In this document: positions 1 to 64,000 of the stretch, in pieces
Layout: each line of letters opens with the position of its first letter
Numbering within the stretch: position 1 is the first letter of the stretch
NCBI GenBank assembly: GCA_037134875.1
Contig: JBAXLH010000001.1
Coordinates: 5,322 to 69,321, forward strand
DNA length: 64,000 nucleotides
Origin: a bacterium
Lineage (GTDB): Bacteria; Patescibacteriota; Minisyncoccia; Phycocordibacterales; DATDWN01
Direction of reading: 5' to 3'
Position numbers and translations under genes: made by a program
The notes under the pieces: generated by a model
Databases searched by the model: none
Told to the model about the DNA's origin: nothing
The model's input: the letters and a program-made list of their open reading frames with translations, nothing else

Positions 1-298
1 GCTCCAGGGGTATTTGTAATCACGATTCCCCTTTTTGTTGCCTCGGCAACATCAATGTTGTTATACCCCACTGCATAATTTGCAAAAATTTTGGCAGTTG
101 GCACAGCATCAAAAATTTCTGCATTTATTTGGTTTGTCAAAAGCTGAAGTACCGCGTCGTATGGTTTTGCTTTGAGTGCGGAAATAAGCTCGTCTTTTGT
201 CAAAATTTTGTCACCAGCAACATCCACCTCATATCCTTTGTCTTGTAACATTTTAATTCCAACCTCTGGAATTCTTTGTGTGATGAATACTTTTTTCA
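1..298 (-). CDS. D-isomer-specific 2-hydroxyacid dehydrogenase family protein (N-terminal part; gene continues beyond the window start)
   Basis: The reverse-strand translation from an ATG at 298 reads MKKVFITQRIPEVGIKMLQDKGYEVDV...NYAVGYNNIDVAEATKRGIVITNTPG, the typical N-terminus of glycerate/hydroxypyruvate dehydrogenase-like enzymes. It is not in the ORF table because it is truncated. Confidence 0.55.
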
Positions 299-402
299 TA
301 TGTTGTGTTTGGAAACTCGTTTTGTTGGGTACTTTTTTGAAAACAGAGTTTCTATTTTACTAATTTATAATTTTTGATTCAGAAACTTTTTCTCACTGTC
401 TA

Positions 403-482
403 CTTTTCCGAAAACGAAATAAATTTCTGCTGAAATTTTTTCTCGTGCTCAGCCCGTCGGCCTGCGCAATGTTTCGGAAAAG
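403..482. repeat. Palindromic intergenic element, family R3 (core ...ttcttcgtgctcRgcccgtcggcctgYgcaatg... between the arms cttttccgaaaac / gtttcggaaaag)
   Basis: The conserved core is shared with copies at 1421-1494, 19366-19459 and 33080-33215 (reverse orientation). The flanking inverted arms are unique to this copy. Confidence 0.6.
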
Positions 483-505
483 CATCCAGTTCAACAAGTT
501 TCTGA

Positions 506-1417
506 TTACTCTTTAATATTATTAAACATTTTTAATTTTTTCTCGACGACATCTTGGACTGCTTTGACAGAAGGCTTCAAAAACTTGTACGGTGCTACCT
601 CCTCTGGATTTTCTGACAGGCCTTTCATAAGTCCCTGTTTGTATGCTACACGAATTTCGGTGTTGATATGCACAATTGCAATACCGTTTGCGATTGACTG
701 TTTGAAATCATCCTCTGAGTTACCTGATCCACCATGGAGAACAAGCGGGACTTTTGTGGCCTCGGCAATTGCCTTGACCCTCTCGATGTTGAGCTTTGGA
801 TCTACGCCTCCTCGGAGCATCCCGTGGAAATTTCCAACAGCTGGAGCGAGCATATCTACACCAGTCAGGTCTACAAACTCTTTTGCCTTGATTGGATCGG
901 TCAGAGATTTCTCATCGAGAAGCACACCTTCGGGAATTGCATCCAAGACTTTTGACGATTGACCAATAAAACCGAGCTCACCCTCTACCAAAACCTCTCT
1001 GCCACAACCCCTCGCATACTCCACACACTGTTTTGCAACTTTTATATTTTCTTCCAAAGAAATATTTGCTCCATCAAAAATAACTGAATCAAATCCAGCA
1101 TCGATGACTTCTTTTACGCGATTAAAAGAGTATGTGTGGTCTGCGTTGAGAAAAATTGGATAGTTGTACTGCTCACGAGTAGCTTTGACCACTGCGGCAA
1201 CCTGTGGAATGCCGACAAAATCTCTCTCGCCCTCTGACACTCCAATAATAATCGGAACATTGAGAGATTGTGCTGCTCGGAAGACTCCCCAAAATGCTTC
1301 CATATTTGAAATATTAAAATGACCTATCGCTACTTTTTTTTCTAACGCCTCATGCACACATTCTTTTAATGTTTTCATGTCAGTAATTATACCATACAGA
1401 TTTCCCAGACAAAACAC
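506..1417 (-). CDS. fba: Class II fructose-bisphosphate aldolase
   Basis: 303 aa. The N-terminal region is ...AIGHFNISNMEAFWGVFRAAQSLNVPIIIGVSEGE... and the C-terminal motifs are LHGGSGNSEDDF, typical of FbaA/KbaY class II aldolases. Confidence 0.85.
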   Translation of the reverse strand: MFCLGNLYGIITDMKTLKECVHEALEKKVAIGHFNISNMEAFWGVFRAAQSLNVPIIIGVSEGERDFVGIPQVAAVVKATREQYNYPIFLNADHTYSFNRVKEVIDAGFDSVIFDGANISLEENIKVAKQCVEYARGCGREVLVEGELGFIGQSSKVLDAIPEGVLLDEKSLTDPIKAKEFVDLTGVDMLAPAVGNFHGMLRGGVDPKLNIERVKAIAEATKVPLVLHGGSGNSEDDFKQSIANGIAIVHINTEIRVAYKQGLMKGLSENPEEVAPYKFLKPSVKAVQDVVEKKLKMFNNIKE

Positions 1418-1420
1418 TAT

Positions 1421-1494
1421 CTTTCAAAAAACGGATAAATTTTTGCTAAAATTTTCCTGCGTAGCCAGCCTCGCTTCGGCAATGTTTTTGAAAG
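1421..1494. repeat. Palindromic intergenic element, family R3 (arms ctttcaaaaaac / gtttttgaaag)
   Basis: The core ggataaatttttgctaaaattttcct-GC hairpin-caatg is near-identical to the reverse complement of 33110-33190. It lies between the divergent fba and pfkB-like genes. Confidence 0.6.
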
Positions 1495-1535
1495 TATATT
1501 TTGTATTGTTTTTACTTGATGGTACAATTACCTAT

Positions 1536-2519
1536 ATGAAAACAGATATTCTCGCCATTGGCGATGTTGTTATAGATGCTTTTATTAGACTCAAAGAAGC
1601 AGAGGTTCGGTGTGACGAACACAAGCAAAATTGCAAGCTGTGTTTGAGTTTTGCTGACAAAGTTCCCTACGAATCCGTTGAAATTTGCAAAGCTGTGGGA
1701 AATTCTGCAAATGCATCTGTATCAGCTGCACGTCTCGGTCTCAATTCTGCACTACTCTCATACGTTGGAAACGACCGAAATGGTGATGAATGTGTTGAAG
1801 AACTCCAAAAAAACAATGTGCACACAGAATATGTCAGAAAAGAGGATGGAAAAGTGACCAACTATCACTATGTGCTCTGGTATGATGTTGATCGCACGAT
1901 TTTGGTCAAGCACGAAACATACAACTACTCTCTCGGCAACATAGAAGCTCCAAAATGGATCTATTTGAGCTCTATGGGAGAAAATTCTCTGGAATTCCAT
2001 ATGGAAATTGCTGACTTTTTGGACAAAAACCCTGACACAAAACTCGTGTTCCAACCTGGAACATTTCAAATGAAATTTGGCAAAGACGCACTCGCACGAA
2101 TCTACAAAAAAACTGATATTTTTTTCTGCAACGTTGAGGAGTCACAGAGAATTTTGGGACGCAGTGACACACGAGATCTCCCAACACTTATGAAAGAAAT
2201 GATGGCTCTTGGCCCAAAAATAGTTTGTATTACAGACGGTATCGATGGTGCATATGCATACGACGGCACACATATGTGGTTTATGTCTGTGTATCCGCAC
2301 GTACCATTCGAGAGAACGGGCGCAGGTGACGCTTTTGCATCCACTGTTACCTCGGCACTTCTTCTTGGCAAAACACTGGAGGAAGCAATGATGTGGGGCC
2401 CGATCAACTCGATGTCAGTTGTCCAAAAAGTCGGCGCACAAAAAGGCCTCCTCACTCGCGAACGACTCGAGGAATATCTTCGCAATGCTCCAACAGACTA
2501 CAAACCAAGATTATTGTAA
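1536..2519 (+). CDS. PfkB-family carbohydrate kinase (ribokinase-like)
   Basis: The start is taken at MKTDILAIGDVVID, because the upstream part of ORF 1377.. is translated repeat sequence. The C-terminal motif is GAGDAF. Confidence 0.8.
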   Translation: MKTDILAIGDVVIDAFIRLKEAEVRCDEHKQNCKLCLSFADKVPYESVEICKAVGNSANASVSAARLGLNSALLSYVGNDRNGDECVEELQKNNVHTEYVRKEDGKVTNYHYVLWYDVDRTILVKHETYNYSLGNIEAPKWIYLSSMGENSLEFHMEIADFLDKNPDTKLVFQPGTFQMKFGKDALARIYKKTDIFFCNVEESQRILGRSDTRDLPTLMKEMMALGPKIVCITDGIDGAYAYDGTHMWFMSVYPHVPFERTGAGDAFASTVTSALLLGKTLEEAMMWGPINSMSVVQKVGAQKGLLTRERLEEYLRNAPTDYKPRLL

Positions 2520-2522
2520 TTA

Positions 2523-2657
2523 TCTGAATCAAAACTCGTCGAAAACGTATTCTTTTTTGAGGCTTCGCAAGCGCGACGGCGCGAGACTTGAGAAATTTGC
2601 CAGCAGGCAAATATTCGTACTCAAAAAAGAATATGTTGAGTAAGAGTTTTGATTCAG
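2523..2657. repeat. Palindromic element, family R1 (core gaggcttcgcaRgcg...gagacttgagaaatttgccagcaggcaaatattcgtactc)
   Basis: The ~70-nt core is shared with 19741-19870 and 28829-28958. The copy-specific inverted arms are tctgaatcaaaactcgtcgaaaacgtattctttttt / aaaaaagaatatgttgagtaagagttttgattcaga. It lies between convergent genes. Confidence 0.65.
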
Positions 2658-2667
2658 ATTTTGATAT

Positions 2668-3660
2668 TTATTTTTTTCGAGATATTGCTTTTTTGCAAGC
2701 CGAGAGAATGTGTGATTCGCCCATTTCGTAGTATTCCAAAAGTTCTTCGGGTGTACCAGACTGACCAAACTGATCTTTGACTCCGATAAATTCAATCGGT
2801 GTCGGTGACTGTGCGGACAAGAATTCAGCTATCGCACTTCCGAGACCTCCGGCGATTTGATGTTCCTCTACTGTTACAATCGCTCCAACGTTTTTTGCAA
2901 TTTTGAGCAAAGCTTCGGCATCAAGCGGTTTGACTGTTGCAAAATTCCAGACCTGTACTTTGACACCTTCTTTGCTGAGTTTTTCTGCAACTAACAGAGA
3001 TTTGTGCACGAGCGCACCGATTGCAACTATTGCAACATCGGCTTTTTGTTCTCCATAAAACATTTGTGCTTTGCCAAATTCAAATGGAGTATCTTTTGTT
3101 GTAATGATTGGCGTTTTTTCGCGTGCAAGTCTAATGTATACTGGCTTGCCAAGCTCTGCCGCGACGAGCGTGACTCTGTGTGCCTCGAGCGAGTCACATG
3201 GACAAATAACATTCATTCGGGGGAGAATTCGTGTGATAGCAATATCTTCAATCGCCTGATGTGTTCCTCCATCTGGTCCTACCGACACGCCGGCGTGAGA
3301 GCCAACAACTACTGCCGAACATTCGTTGTAACAAATCGTAGTGCGAATCTGCTCCCAATTTCGTCCGGGAGAAAACATTGCATAACTTGTAAAGAAAGGA
3401 ATTTTTCCCATCGCTGCCATACCACTCGCCACACTCGCCAGATTTTGTTCGGCAATACCGATCTGGACAAATCGCTCTGGAAATTTATTTTTAAATAAAT
3501 TCATCTGCGTGGATACAGTGAGGTCAGCACAGAGTCCAACAACCTTTGGATTTTTCTCGCCAGCCTCGAGAAGCCCGCGACCAAAACCCATTCGAATTGG
3601 TTCCTGCTCAATATCTTTGTCCCACAACTTTGGATTTAATTTTTGATTTTGATTTATCAT
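2668..3660 (-). CDS. Transketolase, C-terminal (pyrimidine-binding) subunit
   Basis: 330 aa, with the split-transketolase architecture typical of small genomes. The sequence is collinear with the transketolase C-terminal half (…GPDGGTHQAIEDIA…). Confidence 0.9.
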   Translation of the reverse strand: MINQNQKLNPKLWDKDIEQEPIRMGFGRGLLEAGEKNPKVVGLCADLTVSTQMNLFKNKFPERFVQIGIAEQNLASVASGMAAMGKIPFFTSYAMFSPGRNWEQIRTTICYNECSAVVVGSHAGVSVGPDGGTHQAIEDIAITRILPRMNVICPCDSLEAHRVTLVAAELGKPVYIRLAREKTPIITTKDTPFEFGKAQMFYGEQKADVAIVAIGALVHKSLLVAEKLSKEGVKVQVWNFATVKPLDAEALLKIAKNVGAIVTVEEHQIAGGLGSAIAEFLSAQSPTPIEFIGVKDQFGQSGTPEELLEYYEMGESHILSACKKAISRKK

Positions 3661-3672
3661 ATAGAATATTTA

Positions 3673-3915
3673 TTAAAAACCATGACCTATTGTTAAACTC
3701 ATAAGCACCAAAAGAGTCGTTGGAATAAGCATAATAACACCTACTACAATAACCAATATTCCAATAATCCTAAGAAAGGATGTTTTGTTATCTTCCTCTT
3801 TTGTTGTAACCAAAATCCTAATACCCGTACCTAAAATTACAAGTGCAATTAGAAATATAGGGAAAAAAGTTCCAAAGAGCCCCCAATCCGCAAGACTAAA
3901 AATGTTCCAATTCAT
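3673..3915 (-). CDS. Small integral membrane protein, hypothetical
   Basis: 80 aa with two hydrophobic helices, lying between the two transketolase subunit genes. Confidence 0.35.
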   Translation of the reverse strand: MNWNIFSLADWGLFGTFFPIFLIALVILGTGIRILVTTKEEDNKTSFLRIIGILVIVVGVIMLIPTTLLVLMSLTIGHGF

Positions 3916-3924
3916 ATGTTTGTT

Positions 3925-4824
3925 TTATTCATGCTCACCTCGGATCTGTCCACCGAGCGTGCGAAGTTCGTGTAAAGCAATTTCGACCTGCTTGTCTTTT
4001 GGTGGTTCACCGGCGATTTCTGTGCCGGGAATATTACCGTGCCATTTGAAATCTCGTTCCATATAGCTCACACCTTTGCCAGGAATTGTTCGGGCTATAA
4101 CAACAGATGGCCCATCAAATACCGCTTGTGCTCTGCCAATAGCTGCAATAATTTCGGCAAAATTGTGTCCATCGATTTCCTCCGTATGCCAGCCAAAACT
4201 CTCAAATTTATGAGTGAGAGATTCAAGGGGCATTACATCTTCTGTATATCCGTCAATTTGAATATTATTTCTGTCTATAATCGCAATCAGATTGCCGAGG
4301 CGTTCCTTTCCGGCGAGCATTATTGCTTCCCAGTTTTGACCTTCATCGAGTTCCCCGTCCCCCATTATGCAATAAAAGAATTTGTCGGATGATTTGCCAT
4401 GATCTATTCTATCGGCAATCGCCATTCCGACCGCCTGTGAAAGCCCAGAGCCAAGTGGTCCGGAGCTGGTCTCCACTGCACGCAAAAATTCTCGGTGCGG
4501 GTGTCCTTGGAGACGAGATTTAAACTTTCGAAGTGTCAAAAGTTCTTCTATTGGAAAATATCCGACGTGAGCGAGCGACGCGTACAGCACCGGTGCAATA
4601 TGTCCGTTTGAAACAATAAGCCGATCTCTCTCTGGCCAATCGGGATTGTGCGGATCGTGTTTCAAAATATAAAAATATAGCGCAGTAAATATATCCGCCA
4701 TACCGAGAGGCCCCGCAGAGTGTCCCGATCCAGCCGAGACAAGCATTTCAATAATAGAAATACGAATCTCTTTTGCTTTTTCTTCCAAAAACTTTAACTT
4801 ATCATCTGTTATATTGTTTTGCAT
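3925..4824 (-). CDS. Transketolase, N-terminal (TPP-binding) subunit
   Basis: 299 aa. The motif GHSAGPLGMADIFTALY…GDGELDEGQNWEA is the thiamine-diphosphate-binding fold of the transketolase N-terminal half. Confidence 0.9.
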   Translation of the reverse strand: MQNNITDDKLKFLEEKAKEIRISIIEMLVSAGSGHSAGPLGMADIFTALYFYILKHDPHNPDWPERDRLIVSNGHIAPVLYASLAHVGYFPIEELLTLRKFKSRLQGHPHREFLRAVETSSGPLGSGLSQAVGMAIADRIDHGKSSDKFFYCIMGDGELDEGQNWEAIMLAGKERLGNLIAIIDRNNIQIDGYTEDVMPLESLTHKFESFGWHTEEIDGHNFAEIIAAIGRAQAVFDGPSVVIARTIPGKGVSYMERDFKWHGNIPGTEIAGEPPKDKQVEIALHELRTLGGQIRGEHE

Positions 4825-4839
4825 ATAATTATATTTGAA

Positions 4840-5517
4840 TTATAAAGTGTACGATGAAAATTCTTCGAAAACTTCCTCTGGATTGTCTGCATCTAAAATA
4901 GCCGAGCCAGTAATGAGTTTTTTTGCACCTGCTTTGACAAGAGATTTTGCTGTCTCTTCGGTAACACCAATATCAATACCAATTATACAGTTCGGGTAGT
5001 GTCCATGCAATTGACTTATACGATTCAAAACTTTTAGATCGAGAGCGGCACCGTGTTTGCCGAGCGAATCATTTCCCATACATTGAATAAAATCAACTTG
5101 TGATACAAATTTGTCGAGTTTCGATAAGTCGGTCGATGGTTTGATAGCAATTCCAACGGTCACCAAATTTTCTTTGCAAATATCAATTACTTTTTGAAAA
5201 TTATCTGTTGCCTCGATATGCGCAACGATTGCTGATACACCGGTATAAATCCAATCTCGTACAACATCCTCTGGATTTTTGACCATAAGATGAATTTCAA
5301 AATCAACATCTTCCCACCTCGGCCAGCCTATTGCTTCTGTTTTCAACTTTTCAAAAAAATCAATGTCACGACCATTGTATGGCCATGTTTTGACGGGCGT
5401 AAACATACCATCGGAAATATCTATTTGGATGAGGTGTGCAAAAGACGCGACTCTGGAAATTTCTTCCTCTGTTTGTTCTCGCGTTTTTGGAATAATTGCT
5501 GGTACGACTATGGTCAT
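4840..5517 (-). CDS. rpe: Ribulose-phosphate 3-epimerase-like TIM-barrel protein
   Basis: 225 aa. The sequence …IDISDGMFTP…IHLMVKNPE…VAHIEAT… follows the Rpe pattern. The protein is divergent near the phosphate-binding loop. Confidence 0.65.
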   Translation of the reverse strand: MTIVVPAIIPKTREQTEEEISRVASFAHLIQIDISDGMFTPVKTWPYNGRDIDFFEKLKTEAIGWPRWEDVDFEIHLMVKNPEDVVRDWIYTGVSAIVAHIEATDNFQKVIDICKENLVTVGIAIKPSTDLSKLDKFVSQVDFIQCMGNDSLGKHGAALDLKVLNRISQLHGHYPNCIIGIDIGVTEETAKSLVKAGAKKLITGSAILDADNPEEVFEEFSSYTL

Positions 5518-5579
5518 ATGTTTTGAAAATTTTATTGTTTCCCAAATTTCGTTGAGCTGGATTGTTTTTGGAGAAACTA

Positions 5580-6026
5580 TTAAATTTTAATTTCATCAAT
5601 CTTTCTAATTCGTCGTTCGTGTCTCTCTTCGCCGGAAAATTTGGTGTGAAGCCAAAGTTCTACTGCCTGTTTTGCTTCTTGAGAAGTCAAAAAATGTGCT
5701 CCGAGAGAAAGCATATTTGCATTATTATGTTCACGAGAGAGAGTTACAATGTGTTTTGGTCCACCATAGAACACAGCACAGCGTACATTAGGAAATCTGT
5801 TGGCAACTATTGCCTCGCCTTGACCTGACCAGCCGATCACGATACCTTTTTTTTGTGGATTTTCGAAAATTTTGCGAGCAACGAGAGATACATAGTCTGG
5901 ATAGTCATCATCATGATTGTATTTCGATGGACCACAATCAAAAACCTCTAAACCTTTTTCCTCGAGAAAAGATATGAGTTCCCTTTTGAGCTCAAACCCA
6001 GCATGATCTGATCCAATATATATCAT
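5580..6026 (-). CDS. rpiB: Ribose-5-phosphate isomerase B
   Basis: 148 aa. The N-terminal MIYIGSDHAGFELK is the RpiB/LacAB family N-terminus. Confidence 0.9.
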   Translation of the reverse strand: MIYIGSDHAGFELKRELISFLEEKGLEVFDCGPSKYNHDDDYPDYVSLVARKIFENPQKKGIVIGWSGQGEAIVANRFPNVRCAVFYGGPKHIVTLSREHNNANMLSLGAHFLTSQEAKQAVELWLHTKFSGEERHERRIRKIDEIKI

Positions 6027-6032
6027 ATAAAA

Positions 6033-6509
6033 TTATTGTTGCGCTATGCAGTAGTTATAACTCACACCACCAGCACAACCAGACGACAAATCAGTTGCAC
6101 CACTGTTTCCAGCCGATGCTTGCTCCATTTGTGCACAGACTCTAAATTTGCCGTTTGCTGAGTTGATGATCTGGAAAGCGTAGTCGCCCGTAGCACCTTT
6201 TTTGTTTGGATCGTATGTCATTGTTTTCATATACGGCAACATATTACTTACAAATGTTGCGGTGGACCCTGCATCAGAAACCGTAGCACACGTTGTACCC
6301 GATCTCGGCAGAGTACCATTATCTGCAAAATACATATTGATACCTTTGACCAACTGATCCATATTTTGTTTGCGTTGTGTGTCACGACTTTTTTGTCCAG
6401 CCGTATATGTGTACGACACGATAATTCCTGCGAGTGCAGAAATAAGAGAAATCACCACAAGTAATTCAATGAGAGAGAAACCTTTATTAAAATGATTGAT
6501 ATATTTCAT
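6033..6509 (-). CDS. Type IV pilin-like protein (prepilin-type N-terminal cleavage/methylation domain)
   Basis: The N-terminus is MKYINHFNKGFSLIELLVVISLISALAGII, with G/F cleavage-site and hydrophobic-helix motifs. Confidence 0.8.
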   Translation of the reverse strand: MKYINHFNKGFSLIELLVVISLISALAGIIVSYTYTAGQKSRDTQRKQNMDQLVKGINMYFADNGTLPRSGTTCATVSDAGSTATFVSNMLPYMKTMTYDPNKKGATGDYAFQIINSANGKFRVCAQMEQASAGNSGATDLSSGCAGGVSYNYCIAQQ

Positions 6510-6511
6510 AG

Positions 6512-7543
6512 TTACATCAAAAATGATGCAGTCTTTACGACATGCTCCATAAGCGAATAAGTGTACCCCATTTCATTATCATACCATGCCATAACTTTGA
6601 CAAGATTGCCGTCGATAACTCGCGTGAGTCCGAGATCCGCAATTGACGCATAGTGACTACCCAGAATATCCGAAGAAACGATTGGGTCTTTGGTCACAGT
6701 AAATATTTTTGCCCAATGTGGATCCTGTGATGCTTTCTCCAGAATACTGTTTACTTCCTCAACTGTTGTATTTCTTTTTGAAATAAATGTAATGTCAGCA
6801 ATCGAGCCCGCAATGATAGGAACTCGAATTGAAAGTCCGTCGAACTTGCCCTTGAGATCTGTAATTACTTTTGTGGTTGCTTTTGCTGCACCAGTAGATG
6901 TTGGAATCATATTTTGTGCTGCAGCTCTTCCCTCTTTGAAATCTTTTTTGTTTGGACCATCGACAATACTCTGACTTGCGGTATACCCATGCACAGTATT
7001 GAGAACAGCTTTTTCAATACCGATTGTTTGATTCAAAATCTGAATAACTGGACTACCGGCATTTGTCGTACACGATGCGTTTGATGTCACTATTCTGTCT
7101 TTGAGTGTGTCGCAGTTGATACCCATAAGGATTGTGGCATCGGACTCTGATCGTGGTTCGTCTTTGACCGGAGCTGTAATCACGACTTTTTTCGCCCCTG
7201 CGGTAATGTGTACACTAGCTTTTTCAAATGACGTAAATGCACCCGTGGATTCAACCACAACATGAATACCCAATGTTCCCCATGGAAGTTGTGTTGGATC
7301 CTTTTCTGACAAGAACAAAATTTCTCGTCCATTTACTGATATCTTTTTCTTGTCCTCTGACACTGTAACAGATGAAAATTTCTGCCCATATGCAGTATCG
7401 TATTTTATAAGATAGGCGATATTGTCAATGTCTCCCAAATCATTGATTGCAACAACCTCCACATCTTCTCGAGTTTCAGCAATACGCAAAAATGCTCTGC
7501 CTATACGACCAGCACCATTGATAGCAACTTTTATTTTTGACAT
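6512..7543 (-). CDS. gap: Glyceraldehyde-3-phosphate dehydrogenase
   Basis: The N-terminal motif is KVAINGAGRIGRAF and the active site is SNASCTTNA. The start is taken at MSKIKVA. Confidence 0.9.
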   Translation of the reverse strand: MSKIKVAINGAGRIGRAFLRIAETREDVEVVAINDLGDIDNIAYLIKYDTAYGQKFSSVTVSEDKKKISVNGREILFLSEKDPTQLPWGTLGIHVVVESTGAFTSFEKASVHITAGAKKVVITAPVKDEPRSESDATILMGINCDTLKDRIVTSNASCTTNAGSPVIQILNQTIGIEKAVLNTVHGYTASQSIVDGPNKKDFKEGRAAAQNMIPTSTGAAKATTKVITDLKGKFDGLSIRVPIIAGSIADITFISKRNTTVEEVNSILEKASQDPHWAKIFTVTKDPIVSSDILGSHYASIADLGLTRVIDGNLVKVMAWYDNEMGYTYSLMEHVVKTASFLM

Positions 7544-7631
7544 TTTTTTGAGATTAGTAAGTAACATTAAAATTATAGCAATTTATATATAAAAAGAAAA
7601 ATCTCTTTGCGAGATTTTTCCACATAGTCAA

Positions 7632-7793
7632 AATTAAATCAGACTTCCTTGTACTTTTCGAAAAGCAATCTGTCTAGTCCTGGTGGACTAGCGAACTTCT
7701 CGTCGCTCAAGAAAACAATGTCGGATTACCTCGTTGTTTTCTAAGCTCCTGCGAAAGGCTTTTCTCAAAATACAAGGAAATCTGATTTAAAAA
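7632..7793. repeat. Palindromic element, family R4 (core aatctRtctagYcctgStggRctagcgaacttctcgtcgctcaagaaaacaatgtcggWttacctcSttgttttctaagctcctgcgaaagg)
   Basis: The core is shared with 62791-62950. The inner hairpin tagtcc-tgg-tggacta here corresponds to tagccc-tgc-tgggcta there, a compensatory double change. The arms aaattaaatcagacttccttgta… / …tacaaggaaatctgatttaaaaatt are copy-specific. Confidence 0.65.
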
Positions 7794-7810
7794 TTATTTG
7801 TTTTTAAGTT

Positions 7811-10156
7811 TTATTTACTCTTCGATGCTTCAGTGACAACATCATCAATCGTACACACTCCGCCGGCACAGGCCATTTCGGCTTTTTGTTCGAGCTCGTC
7901 TGTTGCTTCGTAACTCACAATTTTCGAGAAATCAATATGTTCAAATCGTTTGAGCATTTCCTCGTATGTCTTTTTGTCTATTGTTTCGTATGGTGCAAGC
8001 TGGTAGATATGGTTGTCTCGAGGCAAAAATGTCAGTCCTCCGACAATATCCCAATGTTTAAACAACCAGTGTGCAACCTCGATCCATTCATCCTCACCGA
8101 CTGAAATAGTTGTCGATGGGTTGTGTTCTGTATAGTTTTCTTTCAAAACTTTCCAGTATTCGAGCTGTTCGATAGCAGACTGATCGTCTTTGAATATTGA
8201 TCCATTTGGTGCTTTTACTGGGAAATCAAGTACATACGTCGTAGCAGATTCTGCTGGCTGACCAACCTCGGGATGAAATGGTACGCCTTGGTCACGGAGC
8301 ATTTTGAAAAGTGAATCTGTCGAGGCAATACGAACCCGTCGAATGTAGTACGCGCTGTGTCGTGGATGCATTCCAGACGACGAATCCACTGTTTGTGAAA
8401 GATTTCCTGATGGTTTAACACAGGTAATACAAGTTGACTCACTGATACCAAATCGTTTTGCATACAATTTGTTGACTTTGATTGCCTCCGCACGGAGTTT
8501 TCGCAACACTTCTGGTTTTCGTGACACAGGAGAATCCCATTGACCAGTTACAGACACGCCGAGGAGTCGTTCTGCTTCACAATTGGTTTTCCATTCTTTT
8601 GAAAGATATGGAAAATGTGTGAGTGTAGACTGATATGTGCCGAGGATTGTTGCGACGCGAATTTTCTTGAGAAGCGAAGCCTCCGTATCATCAGCCCGAG
8701 CCACCACCTCGGATAGATTACAAAACTGTTTTGACTGCAAAATAATTTCTCCACATGGGTTTGTTCCAACAGGTTTGACGATTGTGCCACCCTCTACAAT
8801 TCCCTCTTCCTCCCAAAGTTTGATACGTCTCGAAGGCAAAGTTTTCATAAGTCCGCCACGATTGAAAATACCTCGCTCTCCTGCGTTTGACTTGATGAGA
8901 GCCACCCATTCATCGAGAAACTCTGTACTCGTTGGTTTTGTCTCGTACACCGCCGAGTTGTTGGCGAGAGATCGCTGGGGATTTGTCATCCAGAACTGAC
9001 CCTTTTTAGCATCGCGAATCTCGTTGTCATCGAGGTCAGAGAGTGAAATCATCGCGCTTCGACGCACACCTCCAGCCACGACAATTTCGCCGATTTTGCA
9101 GAGAATGTCATACGCATCAATATTTTCGAGTCGCTTACCCTGTCTCGACAAAAATTTACTCTTTGTAAATGTCAAAAGTTGTCGGAGTGGCTCTGGTCCG
9201 CTCGACTTGCCTCCCATTGTTTTGAGTCGTGCTCCAGCTGGTCGGAGAAGTGAGTAGTCAAAATCAACATCAACACCACTTGCCCATGCCTCCATACCAT
9301 GCAAAAATGCATCACACCAACCCTCTTTGCTATCTGCAATAACATATGTAGGAAGTTTTTTGCCAGTCTGTCTGTGAATTTGTGGAAGTTTCTGAATGTT
9401 CTCACTCTGTACTGCCCAACCAGCACCCGTTCCACACATTGAGATATACATCACCTCGGAAAAATCTCGGAATTTTTCTGGCGCAACAAACGAACAGTTG
9501 TAGGCAGCGACGTTTGTAGTACGAGCAGCTGTTCCAGCAAACTGGAGAAGACGCATTGATGGCATTGCTCCCTGATCCAAAATCGCCTCGCGGACTTCTT
9601 TGTATTCTGCCGGTTTGAGTTTGTCTCCCAAATTTTCTTTCATAAAGGAAACATACCGATCTACTGTCTCAACCCATGTCTCGCGACGATTTTCCTCTGG
9701 AATCCATTTTGAATATGTTCGATAGTACACAAACTCGCCAAGTGGGTTTTTGAAATGACGTTTGCTCTCCTCTGCAAGCTTTTTGACCTTTTCTGGTACC
9801 TCAATTCCCTTGTATCTCAGTTTGTTTCGCTCTTCTCTGTACAAAATATAGGCTTTTGCTGTGGCAACATACTCTGAAAGCATAAGCTCTTTTTCAACCG
9901 AGTTCTGAATTCCCTCCACCGTTGGCACAAACGTGGGATGTTTCTTGGAGATGCGCACAAGGTCGGCAAAAACCTTGTTTGCAACCATTTCAGCCTCCTC
10001 GAGAGACCCTTCATTTGAGGCAAGCATTGCTTTGTTGATGGCAATGACGATTCGCTCAACATCAAAAGGCACAAGTTCACCGTTTCTTTTCTCTACTTTT
10101 TTTATCAAACCACTCTTTTTCTCTACTTTTTCGGTTTTTTTTGTGTCTTTTGCCAT
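7811..10156 (-). CDS. nrdJ: Class II (adenosylcobalamin-dependent) ribonucleotide reductase with an N-terminal ATP-cone
   Basis: 781 aa. It has an ATP-cone-like N-terminus, a large RNR barrel with conserved Cys/Asn/Glu regions, and a C-terminal CxxC pair (ACAGGVC), a monomeric class II RNR pattern. Confidence 0.85.
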   Translation of the reverse strand: MAKDTKKTEKVEKKSGLIKKVEKRNGELVPFDVERIVIAINKAMLASNEGSLEEAEMVANKVFADLVRISKKHPTFVPTVEGIQNSVEKELMLSEYVATAKAYILYREERNKLRYKGIEVPEKVKKLAEESKRHFKNPLGEFVYYRTYSKWIPEENRRETWVETVDRYVSFMKENLGDKLKPAEYKEVREAILDQGAMPSMRLLQFAGTAARTTNVAAYNCSFVAPEKFRDFSEVMYISMCGTGAGWAVQSENIQKLPQIHRQTGKKLPTYVIADSKEGWCDAFLHGMEAWASGVDVDFDYSLLRPAGARLKTMGGKSSGPEPLRQLLTFTKSKFLSRQGKRLENIDAYDILCKIGEIVVAGGVRRSAMISLSDLDDNEIRDAKKGQFWMTNPQRSLANNSAVYETKPTSTEFLDEWVALIKSNAGERGIFNRGGLMKTLPSRRIKLWEEEGIVEGGTIVKPVGTNPCGEIILQSKQFCNLSEVVARADDTEASLLKKIRVATILGTYQSTLTHFPYLSKEWKTNCEAERLLGVSVTGQWDSPVSRKPEVLRKLRAEAIKVNKLYAKRFGISESTCITCVKPSGNLSQTVDSSSGMHPRHSAYYIRRVRIASTDSLFKMLRDQGVPFHPEVGQPAESATTYVLDFPVKAPNGSIFKDDQSAIEQLEYWKVLKENYTEHNPSTTISVGEDEWIEVAHWLFKHWDIVGGLTFLPRDNHIYQLAPYETIDKKTYEEMLKRFEHIDFSKIVSYEATDELEQKAEMACAGGVCTIDDVVTEASKSK

Positions 10157-10339
10157 ATTTTTTACAAAAAATTAAATTATTTTAATAAATTTTTAAAAAT
10201 TTCTTATTTAGTCATCATATTGTACTCTATATTGACGTAAAAAAACTGTGGATAACGAACATTTTTTCATTCATAAAATGAATTGAAAAAAATGTAAAGT
10301 TGTCATTCCAAACGAGCCGATGCTACAACACTTTTTCCA

Positions 10340-10789
10340 TTATTCTTTTACAAAAATAATGGAATCACCTATTTTTATATTATATTTCTCTGTAAGTCCT
10401 GCAGAAATTTCCAAAACATACTGAGACAGAGTACTCGTACCATACGCAGTTGGATACGTTTCCGGTGACAAATTTTTCTCGATGTGGGAAATTTTTAAAT
10501 CTTGAGAAATCCAAATAATATCCAGTGGGAAGAGCATATCTTTCATCCAAAAAGAATGAATACTTTGATCTGGAAATACAAAAAACATTCCCTGATTTTC
10601 AGCAAGTGGTTTGTGGCCCGAAAGTCCTTTCATTTGGAGATATGATGTATCTGCTATTTCTACCACAAAAGTCTTTCCATCGACTGATAGCTCTTTTATT
10701 TCTATTTTATGGGGCGAAAATAACAAAAATACAGAAAAAAACACCACAACAACCAAAATAATTATTGTAATGATAATTTTCTGATTCAT
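10340..10789 (-). CDS. DUF192-family protein (COG1430-like), N-terminal membrane anchor
   Basis: The central motif is …GLSGHKPLAENQGMFFVFP…FWMKDMLFPLDIIWI…. Confidence 0.6.
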   Translation of the reverse strand: MNQKIIITIIILVVVVFFSVFLLFSPHKIEIKELSVDGKTFVVEIADTSYLQMKGLSGHKPLAENQGMFFVFPDQSIHSFWMKDMLFPLDIIWISQDLKISHIEKNLSPETYPTAYGTSTLSQYVLEISAGLTEKYNIKIGDSIIFVKE

Positions 10790-10805
10790 TGTGAAATTAT
10801 ATCAC

Positions 10806-10840
10806 ACAAAAACCCGCATCTCTGCGGGTTTTTGTTTTTA
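10806..10840. terminator. Bidirectional rho-independent terminator hairpin
   Basis: The sequence is aaaaacccgcatctctgcgggtttttgttttt. Confidence 0.55.
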
Positions 10841-10983
10841 GATTATTTATCTAATGTTTGAAACTTTCAGATTTGAGTAAGGTCGCGTATAAAATAAAAA
10901 TCAGACTGGAGACGTATATTGATACGTTGACAGCCTGATTTTTATTTTAGACGATGAGATTACTCAAATCTGGAAGTTTTTAA

Positions 10984-11277
10984 TTACCAGTTTCGACCTC
11001 CTCGATTGTCGTTTCGTGGTGCTCGAGGCTCCATTGGACGTGCCTCATTTACTGTGAGTTTTCGTCCTTCGAGCTCTTTACCATTCCACATATCGATTGC
11101 GGCCTGTGCATCTTCGTCAGATGCCATTTCGACGAAACCGAATCCTTTTGATCGGCCTGTCATTTTATCCATGATAATAGTTGCAGAAACTACTGTTCCT
11201 GCCTGTGCGAATGCATCTTTGAGTCCGCTATCGTTTGTAGCGTATGCGATGCCTCCGACATATAACTTCTTTGCCAT
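10984..11277 (-). CDS. RRM-domain RNA-binding protein
   Basis: The RNP-2 motif is LYVGGI and the RNP-1 motif is KGFGFVEM. There is a Gly/Arg-rich tail. Confidence 0.85.
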   Translation of the reverse strand: MAKKLYVGGIAYATNDSGLKDAFAQAGTVVSATIIMDKMTGRSKGFGFVEMASDEDAQAAIDMWNGKELEGRKLTVNEARPMEPRAPRNDNRGGRNW

Positions 11278-11452
11278 TTCTTTATCCCTAGTCTTTATAT
11301 TAAATTGTGTAAGGCGACTAGCTCTCTTACTTTTTCAACGCTTTCGCCTCGAAAACCTACGAGAAACTTACATTGGTATATAGTATACTCCTCTTGCTTT
11401 TATTTGTCAAGTGTGGTGTGAATAACCTTACCAGAGAAAAACAATGCATTTC

Positions 11453-12820
11453 TTATCTCCTCGAAATTCCATACTCATTGAGGTAATCAATATCACTCTG
11501 AATACTATTTTTGAGATTTTGTACACTCTTGCCATACGTACATGATGATCCCCCACTACCATAATACTTGCAGGCAGCTCTCATTTCGCTCGTGTATGTA
11601 CCAGCCGAGGCACCAAGGTCACCGAGGTAGAGCGCAGAAGCCATAAATGCATCCTGAGGTGCCCATGGATTGGCATCGTGTCCCAAAATTGATTTCAAAC
11701 GGTCTTCAAACAACTGCCACGTAGACGCAATAAACTGTGCAGGTCCCATTGCCCCACCGTATCCACCAGCACTCGGAATCGGACATGACACAACCGTCTT
11801 GAGAGGATCGAGTCCGAGATTTTTTGTAATTTCCAAAAACGGCGGAATGTCACGGCTCGGCTTCATTAGGTTTGACCAGACTTTGTTGGTTGTAATATTT
11901 ATTCCAGCGCCAGATGTTGTATCAGTCAAATAACATTTGCCCACGTTTGCACCGAGGCTACTTTCTTGTGTAAGAACTGCGAGGAGAAATGCTGGAGAGA
12001 CGCCGGTTTTGTCTGATGCGGATTGTGCATACGTCAGAGCGGTACCAAACGGAATAGCCGCACCTCCACCGGCAAGGTTGAAGAGTTTTGCTCGTATTTG
12101 TGCTGCCTTGGCCTGCTGATCTGCGAGAACCTGTGCGTATGTTTTCTCTTTTGTTTTGTTTACTTGAATGAGATACTGTTTTTGTTGCTCATTTTGCTGA
12201 ACTTGTTTTTGCTGAACTGCCATTGCCTGGCGCTGATTTGTCTCCTCATCTTTTTTCTTGGCGAGCGCTACTTTTTCCTGTTCGGTCAAATCCTTTGTCG
12301 CACGAATCTCTACAAACAAATCCGCCAAATCTTTTTTGATAGTCTGAAATGAATCAATGTCAGAGAAAAAATCTGAGATATTTTTGTTTCCGAGAACCAC
12401 CTCGGGCAAAGACATTTGATCGATCTCATTTGTTTTACGAATGAGTTGTGCCAAGGATTCGTGACCTTTGTCTATTTTTGTTTCCAGCTGAGTTATTTTG
12501 ACAGTTTTCTGCTCTATATCTACACCGAGTTGTGCAATGGCAATATTTCTCTGTTTTATAAACGCCTGTGCCTGTTTTATTTTTGCATTCAAAACATTCG
12601 CCTCTTGTTGGAGAGACGCGGTATCTTTTTTTGACGCATCAAGTATTGATTGCCATTTTGCAATATCTGCCTCCGTCTGTGCGAGCTCTGCCTGCCATTG
12701 TGCTTTTTGCTCTTCTGCCGTGAGTGCGTGTGAATATACAGGAAAAATAGATGCAAAAATGAGAAAAACTATGAAAAACTTAATTTTAGGATATGAAAAA
12801 AACATAATGATTTCTGTCAC
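11453..12820 (-). CDS. Secreted coiled-coil protein with a C-terminal lytic-transglycosylase (SLT-like) domain
   Basis: 455 aa with a signal/TM segment and a long Q/A/K-rich coiled coil. The C-terminus is …LTQESSLGAN…GGYGGAMGPAQFIASTWQ, which is SLT-like. Confidence 0.5.
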   Translation of the reverse strand: MTEIIMFFSYPKIKFFIVFLIFASIFPVYSHALTAEEQKAQWQAELAQTEADIAKWQSILDASKKDTASLQQEANVLNAKIKQAQAFIKQRNIAIAQLGVDIEQKTVKITQLETKIDKGHESLAQLIRKTNEIDQMSLPEVVLGNKNISDFFSDIDSFQTIKKDLADLFVEIRATKDLTEQEKVALAKKKDEETNQRQAMAVQQKQVQQNEQQKQYLIQVNKTKEKTYAQVLADQQAKAAQIRAKLFNLAGGGAAIPFGTALTYAQSASDKTGVSPAFLLAVLTQESSLGANVGKCYLTDTTSGAGINITTNKVWSNLMKPSRDIPPFLEITKNLGLDPLKTVVSCPIPSAGGYGGAMGPAQFIASTWQLFEDRLKSILGHDANPWAPQDAFMASALYLGDLGASAGTYTSEMRAACKYYGSGGSSCTYGKSVQNLKNSIQSDIDYLNEYGISRR

Positions 12821-12911
12821 TACTTATTATACTCATTTTTCGCCCAATATACAAAATCCAACAGTGATTTTCTGTTGGATTTTGTTTGTAGAAATTAGTG
12901 AGATACAAATG

Positions 12912-13550
12912 CTATTCAGCTGGCTCTGCTTCCTCGTCTTTCTTACCTTTCTTTTCAACCTCGATAGCTGAGAGATCAATTGGTGTAGAAACTTCTTCCA
13001 CTTCTTCCTTTGGAGCAGAAACAGATGCAACGACTTCCTCTTCATTTTCTTCCAATACAACCCCGTGAGGCATTTTTATTTGAGAAGCTGTAATCACATC
13101 ACCAAACTGTGCAAGTGATGAAATGTCCACCTCGATAACGTGTGGAATATGTTGTGGATCGGCAGAAATTTTGATTTCGTGGAGAATTTTGTTGAGGTTA
13201 CCACTCAAGTCTTTGACCGCTGGAGAAACACCGATAAACTCGAGAGGAACAGAAACGTCGATTTTCTTGCCTTTTTCAAAGACGTAAAAATCTGCATGGA
13301 AAGGATTGCCTGAAATTGGATCCATATCAACAGTGTGAATGAGTGTATCCACCGAAGCTGTCTTGTCTTTGAGGGTTACAACACCGGATTCCCCCACTGC
13401 TTTCCAAACTTTTATAAAATCTTTTAATGAAACGGAGATAGGAGTTGAAGCAGTTTTTTTGCCGTAAAAAACAGCTGGCATAAGGCCGTCTTTTCTCAAA
13501 CTATCCAATTTGTCCGCCTTGTTTCGAATGTGTATGTCTAAAGTATTCAT
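12912..13550 (-). CDS. rplY: 50S ribosomal protein L25 / general stress protein Ctc
   Basis: The start is taken at MNTLDIHIRNKADKLDSLRKDGLMPAVFYGK…, the Ctc-form L25 with an acidic C-terminal tail. Confidence 0.8.
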   Translation of the reverse strand: MNTLDIHIRNKADKLDSLRKDGLMPAVFYGKKTASTPISVSLKDFIKVWKAVGESGVVTLKDKTASVDTLIHTVDMDPISGNPFHADFYVFEKGKKIDVSVPLEFIGVSPAVKDLSGNLNKILHEIKISADPQHIPHVIEVDISSLAQFGDVITASQIKMPHGVVLEENEEEVVASVSAPKEEVEEVSTPIDLSAIEVEKKGKKDEEAEPAE

Positions 13551-13602
13551 ATTGCAGTAGTCTACCAGAATTAAATAAAAAATCAACTAAGAAGCGACTG
13601 CA

Positions 13603-13754
13603 CCTCCTCCTGCCATACTCATTTTCAGAGCAACCTTACATTTCCCTGCGGAAATGTAAGGCCGTCCTCGGTCTGAACTTGTCAAGAAGAAATGCCTTGA
13701 CAAGTCCGGCTTCAGACCTGCGGGGTCTCTGAAAATGAGTATGTCAGGAGGAGG
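13603..13754. repeat. Palindromic element, family R2b (related to R2; core contains cttgtcaag…cttgacaagtc)
   Basis: The arms cctcctcctgccatactcattttcagag / ctctgaaaatgagtatgtcaggaggagg are 28 nt with 1 mismatch. It lies immediately adjacent to an R2 copy. Confidence 0.55.
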
Positions 13755-13792
13755 TACATCCAATACTCTGACTATTCAACGGTCGGTTAAAG

Positions 13793-13957
13793 ACCGAAGT
13801 TACTTGCAAATGTTTTTTGAGCCCCCGCAGGCCGTGAGCTGGTCTTGTCAACGACCCGAGCACAGCGAGGGCTCTTGACAAGTCACGGCCGAGGACAGCC
13901 AATCAGTTCGCAGGAACTGATTGGGAAGCTCAAAAAACATTTGCAAGTAACTTCGGT
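13793..13957. repeat. Palindromic element, family R2 (core gcatccgcaggccgtgaRcWtggtcttgtcaaYgacccgagcacagcgagRgctcttgacaagtcacggccgaggac)
   Basis: The core is shared with 15935-16102 and 62097-62270. The perfect 29-nt arms accgaagttacttgcaaatgttttttgagc / gctcaaaaaacatttgcaagtaacttcggt are copy-specific. Confidence 0.7.
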
Positions 13958-13980
13958 TTTTCAACTACCAATTTTTTCCG

Positions 13981-15021
13981 CTACTCTTCCAATTCCGGTT
14001 TTTCTAGGACGACTGTTTCGATGCCGACGGCAGTGCCAGAAATGCGTACCACATCTTTGTCGATTTTTTTAAACTCTTTGCTCGACTTGTTGAAATGGTT
14101 GACGACTGTCTCGAGCGAGTTGCCAAGCTTGTTGTGATACTCTTCATAGCTCTTGAGGTGCGTGGAGAGCTCGCCAACCCGCTTTATAATGTCCTTTGCT
14201 GTCTCCTCGATCTGCATCGCCTTGAGACCTTGGAGAACTGTCTGGAGATATGCCAAAAATGACGTCGGCGAAACAATGATCACTTTGTATTTTCCAGCCG
14301 CACGTTGTATGAGATTTTCTGTGTCCTCACTCACCGCACCGATTTTGTTGATAAGGAGATCATAGTAAATCGCTTCGTGTGGAATAAACATAAAGGCAAA
14401 ATCCATCGTCCCTTCGTCCGGACGAATATATTTTGATGTCTCTGTAATGCGGAGCTTGAGATCATTCATAAAAAGTTTTTCCAGTCGGTCTTTCTCACTC
14501 GGATCTTTTGCCTCGGAAAGTCTGTTGTAGTTTTCTAGAGAAAATTTTGAGTCCACTGGAATGATTTTGTCTTTCACAAACACGACCGCGTCCACAATTT
14601 CGCCATTTTTGAATCCATACTGCATTTGGTACTGACTTGGTGGCAATACATTTTTGAGAAGTGTTTCCAGATAATATTCTCCGAGAATTCCGCGCTGTTT
14701 TGGATTTTTCAAAATGTCTTGCAAGTTCTGGAGCTGGTCTGCAAAGGAAACCACCTGACGATTTGTTTCGTCGAGTTTTGTCAGTCCTTTTGTGACCTCG
14801 CGAATAAGATTTGCCGACTCGCCGAGCTGACTTCGCACCGACTCATTCATATGTCGGCTACTCTCACCGATCTTTGCATCCATGGTGCGGTTGAGTTCGT
14901 TGATCTGCTGGAGAATGAGCTTGAGACCAGTATCGTCTGTCGTTTTCTGACTCGGTCGCAAAAAATAAACAATAAACCCACCAACAATGAGTCCAATCAA
15001 AATGTAAAGTAAAATTTCCAT
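13981..15021 (-). CDS. rmuC: DNA recombination protein RmuC
   Basis: 346 aa with an N-terminal TM helix, a long coiled coil and the RmuC C-terminal domain. Confidence 0.8.
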   Translation of the reverse strand: MEILLYILIGLIVGGFIVYFLRPSQKTTDDTGLKLILQQINELNRTMDAKIGESSRHMNESVRSQLGESANLIREVTKGLTKLDETNRQVVSFADQLQNLQDILKNPKQRGILGEYYLETLLKNVLPPSQYQMQYGFKNGEIVDAVVFVKDKIIPVDSKFSLENYNRLSEAKDPSEKDRLEKLFMNDLKLRITETSKYIRPDEGTMDFAFMFIPHEAIYYDLLINKIGAVSEDTENLIQRAAGKYKVIIVSPTSFLAYLQTVLQGLKAMQIEETAKDIIKRVGELSTHLKSYEEYHNKLGNSLETVVNHFNKSSKEFKKIDKDVVRISGTAVGIETVVLEKPELEE

Positions 15022-15088
15022 AAGAACATTATACTAAAAATGAATAAAATATGATATTCTAAACACAATCAACTAATTCATAATAATT

Positions 15089-15544
15089 ATGTCACTACAC
15101 ACACAAATAAAAGAACAGGTCAAAGAAGCAATGAAAAGCAAAGACTCAGTGCGACTCGGGGTTGTGCGCGGACTTCTCGCTGGATTTACAAACGAACTCG
15201 TTGCACAGAAAAAGCCACCACAGGGAGAGCTTTCTGATGATGAAGTGTTGAATGTTATTTCTCGTGCGGTCAAACAGCGCAAGGATTCCATTGAGCAGTT
15301 TACAAAAGGCGGACGTGCCGACCTGGCTGACTCCGAGAAAGCCGAGCTTGCAATCCTCGAAACATACCTCCCAGAACAAATGTCACGAGAAGAAGTTATG
15401 AAAGTAGCACAAGCAAAGATGTCAGAACTTGATGTCACAGATAAATCCGGTGCTGGAAAATTCATCGGTGCGCTGATGAAAGATCTCAAAGGCAAAGCTG
15501 ACGGCGGACTAGTAAAATCTGTCGTTGATGAACTCCTCAAGTAA
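15089..15544 (+). CDS. GatB/YqeY-domain protein
   Basis: 151 aa. The sequence MSLHTQIKEQVKEAMKSKD…ILETYLPEQMSREEV… matches the YqeY family. Confidence 0.8.
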   Translation: MSLHTQIKEQVKEAMKSKDSVRLGVVRGLLAGFTNELVAQKKPPQGELSDDEVLNVISRAVKQRKDSIEQFTKGGRADLADSEKAELAILETYLPEQMSREEVMKVAQAKMSELDVTDKSGAGKFIGALMKDLKGKADGGLVKSVVDELLK

Positions 15545-15636
15545 CCAGGCCAATAAAACTTCGTAAAAATGACTTTTCCACAGGCATATTGACTTTTTGT
15601 GTTTAGTAAAGTATAGTTTTTCTTAGAGGTGAGAAC

Positions 15637-15864
15637 TTGATCAGCTCCGAACGGGCGAACAAGATCGCCAATGAGGTTTCGCATGAATACGCGAGACTCA
15701 AGAATATGAAGGGTGTGAAGATTGATTTTTCACTCCTGTTGTTGGAGTTCGTTGGAAAGAATGTTAATTCCACCGACGAAATCTTTGAGATGAAATCCGC
15801 CGTTGCACGGATTCTCGCTGAGAGAAGAAAAAATAAACCAAAGCATTTTTATCATAGAAACTAG
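15637..15864 (+). CDS. Hypothetical small protein
   Basis: 75-aa ORF followed by a hairpin terminator (acggactggcccacacggcagtccgttttt at ~15884-15915). Confidence 0.3.
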   Translation: MISSERANKIANEVSHEYARLKNMKGVKIDFSLLLLEFVGKNVNSTDEIFEMKSAVARILAERRKNKPKHFYHRN

Positions 15865-15934
15865 GAATTCTTCTCTCTTTTATAACGGACTGGCCCACAC
15901 GGCAGTCCGTTTTTGTTTGTAAAAAAATAATCGT

Positions 15935-16102
15935 AATTATAAAACACCTTTTGAATTTTTCGGAGCATCCGCAGGCCGTGAACATGGTCTTGTCAACGAC
16001 CCGAGCACAGCGAGGGCTCTTGACAAGTCACGGCCGAGGACCGAATGAGCTTTTCGCCGGAAAAGCGAATGTATCCGAAAAATTCAAAAGGTGTTTTATA
16101 AT
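15935..16102. repeat. Palindromic element, family R2
   Basis: The conserved R2 core has the copy-specific arms aattataaaacaccttttgaatttttcgga / tccgaaaaattcaaaaggtgttttataatt. The right arm overlaps the stop codon of the 16103.. gene. Confidence 0.7.
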
Positions 16103-18835
16103 TTACTTGCGATATTTCTCCTGAATCTGCCTCTCAATCTCTTCCCTATCCCCTCCGTACGTGAGATACGATAATTGTTTGAGCGAATCAATAATAGCTG
16201 GATCGCCTTTTGGTGGAAATGGTTCTTTGATGTTGAATGCTTTTTGTGAGGTACCGTTCATAAGCATTTTTACATAGGCATTCAAGTTATCAATATTCAT
16301 AAGATCTTTTGCGGTAAACACCGGAGAAAATTGTTTTTCTAAATATTCTGCGTCCTCGGCACTCACTCGAAAAGAAACAATCGAGCCAACGTTACCAAAC
16401 ACTGCATCGCGGATATTTTCCTGAAGTTGGGCAATAAACTGATGTGCAACAGTCAGTGACAGTTTGTATTTTCGTGCTTCAGAGAGAATGGATGAGATTG
16501 AATCCGTCGTAATGTTTTGGAACTCGTCGATGTAGAGATAAAACGGCGCAAAATCTTTTCCGTAGGAGTCCACACGAGAGAGAGCCGCCATCAGAATTTT
16601 GCCGACAAGAATGAGACCGATGAGATTGGCATTTATATCTCCCAATTTACCTTTGGCCAAATTGACGAGAAGTATTTTTTTGTTATCCATTATGTCGCGA
16701 AAATTGAAAGATGATTTTTCCTGTGCCACGATAGGTCGCATAACTTCGTTTGCAAGAAATACGTCAAATTTATTCACAATATATGGAACAATATTTGCAA
16801 GCGATGACTCTCCGCCAGCTTTCTCAGCAATTTCTTTCCAAAACTCTACAATGACAGGATTTTTGCATCTGGAAACTTTCAAATCCCTAAATGTTTTGTT
16901 GGACAACACCCGAGACACATCCAAAAGTGTACAGCCGGTCTCTGGATCTTCAACAACAAGCATCGCAGCATTTCTAAAATATTGCTGGAAAGCCGGTCCC
17001 ATTGACTCTGGAACATTACCATACAGTTTTTGGAATATACTCAAAAGCTCGTTGACCACAAATGTTTTCTGCTCCGGAAACTTTGGATCATACTCAAGCA
17101 TATTGAGGGCCATTGGACGCTCGGTGTAGCTTGGATCAAAATAAATCACATCTTTGTAACGGTCTTTTGGAATATTTGCCAAAATATCAATAATATCTGT
17201 ACCGTGTGGGTCAATAAAACAACATCCATTACCTCTCTCGATATCCTGAATAATAAGATTTTTGAGAAGAACAGTTTTTCCAGCACCAGTTTGTCCAATG
17301 ACATATAAATGTCTGAGTCGGTCCTGATCCTGCATAAATATTTTTGTCTCAACGTTTCGATAGTTGTTGACACCAATAAATGTACCATCTTCTCCCATAC
17401 CGAGCGGTGCTGGCGCAGAAACAGCCTGATTTTGCTTGAGCTGTGGTGATGGTGAAAGATCTGTTGTGTTGAAATGTAGTAGTGATGTTATTTCGTGCAG
17501 ATTGAGAGGCAATAGCTCGTCTGGATTGTAACTCCTGAAAGAAAAATTTCTGAACATTTTTTGCAGAGCACCTTTTTCAAGACGTTTCCACTCGAGTGAG
17601 TTGGAGACAGGATCGGAAAATTGATTGAATGATGACTCGATACTTTTCAAAATCCGCTCGGAATCCGGCCGACTCTGTGTCGAGACAACGATACGCACAT
17701 TTGTTGCTACTATTTCGCTGGCGATTTTTTGTTTAATTTTTTGAATTGCATCATTGTCCACCGGCTTCTTTTCTTCACCCTCTTTTGGTAATGGTTTGAA
17801 AATTTCTTTGACTGTTTTTGCAAAATCTCCAACAAATGTTTCTGGCAGATTGACCGCGTCTTTTGTTGGCACACCTTTTTCTATTTGCTCAATTGCATAT
17901 TTGTATTTTTTGGTGAAATAGTCCCCTTTTGGAGAGAAAACAATTTGAATTGCAGCTCCTTCGCCATCTTTTGCAATCTTTGAAAAACTGTTGATAACAA
18001 CATTCATTGGATCGTAGTCAAATGACTCGTATGTTTTGAATGGATACACTGGCTTTTCTTTTGTGGTGAGATACGAACCGAGCGAAACACCTTCTCCATT
18101 GAAAATATTGTAGTCATTTGTCGCCTCGACAACTCGCGCTGTCGAGAAAATAGAGACAATGTGTTTCTCAAAAAGCTGTTTGAATTCATCGGGCACCGCA
18201 ACATAAAATACAAATTGGTTACTGCCATTTGCGTTTGCAATTTCGAGTGCAATATAATTTTCTTTTTCTTTTTTTGAAACAACCGAAAGCATTCCAGCAT
18301 AAAACTGCTCCATACTGGAAATCACTTCTTTGAGTCCTTTTTGTTGTTTTTCTTTTTCTTCTTCAAGAAGCACAACCTCATATAAAGTCATTCCAACACC
18401 GCGGAAATCTCTCTCGGAAAGGTTGAGATCATTTGGCTTGTATCCACTTTTTACAAATTGCACCAAAAAACGATGAAAATCATCATCGAGATGAGGGTCT
18501 TTCATTTCAGACAAAACAGAAAGTGCGTTTTTCACACCTTTTTCATTGAGTATTCCGAGGAGCTCCTCCATCTTTTTGTCGTGTCGCTCCGGAGCGAGAT
18601 TCAAAACAATTGACTCAGCATCAGCCTTTGAAAGTGCATACGTATCCGAGAGAACATCTTTTGATAATGTGTCTTTATATTTTGAAATTTGTTCGCGAAC
18701 AACGGTGTCGGTATCCACTTTTTGATCTCGTTCGTGAAGCTGTTTTTCTTTTTCGGCGATTTTACCACGCAAGAAATTTATTTCCTCTTCGGGTGATGTA
18801 AAGCGAGAAGTATTTTCGCTCAAAACTTTTTCCAT
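16103..18835 (-). CDS. VirD4/TraG-like (type IV coupling-protein / DUF87-type) P-loop ATPase
   Basis: 910 aa. The Walker A motif is GQTGAGKTV. The C-terminal …YLYIDEFQNITT…LSLTVAHQFIAQL… resembles the TraD/TraG C-terminal region. The family assignment is tentative. Confidence 0.55.
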   Translation of the reverse strand: MEKVLSENTSRFTSPEEEINFLRGKIAEKEKQLHERDQKVDTDTVVREQISKYKDTLSKDVLSDTYALSKADAESIVLNLAPERHDKKMEELLGILNEKGVKNALSVLSEMKDPHLDDDFHRFLVQFVKSGYKPNDLNLSERDFRGVGMTLYEVVLLEEEKEKQQKGLKEVISSMEQFYAGMLSVVSKKEKENYIALEIANANGSNQFVFYVAVPDEFKQLFEKHIVSIFSTARVVEATNDYNIFNGEGVSLGSYLTTKEKPVYPFKTYESFDYDPMNVVINSFSKIAKDGEGAAIQIVFSPKGDYFTKKYKYAIEQIEKGVPTKDAVNLPETFVGDFAKTVKEIFKPLPKEGEEKKPVDNDAIQKIKQKIASEIVATNVRIVVSTQSRPDSERILKSIESSFNQFSDPVSNSLEWKRLEKGALQKMFRNFSFRSYNPDELLPLNLHEITSLLHFNTTDLSPSPQLKQNQAVSAPAPLGMGEDGTFIGVNNYRNVETKIFMQDQDRLRHLYVIGQTGAGKTVLLKNLIIQDIERGNGCCFIDPHGTDIIDILANIPKDRYKDVIYFDPSYTERPMALNMLEYDPKFPEQKTFVVNELLSIFQKLYGNVPESMGPAFQQYFRNAAMLVVEDPETGCTLLDVSRVLSNKTFRDLKVSRCKNPVIVEFWKEIAEKAGGESSLANIVPYIVNKFDVFLANEVMRPIVAQEKSSFNFRDIMDNKKILLVNLAKGKLGDINANLIGLILVGKILMAALSRVDSYGKDFAPFYLYIDEFQNITTDSISSILSEARKYKLSLTVAHQFIAQLQENIRDAVFGNVGSIVSFRVSAEDAEYLEKQFSPVFTAKDLMNIDNLNAYVKMLMNGTSQKAFNIKEPFPPKGDPAIIDSLKQLSYLTYGGDREEIERQIQEKYRK

Positions 18836-18913
18836 ACATTATATTATAGCAAACGAGCTGAGGATGACTAGTGGGCTCAAAAAAATATATTTGCACAGAC
18901 TCGATTTAACACT

Positions 18914-19726
18914 TCACTTCCTCAAATAATACAACCTCATCTCTTCTGGAAATCGCTCAATGGAATATCGTAGAGCGGTGCGTGGAATATGGGAGTAGTG
19001 TTTGTCCAAAAATTTTCGCAATGTCCCCTCGTCTTTTTTGCCGACTTCACGGAGCATCCAACCAACAGCTTTGTGGATCAGATCATGTGTGTCAGAAAGT
19101 AACATCTCTGCGATCTTGAGTGTGTCACCAAAATCGCCCTGACGTATGAAAGTGAGCGTTGAAATAATAGAGATTCTCTTTTTCCACAAATCTTTCGACT
19201 CAGCAAATGTGTACAAAATATCTCGAGGTTTATCCAGCAGATATGTTCCGACAATCTGCGGAGCTGACAAATCCACCAAATCCCAATTGTTTATGTATTT
19301 TGTGTTTTTAATGTACAGGTCAAAAATTTGTTTTTGAACTCTTAACATACCAGATTTCTGTCTCAACATATGCTGGTCTGAAAACAGAATATTCGCCTGC
19401 TGGCGAATTTCTTCGTGCTCGGCCCGTCGGCCTGTGCAATGTTTCAGACCAGCATATGTCTTCGACGAAATCTGATACTTTTGAATCAAAATCAACAGGG
19501 CAACCATTCGACATTCATGAATTTCTGATTTGAGTAGCTTTACAACATCCGCAAATGGTAAATCGACAAATTGTTTGGCGACGTTGCGCTGATCTGGCAT
19601 TACAATTCCCAAAAAAACATCTCCTTCGCCATACTCCCCTTTGCCAGTCTTAAAAAACCGAGAAAGTATTTTGGCTTTCCCTTTACTCGACTTCTTTTTC
19701 AATTTTGAAATTAGGTTATTGTACAT
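18914..19726 (-). CDS. DNA alkylation repair protein (AlkD/AlkC-like HEAT-repeat glycosylase) carrying an in-frame repeat-element insertion
   Basis: The N-terminus is FFKTGKGEYGEGDVFLGI and the C-terminus is WMLREVGKK…RTALRYSIERF. The reading frame continues through the R3 element at 19366-19459. Confidence 0.7.
   Translation of the reverse strand: MYNNLISKLKKKSSKGKAKILSRFFKTGKGEYGEGDVFLGIVMPDQRNVAKQFVDLPFADVVKLLKSEIHECRMVALLILIQKYQISSKTYAGLKHCTGRRAEHEEIRQQANILFSDQHMLRQKSGMLRVQKQIFDLYIKNTKYINNWDLVDLSAPQIVGTYLLDKPRDILYTFAESKDLWKKRISIISTLTFIRQGDFGDTLKIAEMLLSDTHDLIHKAVGWMLREVGKKDEGTLRKFLDKHYSHIPRTALRYSIERFPEEMRLYYLRK
19366..19459. repeat. Palindromic element, family R3, inserted in frame within the alkD-like CDS
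   Basis: The arms are acatatgctggtctgaaaac / gtttcagaccagcatatgt and the core is …ttcttcgtgctcggcccgtcggcctgtgcaatg. It is translated as …HCTGRRAEHEEIRQQANILFSDQHMLRQKSGM…. Confidence 0.65.
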
Positions 19727-19740
19727 GGTGGTAGTATTTC

Positions 19741-19870
19741 TCTTTAATTTCGTTGACTCAAAATTTTTTTTGAGGCTTCGCAGGCGGGTAGCCGAGACTT
19801 GAGAAATTTGCCAGCAGGCAAATATTCGTACTCAAAAAAAGTTTTGAGGAAAAAGAAATTAAAGAGAAAT
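19741..19870. repeat. Palindromic element, family R1
   Basis: The R1 core has the copy-specific arms tctttaatttcgttgactcaaaattttttttgag / ctcaaaaaaagttttgaggaaaaagaaattaaaga. Confidence 0.65.
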
Positions 19871-19897
19871 TTGCAACTGAAAAATCTTTTATACTTT

Positions 19898-20248
19898 CTA
19901 CAAAAAATGATGCCAGAAAACAAGAATGCCCAACACAAAGGCGCCGAGAGAACTTACAAAGACTAAACCAGCCATTGTGTCTTTTATTTTCCCTATAGCA
20001 CTATCATAGGCAGGCTCAACTTTGTTGCACAAATCCTCCACAACAGTATTGACAATCTCTGCGGACAAAACAAGCACAATAGCGACAATACACAAGGCCG
20101 ACTCGCCAAAAGAAAATCGAAACATAATCATTAACACAAGAACAACAAGAGTAACAGCTAGTTCTATGCGAAAATTTAACTCCTCTTGCCACGTTGTCCG
20201 TATACCTCGAAAGGCATTTTTGAACGAATTAATTGTTTTTGAAATCAT
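19898..20248 (-). CDS. dgkA: Diacylglycerol kinase
   Basis: 116 aa with three TM helices. The pattern …NAFRGIRTTWQEELNFRIEL…SAEIVNTVVEDLCN… is DgkA-like. Confidence 0.85.
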   Translation of the reverse strand: MISKTINSFKNAFRGIRTTWQEELNFRIELAVTLVVLVLMIMFRFSFGESALCIVAIVLVLSAEIVNTVVEDLCNKVEPAYDSAIGKIKDTMAGLVFVSSLGAFVLGILVFWHHFL

Positions 20249-20325
20249 AAAAATATTCTACCACATATTGATATACAGCGATATATTGTATAAAATATAC
20301 GCATTAACATCTTATTATTTATTTT

Positions 20326-21192
20326 ATGAACATATTCAAAAAAATAGGTGCCTCCGTGTATAATCCAGATTTTTATAGTGATATAAAAAATCAAACAACA
20401 GGACAAGCGGTGAAATATTTTTTCAAACTATCACTTCTCATTTCACTCGCTCTGACTATTATTTTTTCTGCCATAGCGATTCCAGCTATTCACGTATTCA
20501 CATCAGACGCAAATCTGACTCAAATAATTTCCCTCTTCCCTGCCGACCTTACTGTGACGATCAAAAATGGTGAATTCAGCACAAATGTTCCAAACCCATA
20601 TATGATTCCAATTCCCGGAGTAGTCGCCTCATCAACAGCCACCCAAAAAGCAGATCAAATCCAAAATCTTCTCGTCATCAACACTGATATCAAAGATATT
20701 CCAACAAATGTCCTGACCGAAAACAAAACAATTGCATTTATGACAAAAAATGCGCTGGTGATGAATAAAAATGGAACATTGCAAGTCACAACGCTCGACA
20801 AATTCCAAAGTGTAAATATGAGTATCAATCAGCAAACCATTCATACATTTGTTTACAAGATTTTGCCATACATAAAAATGTTTTCTTGGTTTCTCCCTCT
20901 ACCAATCTTCATTGTTCTCTTTGTTATGTACGCAATAAAACTCCTTAGTTTCTTTGTTTCTGCTCTTGTAATTTGGTTCATTCTCTCTATCAAAAAAATG
21001 GACAGAGGATATATGTATGCATTCCGTATGACTATTTATGCACAAACTCTCGCTATCCTCCTGTCACTTGTCTATGGAGGACTCGGCAATTGGCTGATCT
21101 CACTTCTCATTACAGTTGTTGTTGTACTCCTCAACATGAAAGATTCAAACAAAGTTGAAACTCCAGTTGTTATTCCACCTCAGACACATTAA
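20326..21192 (+). CDS. Integral membrane protein (DUF1189-like), hypothetical
   Basis: 288 aa with an N-terminal TM, a hydrophilic domain and C-terminal TM helices. Confidence 0.45.
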   Translation: MNIFKKIGASVYNPDFYSDIKNQTTGQAVKYFFKLSLLISLALTIIFSAIAIPAIHVFTSDANLTQIISLFPADLTVTIKNGEFSTNVPNPYMIPIPGVVASSTATQKADQIQNLLVINTDIKDIPTNVLTENKTIAFMTKNALVMNKNGTLQVTTLDKFQSVNMSINQQTIHTFVYKILPYIKMFSWFLPLPIFIVLFVMYAIKLLSFFVSALVIWFILSIKKMDRGYMYAFRMTIYAQTLAILLSLVYGGLGNWLISLLITVVVVLLNMKDSNKVETPVVIPPQTH

Positions 21193-21203
21193 ACACAAAA
21201 AAT

Positions 21204-21234
21204 AGAGCCCGACCTAAATCTAGGTTGGGCTCTT
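21204..21234. terminator. Bidirectional hairpin terminator between convergent genes
   Basis: The sequence is agagcccgacctaaatctaggttgggctct. Confidence 0.5.
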
Positions 21235-21642
21235 CATCATAATAACTAAATCAGGAACTAGAAAATTTTCAAAATCGATCCGCGAACCATGATGGAATGC
21301 GAAACCAATGAGAAGCCGGTCATCCCAAATAGTACCGACTCGCAGAGCACCTTTGAGTCGGTGGACTGGCCACCCCTTTTTTGAAATGAATTCACAAAAA
21401 GTAATTGGGTCAGCAAACATATAACCCAATCTCTCAAGGTCAGACAAGATTGCCATCCAGTGATGAACAGCAATGACCTCAATTGGTCCGTGTCCTCTGA
21501 TCACAATATGAGATGCCTCATGACTTGCAACCCACGGATGATTACAAACTTCTCCAGCAACTTCTGAAAGTCTAGAATCTTTAGTGCTTATAATGATTGG
21601 CTTACGAAACTCAATCGGCTCGACAAGCCTGATTTCTTCCAT
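21220..21642 (-). CDS. Hypothetical protein
   Basis: 140-aa ORF with His-rich segments and no recognisable motif. Confidence 0.35.
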   Translation of the reverse strand: MEEIRLVEPIEFRKPIIISTKDSRLSEVAGEVCNHPWVASHEASHIVIRGHGPIEVIAVHHWMAILSDLERLGYMFADPITFCEFISKKGWPVHRLKGALRVGTIWDDRLLIGFAFHHGSRIDFENFLVPDLVIMMKSPT

Positions 21643-21721
21643 AGCTGTGAACCTCCGTGGTACATTAAATCAGAAAATCACACTTTCCACAAACAAAGAA
21701 AAAGATCTTCGTGAGAAGACC

Positions 21722-22168
21722 TTATGGATGAAATGGGTTGAATGCGCTTTTCTTCAAATTTTGAATCGGCAGAAAGAGTGGTTCGGGGAGATGTTCCCAC
21801 TCAAACCATTCCCACCCTTCACATTTGTCGGGCTCCTTGACCATCGGTTCGCCACCAGTGTAATAATAAGCCTGTACAAAAATAGTTATGTAATGCTTGC
21901 CTTCAGCGACAAACATATCATTGGTAAAAGTGCTTCTGCCAATACAAACCAACCGAAGACCTGTCTCCTCGGCGAGCTCGCGCCGAGCACAATCCTCGAT
22001 GGTTTCAAAGAATTCGAGGTGTCCGCCCGGAAAAGACCATGTACCTTCCCCATGCGAACCTTTTCTCTTGCCGAGAAGAACTTTATTATCTCGTATAACA
22101 ATAACGCCGACTCCAACCCTGGGTCTCTTGGGTTCGGCTGTTTGAGGTTCTACTCCGCTGACGCTCAT
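21722..22168 (-). CDS. NUDIX hydrolase
   Basis: The Nudix box is GGHLEFFETIEDCARRELAEETGL. Confidence 0.85.
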   Translation of the reverse strand: MSVSGVEPQTAEPKRPRVGVGVIVIRDNKVLLGKRKGSHGEGTWSFPGGHLEFFETIEDCARRELAEETGLRLVCIGRSTFTNDMFVAEGKHYITIFVQAYYYTGGEPMVKEPDKCEGWEWFEWEHLPEPLFLPIQNLKKSAFNPFHP

Positions 22169-22282
22169 TCCTCTGAGAAAATATCATAGGTGAAAGAATA
22201 TGTAAATGAGTTTAAAAACTTTTTTAAAAAAATCCACCCACCACCGAATTTTGTTGCTCGATGTGGGCGGTTATTAGACAAA

Positions 22283-22639
22283 CTACAGAATAATTTCTCC
22301 CGCAAGTCCATCATAATTATGAGGGTTGGTGCCGAGATCTTGTTTCTTCTCGACAGTATTAAATTCTTTTGCAGCATGCAAGCCGGAAATTTTGCCATGA
22401 CGAGCCAAAATGTCGACCACCTTCTGCAACTCTTCATTAGTCACAAGACCAGGGAGATTCGCGAGATGTTCGTGCATACATACATCAATATGATAATTAC
22501 CGCGGACTCCACAGCGGATAAGAATTTCCTTTCGACCGAACCCAGGTAGCATGACCCAGTTTTCAGCGAGTTGGTCAGCAGTAACCCCGCGAAGATTAAT
22601 TGTCTCCGGGAGATCATTCGTCTCTGGTTTTTCCCACAT
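22283..22639 (-). CDS. Hypothetical protein
   Basis: 118-aa ORF with no recognisable motif. Confidence 0.35.
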   Translation of the reverse strand: MWEKPETNDLPETINLRGVTADQLAENWVMLPGFGRKEILIRCGVRGNYHIDVCMHEHLANLPGLVTNEELQKVVDILARHGKISGLHAAKEFNTVEKKQDLGTNPHNYDGLAGEIIL

Positions 22640-22887
22640 AATTGTCTCCTATATATGATATTAAACAAATATCATTACTTGTCAAGTGTGACCCTACGCG
22701 GAATCACGATTACGTTTTCGGTCAGGAATAATTTTATCGCCATCGCTCAAAAATTTTCCCTACCCGGACTCGCGACCAGTCATGCTCGACTGGTACCCGC
22801 TCCGTCTTTCGATTCCGCATGAAATTGCATACTATGCAATTTCTGTAGGGTCATGCAAAAATCGCCACAAGGGCGATTTTGCTGACA

Positions 22888-22959
22888 TGACCCTACGCGG
22901 AATCGAACCGCGCTTCTAGCCTTGAGAAGGCTATGTCCTAGCCGATAGACGATAGGGCC
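22888..22959 (-). tRNA. tRNA-Glu (anticodon CUC), 72 nt, no encoded CCA
   Basis: The reverse strand reads GGCCCTATCGTCTATCGGCTAGGACATAGCCTTCTCAAGGCTAGAAGCGCGGTTCGATTCCGCGTAGGGTCA. It folds into a cloverleaf with a 7-bp acceptor stem (one G·U), a D-loop with GG, an anticodon loop TTCTCAA and a T-loop TTCGATT. Confidence 0.7.
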
Positions 22960-23057
22960 AATAAAAACAAAACTATGCACTGAAATAATATAACATTTTT
23001 TATTAAAAAATCAAAAACCGTCACGACGAGGTGGCGGAGTTGAAAAATTGTTTGTTT

Positions 23058-23510
23058 CTATTTATTCAAAAAACAGAGTTGATGGGTAACATCTCCTCTG
23101 CTCGAAAACTTGTTTCTAAAAAGATCAATAGAGTAAACTGTCACTCTATTATTTATCACAAGACACCCGAGAGTCTTGCGACTCATGATTTTATATGCAA
23201 ACAGTGTTTCCACGTTGCAAATATTTGGGTGCTGATCGATGAGATAGAGAACCTCTTCGATAGTGAGACCTTTTCCTTCCATCTCACCTCTCTGCAAAGT
23301 ATATCTGAGTCCTTTTGTTGACTCATATTTGTGCACCGCGAAACTTTCACCACATCTCACGGCCGAGAGTTCGATTTCATTGGTTTCCATCATACTCTTG
23401 AAGAAAGAAACTTTGCCTTTGCTCTTCTCCAAGTTATTACAATCTATTTTATATATTTCCTGACAAAAAGCAGGAAAACAAAAGAAAATAAGAAAAATGA
23501 TTGGTTTCAT
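23058..23510 (-). CDS. Secreted hypothetical protein
   Basis: The signal peptide is MKPIIFLIFFCFPAFCQE. Confidence 0.4.
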   Translation of the reverse strand: MKPIIFLIFFCFPAFCQEIYKIDCNNLEKSKGKVSFFKSMMETNEIELSAVRCGESFAVHKYESTKGLRYTLQRGEMEGKGLTIEEVLYLIDQHPNICNVETLFAYKIMSRKTLGCLVINNRVTVYSIDLFRNKFSSRGDVTHQLCFLNK

Positions 23511-23590
23511 TTTTTCGTCTCTGCAAAAACAGTACCACACTATTTAGTTTTTTACTAGTCACGGAGAAAATGTTCTGATCTTTATAAGAT

Positions 23591-23920
23591 CTAACTTTTT
23601 TTTGCCATTATTTCGTCTCGTATAGTTTGCACTTGCCCCTCTGTCGGCATAGGTGGCTTTTTATCTCTCATTGATATTGCTCTTACTTTTTCATACACAG
23701 CTACTGCAACATCTGTGTTATTTCCCAAAAATGCGATATGAATATTTTCCTCACTACCATCTTTATTCTCTTTGATAAGATACATTGCGTATGGATCATT
23801 TGGTTCTTTCCTATCAATTCTCAAAGAAGCTTTGATTGATTCTCCACCTGGAGTGAGATATTCTCTAGCCTCACTCGTGATAGCTCTGTCACCTGTGTCA
23901 ATTTGTTCTTCAAATCCCAT
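23591..23920 (-). CDS. Hypothetical protein
   Basis: 109-aa ORF. Confidence 0.35.
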   Translation of the reverse strand: MGFEEQIDTGDRAITSEAREYLTPGGESIKASLRIDRKEPNDPYAMYLIKENKDGSEENIHIAFLGNNTDVAVAVYEKVRAISMRDKKPPMPTEGQVQTIRDEIMAKKS

Positions 23921-23961
23921 ATAATTTTTATATTAATTTTATAATTTAAAATTTTAACACA

Positions 23962-25263
23962 TTACTCTCTTTCGAGCCATTCTGGCTCCTGTCTCACAAG
24001 TAGTTTTGTTTTGTCTTCTGGGTGTCGCATTATTTCCTCCACTACCCGCTCTAGACGCATTGCTTGTGAGCCTTTGACGAGCACCGTATCCCCTTCCTCG
24101 ACGAAATTTTGTAAGTCTTTTCCGGCTTGGGTGGCAGTATCAAAGCATCGAATGTTTGCCGAGTCATACCCAAGAGTCAAAAGCTCGTTGGATGTTATAT
24201 ACGCCCTGATGCCAACACAATACACAATCCCCGCAACATCCTTTATGAGTCCAGCAATTTTCTTGTGTTCGTCAGCAGAAAATTTTCCGAGCTCGAGCAT
24301 ATCGCCGAGCACAACAATTTTCCTTTTTCGAGAATCAATCCGAGAAAAAACATTCATTGCCTCTGCAAATGATGCAGGAGATGAATTGTATGAATCGTCA
24401 ATCACCAGTGCATTTTTTATTCCCGCAACAATATTCATTCTGCCCGGCAGAGATCTAAATTGGTTGAGAGATGAGATAATATCAAAATGAGATATACCAA
24501 ATCGCTGTGCTACTGCATACGCCATGAGACATGCATATTCATTGTGAATACCGAGAGATCCAAAAATAGTAACTGAAGATTTTTCTCCTTGTGAGGATAT
24601 TTCAAATAACATACCTGTTGGATGTTGACCTGATTTTTCATTACTATATAGTATGCGAAATTCTGAACCACTGACATCTATTCCTCCACCGACTCCACAG
24701 GAAATTTGTTTTATTTCTGTCTCCTTTGCGAGTACAGAAGAATGAATATCGTCTGCATTGAACACCACAAAACCATCACGTGCTACCGCACTGGCCAAAT
24801 ATCTTTTTTCATCGAGAAAATGTGAGATGTTTTGAAAGAATTCAATATGTGAAGGTGCTTCGCCAATTGCTGTAATAACAAGAATATCAATCTTGAGCCA
24901 CGAACTCACACCACGCAGATCTCCTGGCTTGTCACCATCCATTTCTAAAATAAGCCAGCTTGGATAATTATGTTTGAAAAGCAAAAGTTTGAAACCAAAA
25001 AAAATATTCTGAATCCATTGTACAAACGAGCCAGTACCAATCGGGCACCCTAAAATAGTGAGTGGTACACCAAGCTCGGTTGTAAAACTCTTTTCACTTT
25101 TTCGTACGAAAAATTTCCGCGACAACACAAGATACAGAGCCTCTTTTGTTGTCGTCTTACCAACACTACCCGTAATGGCAATTATTTTTGGTTTGTATTT
25201 TCGGAGTACAAGTCTGGCCTCATACTGAAAAATCTTTTTTGCGAGCTGTTTGAGAATATCCAT
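23962..25263 (-). CDS. Mur ligase family protein (MurF/MurE-type UDP-MurNAc-peptide ligase)
   Basis: The P-loop is ITGSVGKTTTKE and the Mur ligase middle and C-terminal domains are present. It sits downstream of ftsI in the dcw cluster. Confidence 0.75.
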   Translation of the reverse strand: MDILKQLAKKIFQYEARLVLRKYKPKIIAITGSVGKTTTKEALYLVLSRKFFVRKSEKSFTTELGVPLTILGCPIGTGSFVQWIQNIFFGFKLLLFKHNYPSWLILEMDGDKPGDLRGVSSWLKIDILVITAIGEAPSHIEFFQNISHFLDEKRYLASAVARDGFVVFNADDIHSSVLAKETEIKQISCGVGGGIDVSGSEFRILYSNEKSGQHPTGMLFEISSQGEKSSVTIFGSLGIHNEYACLMAYAVAQRFGISHFDIISSLNQFRSLPGRMNIVAGIKNALVIDDSYNSSPASFAEAMNVFSRIDSRKRKIVVLGDMLELGKFSADEHKKIAGLIKDVAGIVYCVGIRAYITSNELLTLGYDSANIRCFDTATQAGKDLQNFVEEGDTVLVKGSQAMRLERVVEEIMRHPEDKTKLLVRQEPEWLERE

Positions 25264-25280
25264 AGGTTTTTCTGTTATAG

Positions 25281-34082: not shown

Positions 34083-34976
34083 TTAATCATCATCTCCACC
34101 GCGAGTACGTCCCGTTGAAACAGGGGCTGGAGCTGTTGTTGTTTGACTACCACTGACTGATTGATTGAGATCACCAATATAATACTGTGCGAGCATTGCA
34201 TAAGCAGATGACGAATGATTGCTTCCACGAGCATCTTTGGTTTGAAATGCTACCGTCGCATCTGTTCCACAGAATTTGATTATTTCATTTGCACCACCCG
34301 GATGATTTCCAATAGCATTTGTCACATTGTAAATTTTGCCACTTATAAGAAGCCAACAGCTAGTCTGTGAATTGTGTTTTGCAAGCTCGGAGAGAGTCAA
34401 TGCAACATTTATAGTGCCAGTGCCAGAAGTAGCACCTGTCCCTGTGTTTTGTCCAGATGAATTCTGTGATGATGCCGTACCTCCTGTTTGAGATGTGGTC
34501 TTGCCAGTACCCGTCGTGCCTGAACTCTGGGTTGTCTTGTTGATTGTTTGATTCAAGTCACCGATATAATCCTGTGCGAGCATTTTGTATGCAGTGCTCG
34601 AATGATCATTTCCCCTGCTATCTTTTGTTTCAAACGCAAGTGTTCCGTCTTTTCCACAAAACTTCAAAATCTCTTGCGCACCGCCCGGATGACTGCCGAT
34701 AGAGCTGGTCACGTCATACACTTTTCCACTAACCAAAAGCCAACAACTCGTTTGTGAATTGTGTTTTGCGATTTCAGAAATACTCAGGACGAGATTTTGT
34801 ACACCGGGGATTTTTTTGATTGTGCCAGAAGTAGATGTCCCCCCTGTTTGCTGTCCTGTGTTATCTGTAACATTTCCAGCTTGGTTATTTTGATGTGACA
34901 AAAGCCCAGCCACAACGACCGCGACCGAGAATACAAAAAATATAAAAAGTGATATTGCAACCGATTTTTTTATCAT
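34083..34976 (-). CDS. Secreted protein with two tandem cytochrome b5-like heme-binding domains
   Basis: The sequence SQTSCWLL(V/I)SGK(V/I)Y(D/N)VT…IG(S/N)HPGGA(Q/N)EI(L/I)KFCG(K/T)D occurs twice (HPGG motif). There is a signal/TM N-terminus and Gly/Thr/Ser-rich linkers. A DNA-level tandem duplication is visible. Confidence 0.7.
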   Translation of the reverse strand: MIKKSVAISLFIFFVFSVAVVVAGLLSHQNNQAGNVTDNTGQQTGGTSTSGTIKKIPGVQNLVLSISEIAKHNSQTSCWLLVSGKVYDVTSSIGSHPGGAQEILKFCGKDGTLAFETKDSRGNDHSSTAYKMLAQDYIGDLNQTINKTTQSSGTTGTGKTTSQTGGTASSQNSSGQNTGTGATSGTGTINVALTLSELAKHNSQTSCWLLISGKIYNVTNAIGNHPGGANEIIKFCGTDATVAFQTKDARGSNHSSSAYAMLAQYYIGDLNQSVSGSQTTTAPAPVSTGRTRGGDDD

Positions 34977-34986
34977 ATGTTTAAAA

Positions 34987-36303
34987 TTATAAACTAAACT
35001 CTTCAGAATGCATACTCCCCTTTTTCACACCAAACTCGGCAAATTGTTCCTTCAGACTCGTGACGAGAGGCAATGGGCCACAGAGCATAATATCTTTGTC
35101 CAAAAATCCATCACTTCTACTACCTATAAACTTTGCATTGATTCTACCATCTGTATCAGAGAGAAATGGAATCAAACGAAAACGCGGACATTGATTTGCA
35201 ACTGATGTGAGTACATCCTGCAAAACAAGTTCCTCTTGATTTCTTACGCAATAGTACAAATCTATTGAATAATCTCGTGCGTATTTTGACAGAGATAAAT
35301 CCACAGCCATACTGACAAATGGTGTAATACCTATTCCACCTGCAATCCAAATTTGTTTTTTGTTTGGAATGTTTTTATATGAAAACACACCAAACGGACC
35401 GTCAATTTTTGCAAGCGTTCCTTTGGAAAGAGTAGGTAAACCCGCTGTATAATCTCCCAAGTTTTTTATTGCAAATTTTATTGTATTTTCCTTTGGCGAC
35501 GAAACAAACGAAAATGGATGTTGTTCGGTGCCTATTTTCCCATCCGCAAAACTAATAAAGGCAAACTGACCCGCAGAATACCTCATCTCTTTATTAAGAC
35601 GAAATGGACTCAGAGTTATTTCCACAATTGAACCGTTGAGTTTTTTGACCTCGTCCACAATATAGTCAAATTGTTTGGTCAAAAATCTGCCCAAAATCGT
35701 GTGGTAGATATAAAATAAAATTCCAAGTCCAGCAAGAGTCAGCATATATTCACGCAATATAATATTTCCAGAGATGTCACTTGTGATAAAAAGTGAGTGC
35801 AAACCGCCAAAGAAAAATGCCAGACCCATATATTTGTGAGTATTTTTCCATGTATTATATTTGAGTGATACAAAAAAAGTGAGGATGAGCAAAACAATCA
35901 TTCCAAAAAGTCCGATCTTGCCAAAAGTAAGTGCCCAGTTGCTACTTGGCAACCAAAAATCCGCAGCACTTCTCAGTGAAAATGTGAGGTAGTTGTAAGT
36001 CAGAAAAATCGGATGAAAGAGGAGAAGTATAAATGCTATTGCTCCGATACGATGGTGATTTATGTAAATGCGATTGAGACCATTGAACCACTCGTTCCAA
36101 AATCTCACTCGTGCCGACAAAATGAGACTTATTGAAAACATCGCCATACCGACAAGACCGGTGACTTGACCGAGGCTCGTAAACACACTGCCGGCGTCAG
36201 CGAAACGCACGGATAGAGATAACATAAAAATCCAAATAATTGCCGGAATAACCGACAATATAGTCACGACCCACCATCCAAAATTTTCTTTTATGTATCT
36301 CAT
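34987..36303 (-). CDS. Ferric-reductase-like transmembrane domain fused to an FAD/NAD(P)-binding oxidoreductase domain (NOX/FRE-type)
   Basis: 438 aa with a 6-TM N-terminal region containing His residues. The motifs are the FAD-binding HPFS(F) and the NAD-binding IWIAGGIGITPF. Confidence 0.7.
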   Translation of the reverse strand: MRYIKENFGWWVVTILSVIPAIIWIFMLSLSVRFADAGSVFTSLGQVTGLVGMAMFSISLILSARVRFWNEWFNGLNRIYINHHRIGAIAFILLLFHPIFLTYNYLTFSLRSAADFWLPSSNWALTFGKIGLFGMIVLLILTFFVSLKYNTWKNTHKYMGLAFFFGGLHSLFITSDISGNIILREYMLTLAGLGILFYIYHTILGRFLTKQFDYIVDEVKKLNGSIVEITLSPFRLNKEMRYSAGQFAFISFADGKIGTEQHPFSFVSSPKENTIKFAIKNLGDYTAGLPTLSKGTLAKIDGPFGVFSYKNIPNKKQIWIAGGIGITPFVSMAVDLSLSKYARDYSIDLYYCVRNQEELVLQDVLTSVANQCPRFRLIPFLSDTDGRINAKFIGSRSDGFLDKDIMLCGPLPLVTSLKEQFAEFGVKKGSMHSEEFSL

Positions 36304-36505
36304 AGGTTTTTAAAAGTTTGCGAGTTTTGTAAATTAAAACTACGGCGAGATCATTTTCTTTTCTGAATTATAGTTTTACGACCCTTGTCTCGGCACAGTA
36401 ATTTTGGAGCACGCGATAAGTCCTGCTGGACTTTCGCTCAATCTCGCGCCGTCGCGCTCCGAAGTCTCCAAAATCACTGCGCCTTCGACGTGGTCGTAAA
36501 TCTTT

Positions 36506-37597
36506 TCAAAGTAACTTTAATATATCATGTCCGGTAATAACAATCATCAACACCAAAAGCAGAGCAAAGCCGATCGCATTCGTCCATTGGAATATTTTTG
36601 GTGGGATTGGTCGGCGAATTATTTTTTCTATCAGAATGAAAAACAATCGGCCTCCATCGAGTGCTGGAAATGGAATGAGGTTAATGACTGCGAGGTTGAT
36701 AGAGATGAGAGCAACGAGAGACAAGATGTACACAAAACCCAAATCTTTTGCCTCGGAAAATGATCCGGCAATTCCCACCGGACCGGCGACTTGGGAGAGA
36801 TCAAAATGAAATGTCACAATGTTGTACAAAAATCCAAAGAGACCAGTCACAGTACTTTTTACTAGGAGAATTGTCGTTCGGCCTCCCTCGTACAGCGCAC
36901 CAAAGAAAGAAAGTTTGACTGTGCCAATCGTATCCATCGAAATACCGATCATTCTTTTGCCACCGAGATTTGGTGTGAGTGAAATGTTTTTTGACGCTTC
37001 GGCTCCCCGCTTGTACGTCATATCAATTTTTTCCGACAAGCTTTTTGCAATAAGTTCTGAAATTTTTTCCGGTGGAATTGCATCTCCAGCAAGCACATTT
37101 TTACCAGCACCAACAGAGAGAATGGTATCTCCCGCACGCAAGCCCGCCTTTTCTGCTGGCGACCCAGGAAAAACATTTATAATAACTGTATGAGCGTTGG
37201 AAACATTTGCACCACTAATATATCCAACCGGTGACGGGAGACCAAGCATAAATCCAAGTGAAATTAGAATCCATGCAAAGATAATGTTAAATGTAACTCC
37301 AGCCACAAGCACGAGAGCTTGAATCCATTTTGGTTTGTAGAAAAAACTGCGAGGTTTGTCTGCCTCACTGATTTCCTGACTATGAGGATCTTCACCAAAA
37401 ATTTTTACAAATCCGCCAAACGGAATTGCATTTATGGAATACACCGTCTCGCCTATTTTCTTGCCGTATACCTTTGGTGGAAAACCGAGACCAAATTCAT
37501 CTACACGAATACCTGACTTTTTTGCAACAATAAAATGTCCAAACTCGTGGACCAAAATCAAAATTGCAAGCGCAACAATAAAAATAAGAATGGACAT
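36506..37597 (-). CDS. rseP: RIP metalloprotease RseP (site-2 protease, M50)
   Basis: The motif is LVHEFGHFIVAK (HExxH). There is a PDZ region and a C-terminal LDGG motif. Confidence 0.9.
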   Translation of the reverse strand: MSILIFIVALAILILVHEFGHFIVAKKSGIRVDEFGLGFPPKVYGKKIGETVYSINAIPFGGFVKIFGEDPHSQEISEADKPRSFFYKPKWIQALVLVAGVTFNIIFAWILISLGFMLGLPSPVGYISGANVSNAHTVIINVFPGSPAEKAGLRAGDTILSVGAGKNVLAGDAIPPEKISELIAKSLSEKIDMTYKRGAEASKNISLTPNLGGKRMIGISMDTIGTVKLSFFGALYEGGRTTILLVKSTVTGLFGFLYNIVTFHFDLSQVAGPVGIAGSFSEAKDLGFVYILSLVALISINLAVINLIPFPALDGGRLFFILIEKIIRRPIPPKIFQWTNAIGFALLLVLMIVITGHDILKLL

Positions 37598-37627
37598 TGG
37601 AAATTATATTTAGTCGAACGCAAATAA

Positions 37628-38179
37628 TTATTCAGCTATCTCCTTTTCTTTTTTGCTAAAAATTTCATCAAGAGTTCTGCCAGAGTCATCAACAATTTTC
37701 TGTAATTCTGTTTTCAATCTAAATTTTTCATCTTCTGACAATTCACCAGATTTTTCTTTTGCATCTACATCTTTGATAATTTTTTCTCTTTCTGTGCGTA
37801 GGGTCACTCGAGCATCCTCCAGTTTTTGTTTTGCAACTTTGACGAGTGCGAGTCTCCTGTCCCCAGTAAGTTCAGGAAACACAACTCTGATACCATTTCC
37901 ATCAACAACCACTGAGAGCCCGAGATCCGAAGCCACGATTCCCTTTTCAATCGCTTTGACCTGACTCGCATCCCATGGCGCGATTCGTATCATCCGAGCA
38001 TCCTCCACAGAAATATTTGCAAGCTGATTGATCGGTATTTCCGAGCCATACGCCTCTACTTTGACACCATCCAAAATCGCAGGTGTCGCTCTACCTGTGC
38101 GTATCCCGCTCATCTCCTTTTTGAGCCATTCTTCTAGATCTTTAATGTTTTGTTTAAATTGTGAAAAATTGTATGACAT
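37628..38179 (-). CDS. frr: Ribosome recycling factor
   Basis: The start is taken at MSYNFSQFKQNIKDLEEWLKKEMSGIRTGRATPAILDGVKV. Confidence 0.9.
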   Translation of the reverse strand: MSYNFSQFKQNIKDLEEWLKKEMSGIRTGRATPAILDGVKVEAYGSEIPINQLANISVEDARMIRIAPWDASQVKAIEKGIVASDLGLSVVVDGNGIRVVFPELTGDRRLALVKVAKQKLEDARVTLRTEREKIIKDVDAKEKSGELSEDEKFRLKTELQKIVDDSGRTLDEIFSKKEKEIAE

Positions 38180-38244
38180 AATAAAGCTATTATACCAAAA
38201 TAGACAAAAGAAATCATCCCTTGCCATCCCTGCCAATTTTCATT

Positions 38245-38916
38245 CTAAATCGACAAAAGTAGGTTCTCCAAAATCATTTTGACAGGTGCGCCGTTGTCAA
38301 AGAGTGAGCTCCTGGCAGACTCGCAGAGTTTCAGCGATTTTTCCGAGCTCGCGACACCTTTCATATATAATGATCTCTCAATCTTATTTACCAAATCAAC
38401 AGCATCTTGTTTGGTTTTCTCTTCATCTTTGATACCATCCACCACTTCTTTTACAAGACCCATTCGCTCGCTCATATTCATTTTTGAAATTGTGAGCAGA
38501 TTTTTTTCCTCGTTCTCATCAGTATGCAAAATTATGTGGAGCCTCGAACGCAATGTCGGCAAGAGATTATCTTGTGGCATAACCAAAAAGAAATGTGTAC
38601 CGGCTGTTGGCTCTTCAAACACTTTGAGCAGAGCATTTTGCGCCTGCTCCGTAATACTGTTGGCTTCCAATATAAAAATTTTTCTTTTACCACCGAGATC
38701 TTTGACCTCCTGTGAAAATGAAAGCTGTCTGGCCTCATCAACACTTATTACATCAAACTTCCTGTGCAAAAAATCTGGGTTGCCGGAAATAGCAATACGG
38801 AGTGACTTCTCAAAAAATACTGAGAGTTTCGGTACCGTCTCCCGTGGATCACCCACAATAAAATACGCGTGATGAAGTGTACCTGTCGTTTTGTACGTTT
38901 GTTCCAGAATTTTCAT
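38245..38916 (-). CDS. holB: DNA polymerase III delta'-like AAA+ clamp-loader subunit
   Basis: The motifs are HAYFIVG… and a …KRKIFILEANSITEQAQNALLKVFEEP… box VII-like region. Confidence 0.6.
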   Translation of the reverse strand: MKILEQTYKTTGTLHHAYFIVGDPRETVPKLSVFFEKSLRIAISGNPDFLHRKFDVISVDEARQLSFSQEVKDLGGKRKIFILEANSITEQAQNALLKVFEEPTAGTHFFLVMPQDNLLPTLRSRLHIILHTDENEEKNLLTISKMNMSERMGLVKEVVDGIKDEEKTKQDAVDLVNKIERSLYMKGVASSEKSLKLCESARSSLFDNGAPVKMILENLLLSI

Positions 38917-38975
38917 AGTGACTATTATAGCAAAAGAAAAGCCCCGCCGAAACGGGACATTAATGGACAACAGTA

Positions 38976-39335
38976 TCAATCGAGAGAAACATCAACTTGG
39001 GTTATGATCCTCCGACCTCGTTTTATGAGTTCATCGAGCTCATGTTCAGGATATCCCACTGATGTAGCTAGGTATGGTTTCAAAGTTATGAGCATATGAA
39101 GTGCATGCACGGGCCACCACTGCTCTTTTTCTTTCTCTTCTCGGCAGAGTTTTTCGGCTTCTGCCTCGATATAAGATTCGCAATTACACGTGGTACCGGA
39201 GTGAGCTTGACTCCAGCTACATTCACTTACAAATCCACGATGGGTCATCCTGTGATGACCACATCCGGGTCTCGCACAAACGTGCTGTTCCCCGCGACAT
39301 TGTGTGCAAATCGCCATAAGTTCTCCTAAAATCAC
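38976..39335 (-). CDS. Cys/His-rich hypothetical protein
   Basis: 119-aa ORF with a CxxC…CxxH pattern. It is uncertain. Confidence 0.3.
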   Translation of the reverse strand: MILGELMAICTQCRGEQHVCARPGCGHHRMTHRGFVSECSWSQAHSGTTCNCESYIEAEAEKLCREEKEKEQWWPVHALHMLITLKPYLATSVGYPEHELDELIKRGRRIITQVDVSLD

Positions 39336-39394
39336 ATTACCACAAAAAGTAAAAATTGCAAATTTATTATTTAGTATTATGGAGTATGGATTCT

Positions 39395-39520
39395 CATTAA
39401 ATAAATTTTTCGCATTCGCAGGTTTTTGATTCAGATGACAACAATTTTTTCTAGTCGTGAGCGTTTAGTCCTGTGTAACAAGGACCGACCGTAGGGAGTC
39501 CGCGGAAGACAGAAAAAATT
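39395..39520. repeat. Palindromic element (singleton in this window, family R5)
   Basis: The imperfect arms ggtttttgattcagatgacaacaattttttct / agaaaaaattgtgcttcatctgacaaaaacc surround the core gtcctgtgtaacaaggac…ggagtccgcgg. Confidence 0.4.
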
Positions 39521-39576
39521 GTGCTTCATCTGACAAAAACCGAGGACGTGAAAAATTTACTCAATGAGAATTATAT

Positions 39577-40590
39577 TTACCTCTTTGAAATAATCGTCTT
39601 CTTGTACGTATCAAGATGCTCGAGAGCCACACCAGTTCCCTTTGCAACACAGTACAGTGCATCTTTTGCAAGTGTCGCTTTGACGCCGATACGTCTGAAA
39701 ACGAGCTCGGTTAGGTTGCGTAGTTGCGACGTGCCACCAGTCATTATGATCCCGTGATCAATAATATCCGACGAAAGTTCCGGTGGAGTTTCTTGCAAGA
39801 CATCTTTGATGGCCGAAATCATTTCGCGCAAATCTTTGCTGATAGCTTTGACGACTTCGTTCGTTTTTATTTCCACACTGCGCGGAAGTCCGGTCACAAA
39901 ATCTCGTCCTTTGATGACGATGGAAAGTTCCTCGTCCATTGGGATCGCCGAACCAATTTTTATTTTGATATCCTCTGCTGTTTTGTCGCCAATACCGAGA
40001 TTGAATGTTTTTTTGATATAGTCAGCAATCGCATAATCTATTTTATCGCCGGCACATTTGACCGACGTCGAAGCGACGATACCGCCGAGAGAAATCACGG
40101 CCACGTCAGTCGTGCCACCGCCAATATCCACCACCATATGCCCTTTTGCCTCGTGAATAGGAATACCTGCTCCAATGGCCGCCAGAATCGGTTCTTTTAC
40201 AACATAGGCATTCTTGGCTCCGGCACGAATAGCGGCCTCTATGACTGCCCTACGCTCTGTAGAGGTCACTCCAGCCGGCACGGACACCAAAACCTCTGGT
40301 TTTACGAAATTCCACTTGCCGAGGGCTTTGTTTATATAGTACCGGAGCATCGCCTCTGTGACGCGATAGTCTGCAATCACACCATCTTTCATTGGTCTGT
40401 ACGCCACAATACTTTCCGGAGTTCGGCCGATCATCTGCTTGGCCTCAATACCAATAGCCATTATTTTGTTATCCTCCTCTGACACAGCAACAACAGACGG
40501 CTCATTGAGCACAATTCCCTTGCCCGGCACATATACCAGCGTGTTGGCAGTACCGAGATCAATGCCTAGTTTTTTTGAAAAAATACCCAT
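39577..40590 (-). CDS. mreB: Rod shape-determining protein MreB
   Basis: The start is MGIFSKKLGIDLGTANTLVYV, followed by actin-fold phosphate motifs. Confidence 0.95.
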   Translation of the reverse strand: MGIFSKKLGIDLGTANTLVYVPGKGIVLNEPSVVAVSEEDNKIMAIGIEAKQMIGRTPESIVAYRPMKDGVIADYRVTEAMLRYYINKALGKWNFVKPEVLVSVPAGVTSTERRAVIEAAIRAGAKNAYVVKEPILAAIGAGIPIHEAKGHMVVDIGGGTTDVAVISLGGIVASTSVKCAGDKIDYAIADYIKKTFNLGIGDKTAEDIKIKIGSAIPMDEELSIVIKGRDFVTGLPRSVEIKTNEVVKAISKDLREMISAIKDVLQETPPELSSDIIDHGIIMTGGTSQLRNLTELVFRRIGVKATLAKDALYCVAKGTGVALEHLDTYKKTIISKR

Positions 40591-40637
40591 ACAAGCATAT
40601 AATAGCCTACATACGCAATAATGCAAAATAAAGACCG

Positions 40638-42539
40638 ATGAACATCGTCACTGTCATTCCTATCACCAAAAGTTTAATAAAAAATACTCTTACTTATTTT
40701 ACAAAAGAGGATATTTTGAAAGGCTCTATTGTCTCCGTACCTATTCGTAACAAAAAAGTATTTGGTATTGTGTTGGATAGCCAAAACGCTGAGGAGAAAA
40801 AAATAGACCTCAAAAACCTAACATACCAAATCAAAAAAGTTTCAAATATAAACGCACGACGACTGTTCTCGGAAAATTTTATGGAGAGCGCGCGTGAGAT
40901 AGCCGACTATTATGCAGGAAATATCAGTTCTGTATTGTTTACCTTAATTCCAAATACGATTTTGGAACAAAGCGAAAAAATAAATTTTGAACCGAAAGAA
41001 AAACGTTCTGATATTTTTCACGAAGTGACGTTGCTCCAAGCAAACAATGAGGAGAGATATGCCACCTACAAAAGCCTTATTCGAGAAGAGTTTGCGCGAA
41101 GTCACAGTATCTTCTTTTGTATGCCAACAACGGAGGATTTGAAAAACGCAAAAAATTCTTTGGAAAAAGGAATTGAAAAATACACATATGTTCTGCATTC
41201 AGGATTAACAAAAAAAGAAATTGCAAAACTGTGGCAAGAAATACTAAACGAAACACACCCAGTACTCATTATCGCCACCGGACAATTTCTCTCACTCCCA
41301 CGACAAGACATTGGCACGATTGTGGTAGAAAAAGAAAGCTCTCGCGCCTACAAAATGATTTCTCGTCCATTTATTGATATGAGAAAAGTTGCCGAAATTG
41401 TTTCAAAGAAAAATAATTGCCGATTGGTACTCGGCGACACATTACTCCGCGTTGAAACATTGTGGGAAGAAAAAAATGGCGCGTACGCACAACTCTCGCC
41501 TCTCAAATTTAGATCACTCACAACATCTCGTTGCACGCTCGTAGATATGAAAATTCCAAAAGACCAAAAGAAAAAGGAGTTTACGATTTTGGGAGATGAA
41601 CTCAAAAAAATGATAACAGAAGCAAAAGAAAATAATGAACAAACATTTCTTTTTTGCGGACGAAAAGGTCTCTCTCCTGTCACAGCCTGCGATGATTGCG
41701 GAACAGTAGTGACATGCAACAACTGCAAATCCCCTGTCGTCCTTTACAACAAAAAAACTAGCGGAGATATCCAAAAAAATCTTTTTGTGTGTCATCACTG
41801 TGGAGAGAGAAGGGATGCGAGTGAGCTGTGCTCGTACTGCAACGGCTGGCGACTGACGACGCTCGGTATAGGATCGGAACGAGTGTACGAGGAAGTCAAA
41901 ACTATTTTTCCTGATACAAACGTGTTTATTTTGGACAAAGAGCATGTGACCACACAGAAACAAATGCAAAAAGTTGTGGAAGAATTTTACGCTTCCCCCG
42001 GGAGTGTCCTTGTAGGAACAGAAATGGCGCTCGGCTACCTCAACAAAAAAATCGAAAATGTCGCCGTTGTTTCAATTGATTCATTTTTTGCAATACCCGA
42101 CTTTCGAATCAATGAAAAAATATTTCATATTCTGCTCGACTTGCGTGACCTCTCCGAACACAATTTTATTATCCAAACGAGACAAAAAAATACAAAAATC
42201 TTTGATGAGGCACTCGCAGGCAATCTCGCTGACTTTTATCGAGACGAGATCGATGACAGGAAACTCGTCGGCTACCCACCATTTACAACATACATCAAAC
42301 TCACACTCGAGGGCGACAAAAATGCAATACGAAAAGAAATGGAGAAAGCAAAAGAAATACTTGCACCATTTGAGCTGTTTGTGTTTGATGCATGGAATCC
42401 GGGTGCAGACAAAAAGTTTACAATTCACGGACTCGTCTCACAAAAACGTGGCGAATGGGTACAAACCGAGCTCCTCCAGAAGCTCCTGTCTCTCCCTCCG
42501 TTCTATATGATAAAAATAGACCCTGACACACTTTTGTGA
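40638..42539 (+). CDS. priA: Primosomal protein N' (PriA)-like replication restart helicase
   Basis: 633 aa. The Cys4-Cys4 zinc-binding insert is CDDCG…CNNC…CHHCG…CSYCNG. The helicase core motifs are degenerate. Confidence 0.7.
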   Translation: MNIVTVIPITKSLIKNTLTYFTKEDILKGSIVSVPIRNKKVFGIVLDSQNAEEKKIDLKNLTYQIKKVSNINARRLFSENFMESAREIADYYAGNISSVLFTLIPNTILEQSEKINFEPKEKRSDIFHEVTLLQANNEERYATYKSLIREEFARSHSIFFCMPTTEDLKNAKNSLEKGIEKYTYVLHSGLTKKEIAKLWQEILNETHPVLIIATGQFLSLPRQDIGTIVVEKESSRAYKMISRPFIDMRKVAEIVSKKNNCRLVLGDTLLRVETLWEEKNGAYAQLSPLKFRSLTTSRCTLVDMKIPKDQKKKEFTILGDELKKMITEAKENNEQTFLFCGRKGLSPVTACDDCGTVVTCNNCKSPVVLYNKKTSGDIQKNLFVCHHCGERRDASELCSYCNGWRLTTLGIGSERVYEEVKTIFPDTNVFILDKEHVTTQKQMQKVVEEFYASPGSVLVGTEMALGYLNKKIENVAVVSIDSFFAIPDFRINEKIFHILLDLRDLSEHNFIIQTRQKNTKIFDEALAGNLADFYRDEIDDRKLVGYPPFTTYIKLTLEGDKNAIRKEMEKAKEILAPFELFVFDAWNPGADKKFTIHGLVSQKRGEWVQTELLQKLLSLPPFYMIKIDPDTLL

Positions 42540-42557
42540 TATTGTACAATATATCCA

Positions 42558-43115
42558 ATGAAAACAATTGTTCAAAAAGAAGCCAAAGTTTTGCGAGAAA
42601 TAGCAAAAGACGTCCCAATCAAAAAAATTGGTACAGATAAAATAAACACCATTCTTACCGAGATGCGAGAAGCTCTGGACTCTCAGGAAGACGGTGTTGC
42701 TATCGCTGCGCCACAGATCGGATATCCTCTCCGTATTTTTGTCGTATCCACCAAAGTTTCTGAGCTTTTGAAAAAAACAAAGAAAGAAACCGACTCAGAA
42801 AAACCAACTATTCTCAAAAATACTGTTTTTATAAACCCCGTCATCAAAAAACTCTCAAAAGAAAAAAATATTATGGAGGAGGGATGTCTCTCGGTCAGAT
42901 ATTTGTACGGGAAAGTCAAAAGATCCAACAAGGCAACTGTCGAGGCATACGATGAACACGGCAAAAAATTTACTCTCGGTGGCACTGGAATCCTCGCACA
43001 AATTTTTCAACACGAAATGGACCATCTCGATGGTGTACTCTTTATAGACAAAGCAAAATATGTCGAAGAAATTATTCCGGCACACATAAAACACAATCAT
43101 GCAGAACACAAATAA
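42558..43115 (+). CDS. def: Peptide deformylase
   Basis: The motifs are GVAIAAPQIG, EGCLSV and QHEMDHLDG. Confidence 0.95.
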   Translation: MKTIVQKEAKVLREIAKDVPIKKIGTDKINTILTEMREALDSQEDGVAIAAPQIGYPLRIFVVSTKVSELLKKTKKETDSEKPTILKNTVFINPVIKKLSKEKNIMEEGCLSVRYLYGKVKRSNKATVEAYDEHGKKFTLGGTGILAQIFQHEMDHLDGVLFIDKAKYVEEIIPAHIKHNHAEHK

Positions 43116-43971
43116 AGTAACCTTTGCTTTTTTTGGTACATCTCGGTTTTCTGTTTTTGTATTGGAAGAATTAAAAAAAGCAGGATATATTCCGGCTCTC
43201 ATCATCACAACCGAAGACAAAGCAAAAGGCAGAAAGCTTATTCTCACTCCATCAGAAGTAAAAAAATGGGCACTTGCTGAAAACATTCCTTTTATTACTC
43301 CAAAGTCTCTCAAAACTCCGGAGACACTGGATGAAATAAAAAAATATTCGGAAAATTATGACTTCTTCATTGTGGCATCGTACGGCAAGATCATTCCGCA
43401 AAATATTCTCGATCTTCCAAAACATCAAACCATAAATGTGCATCCCTCACTCCTGCCTCGTCTCCGCGGAGCATCACCAATACAGAGCGCGATTTTGTCC
43501 GAAAACGAAACGGGCGTGACTATTATGCGACTCGATGCCGAGATGGATCATGGTCCCCTTCTCGCACAAGAAAAAGTTTCCGTGCCAGAGTGGCCACCAT
43601 ACAAAAAAGATTTGGAGGAAAACCTCGCAAAAAAAGGCGGAGAACTTTTGGTACGTATTATTCCAGATTGGATTTCCGGCAAACTGGCAGAAATACCCCA
43701 AGACCACGACTCTGCAACATACTGCAAAAAAATTGAAAAGTCAGACGGAGAAATAAATCTCGATGGCGACCCGGAACTCAACATACGAAAAATCCGCGCC
43801 TTTCATATGTGGCCCGGTGCATATTTTTTTATTCATCACAAAGGCACACAAAAAAGAGTTGTCATAAAAAGCGCACACATTGAAGATGGAAAACTCATCC
43901 TCGAGCGAGTAGTGCCAGAAGGCAAAAATGAAATGTTCTACAAAGATTTCTTAAATGGTTTCAAAAACTAG
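43099..43971 (+). CDS. fmt: Methionyl-tRNA formyltransferase
   Basis: The motifs are NVHPSLLPRLRGASPIQ and the C-terminal Fmt domain. It overlaps the def stop. Confidence 0.95.
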   Translation: MQNTNKVTFAFFGTSRFSVFVLEELKKAGYIPALIITTEDKAKGRKLILTPSEVKKWALAENIPFITPKSLKTPETLDEIKKYSENYDFFIVASYGKIIPQNILDLPKHQTINVHPSLLPRLRGASPIQSAILSENETGVTIMRLDAEMDHGPLLAQEKVSVPEWPPYKKDLEENLAKKGGELLVRIIPDWISGKLAEIPQDHDSATYCKKIEKSDGEINLDGDPELNIRKIRAFHMWPGAYFFIHHKGTQKRVVIKSAHIEDGKLILERVVPEGKNEMFYKDFLNGFKN

Positions 43972-44131
43972 TCCATCAAATCTCCTATTTTTGTCTGAGT
44001 TGAAATAGCGCTCCCTGTTTCTTGTACACTTTCAAGCATATACAAAAGTCCTGTTGTAAGAAGAATACAAAAGAACACAAAATAAACTAGTTTAGAATTT
44101 GCTTTGTCTCGCAAATGTCCGATGTCCATAT

Positions 44132-44500
44132 TTATTTGCCGTTAATTTTCTTGATAATGTTTTTTATCTTGGATGCTCCACGTCTGAAAAGAGTGTTTGC
44201 TTTCTTTTTCTTTGCCACGATAATTCTCTCCATTTCGTCTCTCACAACATCAATCGCTGCATACAGATCGGACTCCTCGGCAAGTGCGTAAAACTGGTTA
44301 CCATGAGACTCTGTGATGTTTACTTCTGCCTTAAAAATATCACCCGACTTGTGATGACTTGTTGTCTTGCCTATTTCAACTTCACATAACACATTTCCAT
44401 CCTTGTTCAAAAACTTTTCGAGTGATGGTAATTTTTTGTAAATATAATCTTCTATCGCAGGTGTTAAATCAAAATTCGCAGTTCTTATTTTGATATTCAT
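44132..44500 (-). CDS. hpf: Ribosome hibernation-promoting factor (RaiA/HPF)
   Basis: The sequence MNIKIRTANFDLTPAIEDYIYKKL…FKAEVNI…ESDLYAAIDVV matches the HPF family. Confidence 0.9.
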   Translation of the reverse strand: MNIKIRTANFDLTPAIEDYIYKKLPSLEKFLNKDGNVLCEVEIGKTTSHHKSGDIFKAEVNITESHGNQFYALAEESDLYAAIDVVRDEMERIIVAKKKKANTLFRRGASKIKNIIKKINGK

Positions 44501-44541
44501 ATACATAATTATACCACCTCACACCCTGTCTACCAAACAGA

Positions 44542-44757
44542 CTAATCCCCAACCGAAAAGAGTTTGCTCGGAGAATTGTGACCACTGACCAAAAGTACCT
44601 TGTGGCTACCAAAATGTTTGGAGACTAGCTCGATTACCCTCTTGTTTGCGAGATTTCGCTCCGCCCTCTCTCGTACCGAAACCAAAAAATGATCTTTATT
44701 TTTCTTGACAAAACTCTCTTTTTTGGCAGACGGCGTTACTTTGACATGAATGTACAT
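44542..44757 (-). CDS. DUF167 (YggU-like) protein
   Basis: The sequence MYIHVKVTPSAKKE…ANKRVIELVSKHF…LVSGHNSPSK matches DUF167. Confidence 0.55.
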   Translation of the reverse strand: MYIHVKVTPSAKKESFVKKNKDHFLVSVRERAERNLANKRVIELVSKHFGSHKVLLVSGHNSPSKLFSVGD

Positions 44758-44819
44758 ATAGACAGTATAAACGATTTTTGTTATCTTATAAATGTGTTTG
44801 AGTAAAAACACAAACATTC

Positions 44820-44842
44820 CGCGGTAGCTCAGTGGTAGAGTG
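44820..44842 (+). pseudogene. Truncated duplicate of the tRNA-Asn 5' end (23 nt identical: tccgcggtagctcagtggtagag)
   Basis: It is identical to 45013-45035. The downstream sequence lacks a T-arm or 3' half. Confidence 0.55.
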
Positions 44843-45012
44843 AGATTGGGGTGGGACCCAATCGCAAGACCGGAGCGCGACGGCGCGAGGTGGGGTCGCA
44901 GGATTTTTCAACAGAAAAATACCTGTGACGAGCCTGTGTGGTATATAACATTTTTGAACCCCTCTTGATTACTATTTTGAGAATAATAATCAAGACAAGT
45001 TTTGAAATATAT

Positions 45013-45366
45013 TCCGCGGTAGCTCAGTGGTAGAGCGATCGCCTGTAAAGTGCTTGCAGCTTCCTAAAGTAATTTAGGCTGAAAAATGAGGTGAATTCGG
45101 GGAAACCCCACGTGGGCAATCCCGAGCCAAGCCACTTTCAAGTTTTGATTTTTTATATTTAGAAATTAAAACTTGAAAGTGGAAGGTGTAGAGACTATCT
45201 CGAAAGAGAGTAGTTATTATTTTTCAAATAAAATAATCACGAAGCGCCCCACATCCCACTTGTTTATCAAAAATAGATAAAGGATGATGATATAGTCCAT
45301 ACCAAAGGCAACTTTGGAATCAATGTAAGCGATTGGTCGTAGGTTCGATCCCTACCCGCGGAGCCA
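45013..45366 (+). tRNA. tRNA-Asn (GUU) interrupted by a group I intron in the anticodon loop; CCA encoded
   Basis: The 5' exon TCCGCGGTAGCTCAGTGGTAGAGCGATCGCCTGT spans 45013-45046. The 3' exon TAAGCGATTGGTCGTAGGTTCGATCCCTACCCGCGGAG+CCA spans 45326-45366. The splice satisfies the group I rule (5' exon ends in U, intron ends in G). The alternative reading is Tyr(GUA) if the boundaries are shifted by 3 nt. Confidence 0.6.
45047..45325 (+). ncRNA. Group I self-splicing intron (no ORF)
   Basis: About 279 nt. It contains the conserved group I core element GATGATATAGTCC (consensus AAGAUAUAGUCC, P7/S region) near 45283-45298 and ends in G. Confidence 0.65.
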
Positions 45367-45744
45367 AAAAGTTTAAACCCCGAAAGGGGTTTTTACTTTT
45401 CTTGGCTCCGTGGAGCAGAACAGGGTTCTGCGTGTAGGGATCGAACAGTTTGTCGGTTTACAAGTTTAGCAAAACTTGTCGACAAACTGGTGGCCAGGAT
45501 TTTCTGTTTTGACGAAAACAGAAAATCTGAGGCCGATACCCCTACCCGCGGAGCCAAAAAGTTTAAACCCCGAAAGGGGTTTTTACTTTTCTTGGCTCCG
45601 TGGAGCAGAACAGGGTTCTGCGTGTAGGGATCGAACAGTTTGTCGGTTTACAAGTTTAGCAAAACTTGTCGACAAACTGGTGGCCAGGATTTTCTGTTTT
45701 GACGAAAACAGAAAATCTGAGGCCGATACCCCTACCCGCGGAGC
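45367..45744. repeat. Tandem direct repeat, 2 x 190 nt; each unit ends in a copy of the tRNA-Asn 3' end (cctacccgcggagcc) and begins with its inverted copy (ggctccgtggag)
   Basis: The two units are identical (45367-45556 and 45557-45744). Each has a terminator hairpin aaaccccgaaaggggttttt, an inverted degenerate T-arm-like segment (gtagggatcgaac) and two long hairpins. Confidence 0.8.
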
Positions 45745-45832
45745 AAGAGACCCGAAAGGGTCTTTTCTCATACCACACAAACACAACTTGACCAATTATT
45801 GACAACGATAAGTCATTGCTATAATTTTATTA

Positions 45833-46078
45833 TTGGAAAATATGAAAGGAAACATTAGTGATTTGAGTAGTAATGCAATAATCGCAATCATTGTTCTTTT
45901 GGAAATCGAGCACGAACCTACACACGAAGGGTTTACACTTTCTGAGCTACACAGAGAAATCAGTGAAAGTTTTGATGGGTCGGAAGACGACCTACGACAA
46001 AAACTGGATATACTCAAAGAAAAATACCCTGGATGTTTTAAGGAAGGCACTTACTGGGGAACTCCTAAACGCAAGTGA
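45833..46078 (+). CDS. Hypothetical small protein
   Basis: 81-aa ORF followed by the hairpin cgtcagctacggctggcggttttctttt. Confidence 0.3.
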   Translation: MENMKGNISDLSSNAIIAIIVLLEIEHEPTHEGFTLSELHREISESFDGSEDDLRQKLDILKEKYPGCFKEGTYWGTPKRK

Positions 46079-46349
46079 GTGACTCCCGCTTTAACTATCG
46101 TCAGCTACGGCTGGCGGTTTTCTTTTAGCGTTTTAGTTGACACATTTTCTTATTTATAGTATAAAATGCAAAGGAGAAAATTGTGCCCAAAAAAAGGATT
46201 TGCCCGATTTGTAAAAAACCTCAATCTGTTGAGGAAGATAAGTCAGTAAGTCCTGAAATGCTTGCCTATGGGAGCAATGATGCAGGACTGAGAATCAAAG
46301 TACATTTCACAGACGGTAAAAAATGTGAAGGAAGTAATATTATACTGCA

Positions 46350-46592
46350 ATGAAAACCTTGAAAAGTATGGTAATTAGTCGAATAGAAGAAGATGAAGGA
46401 GATCGTGTTCTCCTCTATACGACCAACTATTCTTTTTATGTAATTGCCTCCCCAAAGGAAGCAAGAAATTTGAACATCGGCGATACCATTGATTATGAAC
46501 CCTATGGGGCAAATTTTGGATGGTTTGTCGCAAAAAGGATTCAGAATCGAACACCTCTCGGCACAAACCCCGAAGGCGAGATTAAATTTTAA
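46350..46592 (+). CDS. Hypothetical small protein
   Basis: 80-aa ORF followed by a second copy of the cgtcagctacggctggcggttttcttt terminator (46620-46650). Confidence 0.35.
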   Translation: MKTLKSMVISRIEEDEGDRVLLYTTNYSFYVIASPKEARNLNIGDTIDYEPYGANFGWFVAKRIQNRTPLGTNPEGEIKF

Positions 46593-46704
46593 CAATCCAC
46601 CCAGAGTGGTTATGCAATCGTCAGCTACGGCTGGCGGTTTTCTTTGTGGAAAACTTGCACTATACATAAAAATATGTTTATATTTGGCCGGAAGGAGAAG
46701 GTGA

Positions 46705-47085
46705 GTGAAAAAGAAAAAAATCGAGGACTATCTCAGTCCTGGATTCATGAGAAAGAAGGAGAGGATTGTCCTCACGATAGGGAGAGAAGAAATCACCTAC
46801 CGAATGTTGGGCAAACTCATCGGACAGTTCAGTCCCCAAGCAGCATGGAGACTGAATATGGTTCTGGAGAGTTTCAAATCGAAAAAGCCAAAAAACATCC
46901 GGGACTTGGCCCTGAAAATTGATTTGAATGATCTGCTTGATGTCGGAGGAGTCGGTGAAGCCACCGTCGAACTCTGGCTATCAATATTGAATGCAAAAGG
47001 ACTCGATCCAGTGAAATGGCTCGATTCCAATACAAAAATCTTGACCGAATGCCAAAAGAGGCGTCGGCCCAGAAGACATTTTTAG
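46705..47085 (+). CDS. Hypothetical protein
   Basis: 126-aa ORF. Confidence 0.35.
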   Translation: MKKKKIEDYLSPGFMRKKERIVLTIGREEITYRMLGKLIGQFSPQAAWRLNMVLESFKSKKPKNIRDLALKIDLNDLLDVGGVGEATVELWLSILNAKGLDPVKWLDSNTKILTECQKRRRPRRHF

Positions 47086-47175
47086 TTTTATTTGTCTGCA
47101 CACCCACTAGCCAAGGCTGGTGGGTATATTTTTTTACGATAAAAAATTACATTCAACATATGCTATACTTGTCTT

Positions 47176-48084
47176 GTGAAAGACACACTCAAACGGTTTT
47201 TACAGTCGGTACCAACTTCCACATATATTTTGACTTTTCTGCTACTTCTCATAGTGGCATTTACTATCTATGGAGCTTTTCAGTATCGCGATGTAACGAC
47301 TACACTCAAAAACACAACATCTGACCTCGCTTCCACCACACTCACTCTGGAACAAAAAACAAAAGAACTTTATGATTTTCAAAATGCAAATAGCAACCTG
47401 AGCGCGACCCTCGGAGACGAGCAAACAAAAAACGATTTGCTCAACGAACAGATGCAGTCAATGTCATACACGCTCGGAATTTTGGACAAGCTGAGCAAGA
47501 CAGACAGAGAGCTCCTGCAAAAATATTCCAAAGTTTATTTTCTGAGTGAAAACTATGTTCCCTCTTCTCTGAGTAACATCGACCAAACCTTTCTGTTTAG
47601 AAAAAACAAGCCGGAACAAATACACACAAATGTAAAACCCTATCTTGAAAATCTTCTCCGAACAGCAAATGCCGAGGGAGTATATTTTTCTGTCTTATCG
47701 GCTTATCGATCATTTGGCACACAAGCCAATCTCAAAGCGACATACAAAGTGATATATGGTTCGGGAACCGCAAATAAATTTTCGGCAGATCAAGGATATT
47801 CGGAACATCAGCTCGGCAGTGCCCTAGATTTTACTGCTACCTCAACCGGCGAGGCTCTGACTGGTTTTGAAAAAACAAAAGGCTATGAATGGCTTATGCA
47901 AAATGCGTACAAATTTGGTTTTATTTTGTCATATCCAAAAGGAAACAAATATTACATCTACGAGCCGTGGCACTGGCGATTTGTCGGAGTAGAGCTCGCC
48001 ACAAAACTACACAACGAAAATAAATATTTTTACGATCTGGATCAGAGAGAAATAAATACCTACCTCGTCAAAATTTTTGACTGA
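47176..48084 (+). CDS. D-alanyl-D-alanine carboxypeptidase (peptidase M15B/VanY-like)
   Basis: There is an N-terminal TM. The motifs are SAYRSF…, SEHQLGSALDF and …EPWHWRFVG, the VanY-type zinc-binding motifs. Confidence 0.75.
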   Translation: MKDTLKRFLQSVPTSTYILTFLLLLIVAFTIYGAFQYRDVTTTLKNTTSDLASTTLTLEQKTKELYDFQNANSNLSATLGDEQTKNDLLNEQMQSMSYTLGILDKLSKTDRELLQKYSKVYFLSENYVPSSLSNIDQTFLFRKNKPEQIHTNVKPYLENLLRTANAEGVYFSVLSAYRSFGTQANLKATYKVIYGSGTANKFSADQGYSEHQLGSALDFTATSTGEALTGFEKTKGYEWLMQNAYKFGFILSYPKGNKYYIYEPWHWRFVGVELATKLHNENKYFYDLDQREINTYLVKIFD

Positions 48085-48157
48085 AAACTTGTACTCGTTT
48101 TGTGACTTATCTTTACATAATCTTATTTTTGTATTAGTATTCCATCTGGAAAATACA

Positions 48158-48745
48158 ATGCCCATTATCAAGGTGTGGTGTTTACCGAAGCTTCCGGAAG
48201 AAAAGCTTCGGGAAATTTTTCAAGCGATGATTTCTGCTGTTGAGTCCATCGAGGCCCTCGGACTCAAGGCTGGAAACTCTGTCACTGTACTATTTCCTAC
48301 CGATATGATGTCCTACGGGATTGGTGAGGAAATTATTATTGAAGTATCCGGATTGTTTAAAAAAGCAGAACGAACATTTAGTGTCAGAAACCAACTTGCA
48401 TACAATCTCGGCACAGCAATACAAGAATTTTTTCCCGATGCACTCATTGAATGTTTTATTCAGAGCTTCAATATGGATCAAGGATTCTGGTCGTCGAGAC
48501 AAGAACCTTTGCCAAAAGACTTTGAAGGAATCTGCGCGCGCAGTATCGAGGAACTCAGTCTCGGTACACGTGGATACAATGCTCTGAAAAATGCAGAAAT
48601 AAATAGATTGAGAACAATTTTCTTTAGGACCGAAGAAATGTTAAGTAATATCAGACATTTCGGTCCAGTAGAAATGAGCGAGCTCAAAAGTGCTCTGTAC
48701 TCGATTCATCCGGCACTCCGTGTCGGAATGCTGTTAAAGAAGTAA
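48158..48745 (+). CDS. Hypothetical protein with a C-terminal RNA polymerase alpha-CTD-like HhH domain
   Basis: The C-terminal …SIEELSLGTRGYNALKNAEINRLRTIFFRTEEMLSNIRHFGPVEMSELKSAL… resembles RpoA alpha-CTD. The start is taken at MPIIKVW. Confidence 0.45.
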   Translation: MPIIKVWCLPKLPEEKLREIFQAMISAVESIEALGLKAGNSVTVLFPTDMMSYGIGEEIIIEVSGLFKKAERTFSVRNQLAYNLGTAIQEFFPDALIECFIQSFNMDQGFWSSRQEPLPKDFEGICARSIEELSLGTRGYNALKNAEINRLRTIFFRTEEMLSNIRHFGPVEMSELKSALYSIHPALRVGMLLKK

Positions 48746-48858
48746 TACAATACCGCCTCTTTGGAACAATCCGGAGCAGGCGGTTTTCTTTTTGTAAAAA
48801 TTAAAGAAAATCTTGCAACTTCTCCAAAAATACGTAGTATTTTGACTGGAGAAAAAAC

Positions 48859-49479
48859 TTGCGATTCATCGAGTTCGAGCAATGGGGCTGGAACGCCGTT
48901 TCCATGAGCTTCATTGGGACGATTATATTCGGACTTATTTTTGGCTGGGGTTTGTACCAACAAATCCTCACCATCAAAAAATCCAATTCCGGGAAATCAA
49001 TCCCGATGGTAATGAGTGTCTATTTCGCATTTCATTTTTTTGCCTTTTCTGTGTACGGCTTTCGCATACACAGTCTAGCAATGATGCTCAATGGCACATT
49101 CGGATTTCTCTGGCTCGGCATTTATGTCTGTGCCAGCAGAAAAGTAGATAGTGACGGGAGGACCAATCTCGAATATCTGTTTGCTTTGATGCCTTTCATT
49201 ATGGCACTCGTCCCGAATCCATCTGTTTTTCTGAGTATTATGCTCGTCACAGCCAGTTTCTTTTTGCTCGACTCGCCAGTCGAAATCTTGCGCAAAAAAA
49301 GCGCCGGCTCGGTGGAGCCGAAACTGCTCTTTTGTTTTATGACAAGTGCTGTGTTCTGGCTGATCTACTCAGCATGCATTTCCGAGTGGCCACTGTTTAC
49401 AGCAAATGTCTTTGGTATTGTGATTATGATTATTACCTTGGTACTGTGGACAAAATACAAGTCCCCGTATCAAACCTAA
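48859..49479 (+). CDS. Integral membrane protein, hypothetical
   Basis: 206-aa multi-TM ORF followed by the hairpin terminator ccacgtgggtttttctttt. Confidence 0.4.
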   Translation: MRFIEFEQWGWNAVSMSFIGTIIFGLIFGWGLYQQILTIKKSNSGKSIPMVMSVYFAFHFFAFSVYGFRIHSLAMMLNGTFGFLWLGIYVCASRKVDSDGRTNLEYLFALMPFIMALVPNPSVFLSIMLVTASFFLLDSPVEILRKKSAGSVEPKLLFCFMTSAVFWLIYSACISEWPLFTANVFGIVIMIITLVLWTKYKSPYQT

Positions 49480-49568
49480 CCACGCCCCGTGGCACGTCCA
49501 CGTGGGTTTTTCTTTTATAGTATTTACAAAACATTATTTCTATGCTATTTTAGTCGCGGAGAAAAACC

Positions 49569-49970
49569 TTGAATCTCACTCAATTCGCAAAAGAGCCTAT
49601 TGTTTTTATAGTCGTAATTTTATTTTTTGTAGTAGTTTTCTTCGCACTCATCTTTATTCCCTTTCTGTGGAAAAAAGATACATCAAAGGCACGAGAAAAG
49701 GCCTTTCATATGGCGCAGAAAAAATGGTACATCAAAGACTATTTTCTGCACAAATCAGGAAGTGCTATACTTCTCATTTATAGTGAGGGTCAAAAAAGAG
49801 AGAAAATCAAACTCGTTTTTAGACCGCATCATCCGAGTATCAAAGCAATCAGAAACCTCTGGTATTTGGATATTGTGGAATTTGAATTTCAAGACAAGCC
49901 ACTTGAATGTGCACTTGAGTCAGAACTCTGCGCATACCTCAAGGTTAAGTCTAGTTATCATTTTTCTTAG
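49569..49970 (+). CDS. Hypothetical membrane-anchored protein
   Basis: 133-aa ORF with an N-terminal TM. Confidence 0.3.
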   Translation: MNLTQFAKEPIVFIVVILFFVVVFFALIFIPFLWKKDTSKAREKAFHMAQKKWYIKDYFLHKSGSAILLIYSEGQKREKIKLVFRPHHPSIKAIRNLWYLDIVEFEFQDKPLECALESELCAYLKVKSSYHFS

Positions 49971-50006
49971 TTCTTTCTTTGGTCGGTCTCCGGATCGGCT
50001 TTTTCT

Positions 50007-51062
50007 TTAGTTGCCGTACATTTGTTCCGTATATTGAAATATTTTTCCTGATATTGTTGATATAACATTTTCCAAACTAGAAAAATCTTTACCTTTTGTC
50101 ATAACGCAGATGAGATATGGATGATTTGGGTAGTACACAAGACCACAGTTGTGAAGTTCGCGTTTAATAACACTTCCATCAGTTGTCTTTGCGGTAAACT
50201 CTCCAAACTTTTGAGCTATGGTGATATTGTTTGGTATTCCACCAGAAAGACCTTTTGTAAAATCAGTTTGAGAAAGTAGTGCAAGAGCTTTTTCGGACAT
50301 CCGTGGGTCAAGATATGTTGCATTATAGAGAATTCTAAAGAAAAGAGAGTATGCATTGATTGTAATAAAATCCTTACCAATATCTATTTCATTGATACCT
50401 AAACTTTTGAAAAATTGACCTTGATAATCATAACTGCTCAAATTATTTAAATGCTGAACAAGGAGTGTGGCTGCATTATTGTCCGAATATTTTATCATAT
50501 GTTCAATAAGTTCCCCTATTGAATATTTCTGTCCTTTTTGTAGTTGAATCGGCGATAAAATATTTTCCTGCGCATTGAGATCAGTATTCTCATTATATAC
50601 AATTTCCTGATTCAATATAGCAGGATTCTCCTCAGCAAGTTTATAATACACAGTCATTATTGGAACCTTGAGAAGACTCGCTGGACTATATTTTTCGGAT
50701 GAATTGATACTGAAACCGGCTGCGGTTTTTTCGTCACGAAAATATACTGATGCTGTTTCTAAATTATTTTTTTGTACTTCATCATGTACAAAAGAGTTGA
50801 TGGATTGTTGCAAAGCAACATATTGTTTTGATGAAAAATTGTCCGGAATAGTGAGTCCAAGAAGAGGATCGACAAACTTGTAATTTGTCTTATTCAAGCT
50901 ACTCTCTCTCAGAGGATAAATTTTTTGTGTAGCACTTGGGGTGAAATACTGAATCAGAGGAAAAACAGCGAGACCTATCAAAAAACAGAGTATGCATGGA
51001 ATCCAAGATGATGCTCGTGGTTTTTTCTCCAAAACATTTTCGGTTATGTGGTGATGAGACAT
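50007..51062 (-). CDS. Class A beta-lactamase-like serine hydrolase (membrane-anchored)
   Basis: The motif PASLLK is SxxK and YSDNNAA is SDN. A KFG (KTG-like) motif is present. There is an N-terminal TM. Confidence 0.6.
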   Translation of the reverse strand: MSHHHITENVLEKKPRASSWIPCILCFLIGLAVFPLIQYFTPSATQKIYPLRESSLNKTNYKFVDPLLGLTIPDNFSSKQYVALQQSINSFVHDEVQKNNLETASVYFRDEKTAAGFSINSSEKYSPASLLKVPIMTVYYKLAEENPAILNQEIVYNENTDLNAQENILSPIQLQKGQKYSIGELIEHMIKYSDNNAATLLVQHLNNLSSYDYQGQFFKSLGINEIDIGKDFITINAYSLFFRILYNATYLDPRMSEKALALLSQTDFTKGLSGGIPNNITIAQKFGEFTAKTTDGSVIKRELHNCGLVYYPNHPYLICVMTKGKDFSSLENVISTISGKIFQYTEQMYGN

Positions 51063-51488
51063 TAAAGTCTATATAAGTGTCCTTCTAAAAACTTCATTTA
51101 ATTGTATCAAATGTGCCAGATAACAAAAGGCCACCTCTACCCGAGATGGCCCGTAACATACAGTGCGGCGAGAGCGCCTACTACCGCACCGATGATGAAT
51201 TTCCAATGCTCGTCCCAAATCCAACTGAAAAACCGGCCGATCTGGCGACGAACACTATTGAAAATCGAGCTAACGGTACGACGGTACCACGCATGGCACC
51301 GTGCTCCGCCAACTCTCATAAGAAAATCGAGAACGACAATCGTGATCCCGATTATCAATATGAAATAGAAAAGAATTTGAAACAAATTCGGTTCACCCAT
51401 TTATTATCTCCGCCTTATATTATACAGCATTTTGTGCCATATTGTCAAGTGTCACTGTTTTGTCCCCTCCGTGATACACTACATACAT

Positions 51489-52535
51489 ATGAGAATAGAA
51501 GAAGAGGTAAAACTTGATTATAAGGATGTTTTGATATGCCCAAAAAGGTCAACTCTGACGAGTCGAAAAGATGTCAACTTGTTGAGAACATTTAAATTCA
51601 AACACAGCAAAAGTGAGATCGAGGTACTCCCTATTATTTCGGCAAATATGGATGGAACAGGCACGATGCGCATGGCAAAAGCTTTTTTCCCGTACAAAAT
51701 GATGACAGCTCTACACAAACACTACACTGTCGCCGAATTGAAAAAGTTTTTTGATACAATTGGCGAAGAAAATTCAAAATATGTTTTTTATACGATTGGA
51801 CTCAGCGAAACTGATTTGGAAAAATTGGAAGAAGTTATAAAAAAATTGAAAAAAGATACAATCAAAAATATCTGTATTGATGTGGCAAACGGCTACACAG
51901 AACGATTTGTTGATTTTGTACGAAAAGTCAGAAACAAGTTTCCTGATAAAGTTATTATGGCTGGAAATGTTGTTACTCCTGAGATGACAGAACAGCTTAT
52001 TCTCTCTGGTGCCGATATTATCAAAGTCGGCATTGGACCTGGATCAGCGTGCCTCACACGGAGAGTGGCCGGCGTAGGATATCCCCAACTCTCGGCAGTC
52101 ATAGAATGTGCTGACGCAGCTCACGGCATCGGAGGCAGACTCTGTGCCGATGGGGGATGTGAAGTACCCGGAGACATTGCCAAGGCAATCGGCGGTGGTG
52201 CAGATTTTGTTATGCTCGGAGGAATGTTCGCGGGACACACGGAATCAGAAGCAAAAGTGTATACGAAAAATGGTCAGAAATTTATAAAATTTTACGGTTC
52301 ATCGTCAGAAGAAGCAATGAATAAACACAATGGCGGAATTTCGAGCTACCGAGCGAGTGAGGGTCGTGTTGTAGAAGTTCTCTACCGTGGTCCAGTCGAA
52401 AAAGAAATTCAGGACATTTTGGGAGGTCTCCGAAGTGCTTGCACATATGTTGGCGCAAGCGAGCTCCGAGAACTTTCCAAACGTACAACATTTATACGAG
52501 TCAATCGACAAATCAGTACGTATTGGGAAAAATAA
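51489..52535 (+). CDS. guaC: GMP reductase (IMPDH/GuaC family)
   Basis: The sequence [23 protein letters not shown]…[11 protein letters not shown]…[23 protein letters not shown] matches GMP reductase. Confidence 0.85.
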
Positions 52536-52922
52536 TTATTTTTTCTCTAAATCTAAACAAACAGAATTGATACAATATCGCTTACCTGTTGTTTCCTGTG
52601 GACCATCGTCGAACATATGACCGAGATGTGCACCACATTTTGAACACACAACTTCTGTTCTCTTTACATCGAGAGAATTGTCTGGGATATATTGAACAGA
52701 ACCCGGAATGGCATCATCAAAACTCGGCCAACCTGTCCCTGAATCAAATTTTGTGTCTGAGGAAAAGAGAGGGTTTCCACACGCCGAACATTTGTACACA
52801 CCTTCTGTTTTATCATCAATATATTTTCCACTAAAAGGCATCTCTGTTCCCTTTTGTCTCATAACACGATATTGTTCTGATGTTAAAACATCCTTCCAAT
52901 TTGTATTGTTGTCTGTGTTCAT
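52536..52922 (-). CDS. msrB: Peptide-methionine (R)-S-oxide reductase
   Basis: The two CxxC zinc motifs are CSACG…CSKCG, with the RCxN-type active site GWPSF. Confidence 0.9.
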
Positions 52923-52926
52923 ATGT

Positions 52927-53478
52927 TTATTTTGATTTATTTTTTAAAAGTGTTGCAAACTCTTTTTGAACCTTTTCAAGCTTTGGATTTATGATGAGCT
53001 CACAATAGGCCGAATGTTTGTTCGTCTCATAAAAATTTTTGTGATAATTTTCTGCTGGATAAAATGTATCAAACGGTACGACCTCTGTCACAATTGGGTT
53101 ACCGAATTTATTTGAATCATTTAATTTTTTAATAAAAAGAGTTGCTTCATTTTTTTGCTCGTCACTCGTATAAAAAATCGCTGATCTATATTGTGTTCCA
53201 ATATCGCCCCCTTGTTTATTTAATGTTGTTGGATCATGTGAGCCAAAAAAGACAGTGAGTAAATCGCTAAATGAAATAATATTTGGGTCAAACTCAACAC
53301 GTACAGACTCTGCATGGCCAGTGCCACCAAGAGAAACTTCATCATATGTTGGCTCATCTGTTTTTCCTCCTGTATAGCCCGGCTCTACAGATATCACCCC
53401 TTGCAACATCTTGAAAACAGCTTCTGTACACCAAAAACATCCACCAGCAAACACAGCAAACTCCATTGTGTTATTCAT
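52927..53478 (-). CDS. msrA: Peptide-methionine (S)-S-oxide reductase
   Basis: The active-site motif is GGCFWC. Confidence 0.9.
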
Positions 53479-53505
53479 AAAAAAGAGAGTAAATTAAAAT
53501 TTATT

Positions 53506-54513
53506 TTATTGAATTTGCGTACTGGTAGATACGGCCATGGATGGAATATTATTTATACCAACTTTTGGGGCCTGATCCAAGATAATATGTGCCTCTTTTA
53601 TATCGCAAGCTGCATCATTAAGAATTGAATATGCGTCTTCCATCTGACCTGAATTATTTTTATCTATTGCCTGACCAATCTCGGCTTCTGCTTCACCAAG
53701 AAGACTTGAAATCACTTCGACATACCCCTGATCATAGCTCGGATTTTGCGACAAAATATTTCTTGTAGTATTTATATCTTCAACCAATGTTTTTTGGATA
53801 TCATCAATAGACACTTTATTTGTTTTTAAAACGCTTTCTTCGTCAGTTTTTCGTGTCTGGGATACTTCGTCTGCCATTCCAGATATATCTCGATAAAACG
53901 TACCCAATACACCACCTTGAGGTGTAGATGAACCAATATTGTGCATATTTTCTAGAATTTTTGAGTGAGCTTCAATAGCCGCCTCATAATCCAATCGAGC
54001 AGCGATTACAGCATCCGGTATACCAGCTTGTTCGGCATTTTTTATATGAAGAGAAAAATCTTCCATACTGTCGTTAATATTTTCTTTCAGATTAGTAGCA
54101 TCATCAACAACAAATTTTCCTTGCGATGCAAGTTCCTCTGCTTCTTGTAATCGACGCTTTGTTTTTTCCACTTCCCATCGAGCACGATCCATCTCATTAA
54201 ATATAAAACTGTCTCGTAAGGGTTCACTGACATTTATTTTTACAGAATAGAGCACATCTCCCGGAAGAGAATTCTCTGCCATAACCATACTACCGCCTGA
54301 TACAAAAGCTACACCACATAACGCAATTGTTGCATACAACACCCATGGTGACTTTGGATGAAAAAGGCGACCAAAAAAGGATCGGTGCATATATGGACTT
54401 GGAACATTTCCGATATTTTCTGAGATTCGCTCAAAAAGAAGGCTCTTTTCTGTTGGAGTCATTCGTACAGTGTGTATTTCGGATATTCTTTTTTTGATTT
54501 CTTTATCTTTCAT
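53506..54513 (-). CDS. Membrane-anchored protein, putative anti-sigma factor partner of the adjacent ECF sigma (DUF5667-like)
   Basis: 335 aa with a single TM after a ~60-aa cytoplasmic N-terminus. It lies directly downstream of the ECF sigma gene. Confidence 0.4.
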   Translation of the reverse strand: MKDKEIKKRISEIHTVRMTPTEKSLLFERISENIGNVPSPYMHRSFFGRLFHPKSPWVLYATIALCGVAFVSGGSMVMAENSLPGDVLYSVKINVSEPLRDSFIFNEMDRARWEVEKTKRRLQEAEELASQGKFVVDDATNLKENINDSMEDFSLHIKNAEQAGIPDAVIAARLDYEAAIEAHSKILENMHNIGSSTPQGGVLGTFYRDISGMADEVSQTRKTDEESVLKTNKVSIDDIQKTLVEDINTTRNILSQNPSYDQGYVEVISSLLGEAEAEIGQAIDKNNSGQMEDAYSILNDAACDIKEAHIILDQAPKVGINNIPSMAVSTSTQIQ

Positions 54514-54518
54514 ATAAA

Positions 54519-55049
54519 TTATGCATCTTTTTTACTTCCCATTATATTTCGCAACTGTTCCATTCCCCTATTGATTCTAACCGATATAACATTTGGTGAT
54601 TCTCCCAGAATTTCGGCGATATCTTTTGGTTTGAGATTTTCAACAAATCTGTAATAGATTACCTGATGATATATTGGCTCTAGATCTTTAATTTTGTCTA
54701 TCACATACCTCGCTTCAGTCGATAAGTCGATGTCTTCTTTTGTATTATTATACACAGAGGAGAACAAATCGTCATTATCAACCTCCATCATACTATCAAG
54801 TGAAAAACTTTTCTTCTTTCTGTACCAGTCAATGACAAGATTTCTGGCTATGGTAAACAAGAAAGCTCGATCATTTTTCACATCTTTTTCTTTTATAAGA
54901 ACATCCCAAAAACGCACAAAAACGTCTTGAGTTATATCGAGAGCAACCTCTCGGTCCGATGTTCGTAGTAAACAATACCTAAAAATTGCGTCGGACTGGG
55001 CGTCGTACAACTCGGAAAACCTATTTTTTACGACATCCATCTTTTTCAT
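54519..55049 (-). CDS. RNA polymerase ECF-type sigma-70 factor
   Basis: Region 2 (…DITQDVFVRFW…) and region 4 (…DIAEILGESPNVISVRINRGMEQLR) are present. Confidence 0.85.
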   Translation of the reverse strand: MKKMDVVKNRFSELYDAQSDAIFRYCLLRTSDREVALDITQDVFVRFWDVLIKEKDVKNDRAFLFTIARNLVIDWYRKKKSFSLDSMMEVDNDDLFSSVYNNTKEDIDLSTEARYVIDKIKDLEPIYHQVIYYRFVENLKPKDIAEILGESPNVISVRINRGMEQLRNIMGSKKDA

Positions 55050-55542
55050 GTATAGAGACGACTTAGAGGACCATATCTTACCAAATTAAAGAAAGTGTGT
55101 CTAATTGAAAAAAATGAAAATAATTTTGTAAGAAATAAATAATAAGCGCGTCTGAAGGTATACAAAGGTCGATGCATTGTACAATACACAATCATGTAAA
55201 ATAAATCACATAAATTACATATGAGTACAACAAATAGTTTCAAAAACTATACAAAGAAAGTGCCGATGAGCACATATGGGTATGCAAAGAAAAAATTTCT
55301 CTGGATACTCAATAACCAAAAAAAAGCTTTTCGTGTTACATACAACAATCAAAAGCAAAAAGTTAAAAGATATCTAAATAACATAAGGTATTCTATGACT
55401 TACATAAAACCAATATACAAAATGACAACTTCACCACCTTTTACATAGCAAGGCAACGAGCGAAATTATATCGCTCTCAATAACTAAATATAATGCCGCC
55501 AAAATAAAAAACTCAAAATATAATCTCTATTCTAAAAAGAAA

Positions 55543-55572
55543 ACCCAACCTCGTGTTGGGTTTTCTTTTTGT
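55543..55572. terminator. Rho-independent terminator downstream of ackA
   Basis: The sequence is aacccaacctcgtgttgggttttcttttt. Confidence 0.5.
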
Positions 55573-55573
55573 C

Positions 55574-56761
55574 TTAAACTAGAGGAATCTCTCGTGTCTC
55601 CTTGGCTATACAAGACATTTCTTCTGTTCTCAGCACAACAATTTTCACCTGTGAGTCAGTTTTACCTATTTCTGAGTCCGTACTGTGTATATTTTCATTC
55701 TCCTGTCTATCCAATATAATTCCCAGACCTTGAAGTCCTTCACAAATTCTCTCTCTTAGAATATGAGATCGCTCGCCTATTGTGCCAGAAAAAACAATCA
55801 TATCCACTCCACCAAGTACGACAATAGAAGAACCAATTTCTTTTTTTATTCTGTATTGAAACATATCAATTGCACGTTTTGCAAAGGGATTTCCTTTTTC
55901 CTCGAGTTTCAAAAGTTCTCGCAAGTCTGAGCTCAAGCCACTTACACCCAAAAGCCCAGATTGTTTATTGAAATACTGTTCTGATTCTTCTCCTGACATT
56001 TTGAGTCTCTTTTGTAAATAAATGACAGCTCCCGGATCTATATCTCCAACACGTGTTGCCATAACAGCACCCGACAGAGGTGTAAATCCCATTGTTGTGT
56101 CGATACTTTTTCCATTTTTTACTGCTGTAATACTAATACCACCACCAATGTGACAAAGAATAACCCTCTCAGGAATCTCATCATACATATTTTTTATTTT
56201 TTCAATGACAGATGAATGTGATATCCCGTGATAGCCATATTTAAACAGCTCAAACTTTTCTGTATCTTCCTTTGGAATTGCGTAATATTTTGCCATATCC
56301 GGAAGGTCTTTATGAAATTTGCTGTCAGAAATACCAACAACAGGAATATGTGAGAATATATGACCAATATGTTTTAATGTCTCCAGAACAGGAGTAATAT
56401 GGAGAGGTAAAATTGTTTCTGCTTTTTTTAAGTTTTCTTTATATGTATCATCTATAACTCTATTTGTCTGAAAATAGGTTCCTGGAGCGACAATACGAAG
56501 TCCAATCATCTGTATCTCAGATTTGTCTTCTATTATTTTTTCTGACAAGAATTCTCCGAGCACATACTCTATATTTTCCTCGAACTGATTTTTTGATATC
56601 GTCTTTTGTTTTTTATCCCCACTCTTTGAAAGAGTAGAAATAAATCCATCACCCTCACTCTCCAGATGCACCATACACAATTCTCTTTCACTCTCGTAGA
56701 GTGCCAATTTTTTTGACGTACTACCTGTATTTATAATTAAATATTTTTTTTCCATTGCCAT
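55574..56761 (-). CDS. ackA: Acetate kinase
   Basis: The N-terminal motif is LIINTGSTSKKLALYE and the fold is ASKHA. Confidence 0.9.
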   Translation of the reverse strand: MAMEKKYLIINTGSTSKKLALYESERELCMVHLESEGDGFISTLSKSGDKKQKTISKNQFEENIEYVLGEFLSEKIIEDKSEIQMIGLRIVAPGTYFQTNRVIDDTYKENLKKAETILPLHITPVLETLKHIGHIFSHIPVVGISDSKFHKDLPDMAKYYAIPKEDTEKFELFKYGYHGISHSSVIEKIKNMYDEIPERVILCHIGGGISITAVKNGKSIDTTMGFTPLSGAVMATRVGDIDPGAVIYLQKRLKMSGEESEQYFNKQSGLLGVSGLSSDLRELLKLEEKGNPFAKRAIDMFQYRIKKEIGSSIVVLGGVDMIVFSGTIGERSHILRERICEGLQGLGIILDRQENENIHSTDSEIGKTDSQVKIVVLRTEEMSCIAKETREIPLV

Positions 56762-59094
56762 GTTTCTATTTCCTCGGTATCAACGCCGTACTGTTTTACA
56801 TACTGGCGATGATCATCGATTTTTTGTTTATAAACCTTGATAAGCATACTTGCCTTCTCCGAATCCAAAACTCCTTCATCCCGCATCTTTTCAAATGTTT
56901 CAATTGCAAGATGATATCGACTTGTTTTGTTTCGCAAATGTAGATCAAATGGTGTTGTTGTCGAGCCATTTTCAATATATCCATGCACAGAAAATCTTCC
57001 TTTCATATTTTGTGCATCAAAGAGAGCTTGTTTGAGTGTCTCTGGATATCCGTGAAAATTGAATATAACTGGCCTGTCTTTTGTAAAATAATACTCGAGT
57101 GGAATGTTGTTTTCCTTGCTTCCAATCCCTGATGCATTAATTTCAAAAATATTTACAAATCGGACACGAATCTCTGGTGCTTCTTTTTTGACTATTTCAA
57201 TTGCTGCCAGCGACTCTTTTGTCAGATATTCACCAACTGCCGAGAAAACAATATGTGGGTCTTCTTCACTGGCAAACTCCCAAATCATAATTCCTTTATC
57301 GACATTTTCTCTGACAAGCTCCGGTGTGAGCCACCGAGCTTCTTGAGTTTTGCCAGCCACGATAATATTGACACAGTTTTTTGACTCCAAACTTTTCTTG
57401 AGAAGGGCAAGTGACATATTTCCGTCTGGCGGGAAAAAAGCTCGGATGAAATCTCCATGCATCTGGAGCATATTGTCAATGAATCCCGGATTTTGATGAG
57501 AAAATCCATTATGCTCCTGACGCCATCCCGAAGAAGTCAACACATAGTTGAACGACGGAATATCTTTTCGCCACGAAATATCCCGCGCAACACGGAGGAA
57601 TTTTACATACTGGTCTGCCATACTTGCCACGACTTGTATAAATGCCTCGTATGAAATAAAAACCATATTGCGTCCTGTGAGCACATACCCCTGGGCAATA
57701 CCTTGGAGAGAATGTTCGGAGAGCATTTCAATCACTCGCCCTGTGGATGACAAATCCTTGTCCCATTCTTTTATTGGACCGGCAAACACACGTGATGTTG
57801 TTTCAAAAACCTGATCTATTTTATTTGAATATGTTTCGTCTGGAGATAATATTCTGAAATTATTTCTGCCTTCATTTAGTCTGAACACTTCATTTAGATA
57901 CGCTCCTGTTCGTCGCATACAGCTAGAACCCACAAAACCTGGTGTCGGAACCTCTTCCATAAATTTCTCCGCTGTCGGCAAAATCAATTTGTCAGATTCT
58001 TTGTTGATTCCAAATGTATGTTTGTTGTCTCCCATTCGCAGGTGAGCAGGTGGTACGATATCACGGACATCAGAAACAAAACCACTTTCCTTTTGAAAAA
58101 GCTCGCCAAAGTTGTACGACTCCAACCATTTTTTGACCGCTTTAAATTCTTCTTTATCAGTCTTGGCCTCTGTACCAACAACTTGATGTGACAAACAGTT
58201 ACCCTCTATTTTTTTGCCTTTGAGTTTTTTGATACCTGTCCATCCTTTTGGAGTTTTGAGAATAATCATCGGATATCGCGGAAAATCATGCTTCAAATCA
58301 GCCTCATCAAATTCGTTTTTGATCTTTTGAATTTGTTCATAGCATTCATCCAGTGCTCGATACATTTTTTCATCAATCGTATTTCCTTCAACAATGATTG
58401 GCTTGTATCCATATCCAGTAAACAGAGCTTTGAGGTCTTTATTTGTCATTCTGCCAAATATCGTTGGGCCAGATATTTTGTATCCGTTGAGATGTAATAT
58501 TGGTAATACTGCACCATCCCTTTTTGGGCTCAAAAACTTGCTGAGATGCCAGGATGTAGCAAGTGGACCCGTCTCTGCCTCTCCATCGCCCACAAGGCAC
58601 GCTACAGTGAGCTCTGGGTTGTCTAGGACAGCACCAAAAGAGTTTGAGAGAGAATAACCGAGTTCACCTCCTTCCAAAATAACCCCTGGAGCTCCTGGAC
58701 TCGAGTGACTAGGAAAACCATACGGCCAACTGAAATTTCTGCAAATAAACCCTATTCCTTTTTCATCCACCGTTGCCTCTTTGTAGTACTTTCCAAGCGT
58801 TCCTTCCAAAAAAAGATTGGCCTGCACCGCCGGAAATCCATGACCTGGACCAAGCACAAACATCATCTCCGCATTTTTTCTTTTTATGAGACTGTTTAAA
58901 TGAGCATATGTAAAATTGATTCCTGGGCACGTCCCCCAGTGTCCGAGAAGTCTAGGTTTGATATCATCCTGAGTAAGTTTGTTTTCCAATAAAAAGTTAC
59001 TTTGTAAATATATCTGCGAAGCAGAAAGATAGTTTGCAGCACGCACATACTTTTGTATATTTTCAATCTCTTTTTCCATACTGTCATTATACAC
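56737..59094 (-). CDS. xfp: Phosphoketolase (xylulose-5-phosphate/fructose-6-phosphate phosphoketolase)
   Basis: 785 aa. The motifs are GHWGTCPGINFTYAHLN and EGGELGYSL, with a TPP enzyme layout. Confidence 0.9.
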   Translation of the reverse strand: MYNDSMEKEIENIQKYVRAANYLSASQIYLQSNFLLENKLTQDDIKPRLLGHWGTCPGINFTYAHLNSLIKRKNAEMMFVLGPGHGFPAVQANLFLEGTLGKYYKEATVDEKGIGFICRNFSWPYGFPSHSSPGAPGVILEGGELGYSLSNSFGAVLDNPELTVACLVGDGEAETGPLATSWHLSKFLSPKRDGAVLPILHLNGYKISGPTIFGRMTNKDLKALFTGYGYKPIIVEGNTIDEKMYRALDECYEQIQKIKNEFDEADLKHDFPRYPMIILKTPKGWTGIKKLKGKKIEGNCLSHQVVGTEAKTDKEEFKAVKKWLESYNFGELFQKESGFVSDVRDIVPPAHLRMGDNKHTFGINKESDKLILPTAEKFMEEVPTPGFVGSSCMRRTGAYLNEVFRLNEGRNNFRILSPDETYSNKIDQVFETTSRVFAGPIKEWDKDLSSTGRVIEMLSEHSLQGIAQGYVLTGRNMVFISYEAFIQVVASMADQYVKFLRVARDISWRKDIPSFNYVLTSSGWRQEHNGFSHQNPGFIDNMLQMHGDFIRAFFPPDGNMSLALLKKSLESKNCVNIIVAGKTQEARWLTPELVRENVDKGIMIWEFASEEDPHIVFSAVGEYLTKESLAAIEIVKKEAPEIRVRFVNIFEINASGIGSKENNIPLEYYFTKDRPVIFNFHGYPETLKQALFDAQNMKGRFSVHGYIENGSTTTPFDLHLRNKTSRYHLAIETFEKMRDEGVLDSEKASMLIKVYKQKIDDHRQYVKQYGVDTEEIETWQWKKNI

Positions 59095-59135
59095 GATTCA
59101 TTGTATTTTCAAACCATTTCATATACTATTTCTCT

Positions 59136-59885
59136 ATGAAAACTGTCGGAAAAATGGATGGAATAATGCTCTGCTCCCGCTATTCATTTGGACCAAATAG
59201 ACTTCATTATTGTGGTCCAGACGCAAATGCTGAACTCAAAAGCTACATAACAAGAAATCAAACTGACGGAGGGCTTTCTGTACTCCTCAAAAAATTTGAG
59301 ACACTGTATCCATATTTGTGCCATATTGCTAGAGCAAATAATATACAAGATCCGTTTGACACACGAGTTGTCGAAGCATATTGGATAGGAAACGAACTTT
59401 TGGATCATATTTCAAAAAATGATTTGCATACTTTTCTCATCGACGGAATTAGCACAAAGAAAAAAATGAAAAGTGGCGAGTGGAGATGGCTCGAGGAAAA
59501 AATTTCGCAGGGTGCAATGCCTCATCATTCATTTCATGTGCTCAATGTCTGGCAACAAACCGGACACAATGATTTTTTGGAAACTGTAAAACGAATGGAT
59601 GAATGCAGAATTAGCTCTGGCACGATCATAAGCACCAACGGACCAGCAGTGGTTGTTTCAACCGAGCCACTCATATATATGAACGGCAAACTTCTCCTCG
59701 GACCAACTATCACAAAAACAATTTATAGAAGTTTGGAATCTGAGTACGATATCGAGCAGATCAAACCCGGGGAAATAGTTTCAATCCACTGGAGTGTGCC
59801 GTGCGAAATTATTTCCAAAGAAAAAGCCGAGAGACTCCGCAAGTACACAATGCAAAATATCGCTTTTGCAAATCAAACTTTATAA
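59136..59885 (+). CDS. Hypothetical protein
   Basis: ORF starting MKTVGKMDGIMLCSRYSFGPN… with no motif recognised. Confidence 0.35.
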   Translation: MKTVGKMDGIMLCSRYSFGPNRLHYCGPDANAELKSYITRNQTDGGLSVLLKKFETLYPYLCHIARANNIQDPFDTRVVEAYWIGNELLDHISKNDLHTFLIDGISTKKKMKSGEWRWLEEKISQGAMPHHSFHVLNVWQQTGHNDFLETVKRMDECRISSGTIISTNGPAVVVSTEPLIYMNGKLLLGPTITKTIYRSLESEYDIEQIKPGEIVSIHWSVPCEIISKEKAERLRKYTMQNIAFANQTL

Positions 59886-59902
59886 GTGAATACGAAAACA
59901 CA

Positions 59903-60292
59903 ATGCAAAAAATATTTATTTTTGGAAATATAGATTTGCCAAATGACTCTCTGCCACTTCGTATACTACCCAAACTCGAGGAACTCTTTCCTCACATTTC
60001 ATTTGAAATAAAAGATCCAAACGAGGAATGGGAAGTCGAAGAGAATATTGTAGTTATCGATACTGTTGTTGGAATCCAAGATATCACTATTTTTGACAAT
60101 CTTGAATCATTTTCAAAAATACCACGAGTGGGTATGCACGACTTTGATGCACTGACCAATTTACGCTACCTCAAAAAACTTGGAAAAATAAAAAATGTTG
60201 TAATTGTTGGCATTCCTCCAAAAATGGATGAAAAAATAACTCTCTCCAAAGTTTCAAATTTAATTAAAGAAAATAGCGCCATCTTTCGATAA
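59903..60292 (+). CDS. [NiFe]-hydrogenase maturation endopeptidase (HycI/HyaD-like)
   Basis: The N-terminus is MQKIFIFGNIDLPNDSLPLRI…VVIDTV…, an Asp/Glu-metal-binding pattern. It is adjacent to the hydrogenase structural genes. Confidence 0.6.
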   Translation: MQKIFIFGNIDLPNDSLPLRILPKLEELFPHISFEIKDPNEEWEVEENIVVIDTVVGIQDITIFDNLESFSKIPRVGMHDFDALTNLRYLKKLGKIKNVVIVGIPPKMDEKITLSKVSNLIKENSAIFR

Positions 60293-60301
60293 CGCCAATA
60301 A

Positions 60302-60751
60302 TTACAGTACTTCTATTACAGAATGACGATGAACAAAGACTTGTTGTCCATCAGTCAGAACGAGACCGTATTCATTAATAAAAGGAGCTCTTCTACCAGA
60401 AATCTCAATTCCTACTATTTTATTTTTGAACGCGGTATGAACAATCACACCAGCCGAGACGGCACAATAACCATGTTTGCCGTGATGATGTCGCCAATAT
60501 TCGGCAACCACATCAAATGCCCACATATTTTCAAAATGACGATCTTTTGCAAATTTTCTGAGACCAGCGGTGGCGTCAGGAAAACAATGACTGAGAAAAG
60601 CTGTGTCAATTTCCTCCGACTCAGCCAACATCCTCAACAGTCTTTCATAATCTTTTTGAGTTATCTTATGCGCCCGAAGACGATCTTCGGCACACACAAA
60701 AGCATAACGTAAAAATAACATCATTCCTGTGATTTTCATTCCACTGTCCAA
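60302..60751 (-). CDS. Hypothetical protein in the hydrogenase cluster
   Basis: 149-aa ORF with no recognisable motif. Confidence 0.3.
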   Translation of the reverse strand: MDSGMKITGMMLFLRYAFVCAEDRLRAHKITQKDYERLLRMLAESEEIDTAFLSHCFPDATAGLRKFAKDRHFENMWAFDVVAEYWRHHHGKHGYCAVSAGVIVHTAFKNKIVGIEISGRRAPFINEYGLVLTDGQQVFVHRHSVIEVL

Positions 60752-60764
60752 AATAACACACTAT

Positions 60765-62075
60765 TTATTCCCAGTCAACTTTTAGAAAATGTGAGGCACA
60801 GGACATACATGGATCGTATGCCCGAATAAGTTTTTCTATTTCGAGTGTTATAAATTCCCTATCTTTTTGACTAAGTTCCCCCGGAATCTTGTCTATAAGT
60901 CCCTGCACGAGAGTGGCTACATCAATCTCGATATTTATTTGGTTCTGCCCGGTTGGTACAACAACCTCACCTTCCTTCACCTTTCCATCTTTACCTAGCA
61001 CTACTTTGTGATAAAGTGTACCTCGTGGAGCCTCTACTACCCCAATTCCAATCGCGTCTCTCATCTCTTTTTTGATAATAGGTTCTGATTTAAATGTATT
61101 TTTGGATAGAATATCAATTGACTCATCAACTGAATGCAAAATCTCTATTGCTTGTGCGAGGTTGTTGTAATAAATATCTGTTGACGGAAAAAGACTGAGT
61201 GTACTTGCAAGAGACTCCTGAGTCTTTGGATGAAGTTTATATTTGGCGAGATTGATTCTGGCAAGAGATCCTACCATATACCCTTCGCCGTTGTACATAT
61301 ATGCTGACGCTTCTGAATACGGTAATACAGTATGTTCCAAGTGGGCTCTAAAGCCATCCTTCCCATATTTTTCTCCAGCACTTGTGATAATCGAGCCGTC
61401 AATATAACCAAAACTCTCTTCTGGAACAAGCGCCATATATTTTGTTTGCCTGTCAAAATGAAATGGTGCATTTTTGAAAACTTCCACGAGACGCAACACT
61501 GCTTCGCGTATAGATTGTAATTTTTTAATTGCTTCATCAATATCTTTTTGTTCTGGAAAATGCAAATATCCACCAATCACAGGATACATCGCATGCACAC
61601 TTCTACCTGCAATCATTGTTGCCAAAAAGTTTCCAGCTGATTTGATATCAAACGCATCATGAAGCATTTGGTGTTCCTGCGGATTACTTTCATCAAAATC
61701 TAAAAAGGCATCCTTACCAAAAATATCTGGCATACTGAAAAGATACAAGTGCAAAGCATGGTCACGAATAATAAGACCGTGCATTGTGAGAGCACGGAGA
61801 AGTTTTGTTTGTGGTGATGGCTCAATACCGAGTGCATTTTCACATGCCTCGATACTACACATTACGTGTGCATTTGAACACGTACCACAAATGCGCGACA
61901 AATGTGCCGGAATAGCAGAAAGAGCTTTGCCTTTCATTGCTTCTGTAAAGAAACGTTTGTATTCAACAATCGCAAACTTTACATCAGTAACTTTTCCATT
62001 TTCCACTTTCAAATTGAGGTTGGCATTACCCTCAACTTTTGTAATATGTTCGAGATCAAGATCAAATGTATGCAT
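60765..62075 (-). CDS. [NiFe]-hydrogenase large (catalytic) subunit
   Basis: The N-terminal L1 motif is RICGTCSNAH. The C-terminal L2 motif is DPCMSCASH (the Ni-Fe ligating cysteines). Confidence 0.85.
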   Translation of the reverse strand: MHTFDLDLEHITKVEGNANLNLKVENGKVTDVKFAIVEYKRFFTEAMKGKALSAIPAHLSRICGTCSNAHVMCSIEACENALGIEPSPQTKLLRALTMHGLIIRDHALHLYLFSMPDIFGKDAFLDFDESNPQEHQMLHDAFDIKSAGNFLATMIAGRSVHAMYPVIGGYLHFPEQKDIDEAIKKLQSIREAVLRLVEVFKNAPFHFDRQTKYMALVPEESFGYIDGSIITSAGEKYGKDGFRAHLEHTVLPYSEASAYMYNGEGYMVGSLARINLAKYKLHPKTQESLASTLSLFPSTDIYYNNLAQAIEILHSVDESIDILSKNTFKSEPIIKKEMRDAIGIGVVEAPRGTLYHKVVLGKDGKVKEGEVVVPTGQNQINIEIDVATLVQGLIDKIPGELSQKDREFITLEIEKLIRAYDPCMSCASHFLKVDWE

Positions 62076-62096
62076 GGTTTTTAATTTGTTAGTTTT

Positions 62097-62270
62097 TCAA
62101 AATTTAATTGAGACTACATCCTTTTTGGAGCATCCGCAGGCCGTGAGCATGGTCTTGTCAATGACCCGAGCACAGCGAGAGCTCTTGACAAGTCACGGCC
62201 GAGGACCGAATGAGTTTTTCGCTGGAAAAGCGAGTGTATCTGAAAAGGATGTGGTTTCGATTAAATTTTG
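62097..62270. repeat. Palindromic element, family R2, filling the spacer between the hydrogenase small- and large-subunit genes
   Basis: The R2 core has the arms caaaatttaattgagactacatcc / ggatgtggtttcgattaaattttg. Confidence 0.65.
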
Positions 62271-62273
62271 AAA

Positions 62274-62756
62274 CTATTTTCTAAATTCCGCAACCAATCC
62301 ATTAACTGCTTTCAAAAAAACATCTGGACTCATTGGACATCCGGGAATTTCAGCGTCAACTTTGACAACGTCAGAAACTTTTTTGACACTTGGCAAAGCT
62401 CCAAAACGAGTAACCAAAAAATCGATTGACTCTTTTTGTTCTGGTGTAAAAGTATTTCTCTGTCCTGATGGCAATCCTACCACAGCACACGAACCAACTG
62501 CTACGAGCTTTTTTGATCGGCTACGAATATCTTTGACCGATGTTTCCTGTTCTGGACCAGCAATAGCACCTTCTATAAATGCAATATCAAATGCATCATA
62601 GATATTTTTTGTTTTCAACACTCGCACATGTCTGAAATCAAAAATCTGCTTCCACTCCTGCCAATGATCATTCATTATTTCCGTCATTACAACAGTGTTA
62701 TCCTCACAACACGAGAATGAAAACCATGCTATTTTAATTTTTTCTTGAGAAGTCAT
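62274..62756 (-). CDS. [NiFe]-hydrogenase small subunit (NuoB-like minimal small subunit)
   Basis: 160 aa. The Cys ligands (SCCED, GSCAV, IPGCP) are arranged as in NuoB-like proximal-cluster small subunits. Confidence 0.75.
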   Translation of the reverse strand: MTSQEKIKIAWFSFSCCEDNTVVMTEIMNDHWQEWKQIFDFRHVRVLKTKNIYDAFDIAFIEGAIAGPEQETSVKDIRSRSKKLVAVGSCAVVGLPSGQRNTFTPEQKESIDFLVTRFGALPSVKKVSDVVKVDAEIPGCPMSPDVFLKAVNGLVAEFRK

Positions 62757-62790
62757 ATGAATAGTATATCATAAGTTAATTTGTTAGATT

Positions 62791-62950
62791 CAAAAACCGA
62801 TAGGAGCATATCTTTCACGGAGCAATCTATCTAGCCCTGCTGGGCTAGCGAACTTCTCGTCGCTCAAGAAAACAATGTCGGTTTACCTCCTTGTTTTCTA
62901 AGCTCCTGCGAAAGGCTCCGGAAAAGATATGCTCCTATCGGTTTTTTAAA
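62791..62950. repeat. Palindromic element, family R4
   Basis: The R4 core has the arms caaaaaccgataggagcatatctttcacggagc / gctccggaaaagatatgctcctatcggtttttt. Confidence 0.65.
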
Positions 62951-62958
62951 ATCTACCA

Positions 62959-63960
62959 TTACACTAATGTCTTTAAATCAAAATTTGGATCAGAGAGTGA
63001 TGAATGTTTATCGGCCACCTTTATATTATTTTTGATGATCTTGGAAAAGGTTGTGAGTTCTCCGGTACGATTTATCATTGTGGCACCAACGAGTTCGTCT
63101 CCAACCATCACAACCTGACTGTATGAATTTATTTCTTTTGACCCACGTGGCAAAACTACCCTATTTGCTCCATAGGCAACATCTCCAACAAAGGCAATGC
63201 TGATCCCAAACCCTTGTGTTGTGTAGAAAGAAACAAACTTGAATGGATCGTGTGCTCCGGTCATATTACGTCCAGCAACTCTACCCTGCTCTACCGCATT
63301 GACCCAGTTGCCCATAATCACATTTTCTTCTAGCAAAATATCTTTGTATTCAGCAATGTCGCCCGCAGACCAGATATCAGATGCACTAGTTTGCAAATAT
63401 TCATCAGTCACAATTCCTTTATTGACTGTGATGCCTGATTCAGCAATCCATTTTGTGTTATTAACAACTCCGATACCACACATAAGCAAATCGCATGGAA
63501 TTTCTGTACCGTCTTTGAGAACAATTGATTCAACAAAATCAATTCCTTTTATTTCAGCAATCTCATTATTTTTGATGAGGTGCACACCATTTTTTGTGAG
63601 TGCATCTTCTATCATCTGTCCGGAAACACCATCGAGAGTCGGTGACCAAAAATGTTGCTCCCGAATAATCATAGTGGTATTGAGTCCAGCGAGCTTAAAG
63701 AGGTCTGCCATTTCGAATCCGATAAAACCTCCACCGACAACAACGGCATTTTTTGCATTTTTGATGTGTTGCATTATTGCTTTGCCATCATCGATTGTTC
63801 GAAGATAATGAATACCTTTTTTATCCGCACCTGGCACTGTCAATCTCCTGACAGAAACACCTGTGGCCAAAAGCAGTTTGTCATATTTGACTTTGGTACC
63901 ATCGAGGAGTGAAAGAATTTTGTTTGCCGAATCGATATGTGTTGCCGTTTTGTTTTTCAA
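62959..63960 (-). CDS. FAD-dependent pyridine nucleotide-disulfide oxidoreductase (hydrogenase gamma / sulfide-dehydrogenase-like NAD(P)H subunit)
   Basis: There are two Rossmann GxGxxG/A regions (…VVVGGGFIGFEMA…) and the fold is the FAD/NAD oxidoreductase fold. It is adjacent to the hydrogenase genes. Confidence 0.65.
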   Translation of the reverse strand: MKNKTATHIDSANKILSLLDGTKVKYDKLLLATGVSVRRLTVPGADKKGIHYLRTIDDGKAIMQHIKNAKNAVVVGGGFIGFEMADLFKLAGLNTTMIIREQHFWSPTLDGVSGQMIEDALTKNGVHLIKNNEIAEIKGIDFVESIVLKDGTEIPCDLLMCGIGVVNNTKWIAESGITVNKGIVTDEYLQTSASDIWSAGDIAEYKDILLEENVIMGNWVNAVEQGRVAGRNMTGAHDPFKFVSFYTTQGFGISIAFVGDVAYGANRVVLPRGSKEINSYSQVVMVGDELVGATMINRTGELTTFSKIIKNNIKVADKHSSLSDPNFDLKTLV

Positions 63961-64000
63961 AAAAGTAACTTTGTTTTTTTTGAACCAATCTTCTTTTCGG

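Follow-up and report, generated by a model that had tools for sequence, protein, structure and literature searches.

The group I introns of the cyanobacterial tRNA-Leu(UAA) and tRNA-fMet genes, the Azoarcus tRNA-Ile gene and the Agrobacterium tRNA-Arg gene are ribozymes residing in the anticodon loop. These classical bacterial tRNA introns are small, usually ORF-less and bear a U·G wobble at the 5′ splice site; they are compact and have no additional helix between P7 and P3′ (the 3′ strand of P3). The survey by Williams (2020; bioRxiv 10.1101/2020.01.27.920355) raises the number of isotype/site classes of group I introns in bacterial tRNAs from 4 to 21, gives 0.49 introns per genome in MAGs from unnamed phyla, and holds an entry 'Pam37.Asn.4Ug' in its seed alignment. 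Group I introns in some tRNAs of the CPR are also mentioned in a paper on the closing of CPR genomes (PMC8172020), as a personal communication from P. Chan and without isotypes, sites or sequences.

The locus described below lies in a 64,000-nt stretch of a Patescibacteriota contig (hereafter, the window) and comprises a tRNA-Asn gene split by a group I intron. Like the classical introns, this one is a small, ORF-less ribozyme in the anticodon loop with a U·G wobble at the 5′ splice site; it differs from them in the isotype and position (35/36 of tRNA-Asn) and in the pair of additional hairpins that separate P7 from P3′, and its relatives differ in carrying an HNH ORF in the P1 loop. With the Asn.4Ug class, matched by class name and site, it shares the isotype, the CUGU|UAA site after nucleotide 4 of the anticodon loop, a U at position −1 and a terminal omega-G. 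With the CPR introns of PMC8172020 it shares the phylum-level setting, and here too the tRNA escapes standard finders.

When introns were allowed, ARAGORN called tRNA-Asn(gtt), i(35,279), on the forward strand at 45013–45366, exactly the coordinates given in the earlier note for a tRNA-Asn with a ~279-nt ORF-less intron in the anticodon loop, and placed the intron after CCUGU. The 5′ exon (45013–45046, 34 nt, tRNA nucleotides 1–35) ends in CCUGU, and the 3′ exon (45326–45366, 41 nt) begins with UAAGCG and has a G as discriminator directly before an encoded CCA at 45364–45366. The spliced product comprises 75 nt with the CCA and 72 nt without it, again as noted earlier; its anticodon loop reads CUGUUAA, and it folds into a cloverleaf perfect in all four stems with the anticodon GUU, the only one that ARAGORN accepts here. 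A discriminator G73 is an identity element of bacterial tRNA-Asn. We also considered a Tyr(GUA) placement of the junction and rejected it: it would leave the intron without U at −1 and omega-G, and a shift of the junction by one base gives a four-base anticodon in ARAGORN. Given the U at −1, omega-G, the fit of P1 and P10, the discriminator G and the ARAGORN call for GUU, the junction is to be placed within the Asn anticodon, GU|U, and not in a Tyr one. The gene was missed by ARAGORN in its default mode, which reported a single tRNA in the window, the intron-less tRNA-Glu(CUC) at 22887–22960 on the reverse strand (also found with Rfam), and the Rfam tRNA model scored below threshold at the split locus, bearing out the expectation that intron-blind finders would overlook it. 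Because the split gene escapes standard tRNA finders, a tRNA-Asn would be recorded as missing from genomes of this kind.

The intron occupies 45047–45325 on the forward strand (279 nt). The Rfam model of group I introns, Intron_gpI (RF00028), which the earlier note had proposed as a check, covers 45042–45318 over its entire length (model positions 1–253 of 253) with 70.2 bits against a gathering score of 50 and an E-value of 9.1e-16. As predicted, U45046 is the last base of the 5′ exon and G45325 (omega-G) that of the intron. P1 (45043–45059) is formed by the exon CUGU plus the intron AA (45043–45048) with UUGCAG (45054–45059), and a base-pair script found all 6 of 6 pairs, including the wobble U45046·G45056 at the splice site; the exon contributes just 4 bp, its CUGU facing GCAG. 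The same script showed P10, in which GCUU at 45052–45055 pairs with AAGC of the 3′ exon at 45327–45330. All of the conserved core helices P3–P9, including P7, could be located within the intron body (45063–45317 in the Rfam alignment). P2 (45063–68/45073–78), P3 with one mismatch (45087–93/45245–51), P4 (45097–102/45120–25) and P9 (45302–07/45312–17) follow from the Rfam alignment and the base-pair script. For P5 (45107–09/45114–16), P7 (GACUA/UAGUC, 45193–97/45293–97) and P8 (45252–56/45282–86), the scripted check was negative at the first coordinates, and the registers were then set by eye on the sequence. P6 is predicted to fold as a long hairpin at 45126–45190, and the two extra hairpins that precede P3′ lie at 45198–45244. 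The group I conserved element recognized earlier, GAUGAUAUAGUCC, lies at 45286–45298 and corresponds to J8/7 plus the 3′ strand of P7. ORFs overlapping the intron do not exceed 35 aa, and none encodes a homing endonuclease; the window intron is a minimal, endonuclease-free member of its family.

From the identity of the intron we infer catalysis by ordinary group I self-splicing. In the precursor, the exon CUGU would pair with the internal guide GCAG, with U45046 in a wobble with G45056, and an external guanosine bound in P7 would attack 3′ of U45046. P10 (GCUU with AAGC) would then position the 3′ exon, omega-G45325 would take the place of the guanosine, and ligation of the exons would yield the loop CUGUUAA; the tRNA-Asn would then be matured by RNase P and by trimming of its 3′ side back to the encoded CCA. 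Judging from the sequence, positions 45013–45366 very probably hold a functional tRNA-Asn(GUU) gene into which an Asn.4Ug-class group I intron of 279 nt, devoid of ORFs, is inserted between U35 and U36.

To see how widespread such genes are, one genome per species was scanned with the pattern GATATAGTC, a 12–42 nt gap, GTAA, a 14-nt gap and the T-loop. The scan gave at least 120 loci, nearly all in MAGs of Patescibacteria; among the matches listed, a few are labelled Omnitrophota, Elusimicrobia, Planctomycetales or Gammaproteobacteria. According to ARAGORN, at least 36 other tRNA-Asn(GUU) genes among these loci, mostly from Patescibacteria, are split at exactly the CUGU|UAA site, with introns of 199–591 nt among the matches listed, and the same scan contains at least about 65 split tRNA-Thr genes. 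This number of species genomes, together with Asn.4Ug in the seed alignment of Williams (2020), does not agree with the earlier suggestion that a tRNA-Asn instance is uncommon: the window intron is a new instance of a catalogued class that is locally common in Patescibacteria. Its closest homologues among the matches listed (L119, L083 from a Paceibacterota MAG, and L117) are ~70% identical over the full length. The guide GCAG is present in 27 of the 37 listed tRNA-Asn introns and is extended to GCAGCC where the exon reads GGCUGU. The eight listed introns longer than 500 nt (L119, L121, L115, L074, L126, L125, L113 and L048) bear in the P1 loop an ORF of 100–129 aa with an HNH motif; when three of these ORFs were compared with Pfam, one exceeded the HNH cut-off and two fell just under it. 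Among metagenome loci, L141 and L147 with the intron and L166 without it have identical exons and near-identical flanks, thus indicating a presence/absence polymorphism. These comparisons point to an intron family that moves, or has moved, among Patescibacteria.

While the intron class is known, the less ordinary part of the locus is the set of modules that flank the gene; these partial tRNA copies and the 190-nt tandem repeat had escaped the earlier note. Upstream of it lies an element, which we call E5 (44818–45012, forward strand), where a copy of the tRNA 5′ half is interrupted by a module of three hairpins. E5 starts with a copy of tRNA-Asn nucleotides 1–24 (44818–44841, 23 of 24 identical), followed by the module at 44842–44929, delineated from the sequence and homologous modules: GAGA, P1 (44846–44861), UCGCAAGA (44862–44869), P2 (44870–44890), UGG and P3 (44894–44929). 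A covariance model built in this work (R1) matches E5 at 44834–44868 with 30.8 bits. Next, the 5′ strand of the anticodon stem and the loop as far as the intron site recur in degenerate form (44930–44937; GAGCCUGU vs. AUCGCCUGU), before a 75-nt tail or spacer (44938–45012) with an AT-rich palindrome at 44950–45008. We rejected the idea that this tail is a remnant of an endonuclease-bearing intron, as its alignment scores were inside the shuffle range. The sole promoter-like site near the locus, TAGACA-17-TATCTT (44759–44787, forward strand), agrees with the consensus at 9 of 12 positions and is situated ~30 nt 5′ of E5.

Downstream of the tRNA, a terminator-like hairpin AAACCCCGAAAGGGGUUU with a U-rich tail was detected by a terminator scan at 45375–45404 and is repeated at 45565. 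It is followed by the first unit of a downstream element, E3 (45403–45556, forward strand). The unit opens with UGGCUCCGUGG, which is complementary to the 3′ end of the tRNA, CCA included; here the acceptor 3′ strand plus GCCA is repeated in inverted orientation (45403–15). A hairpin (45416–30) comes next, then the T-stem and T-loop, again inverted (45432–46), a further pair of hairpins and, in direct orientation, the tRNA 3′ end, CCCUACCCGCGGAGCCA (45540–56). The second unit (45593–45744) is a 100% identical tandem copy with a period of 190 nt, and its last direct repeat (45730–44) lacks CCA. The direct repeat of the tRNA 3′ segment, CCCTACCCGCGGAGC, occurs at 45350, 45540 and 45730. After the final repeat, another terminator-like hairpin, GAGACCCGAAAGGGUCUUUUCUC (45747–45769), was recognized by eye and was not reported by the terminator scan. 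An element of the same type follows the tRNA-Glu gene on the reverse strand (22689–22853), so both tRNA genes of the window, Asn and Glu, have one: the inverted copy UGACCCUAC, a hairpin, the T-loop in inverted orientation, two further hairpins and the direct copy GAUUCCGCGUAGGGUCA. Since the tRNA-Glu gene has no encoded CCA, the inverted copy ends at the discriminator. None of the three modules of the window is a recent copy of another. None of the flanking elements in the window adjoins a recombinase or endonuclease gene, and the E3 insert (175 bp per unit) contains no ORF or integrase. The nearest ORFs downstream of E3 had no match in Pfam, and the next one encodes VanY. A search of metagenome contigs with an exact 31-mer for an allele with an empty site, i.e., without the downstream element, found none and is uninformative.

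Could the gene be broken or its surroundings misassembled? A decaying relic that no longer splices, leaving tRNA-Asn a pseudogene, might be read from the short exon part of P1, the mismatch in P3 and the extra hairpins at 45198–45244, from the lack of an endonuclease ORF, and from the partial tRNA copies nearby, which indicate that the locus has undergone rearrangement. This is very unlikely given a full-length match to the covariance model far over its gathering score, core helices, U at −1, omega-G and P10 that are all intact, and exons that not only make a perfect cloverleaf but are identical to the intron-less tRNA-Asn genes of relatives. Furthermore, the gene with its intron is found base for base in two metagenome assemblies, L007 and L011, so that the same sequence stands in three assemblies; as these are independent, a chimeric assembly can be dismissed for the split gene. 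Further 5′, three assemblies break at 44763. The window contains 2.1 copies of the 190-nt unit at 100% identity, L007 and L011 contain 1.1 copies, one unit fewer, and the copy number is therefore either polymorphic or mis-assembled. This difference, the complete identity of the copies and an adapter sequence at the end of one public contig are what would speak for regarding the split gene and the repeat as assembly artefacts. Such an explanation is extremely improbable and could apply to the second E3 unit only, since the three assemblies agree fully on the split gene with its intron and on one whole downstream unit or more.

Similar flanks are found in other genomes. In the genome scan, among the matches listed, a direct 3′ copy accompanies 16 of 112 split-tRNA loci, an inverted 3′ copy likewise 16 of 112, both together 10 of 112 (the window included), and a 5′ copy 11 of 112. 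In the inverted copy, the hairpin always sits exactly at the T-stem/acceptor junction. A scan of metagenomes with the pattern GGTAGAGTGAGA, a 10–32 nt gap and TCGCAAGA gave 43 loci, about 27 of them with clear upstream elements of a constant layout. A copy of tRNA nucleotides 1–24 or 1–25 is followed by the module, in the order GUGAGA, P1 (loop often UGGGA), UCGCAAGA, P2, UGUACAG or UGAACAG, and P3 (loop UGUAA); next come a copy of the anticodon-stem 5′ strand to about nucleotide 35–36, a spacer of 50–90 nt and, at the end, the intact cognate tRNA (Asn, Ile, Thr, Val or Ala). Since these tRNAs are mostly intron-less, the flanking elements are independent of the intron. Where enough downstream sequence was available, an inverted downstream copy was present at 13 of 22 upstream-element loci vs. 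~14% in the unselected set (among the matches listed).

The distribution of the elements is patchy: loci with the same tRNA differ in the presence of an element, and among the matches listed just ~10–15% of the sampled tRNA loci have one. Tandem units occur in the window, L144 and L167; in L156 a module is nested within P1 of another module; L133 and L168 retain an intact module next to a decayed tRNA part; and in L046 an 80-nt insertion bounded by TAAG occupies the P3 loops of both elements. A parallel architecture was observed in L061, L095, L020, L041 and L033, where the copy of the 5′ half is split not by the module but by a GC palindrome, and an 80-aa GIY-YIG ORF (PF01541, E-values from 3e-12 to 7e-17) precedes an intact intron-containing tRNA. 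The palindrome, CCTGCCTGCCGGCAGGCAGG, is identical in L061, L062 and L095 and differs by one base in L020; L062 has the layout of L061 and L095, but the ORF was not called there.

The modules behave as a conserved structure. Nearly all distinct sequences of P1 (n = 24) and P2 (n = 27) form hairpins, the exception being L156 with its nested insertion in P1; for P1, the support comes from folds of the individual sequences. With stems anchored on the conserved junctions, 120 of 130 cells are paired in P2 (shuffle mean 82, maximum 99) and 46 of 48 in P3 (shuffle mean 33, maximum 40). RNAalifold, applied to a MAFFT alignment of 22 modules, gave 14 pairs, 7 with compensatory double changes and 0 broken, these covariation statistics being calculated regardless of tree relationships. 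A covariance model made from the upstream modules alone also matches the interiors of downstream elements in L031 (E-value 5e-5), L068 (4e-4) and L046, which allows us to conclude that the two contexts draw on a single family of modules. On visual comparison, the UGGGA loop of P1, the GGUGUAC(A/U)G junction and the UGUAA loop recur in the downstream elements of L141, L146, L170 and L068. A second subtype of the module (CCGGAG..CGAGG, UGG, GGUCGC..GUGACC) is found in the window, L157, L171, L146 and L031. The loops UGAGA, UGGGA and UGUAA resemble interdigitated T-loop or T-box-like motifs, which we take to be a resemblance only.

Several identities were considered for the modules and rejected. 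When the module was deleted from 28 upstream elements, a full tRNA was restored in none, and the single tRNA detected, in L134, was a separate tRNA-Arg gene downstream; since deletion never restores a complete tRNA, the modules are not introns of functional genes. An RNA from the antisense strand is disfavoured, as in most of 15 elements the fold of the tRNA-sense strand is the more stable of the two (by 4–15 kcal/mol in 10 of them), the helices that differ having U·G on the sense strand and C·A on the other. T-boxes, tmRNA, Y RNA and known ribozymes were dismissed for lack of an Rfam match to the flanks: in a search of 44600–45900 with Rfam 15 at E ≤ 10, the matches were confined to the intron, a partial and weak one to tRNA, and miRNA-type ones due to chance, and eight related loci gave no match at E ≤ 0.05. 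One module pattern was searched for in IMG/VR with nothing found, and a phage origin was set aside.

Among described systems, the flanks are closest in geometry to the partial repeats left by tRNA-integrating elements (PMC9897764), in which, as in E3, a direct repeat of the tRNA 3′ end starts in the T-loop and the gene beside the insert stays intact. In contrast to these, the window insert is ~175 bp without an integrase, has an extra inverted copy of the tRNA end and a three-hairpin module, and there is a mirror-image element that duplicates the tRNA 5′ half. The free-standing homing endonucleases of tRNA gene regions, such as phage T4 SegB (PMC2330249), and segmental amplification (PMC13096335) find a parallel in the related loci, where a GIY-YIG ORF adjoins the tRNA, a tRNA segment is duplicated and tandem amplification occurs, whereas in the window itself the GIY-YIG ORF is absent.

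We would put at slightly under even odds a description in which the tRNA-Asn sits among previously undescribed three-hairpin, RNA-like modules fused to partial copies of the neighbouring tRNA, with a 5′ half split at 25/26 upstream and an acceptor/T-arm mimic downstream, which are widespread beside the Asn, Thr, Ile, Val, Ala and Glu tRNAs of Patescibacteria with or without introns and represent either a new non-autonomous, intron-like mobile element or a new class of tRNA-mimicking leader/trailer RNA. As to what they do, our tentative preference is for selfish elements, non-autonomous and intron-like, which would have tRNA genes as their target and leave the tRNA whole by duplicating a segment of it. 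They would insert at the D-arm/anticodon-stem junction or in the T-loop, would survive since the duplicated segment preserves the gene, and their mobility, or the tolerance of them, would depend on the conserved fold. Their patchiness, the tandem and nested copies, and the decay of tRNA parts next to intact modules all look like selfish behaviour. The same dynamics, the small share of loci concerned and the differences between close loci argue against RNAs useful to the host, i.e., leaders and trailers that mimic the cognate tRNA (its 5′ half, or an acceptor/T-arm minihelix) and might act as processing signals, as decoys for tRNA-targeting nucleases or as regulators of tRNA maturation. What recommends such RNAs is that both tRNA genes of the window carry a downstream element, that each copy matches its own tRNA down to the encoded CCA or its absence, that there is covariation within the module and that the three modules in the window are not recent mutual copies; besides, with the only promoter-like site lying 5′ of the upstream element, the latter may be co-transcribed with the tRNA. 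We consider a host-beneficial role somewhat unlikely, if nearly as likely as the selfish nature of the elements.

Functionless scars are a third explanation, resulting either from att-type integration with a crossover in the T-loop or D-arm or from repair of endonuclease breaks. A direct 15–17 nt repeat of the tRNA 3′ end starting in the T-loop is the usual geometry of tRNA-targeting integrases, and the direct repeats here have it. The varying tandem number between the window and L007/L011, the patchy occurrence and the GIY-YIG ORF as cargo in five of the loci with the GC palindrome (L062 having the same layout without a called ORF) fit scars as well. Yet the flanks of the window adjoin no integrase or endonuclease gene and the elements measure just 150–190 bp; the junctions are conserved across many lineages and tRNA types, the hairpin of the inverted copy being invariably positioned; and the compensatory changes in P2 and P3 indicate selection on the folded strand, which is unexpected for a scar, as is the greater stability of the tRNA-sense strand. 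On this evidence we regard scars as unlikely, and selfish elements as the preferred, still tentative, reading.

The 'ghost exons' that hamper automated mapping of split tRNA genes are explained by the flanks. Should the flanks hold up, they would provide a new candidate for a conserved structured RNA absent from Rfam, and tRNA genes in these reduced genomes would be hotspots for introns, endonuclease cassettes and modules, all of which spare the tRNA.

Loci with identical tRNA-Asn exons were found either to carry or to lack the group I intron, a presence/absence polymorphism. This was observed for two sets of metagenome loci: L141 and L147 vs. L166, where the flanks are also near-identical, and L170 vs. 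L148 and L160, where the upstream elements are similar but not near-identical. The downstream element is missing from L148 and L160.

Larger relatives of the intron occupy the same insertion site as in the window. Eight tRNA-Asn introns of this kind (519–591 nt; L119, L121, L115, L074, L126, L125, L113 and L048) contain an ORF of 100–129 aa with an HNH motif, which starts just 3′ of the 5′ splice site. When three of these ORFs were scanned against Pfam, one passed the HNH cut-off. Among the matches listed, the intron most closely related to that of the window is the one in L119. Among the matches listed from the scan of one genome per species (L012–L131), split tRNA-Thr genes, mostly with the UGU anticodon, are nearly twice as numerous as split tRNA-Asn genes, and there are also a few putative calls of split tRNA genes for Tyr, His, Asp, Lys and Leu.

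The upstream element (window 44818–45012, forward strand), located 5′ of the tRNA-Asn gene, begins with a copy of the first 24 nt of the tRNA; the module with its three hairpins comes next, then the 5′ strand of the anticodon stem in a degenerate copy, and lastly a 75-nt tail. The degenerate copy ends at the position corresponding to the intron insertion site. The short contigs L003, L004 and L005, which come from other samples, all stop at window 44761–44763, thus suggesting that a structural variant present in the population starts there; these contig ends coincide with a promoter-like site 5′ of the upstream element.

On the other side of the gene, a perfect tandem repeat of a 190-bp unit (2.1 copies; window 45350–45744, forward strand) starts inside the tRNA-Asn 3′ end. 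Two other assemblies with the same sequence (L007 and L011) bear one unit fewer, and the copy number is therefore either polymorphic or mis-assembled. The last 80 nt of L007/L001 (ENA ERZ27300137 k141_405694) comprise Nextera adapter sequence and then poly-A, a contaminant in the deposited public assembly. Further 3′ of the locus lie a consensus promoter (TTGACA-17-TATAAT, window 45799–45825), two copies of a 29-nt GC-rich terminator-like sequence, TCGTCAGCTACGGCTGGCGGTTTTCTTT, near 46097–46125 and 46617–46645, and several small ORFs at 45842–47085 (forward strand), for which no Pfam match was found. The intron-less tRNA-Glu(CUC) gene is followed by an element of the downstream type (window 22689–22853, reverse strand), in which three hairpins are enclosed by two copies of this gene's own tRNA 3′ end, one inverted and one direct, so that both tRNA genes of the window carry such an element.

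Beyond the window, the module recurs beside tRNA genes for Asn, Ile, Thr, Val and Ala (metagenome loci L132–L174, together with L031, L032, L046, L057, L063, L066 and L068). Its order is GUGAGA, P1, UCGCAAGA, P2, UGUACAG and P3 with a UGUAA loop; it falls into two subtypes, contains compensatory changes, and has no match in Rfam 15. The P3 loops of the upstream and downstream elements of L046 both contain an 80-nt insertion bounded by TAAG, and in L156 one module is nested within P1 of another.

In six loci (L061, L062, L095, L020, L041 and L033), the 5′-half tRNA copy preceding a split tRNA gene is interrupted by a GC palindrome. L061, L062 and L095 share the sequence CCTGCCTGCCGGCAGGCAGG exactly, and L020 departs from it at one base. 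The interrupted copy is followed by an 80-aa GIY-YIG ORF, immediately 5′ of the intact intron-containing tRNA, in all of these loci except L062, where no ORF was called. These arrangements may represent free-standing homing endonuclease cassettes.

Follow-up and report, generated by a model that had tools for sequence, protein, structure and literature searches.

The 3' end of the tRNA-Asn(GUU) gene is followed here by two identical 190-nt units, each of which is a discrete, non-coding and hairpin-rich cassette (X) that supplies the terminator for the tRNA. The same design is found, made of other sequence, after a tRNA-Glu gene of the window (the whole 64-kb stretch of DNA that was analysed) as well as in related CPR bacteria, and this points to an undescribed family of tRNA-end-specific elements. 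We tentatively favour, at somewhat below even confidence, the explanation of X as a non-autonomous DNA cassette whose recombination takes place at the 3' ends of tRNA genes and whose duplication went via its flanking repeats.

Tandem Repeats Finder reports positions 45350-45744 as a tandem with a period of 190, 2.1 copies, 100% matches and zero indels, and a repeat search delimits two 190-nt copies of 100% identity (45350-45539 and 45540-45729), as described in the original prediction. The repeat starts inside the 3' end of tRNA-Asn(GUU), and the exact 15-nt sequence CCCTACCCGCGGAGC occurs three times, at 45350, 45540 and 45730. With up to 3 mismatches allowed, the window contains five occurrences against 0.22 expected, a number reached in none of 100 shuffles; 3' of 45745 there are no further degenerate copies above chance. 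The modules of the cassettes come in the order of terminator, inverted copy of the last ~25-30 nt of the tRNA gene, one or two further hairpins and direct copy of the last 15-17 nt of the tRNA, and the inverted copy is itself split by a hairpin precisely where acceptor and T-stem meet (Table 1). The inverted tRNA 3' end, hairpins and terminator that had been proposed for the unit were all recovered, with arms 45343-45365 and 45424-45446 being 87% complementary and a second pair, 45356-45377 and 45392-45413, 77% complementary. Each unit has a terminator-like hairpin (T1), and AAACCCCGAAAGGGGTTT + TTACTTTT form the G+C-rich hairpin and T run directly 3' of the gene that are typical of an intrinsic terminator, which accounts for only ~30 of the unit's 190 nt. 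The second terminator (T2) is 88% identical to the core of T1. The inverted copy is palindromic about T1 and takes in spacer and trailer nucleotides, which points to a local DNA origin and not to an imported tRNA mimic, as had been suggested. Two open reading frames called across the repeat, already suspected to be artefacts, are absent from the public annotation of the same contig and have no Pfam, PHROG or database relatives.

Table 1 Coordinates of the two tRNA genes, their cassettes and the adjoining features in the window.
Feature	Position	Strand	Remarks
5' counterpart	44816..45012	+	'Ghost' copy of the tRNA's first 23-25 nt at 44816-44840, then structured leader insert
tRNA-Asn(GUU) exon 1	45013..45046	+	5' strand of acceptor, D arm, 5' strand of anticodon stem, loop to U35; splice 45046->45326 accepted by ARAGORN
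Group I intron	45047..45325	+	In anticodon loop, between anticodon positions 35/36, with U-1 and omega-G; Rfam RF00028
tRNA-Asn exon 2	45326..45366	+	CCA encoded; 45350-45364 (15 nt ahead of final CA) is direct repeat copy 1
Cassette X, unit 1 interior	45365..45539	+	175 nt
Unit 1 terminator T1	45375-45392	+	
Unit 1 inverted acceptor strand iA	45402-45413	+	
Unit 1 hairpin H1	45415-45431	+	
Unit 1 inverted T-loop/T-stem iT	45434-45446	+	
Unit 1 hairpins H2 and H3	45446-45489, 45492-45534	+	
Unit 1 linker	45535-45539	+	GATAC
Direct repeat copy 2 (DR2)	45540..45554	+	CCCTACCCGCGGAGC, the 15 nt ahead of the final CA of the tRNA gene
Cassette X, unit 2 interior	45555..45729	+	100% identical to unit 1
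Unit 2 T1, iA, H1, iT	45565-45582, 45592-45603, 45605-45621, 45624-45636	+	
Unit 2 H2 and H3	45636-45679, 45682-45724	+	
Direct repeat copy 3	45730..45744	+	Followed by AAG in place of CA, without encoded CCA
Second terminator T2	45745..45769	+	GACCCGAAAGGGTC + TTTT, diverged look-alike of T1
tRNA-Glu(CUC)	22887..22960	-	Last 17 nt (22904-22888) are direct repeat copy 1 of the Glu cassette
Glu cassette	22689..22886	-	X-like architecture made of tRNA-Glu sequence
Glu cassette T1	22880-22858	-	
Glu cassette inverted acceptor	22856-22845	-	
Glu cassette H1	22844-22821	-	
Glu cassette inverted T-arm	22820-22808	-	Followed by two further hairpins
Glu cassette direct repeat copy 2	22705-22689	-	

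The unspliced tRNA-Asn gene was overlooked by ARAGORN because a group I intron of 279 nt splits its anticodon loop (RF00028 match at 45042-45318, 70.2 bits, E = 9e-16, Rfam), while the spliced sequence (45013-45046 joined to 45326-45366) is accepted as tRNA-Asn(GUU). The tRNA-Asn genes of relatives have no intron. Direct and inverted tRNA fragments are also present on the 5' side of the gene, analogous to those on the 3' side, and the leader insert there includes the core of a GC-rich, palindromic repeat (44874-44889). Where relatives have no inserts, the promoter TTTTTGATATTATCTTTATAT directly adjoins position 1 of the tRNA.

The copy number of X differs within the strain. The NCBI assembly (L001) is identical to the window, with two units and a clean unit-to-unit junction, while two MEGAHIT assemblies of the same strain (L002 and L010) have exactly one unit, missing the interior of unit 2, in a region that is otherwise base-identical. 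We infer that the two identical units represent a very recent, population-polymorphic change in copy number, which may have come about via recombination between the flanking repeats or via a second insertion. Double integration, as originally proposed, is not a needed cause, since unequal recombination between the 15-nt repeats explains the identical units as easily. It is also conceivable, though unlikely, that the second unit alone is an assembly artefact and that the chromosome carries a single real cassette. This would agree with the two MEGAHIT contigs, which are independent (k = 141) and of which one, of 100 kb, is collinear with the window. However, a true two-unit array is normally broken or collapsed in de Bruijn assembly when k is below the unit length, and single-unit contigs are therefore no proof of one copy. 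Also against an artefact, the deposited contig shows both units with their clean junction, and the diverged two-unit arrays at another locus (L015) indicate that tandem states are natural.

The second cassette of the window, after tRNA-Glu, repeats the architecture of X and not its sequence, the two being 52% identical compared to ~50% in shuffled controls; therefore they have no common element-specific recombinase site. At both genes, all of the tRNA-derived modules match the adjacent tRNA, so that the initial view of one sequence integrated at a tRNA had to be replaced by that of a modular design rebuilt from tRNA-Glu, otherwise without similarity to the Asn cassette. Exact direct repeats of at least 15 nt at a spacing of 60-450 nt occur in the 64 kb only at these two tRNA genes, TIGR arrays aside, with the exception of one 17-nt pair (34366/34753) within an annotated Cyt-b5 ORF. 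Further, perfect hairpins with a stem of at least 8 bp are few in the window (18 census entries), and the two tRNA trailers and their immediate surroundings account for seven of them. Extending the contig 8 kb rightward (L041, L042) revealed no additional tRNA. A retro-element or primer-binding-site origin of the inverted copy was rejected because the inverted copy at tRNA-Glu matches the genomic trailer bases, not a CCA end.

The search for the unit elsewhere and next to other tRNAs, which had been suggested together with the original prediction, also yielded homologous cassettes in four other Parcubacteria lineages, where they are single, tandem-diverged or interleaved with ORFs. The interiors are homologous across the four lineages at 62-81% identity, and interiors of the same layout cover a range of 50-80%. 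The direct repeat is in each case the end of the locus's own tRNA, being 15-16 nt long at L013 and L029, 15 nt at L032 and 17 nt at L026, where the acceptor is of another type (CGCCGGA) matching L026's own tRNA; repeat lengths are not constant (15, 17 and 23+ nt). Close relatives dispense with the cassette: it is missing at L009, L011 and L038, a left-half remnant is left at L030, and in relatives without it such a terminator hairpin is missing after tRNA-Asn. Several loci have more complex arrangements. L015 has two tandem units with interiors just 51% identical and no tRNA within 890 nt, L026 has X followed by two ORFs and a second X of another subtype, closer to that of L013 (85% over 86 nt), and L038 has at the same site a repeat-bounded insert carrying a 73-aa ORF. 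At L013 the inverted acceptor strand is degenerate and T2 resembles T1 as in the window, and a second terminator is located 3' of DR2 at several loci.

Interiors are 75-81% identical between hosts whose fmt, def and HPF proteins are 66-67% identical, and the window and L015, whose hosts have 58% amino acid identity, nevertheless have a 60-nt identical stretch in common. By these identities, the cassettes are better conserved than housekeeping proteins. A scan of a genome collection with fmt gave a single distant Nomurabacteria locus, a metagenome scan with a DR2-specific 21-mer gave one locus (L015), and a protein-database search for more cassettes with a pseudo-ORF from the cassette gave zero candidates.

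One unit folds at -102.7 kcal/mol (z = -12.4) and the Glu cassette at -88.6 kcal/mol (z = -7.4). The predicted fold, found in 7 of 8 cassettes, comprises a closing stem, H1 and an inner stem around the hairpins, and iA and iT are paired with DR2 in the same proportion of the minimum-free-energy folds, that of Glu included. H1 falls precisely between acceptor and T-stem in all Asn subtypes as well as in Glu, and it covaries strongly, with changes on both sides in 6 of 9 pairs and 98% of cells paired; its score was reached by none of 500 shuffles and slid controls drop to 33-44%. Compensatory changes are also found in the small hairpin 5' of DR2 (GATCC/GGATC, GACCG/CGGTC, TTCA/TGAA). The cassettes have in these respects the features of a folded-hairpin att site, namely an imperfect palindrome with outer boxes that pair and a structure more conserved than its sequence. 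In seven of the eight cassettes, folding is more favourable on the tRNA-sense strand than on the complement, by 1.5 to 15 kcal/mol, and the closing stems of the sense strand include G-U pairs. In the modelled fold, stem topology, discriminator and encoded CCA would be tRNA-like, and ~100 nt that include two hairpins would take the place of the T-loop.

Pfam scans of all ORFs of at least 250 aa and most of at least 190 aa revealed no integrase, recombinase or transposase in the 64-kb window, and neither did precomputed Pfam matches for the genes around L001 and L010-L040. The window scans also gave no integron integrase with attI and no other recombinase that would suit an attC-like site. The sole transposase-like match, a weak one to Transposase_20, is from a 513-aa ORF (30902-32443) that was considered as an IS110-type recombinase; it was rejected as the recombinase of the cassette, as it passes the NCBIfam cut-off for the TIGR-Tas RNA-guided endonuclease and has TIGR-like arrays in its flanks. 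A phage attP was likewise rejected, the IMG/VR matches to the tRNA-Asn 3' end being phage-encoded tRNA-Asn genes in tRNA arrays and not att sites. Cassette patterns had no relative among viral contigs, where two scans were empty and the third gave only unrelated coding-region matches in high-GC phage contigs, and neither phage nor plasmid collections contained a BLAST match to the unit. Neither Pfam nor PHROG gave an informative match for the small ORFs after the cassette or for the ORFs between cassettes in L026, L038 and L030, and the 286-aa protein of L026 has no relatives in viral contigs; prophage cargo was rejected on this basis. Rfam 15 passes in the window are limited to the group I intron and tRNA-Glu. 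A known RNA family was also rejected, as Rfam gave nothing for either the cassette or the GC-rich leader repeat, whether the gathering threshold or permissive E-values were applied; E-values up to 10 over the cassette returned only chance microRNA and CRISPR-DR matches far below threshold and no tRNA model.

Anatomy, family, patchy distribution, conservation and hairpin covariation are observed; with regard to mechanism, we infer activity of X at the DNA level and the existence of a recombinase acting in trans. When X folds on its own strand, its inverted and direct copies could pair and thereby recreate the duplex of the tRNA gene end. X would resemble a cis-mobilizable, att-only element that is inserted, lost and stacked at tRNA 3' ends, with the recombination activity supplied in trans and the tRNA-end repeat acting as crossover or duplicated target. 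Direct repeats of the local tRNA end form the cassette boundaries in the window, at L013, L029, L032 and L026 and at tRNA-Glu, occupied and empty sites are both seen among related genomes, as for integrative elements, and the arrays of L015, L026 and L038 are not simple in-situ duplications. The conservation beyond the divergence of the hosts and the terminator that comes with the cassette likewise favour this explanation. Inserted DNA flanked by partial tRNA duplications is a standard mark of site-specific integration (PMC9897764), and decayed att-only elements and tandem accretion are on record (PMC5704250). The att-like mini-element of the original prediction therefore stands as far as the tRNA-end direct repeats, the presence, absence and truncation among relatives and the stacking (L015, L026) are concerned, all of which resemble an att-flanked mini-element at an integration hot spot. 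The cognate integrase that was to be looked for was not found by Pfam in the 64-kb window or next to the related loci. Other observations count against a recombining cassette. The trailer-inclusive inverted copy and the T1-like T2 fit local duplication better than imported DNA, a 3'-end integrase would not explain the 5' ghost copies of the tRNA, and the varying repeat length (15, 17 and 23+ nt), the different sequences of the Asn and Glu cassettes, the negative integrase scans and the lack of relatives in the phage, plasmid and viral-contig searches also argue against it.

Local duplication could have resulted from template switching during replication, a possible but rather unlikely origin, in which neutral or nearly neutral snap-back 'inverted triplications' arise between the quasi-palindromes of the terminator and the T-arm. 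A switch of the nascent strand at the terminator and a switch back in the T-loop would produce tRNA end, terminator, inverted copy, direct copy and terminator, the hairpins being later template-switch growths and the 2 x 190-nt tandem a result of the direct copies recombining unequally. Inverted triplications are a known product of template switching (PMC4689423), which is also known to form and preserve hairpins whose changes look compensatory (PMC8794818). The direct-inverted-direct order with junctions at quasi-palindromes is present in the cassettes, and template switching is further consistent with the tailoring of each tRNA-derived module to its adjacent tRNA (Asn and Glu), with the palindromic inverted copy about T1 including spacer and trailer bases, with a T2 that looks like a decayed T1 (window and L013), with the analogous direct and inverted fragments on the 5' side, and with the share of the hairpin census (7 of 18) in or beside the two tRNA trailers. 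In addition, the bases before DR2 read as a reverse-complement T-loop joined onto a forward T-stem, as predicted for the second switch junction (GTAAGGATCGATAC-CCCTAC in L013 and L026, GAGGCCGATAC in the window and CGTAATCGTG at Glu). However, independent local origins should leave no interlineage homology, and the interiors are 62-81% identical in four lineages. Template switching also leaves unexplained the interior identity of 75-81% at a host protein identity of 66-67%, the subtype incongruence at L026, the constant place of H1 at the acceptor/T-stem boundary in Asn subtypes and Glu, and the ORF-bearing inserts bounded by the same repeat.

A functional RNA, either tRNA-like or a structured trailer, made via T1 read-through or from an internal promoter, seems improbable to us. 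In the model of such an RNA, iA would pair with the acceptor part and iT with the T-stem part of DR2, giving a continuous 3' strand equal to that of the tRNA, and H1 would interrupt the 5' strand where a tRNA bears its D and anticodon arms. The RNA could be a substrate of RNase P, RNase Z or the CCA-adding enzyme, with a possible role as decoy, processing signal or regulator of the cognate tRNA. The common predicted fold in 7 of 8 cassettes, Glu too, the covariation of H1 and the compensatory changes in the small pre-DR2 hairpin would suit this, as would the better folding of the sense strand (7 of 8) with G-U pairs in the closing stems, the second terminator after DR2 at several loci and a conservation higher than that of neighbouring proteins. 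On the other hand, a terminator separates the tRNA from the cassette and no convincing internal promoter was seen in it, the sense orientation has no T-loop and matches no tRNA or other Rfam model, the inverted acceptor of L013 is degenerate, close relatives do without the cassette, and template switching can likewise yield covariation (PMC8794818).

Returning to the recombining cassette, a broader version can be formulated, to which we give little credence, in which tRNA-end cassettes of Parcubacteria (CPR) form an undescribed class whose folded strand imitates the acceptor/T-stem duplex of the neighbouring tRNA gene and whose sites capture, stack and shuffle small segments with an enzyme in trans, or in which the cassettes instead give a tRNA-mimic RNA. 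This would amount to an integron-like or CTX-like system operating on tRNA genes with a host or trans-acting enzyme, on non-coding as well as ORF-bearing segments and perhaps on 5' ends too.

Little is understood of mobile DNA and gene flow in CPR/Patescibacteria, and the genomes are tiny and heavily streamlined. A family of cassettes of ~150-200 nt whose conservation is higher than that of housekeeping proteins should therefore not be present by accident in such genomes. They come and go at tRNA ends, are rebuilt for the tRNA that they follow and form stacks with small ORFs. Should they be recombination sites, they would represent a new way of capturing genes next to tRNAs with no integrase linked to them; if RNAs, a new class of tRNA mimics; and if template-switch products, an unusually clear natural case of hairpin-seeded inverted triplication lasting across lineages. 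In practical terms, the cassettes yield ghost tRNA fragments and spurious ORF calls, and short-read assemblies at tRNA genes may break or collapse on them.

Among known systems, casposon and CRISPR-type integration produces long target duplications at tRNA 3' ends. The cassettes have a similar duplication of ~15 nt at the very end of the tRNA gene, but differ by having no terminal inverted repeats, a duplication of 15, 17 or 23+ nt and no Cas1-type gene found. Viral TLS, mascRNA and bacterial YrlA are tRNA-like structures processed by tRNA enzymes. As in these, the modelled cassette would have an acceptor-like stem on a T-like stem, with a 3' strand that is that of the real tRNA, a discriminator and, in the window, CCA, but it has no sense T-loop, D-loop, anticodon arm or match to a tRNA covariance model. 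In the integron attC site and the attP(+) hairpin of CTX phage, a folded single strand recreates the target duplex. The cassettes are likewise imperfect palindromes with ends that pair into a duplex site and with structure kept more than sequence, their length varies, they form tandem arrays, sometimes with one per ORF (L026), and the enzyme may be elsewhere. In contrast to attC and CTX attP(+), their core is 15-17 nt of a tRNA and not a 7-nt core or a dif site, and no integron integrase, attI or Xer-type site was found. Template-switch rearrangements (PMC4689423, PMC8794818) have in common with the cassettes the direct-inverted-direct order, the junctions, here at the terminator and T-arm hairpins, and long near-perfect stems, but such events are usually private and short-lived, whereas the cassettes are homologous across lineages and exceed proteins in conservation, and their hairpin recurs at one position. 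Partial tRNA-gene duplications are described as attL and attR of site-specific elements (Reiter 1989 and Williams 2002, as cited in PMC9897764), CIMEs are att-only decayed elements subject to tandem accretion (PMC5704250), and asn-tDNA hot spots are known in Klebsiella (PMC4891358). Compared to such elements, the cassette is small (~175 nt versus kilobases) with no nearby integrase, has an inverted target copy split by a covarying hairpin and 5' ghost copies, and is rebuilt for another tRNA without a common element sequence. As in tRNA-targeting integrative elements and CIMEs, an insert that carries no recombination genes is bracketed by direct repeats equal to the 3' portion of the tRNA gene, which start in the T-loop or beside it, the tRNA is left intact, inserts stack at the same site and their presence varies among genomes.

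The 190-nt repeat starts within a tRNA-Asn(GUU) gene that ARAGORN overlooks because a 279-nt group I intron (Rfam RF00028, 70.2 bits) interrupts its anticodon loop. With 45013-45046 joined to 45326-45366, so that U is the last base before the intron and G the last base of it, the gene is accepted by ARAGORN as tRNA-Asn, and related tRNA-Asn genes are intron-less in all seven examined. One preprint (10.1101/2020.01.27.920355) gives 21 intron-split tRNA types in bacteria and mentions 'ghost exons' close to such genes.

The original prediction of a 2 x 190-nt tandem repeat after tRNA-Asn was confirmed by Tandem Repeats Finder (45350-45744, period 190, 2.1 copies, 100% matches, no indels) and by a repeat search of the window, which returned two identical copies of the unit. 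The 15-mer CCCTACCCGCGGAGC is found exactly three times, at 45350, 45540 and 45730, and with its degenerate inverted copies it has five occurrences, compared with 0.22 expected by chance. The ORFs across the repeat were rightly suspected to be artefacts, as they have no relatives and are absent from the public annotation. The window, which belongs to a Patescibacteria (CPR) genome of the Parcubacteria/Nomurabacteria kind, matches contig CAZJNJ010000001.1 of GCA_964547445.1 base for base. In the same strain, the MEGAHIT assemblies L002 and L010/L041 (a contig of 100 kb) each have exactly one unit and no other difference from the window, so that the second unit either arose by a very recent duplication that is polymorphic or depends on the assembly. 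At L002 6285-6395, the end of the ENA contig k141_405694 consists of Nextera/Illumina adapter (CTGTCTCTTATACACATCT...) and then poly-A, and this contig end in the public assembly is contaminated.

The modules of the unit, hereafter the cassette, are listed in the table together with other features. One unit folds at -102.7 kcal/mol (z = -12.4; opposite strand -95.8 kcal/mol), and in the predicted fold the inverted segments and the downstream direct copy pair, closing a multi-branched structure.

Coordinates and composition of the cassette modules and other features (window positions unless a locus is named)
Feature	Position	Strand	Remarks
T1, intrinsic terminator	45375-45392		first module after tRNA end
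Inverted acceptor TTGGCTCCGTGG	45402-45413		reverse complement of acceptor 3' strand + GCCAA, one G-T pair
H1, 7-bp hairpin	45415-45431		
Inverted T-arm GTAGGGATCGAAC	45434-45446		reverse complement of T-loop + T-stem 3' strand
H2 and H3	after GTAGGGATCGAAC		two long near-perfect hairpins
Linker GATAC	after H3		followed by 15-nt direct copy of tRNA end
T2, second terminator	3' of last direct copy		resembles diverged T1
Group I intron	45047-45325		between anticodon positions 35 and 36; U-1 and omega-G
tRNA-Glu	22887-22960	minus	only other tRNA in window
Ghost copies of tRNA-Asn 5' end	44816-45012		
Ghost copies, L013	3714-3960	minus	
Ghost copies, L026	262-473		
Ghost copies, L030	1720-1803		
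Palindromic repeat family, first of four copies	2500-2690		invariant core AGCGCGACGGCGCGAG
Palindromic repeat family	33060-33210		
Palindromic repeat family	36380-36520	minus	
Palindromic repeat family	44840-44930		
TIGR-Tas locus	29700-33050		
TIGR-Tas gene	30902-32443	minus	513 aa

The suggestion that the unit might also stand next to other tRNAs holds for its design and not for its sequence. After tRNA-Glu, a terminator is followed by the inverted acceptor 3' strand of this tRNA including two trailer bases, a 10-bp hairpin, the inverted tRNA-Glu T-loop and T-stem, two further hairpins and, 199 nt from the first copy, the tRNA-Glu 3' end repeated directly over 17 nt. The fold has the layout of the Asn cassette (-88.6 kcal/mol, z = -7.4), beyond which the two have no sequence in common (52% identity, the random level). 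Outside the TIGR arrays, the repeat arrays beside the TIGR-Tas effector gene, exact direct repeats of at least 15 nt placed 60-450 nt apart are confined within the 64 kb to the two tRNA genes, with the exception of a 17-nt pair (34366/34753) within an annotated Cyt-b5 ORF. Additionally, 7 of the 18 perfect hairpins with a stem of at least 8 bp in the window are located within the two tRNA trailers or immediately next to them.

Related loci were taken from contigs encoding relatives of the ribosome hibernation factor that lies near the repeat; in the species-representative genome collection, a Candidatus Nomurabacteria MAG was the sole relative found. Sought elsewhere, as originally proposed, the cassette was found in L013, L029, L026, L032, L033, L037 and L015, with a remnant of just the left ~75 nt in L030. 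L029 (Parcubacteria C7867-006) and L013 (a JGI contig) each have one cassette after a tRNA-Asn that lacks an intron; the modules come in the same order, and the tRNA end is repeated over 15-16 nt to close the cassette. A similar cassette is present in L032, L033 and L037. The tRNA of L026 is of another acceptor type (TCCGGTG / CGCCGGA), borne also by its repeats, and the cassette adjoining it is followed by two ORFs (286 and 70 aa), both with a repeated leader and trailer, and then by a second complete cassette with a third tRNA-end copy. The leader (~70 nt, GGAGCCTTCAAAAAGACC...GGGTTTAGAACT) and trailer (AGAGTTCTGAACTTGTCCA..ATGA.GGAG) common to both ORFs contain each other's inverted repeats, giving the look of a cassette array (L026 700-2160); the 286-aa ORF is a weak TraB/PrgY/GumN match. 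L015, located by a metagenome scan with a 21-mer specific to DR2 (the second direct copy of the tRNA end, closing the cassette), retains synteny with the window (PriA, def, fmt, HPF) despite rearrangement, and has two tandem cassettes with interiors 51% identical to each other and no tRNA within 890 nt upstream. Neither cassette nor such terminator follows tRNA-Asn in L009, L011 and L038/L039, and the L038 site has instead a 73-aa ORF flanked by a 23-nt repeat of tRNA end and trailer. No Rfam family and no phage, plasmid or viral-contig sequence matched the cassette, which is a family without representation in Rfam or in phage and plasmid collections.

Between hosts not of one genus, identity in concatenated fmt+def+HPF is 58-67%. 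Compared without the tRNA-derived repeats (shuffled controls ~50%), the cassette interiors form two subtypes, one comprising the window and L015 (62-69% identity between the window and the two L015 units) and the other L013, L026 and L032 (65-81%). The L026 cassettes are split between sub-lineages, one being nearest to L032 (81%, 146 nt) and the other to L013 (85%, 86 nt). No two hosts are further apart than those of the window and L015 (58%), yet these two share an identical 60-nt stretch of repeat, T1 and inverted acceptor. H1 keeps its shape while its sequence varies, with both-side changes in six of nine pairs, 98% of cells paired (33-44% in slid controls) and a covariation score reached by none of 500 shuffles. 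The small hairpin before DR2 likewise has compensatory changes (GATCC/GGATC, GACCG/CGGTC, TTCA/TGAA).

On the 5' side, the conserved promoter TTTTTGATATTATCTTTATAT adjoins tRNA-Asn position 1 in relatives without inserts, whereas in the window, L013, L026 and L030 the promoter is followed by tRNA 5'-end copies (6-25 nt) and structured inserts before the real gene. These ghost copies mirror the 3'-end arrangement. They often have an inverted copy close by, together forming a hairpin. The 5' insert of the window, L013 and L026 holds the GC-rich core AGCGCGACGGCGCGAG with the hairpin GCGC-GACG-GCGC, and in L026 one G-C pair of this core has become C-G, a compensatory change. Three window copies of this core sit at the tip of long inverted repeats that differ from locus to locus and resemble bidirectional terminators, the fourth lying in the tRNA-Asn leader; the palindromes carry a second hairpin, whose loop is AGCA or AACA, and the family has no Rfam match. 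Just past one such palindrome and a TIGR-like array is a 24-nt tandem repeat (33467-33516, 2.1 copies, 81% matches).

The proposed search for a cognate integrase, by Pfam over all window ORFs of at least 250 aa and most of at least 190 aa, found no integrase, recombinase or transposase, and none was found at any related locus. The one Transposase_20 match is the TIGR-Tas effector, with TIGR-like arrays on its flanks; this system was reported in 2025 from phages and from bacteria with a parasitic lifestyle (PMC12045711). This protein scores 129.7 bits (cut-off 100) against the NCBIfam 'TIGR-Tas system RNA-guided endonuclease' and also matches PDB 9mty_A, and the array-like units on both flanks have box C/D-like motifs (GTGATGAGGG...AGTTCC..AAAGGAAC...TACCCTCA). 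The window also encodes a 910-aa TraG/TraD-like coupling-protein homologue (16103-18835, minus) and an RmuC-family protein (13981-15021, minus). The RmuC family has been connected with keeping inversions between short inverted repeats in check, and both proteins might have a bearing on how this genome takes up DNA or deals with palindromes.

Our tentative first choice is that the cassette is a DNA element recombining at tRNA ends. In favour of this, the cassette is sharply bounded at the repeat, is present in some relatives and absent from others, forms arrays of diverged members and shares its site with ORF-bearing inserts, and the conservation of its interior does not follow that of the hosts. 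In the predicted fold the strand recreates the target duplex, and in this it may be likened to attC and CTX attP hairpins. Of the att-flanked mini-element originally envisaged, the boundaries, the presence/absence and the tandem stacking are upheld; the missing integrase and the tRNA-tailored modules, which suggest a local origin, speak against it. Production of the cassette by template switching is a rather doubtful account. A local origin of the tRNA-derived modules is indicated by the match of each module to the tRNA beside it, a palindrome that is centred on T1 and takes in bases of the trailer, a T-loop in reverse complement running into a forward T-stem ahead of DR2, the likeness of T2 to T1 and the ghost copies at the tRNA 5' side, all expected outcomes of a double template switch at terminator and T-arm hairpins (PMC4689423, PMC8794818). 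A tRNA-like RNA, which the constant position of H1 at the acceptor/T-stem boundary, the continuous 3' strand and the more stable fold of the tRNA-sense strand in 7 of 8 cassettes might suggest, is unlikely, with a terminator preceding the cassette. The three readings are not mutually exclusive, and most of the data would be accounted for if the cassette originated by template switching and then spread by recombination, with the conserved tRNA gene as the anchor.

The cassette is real, its design extends to a second tRNA, and it is akin to known tRNA-end duplications around inserted DNA: partial tRNA duplications flanking inserted DNA are a classical mark of site-specific integration (PMC9897764), and decayed att-only elements stacked in tandem are known (PMC5704250).
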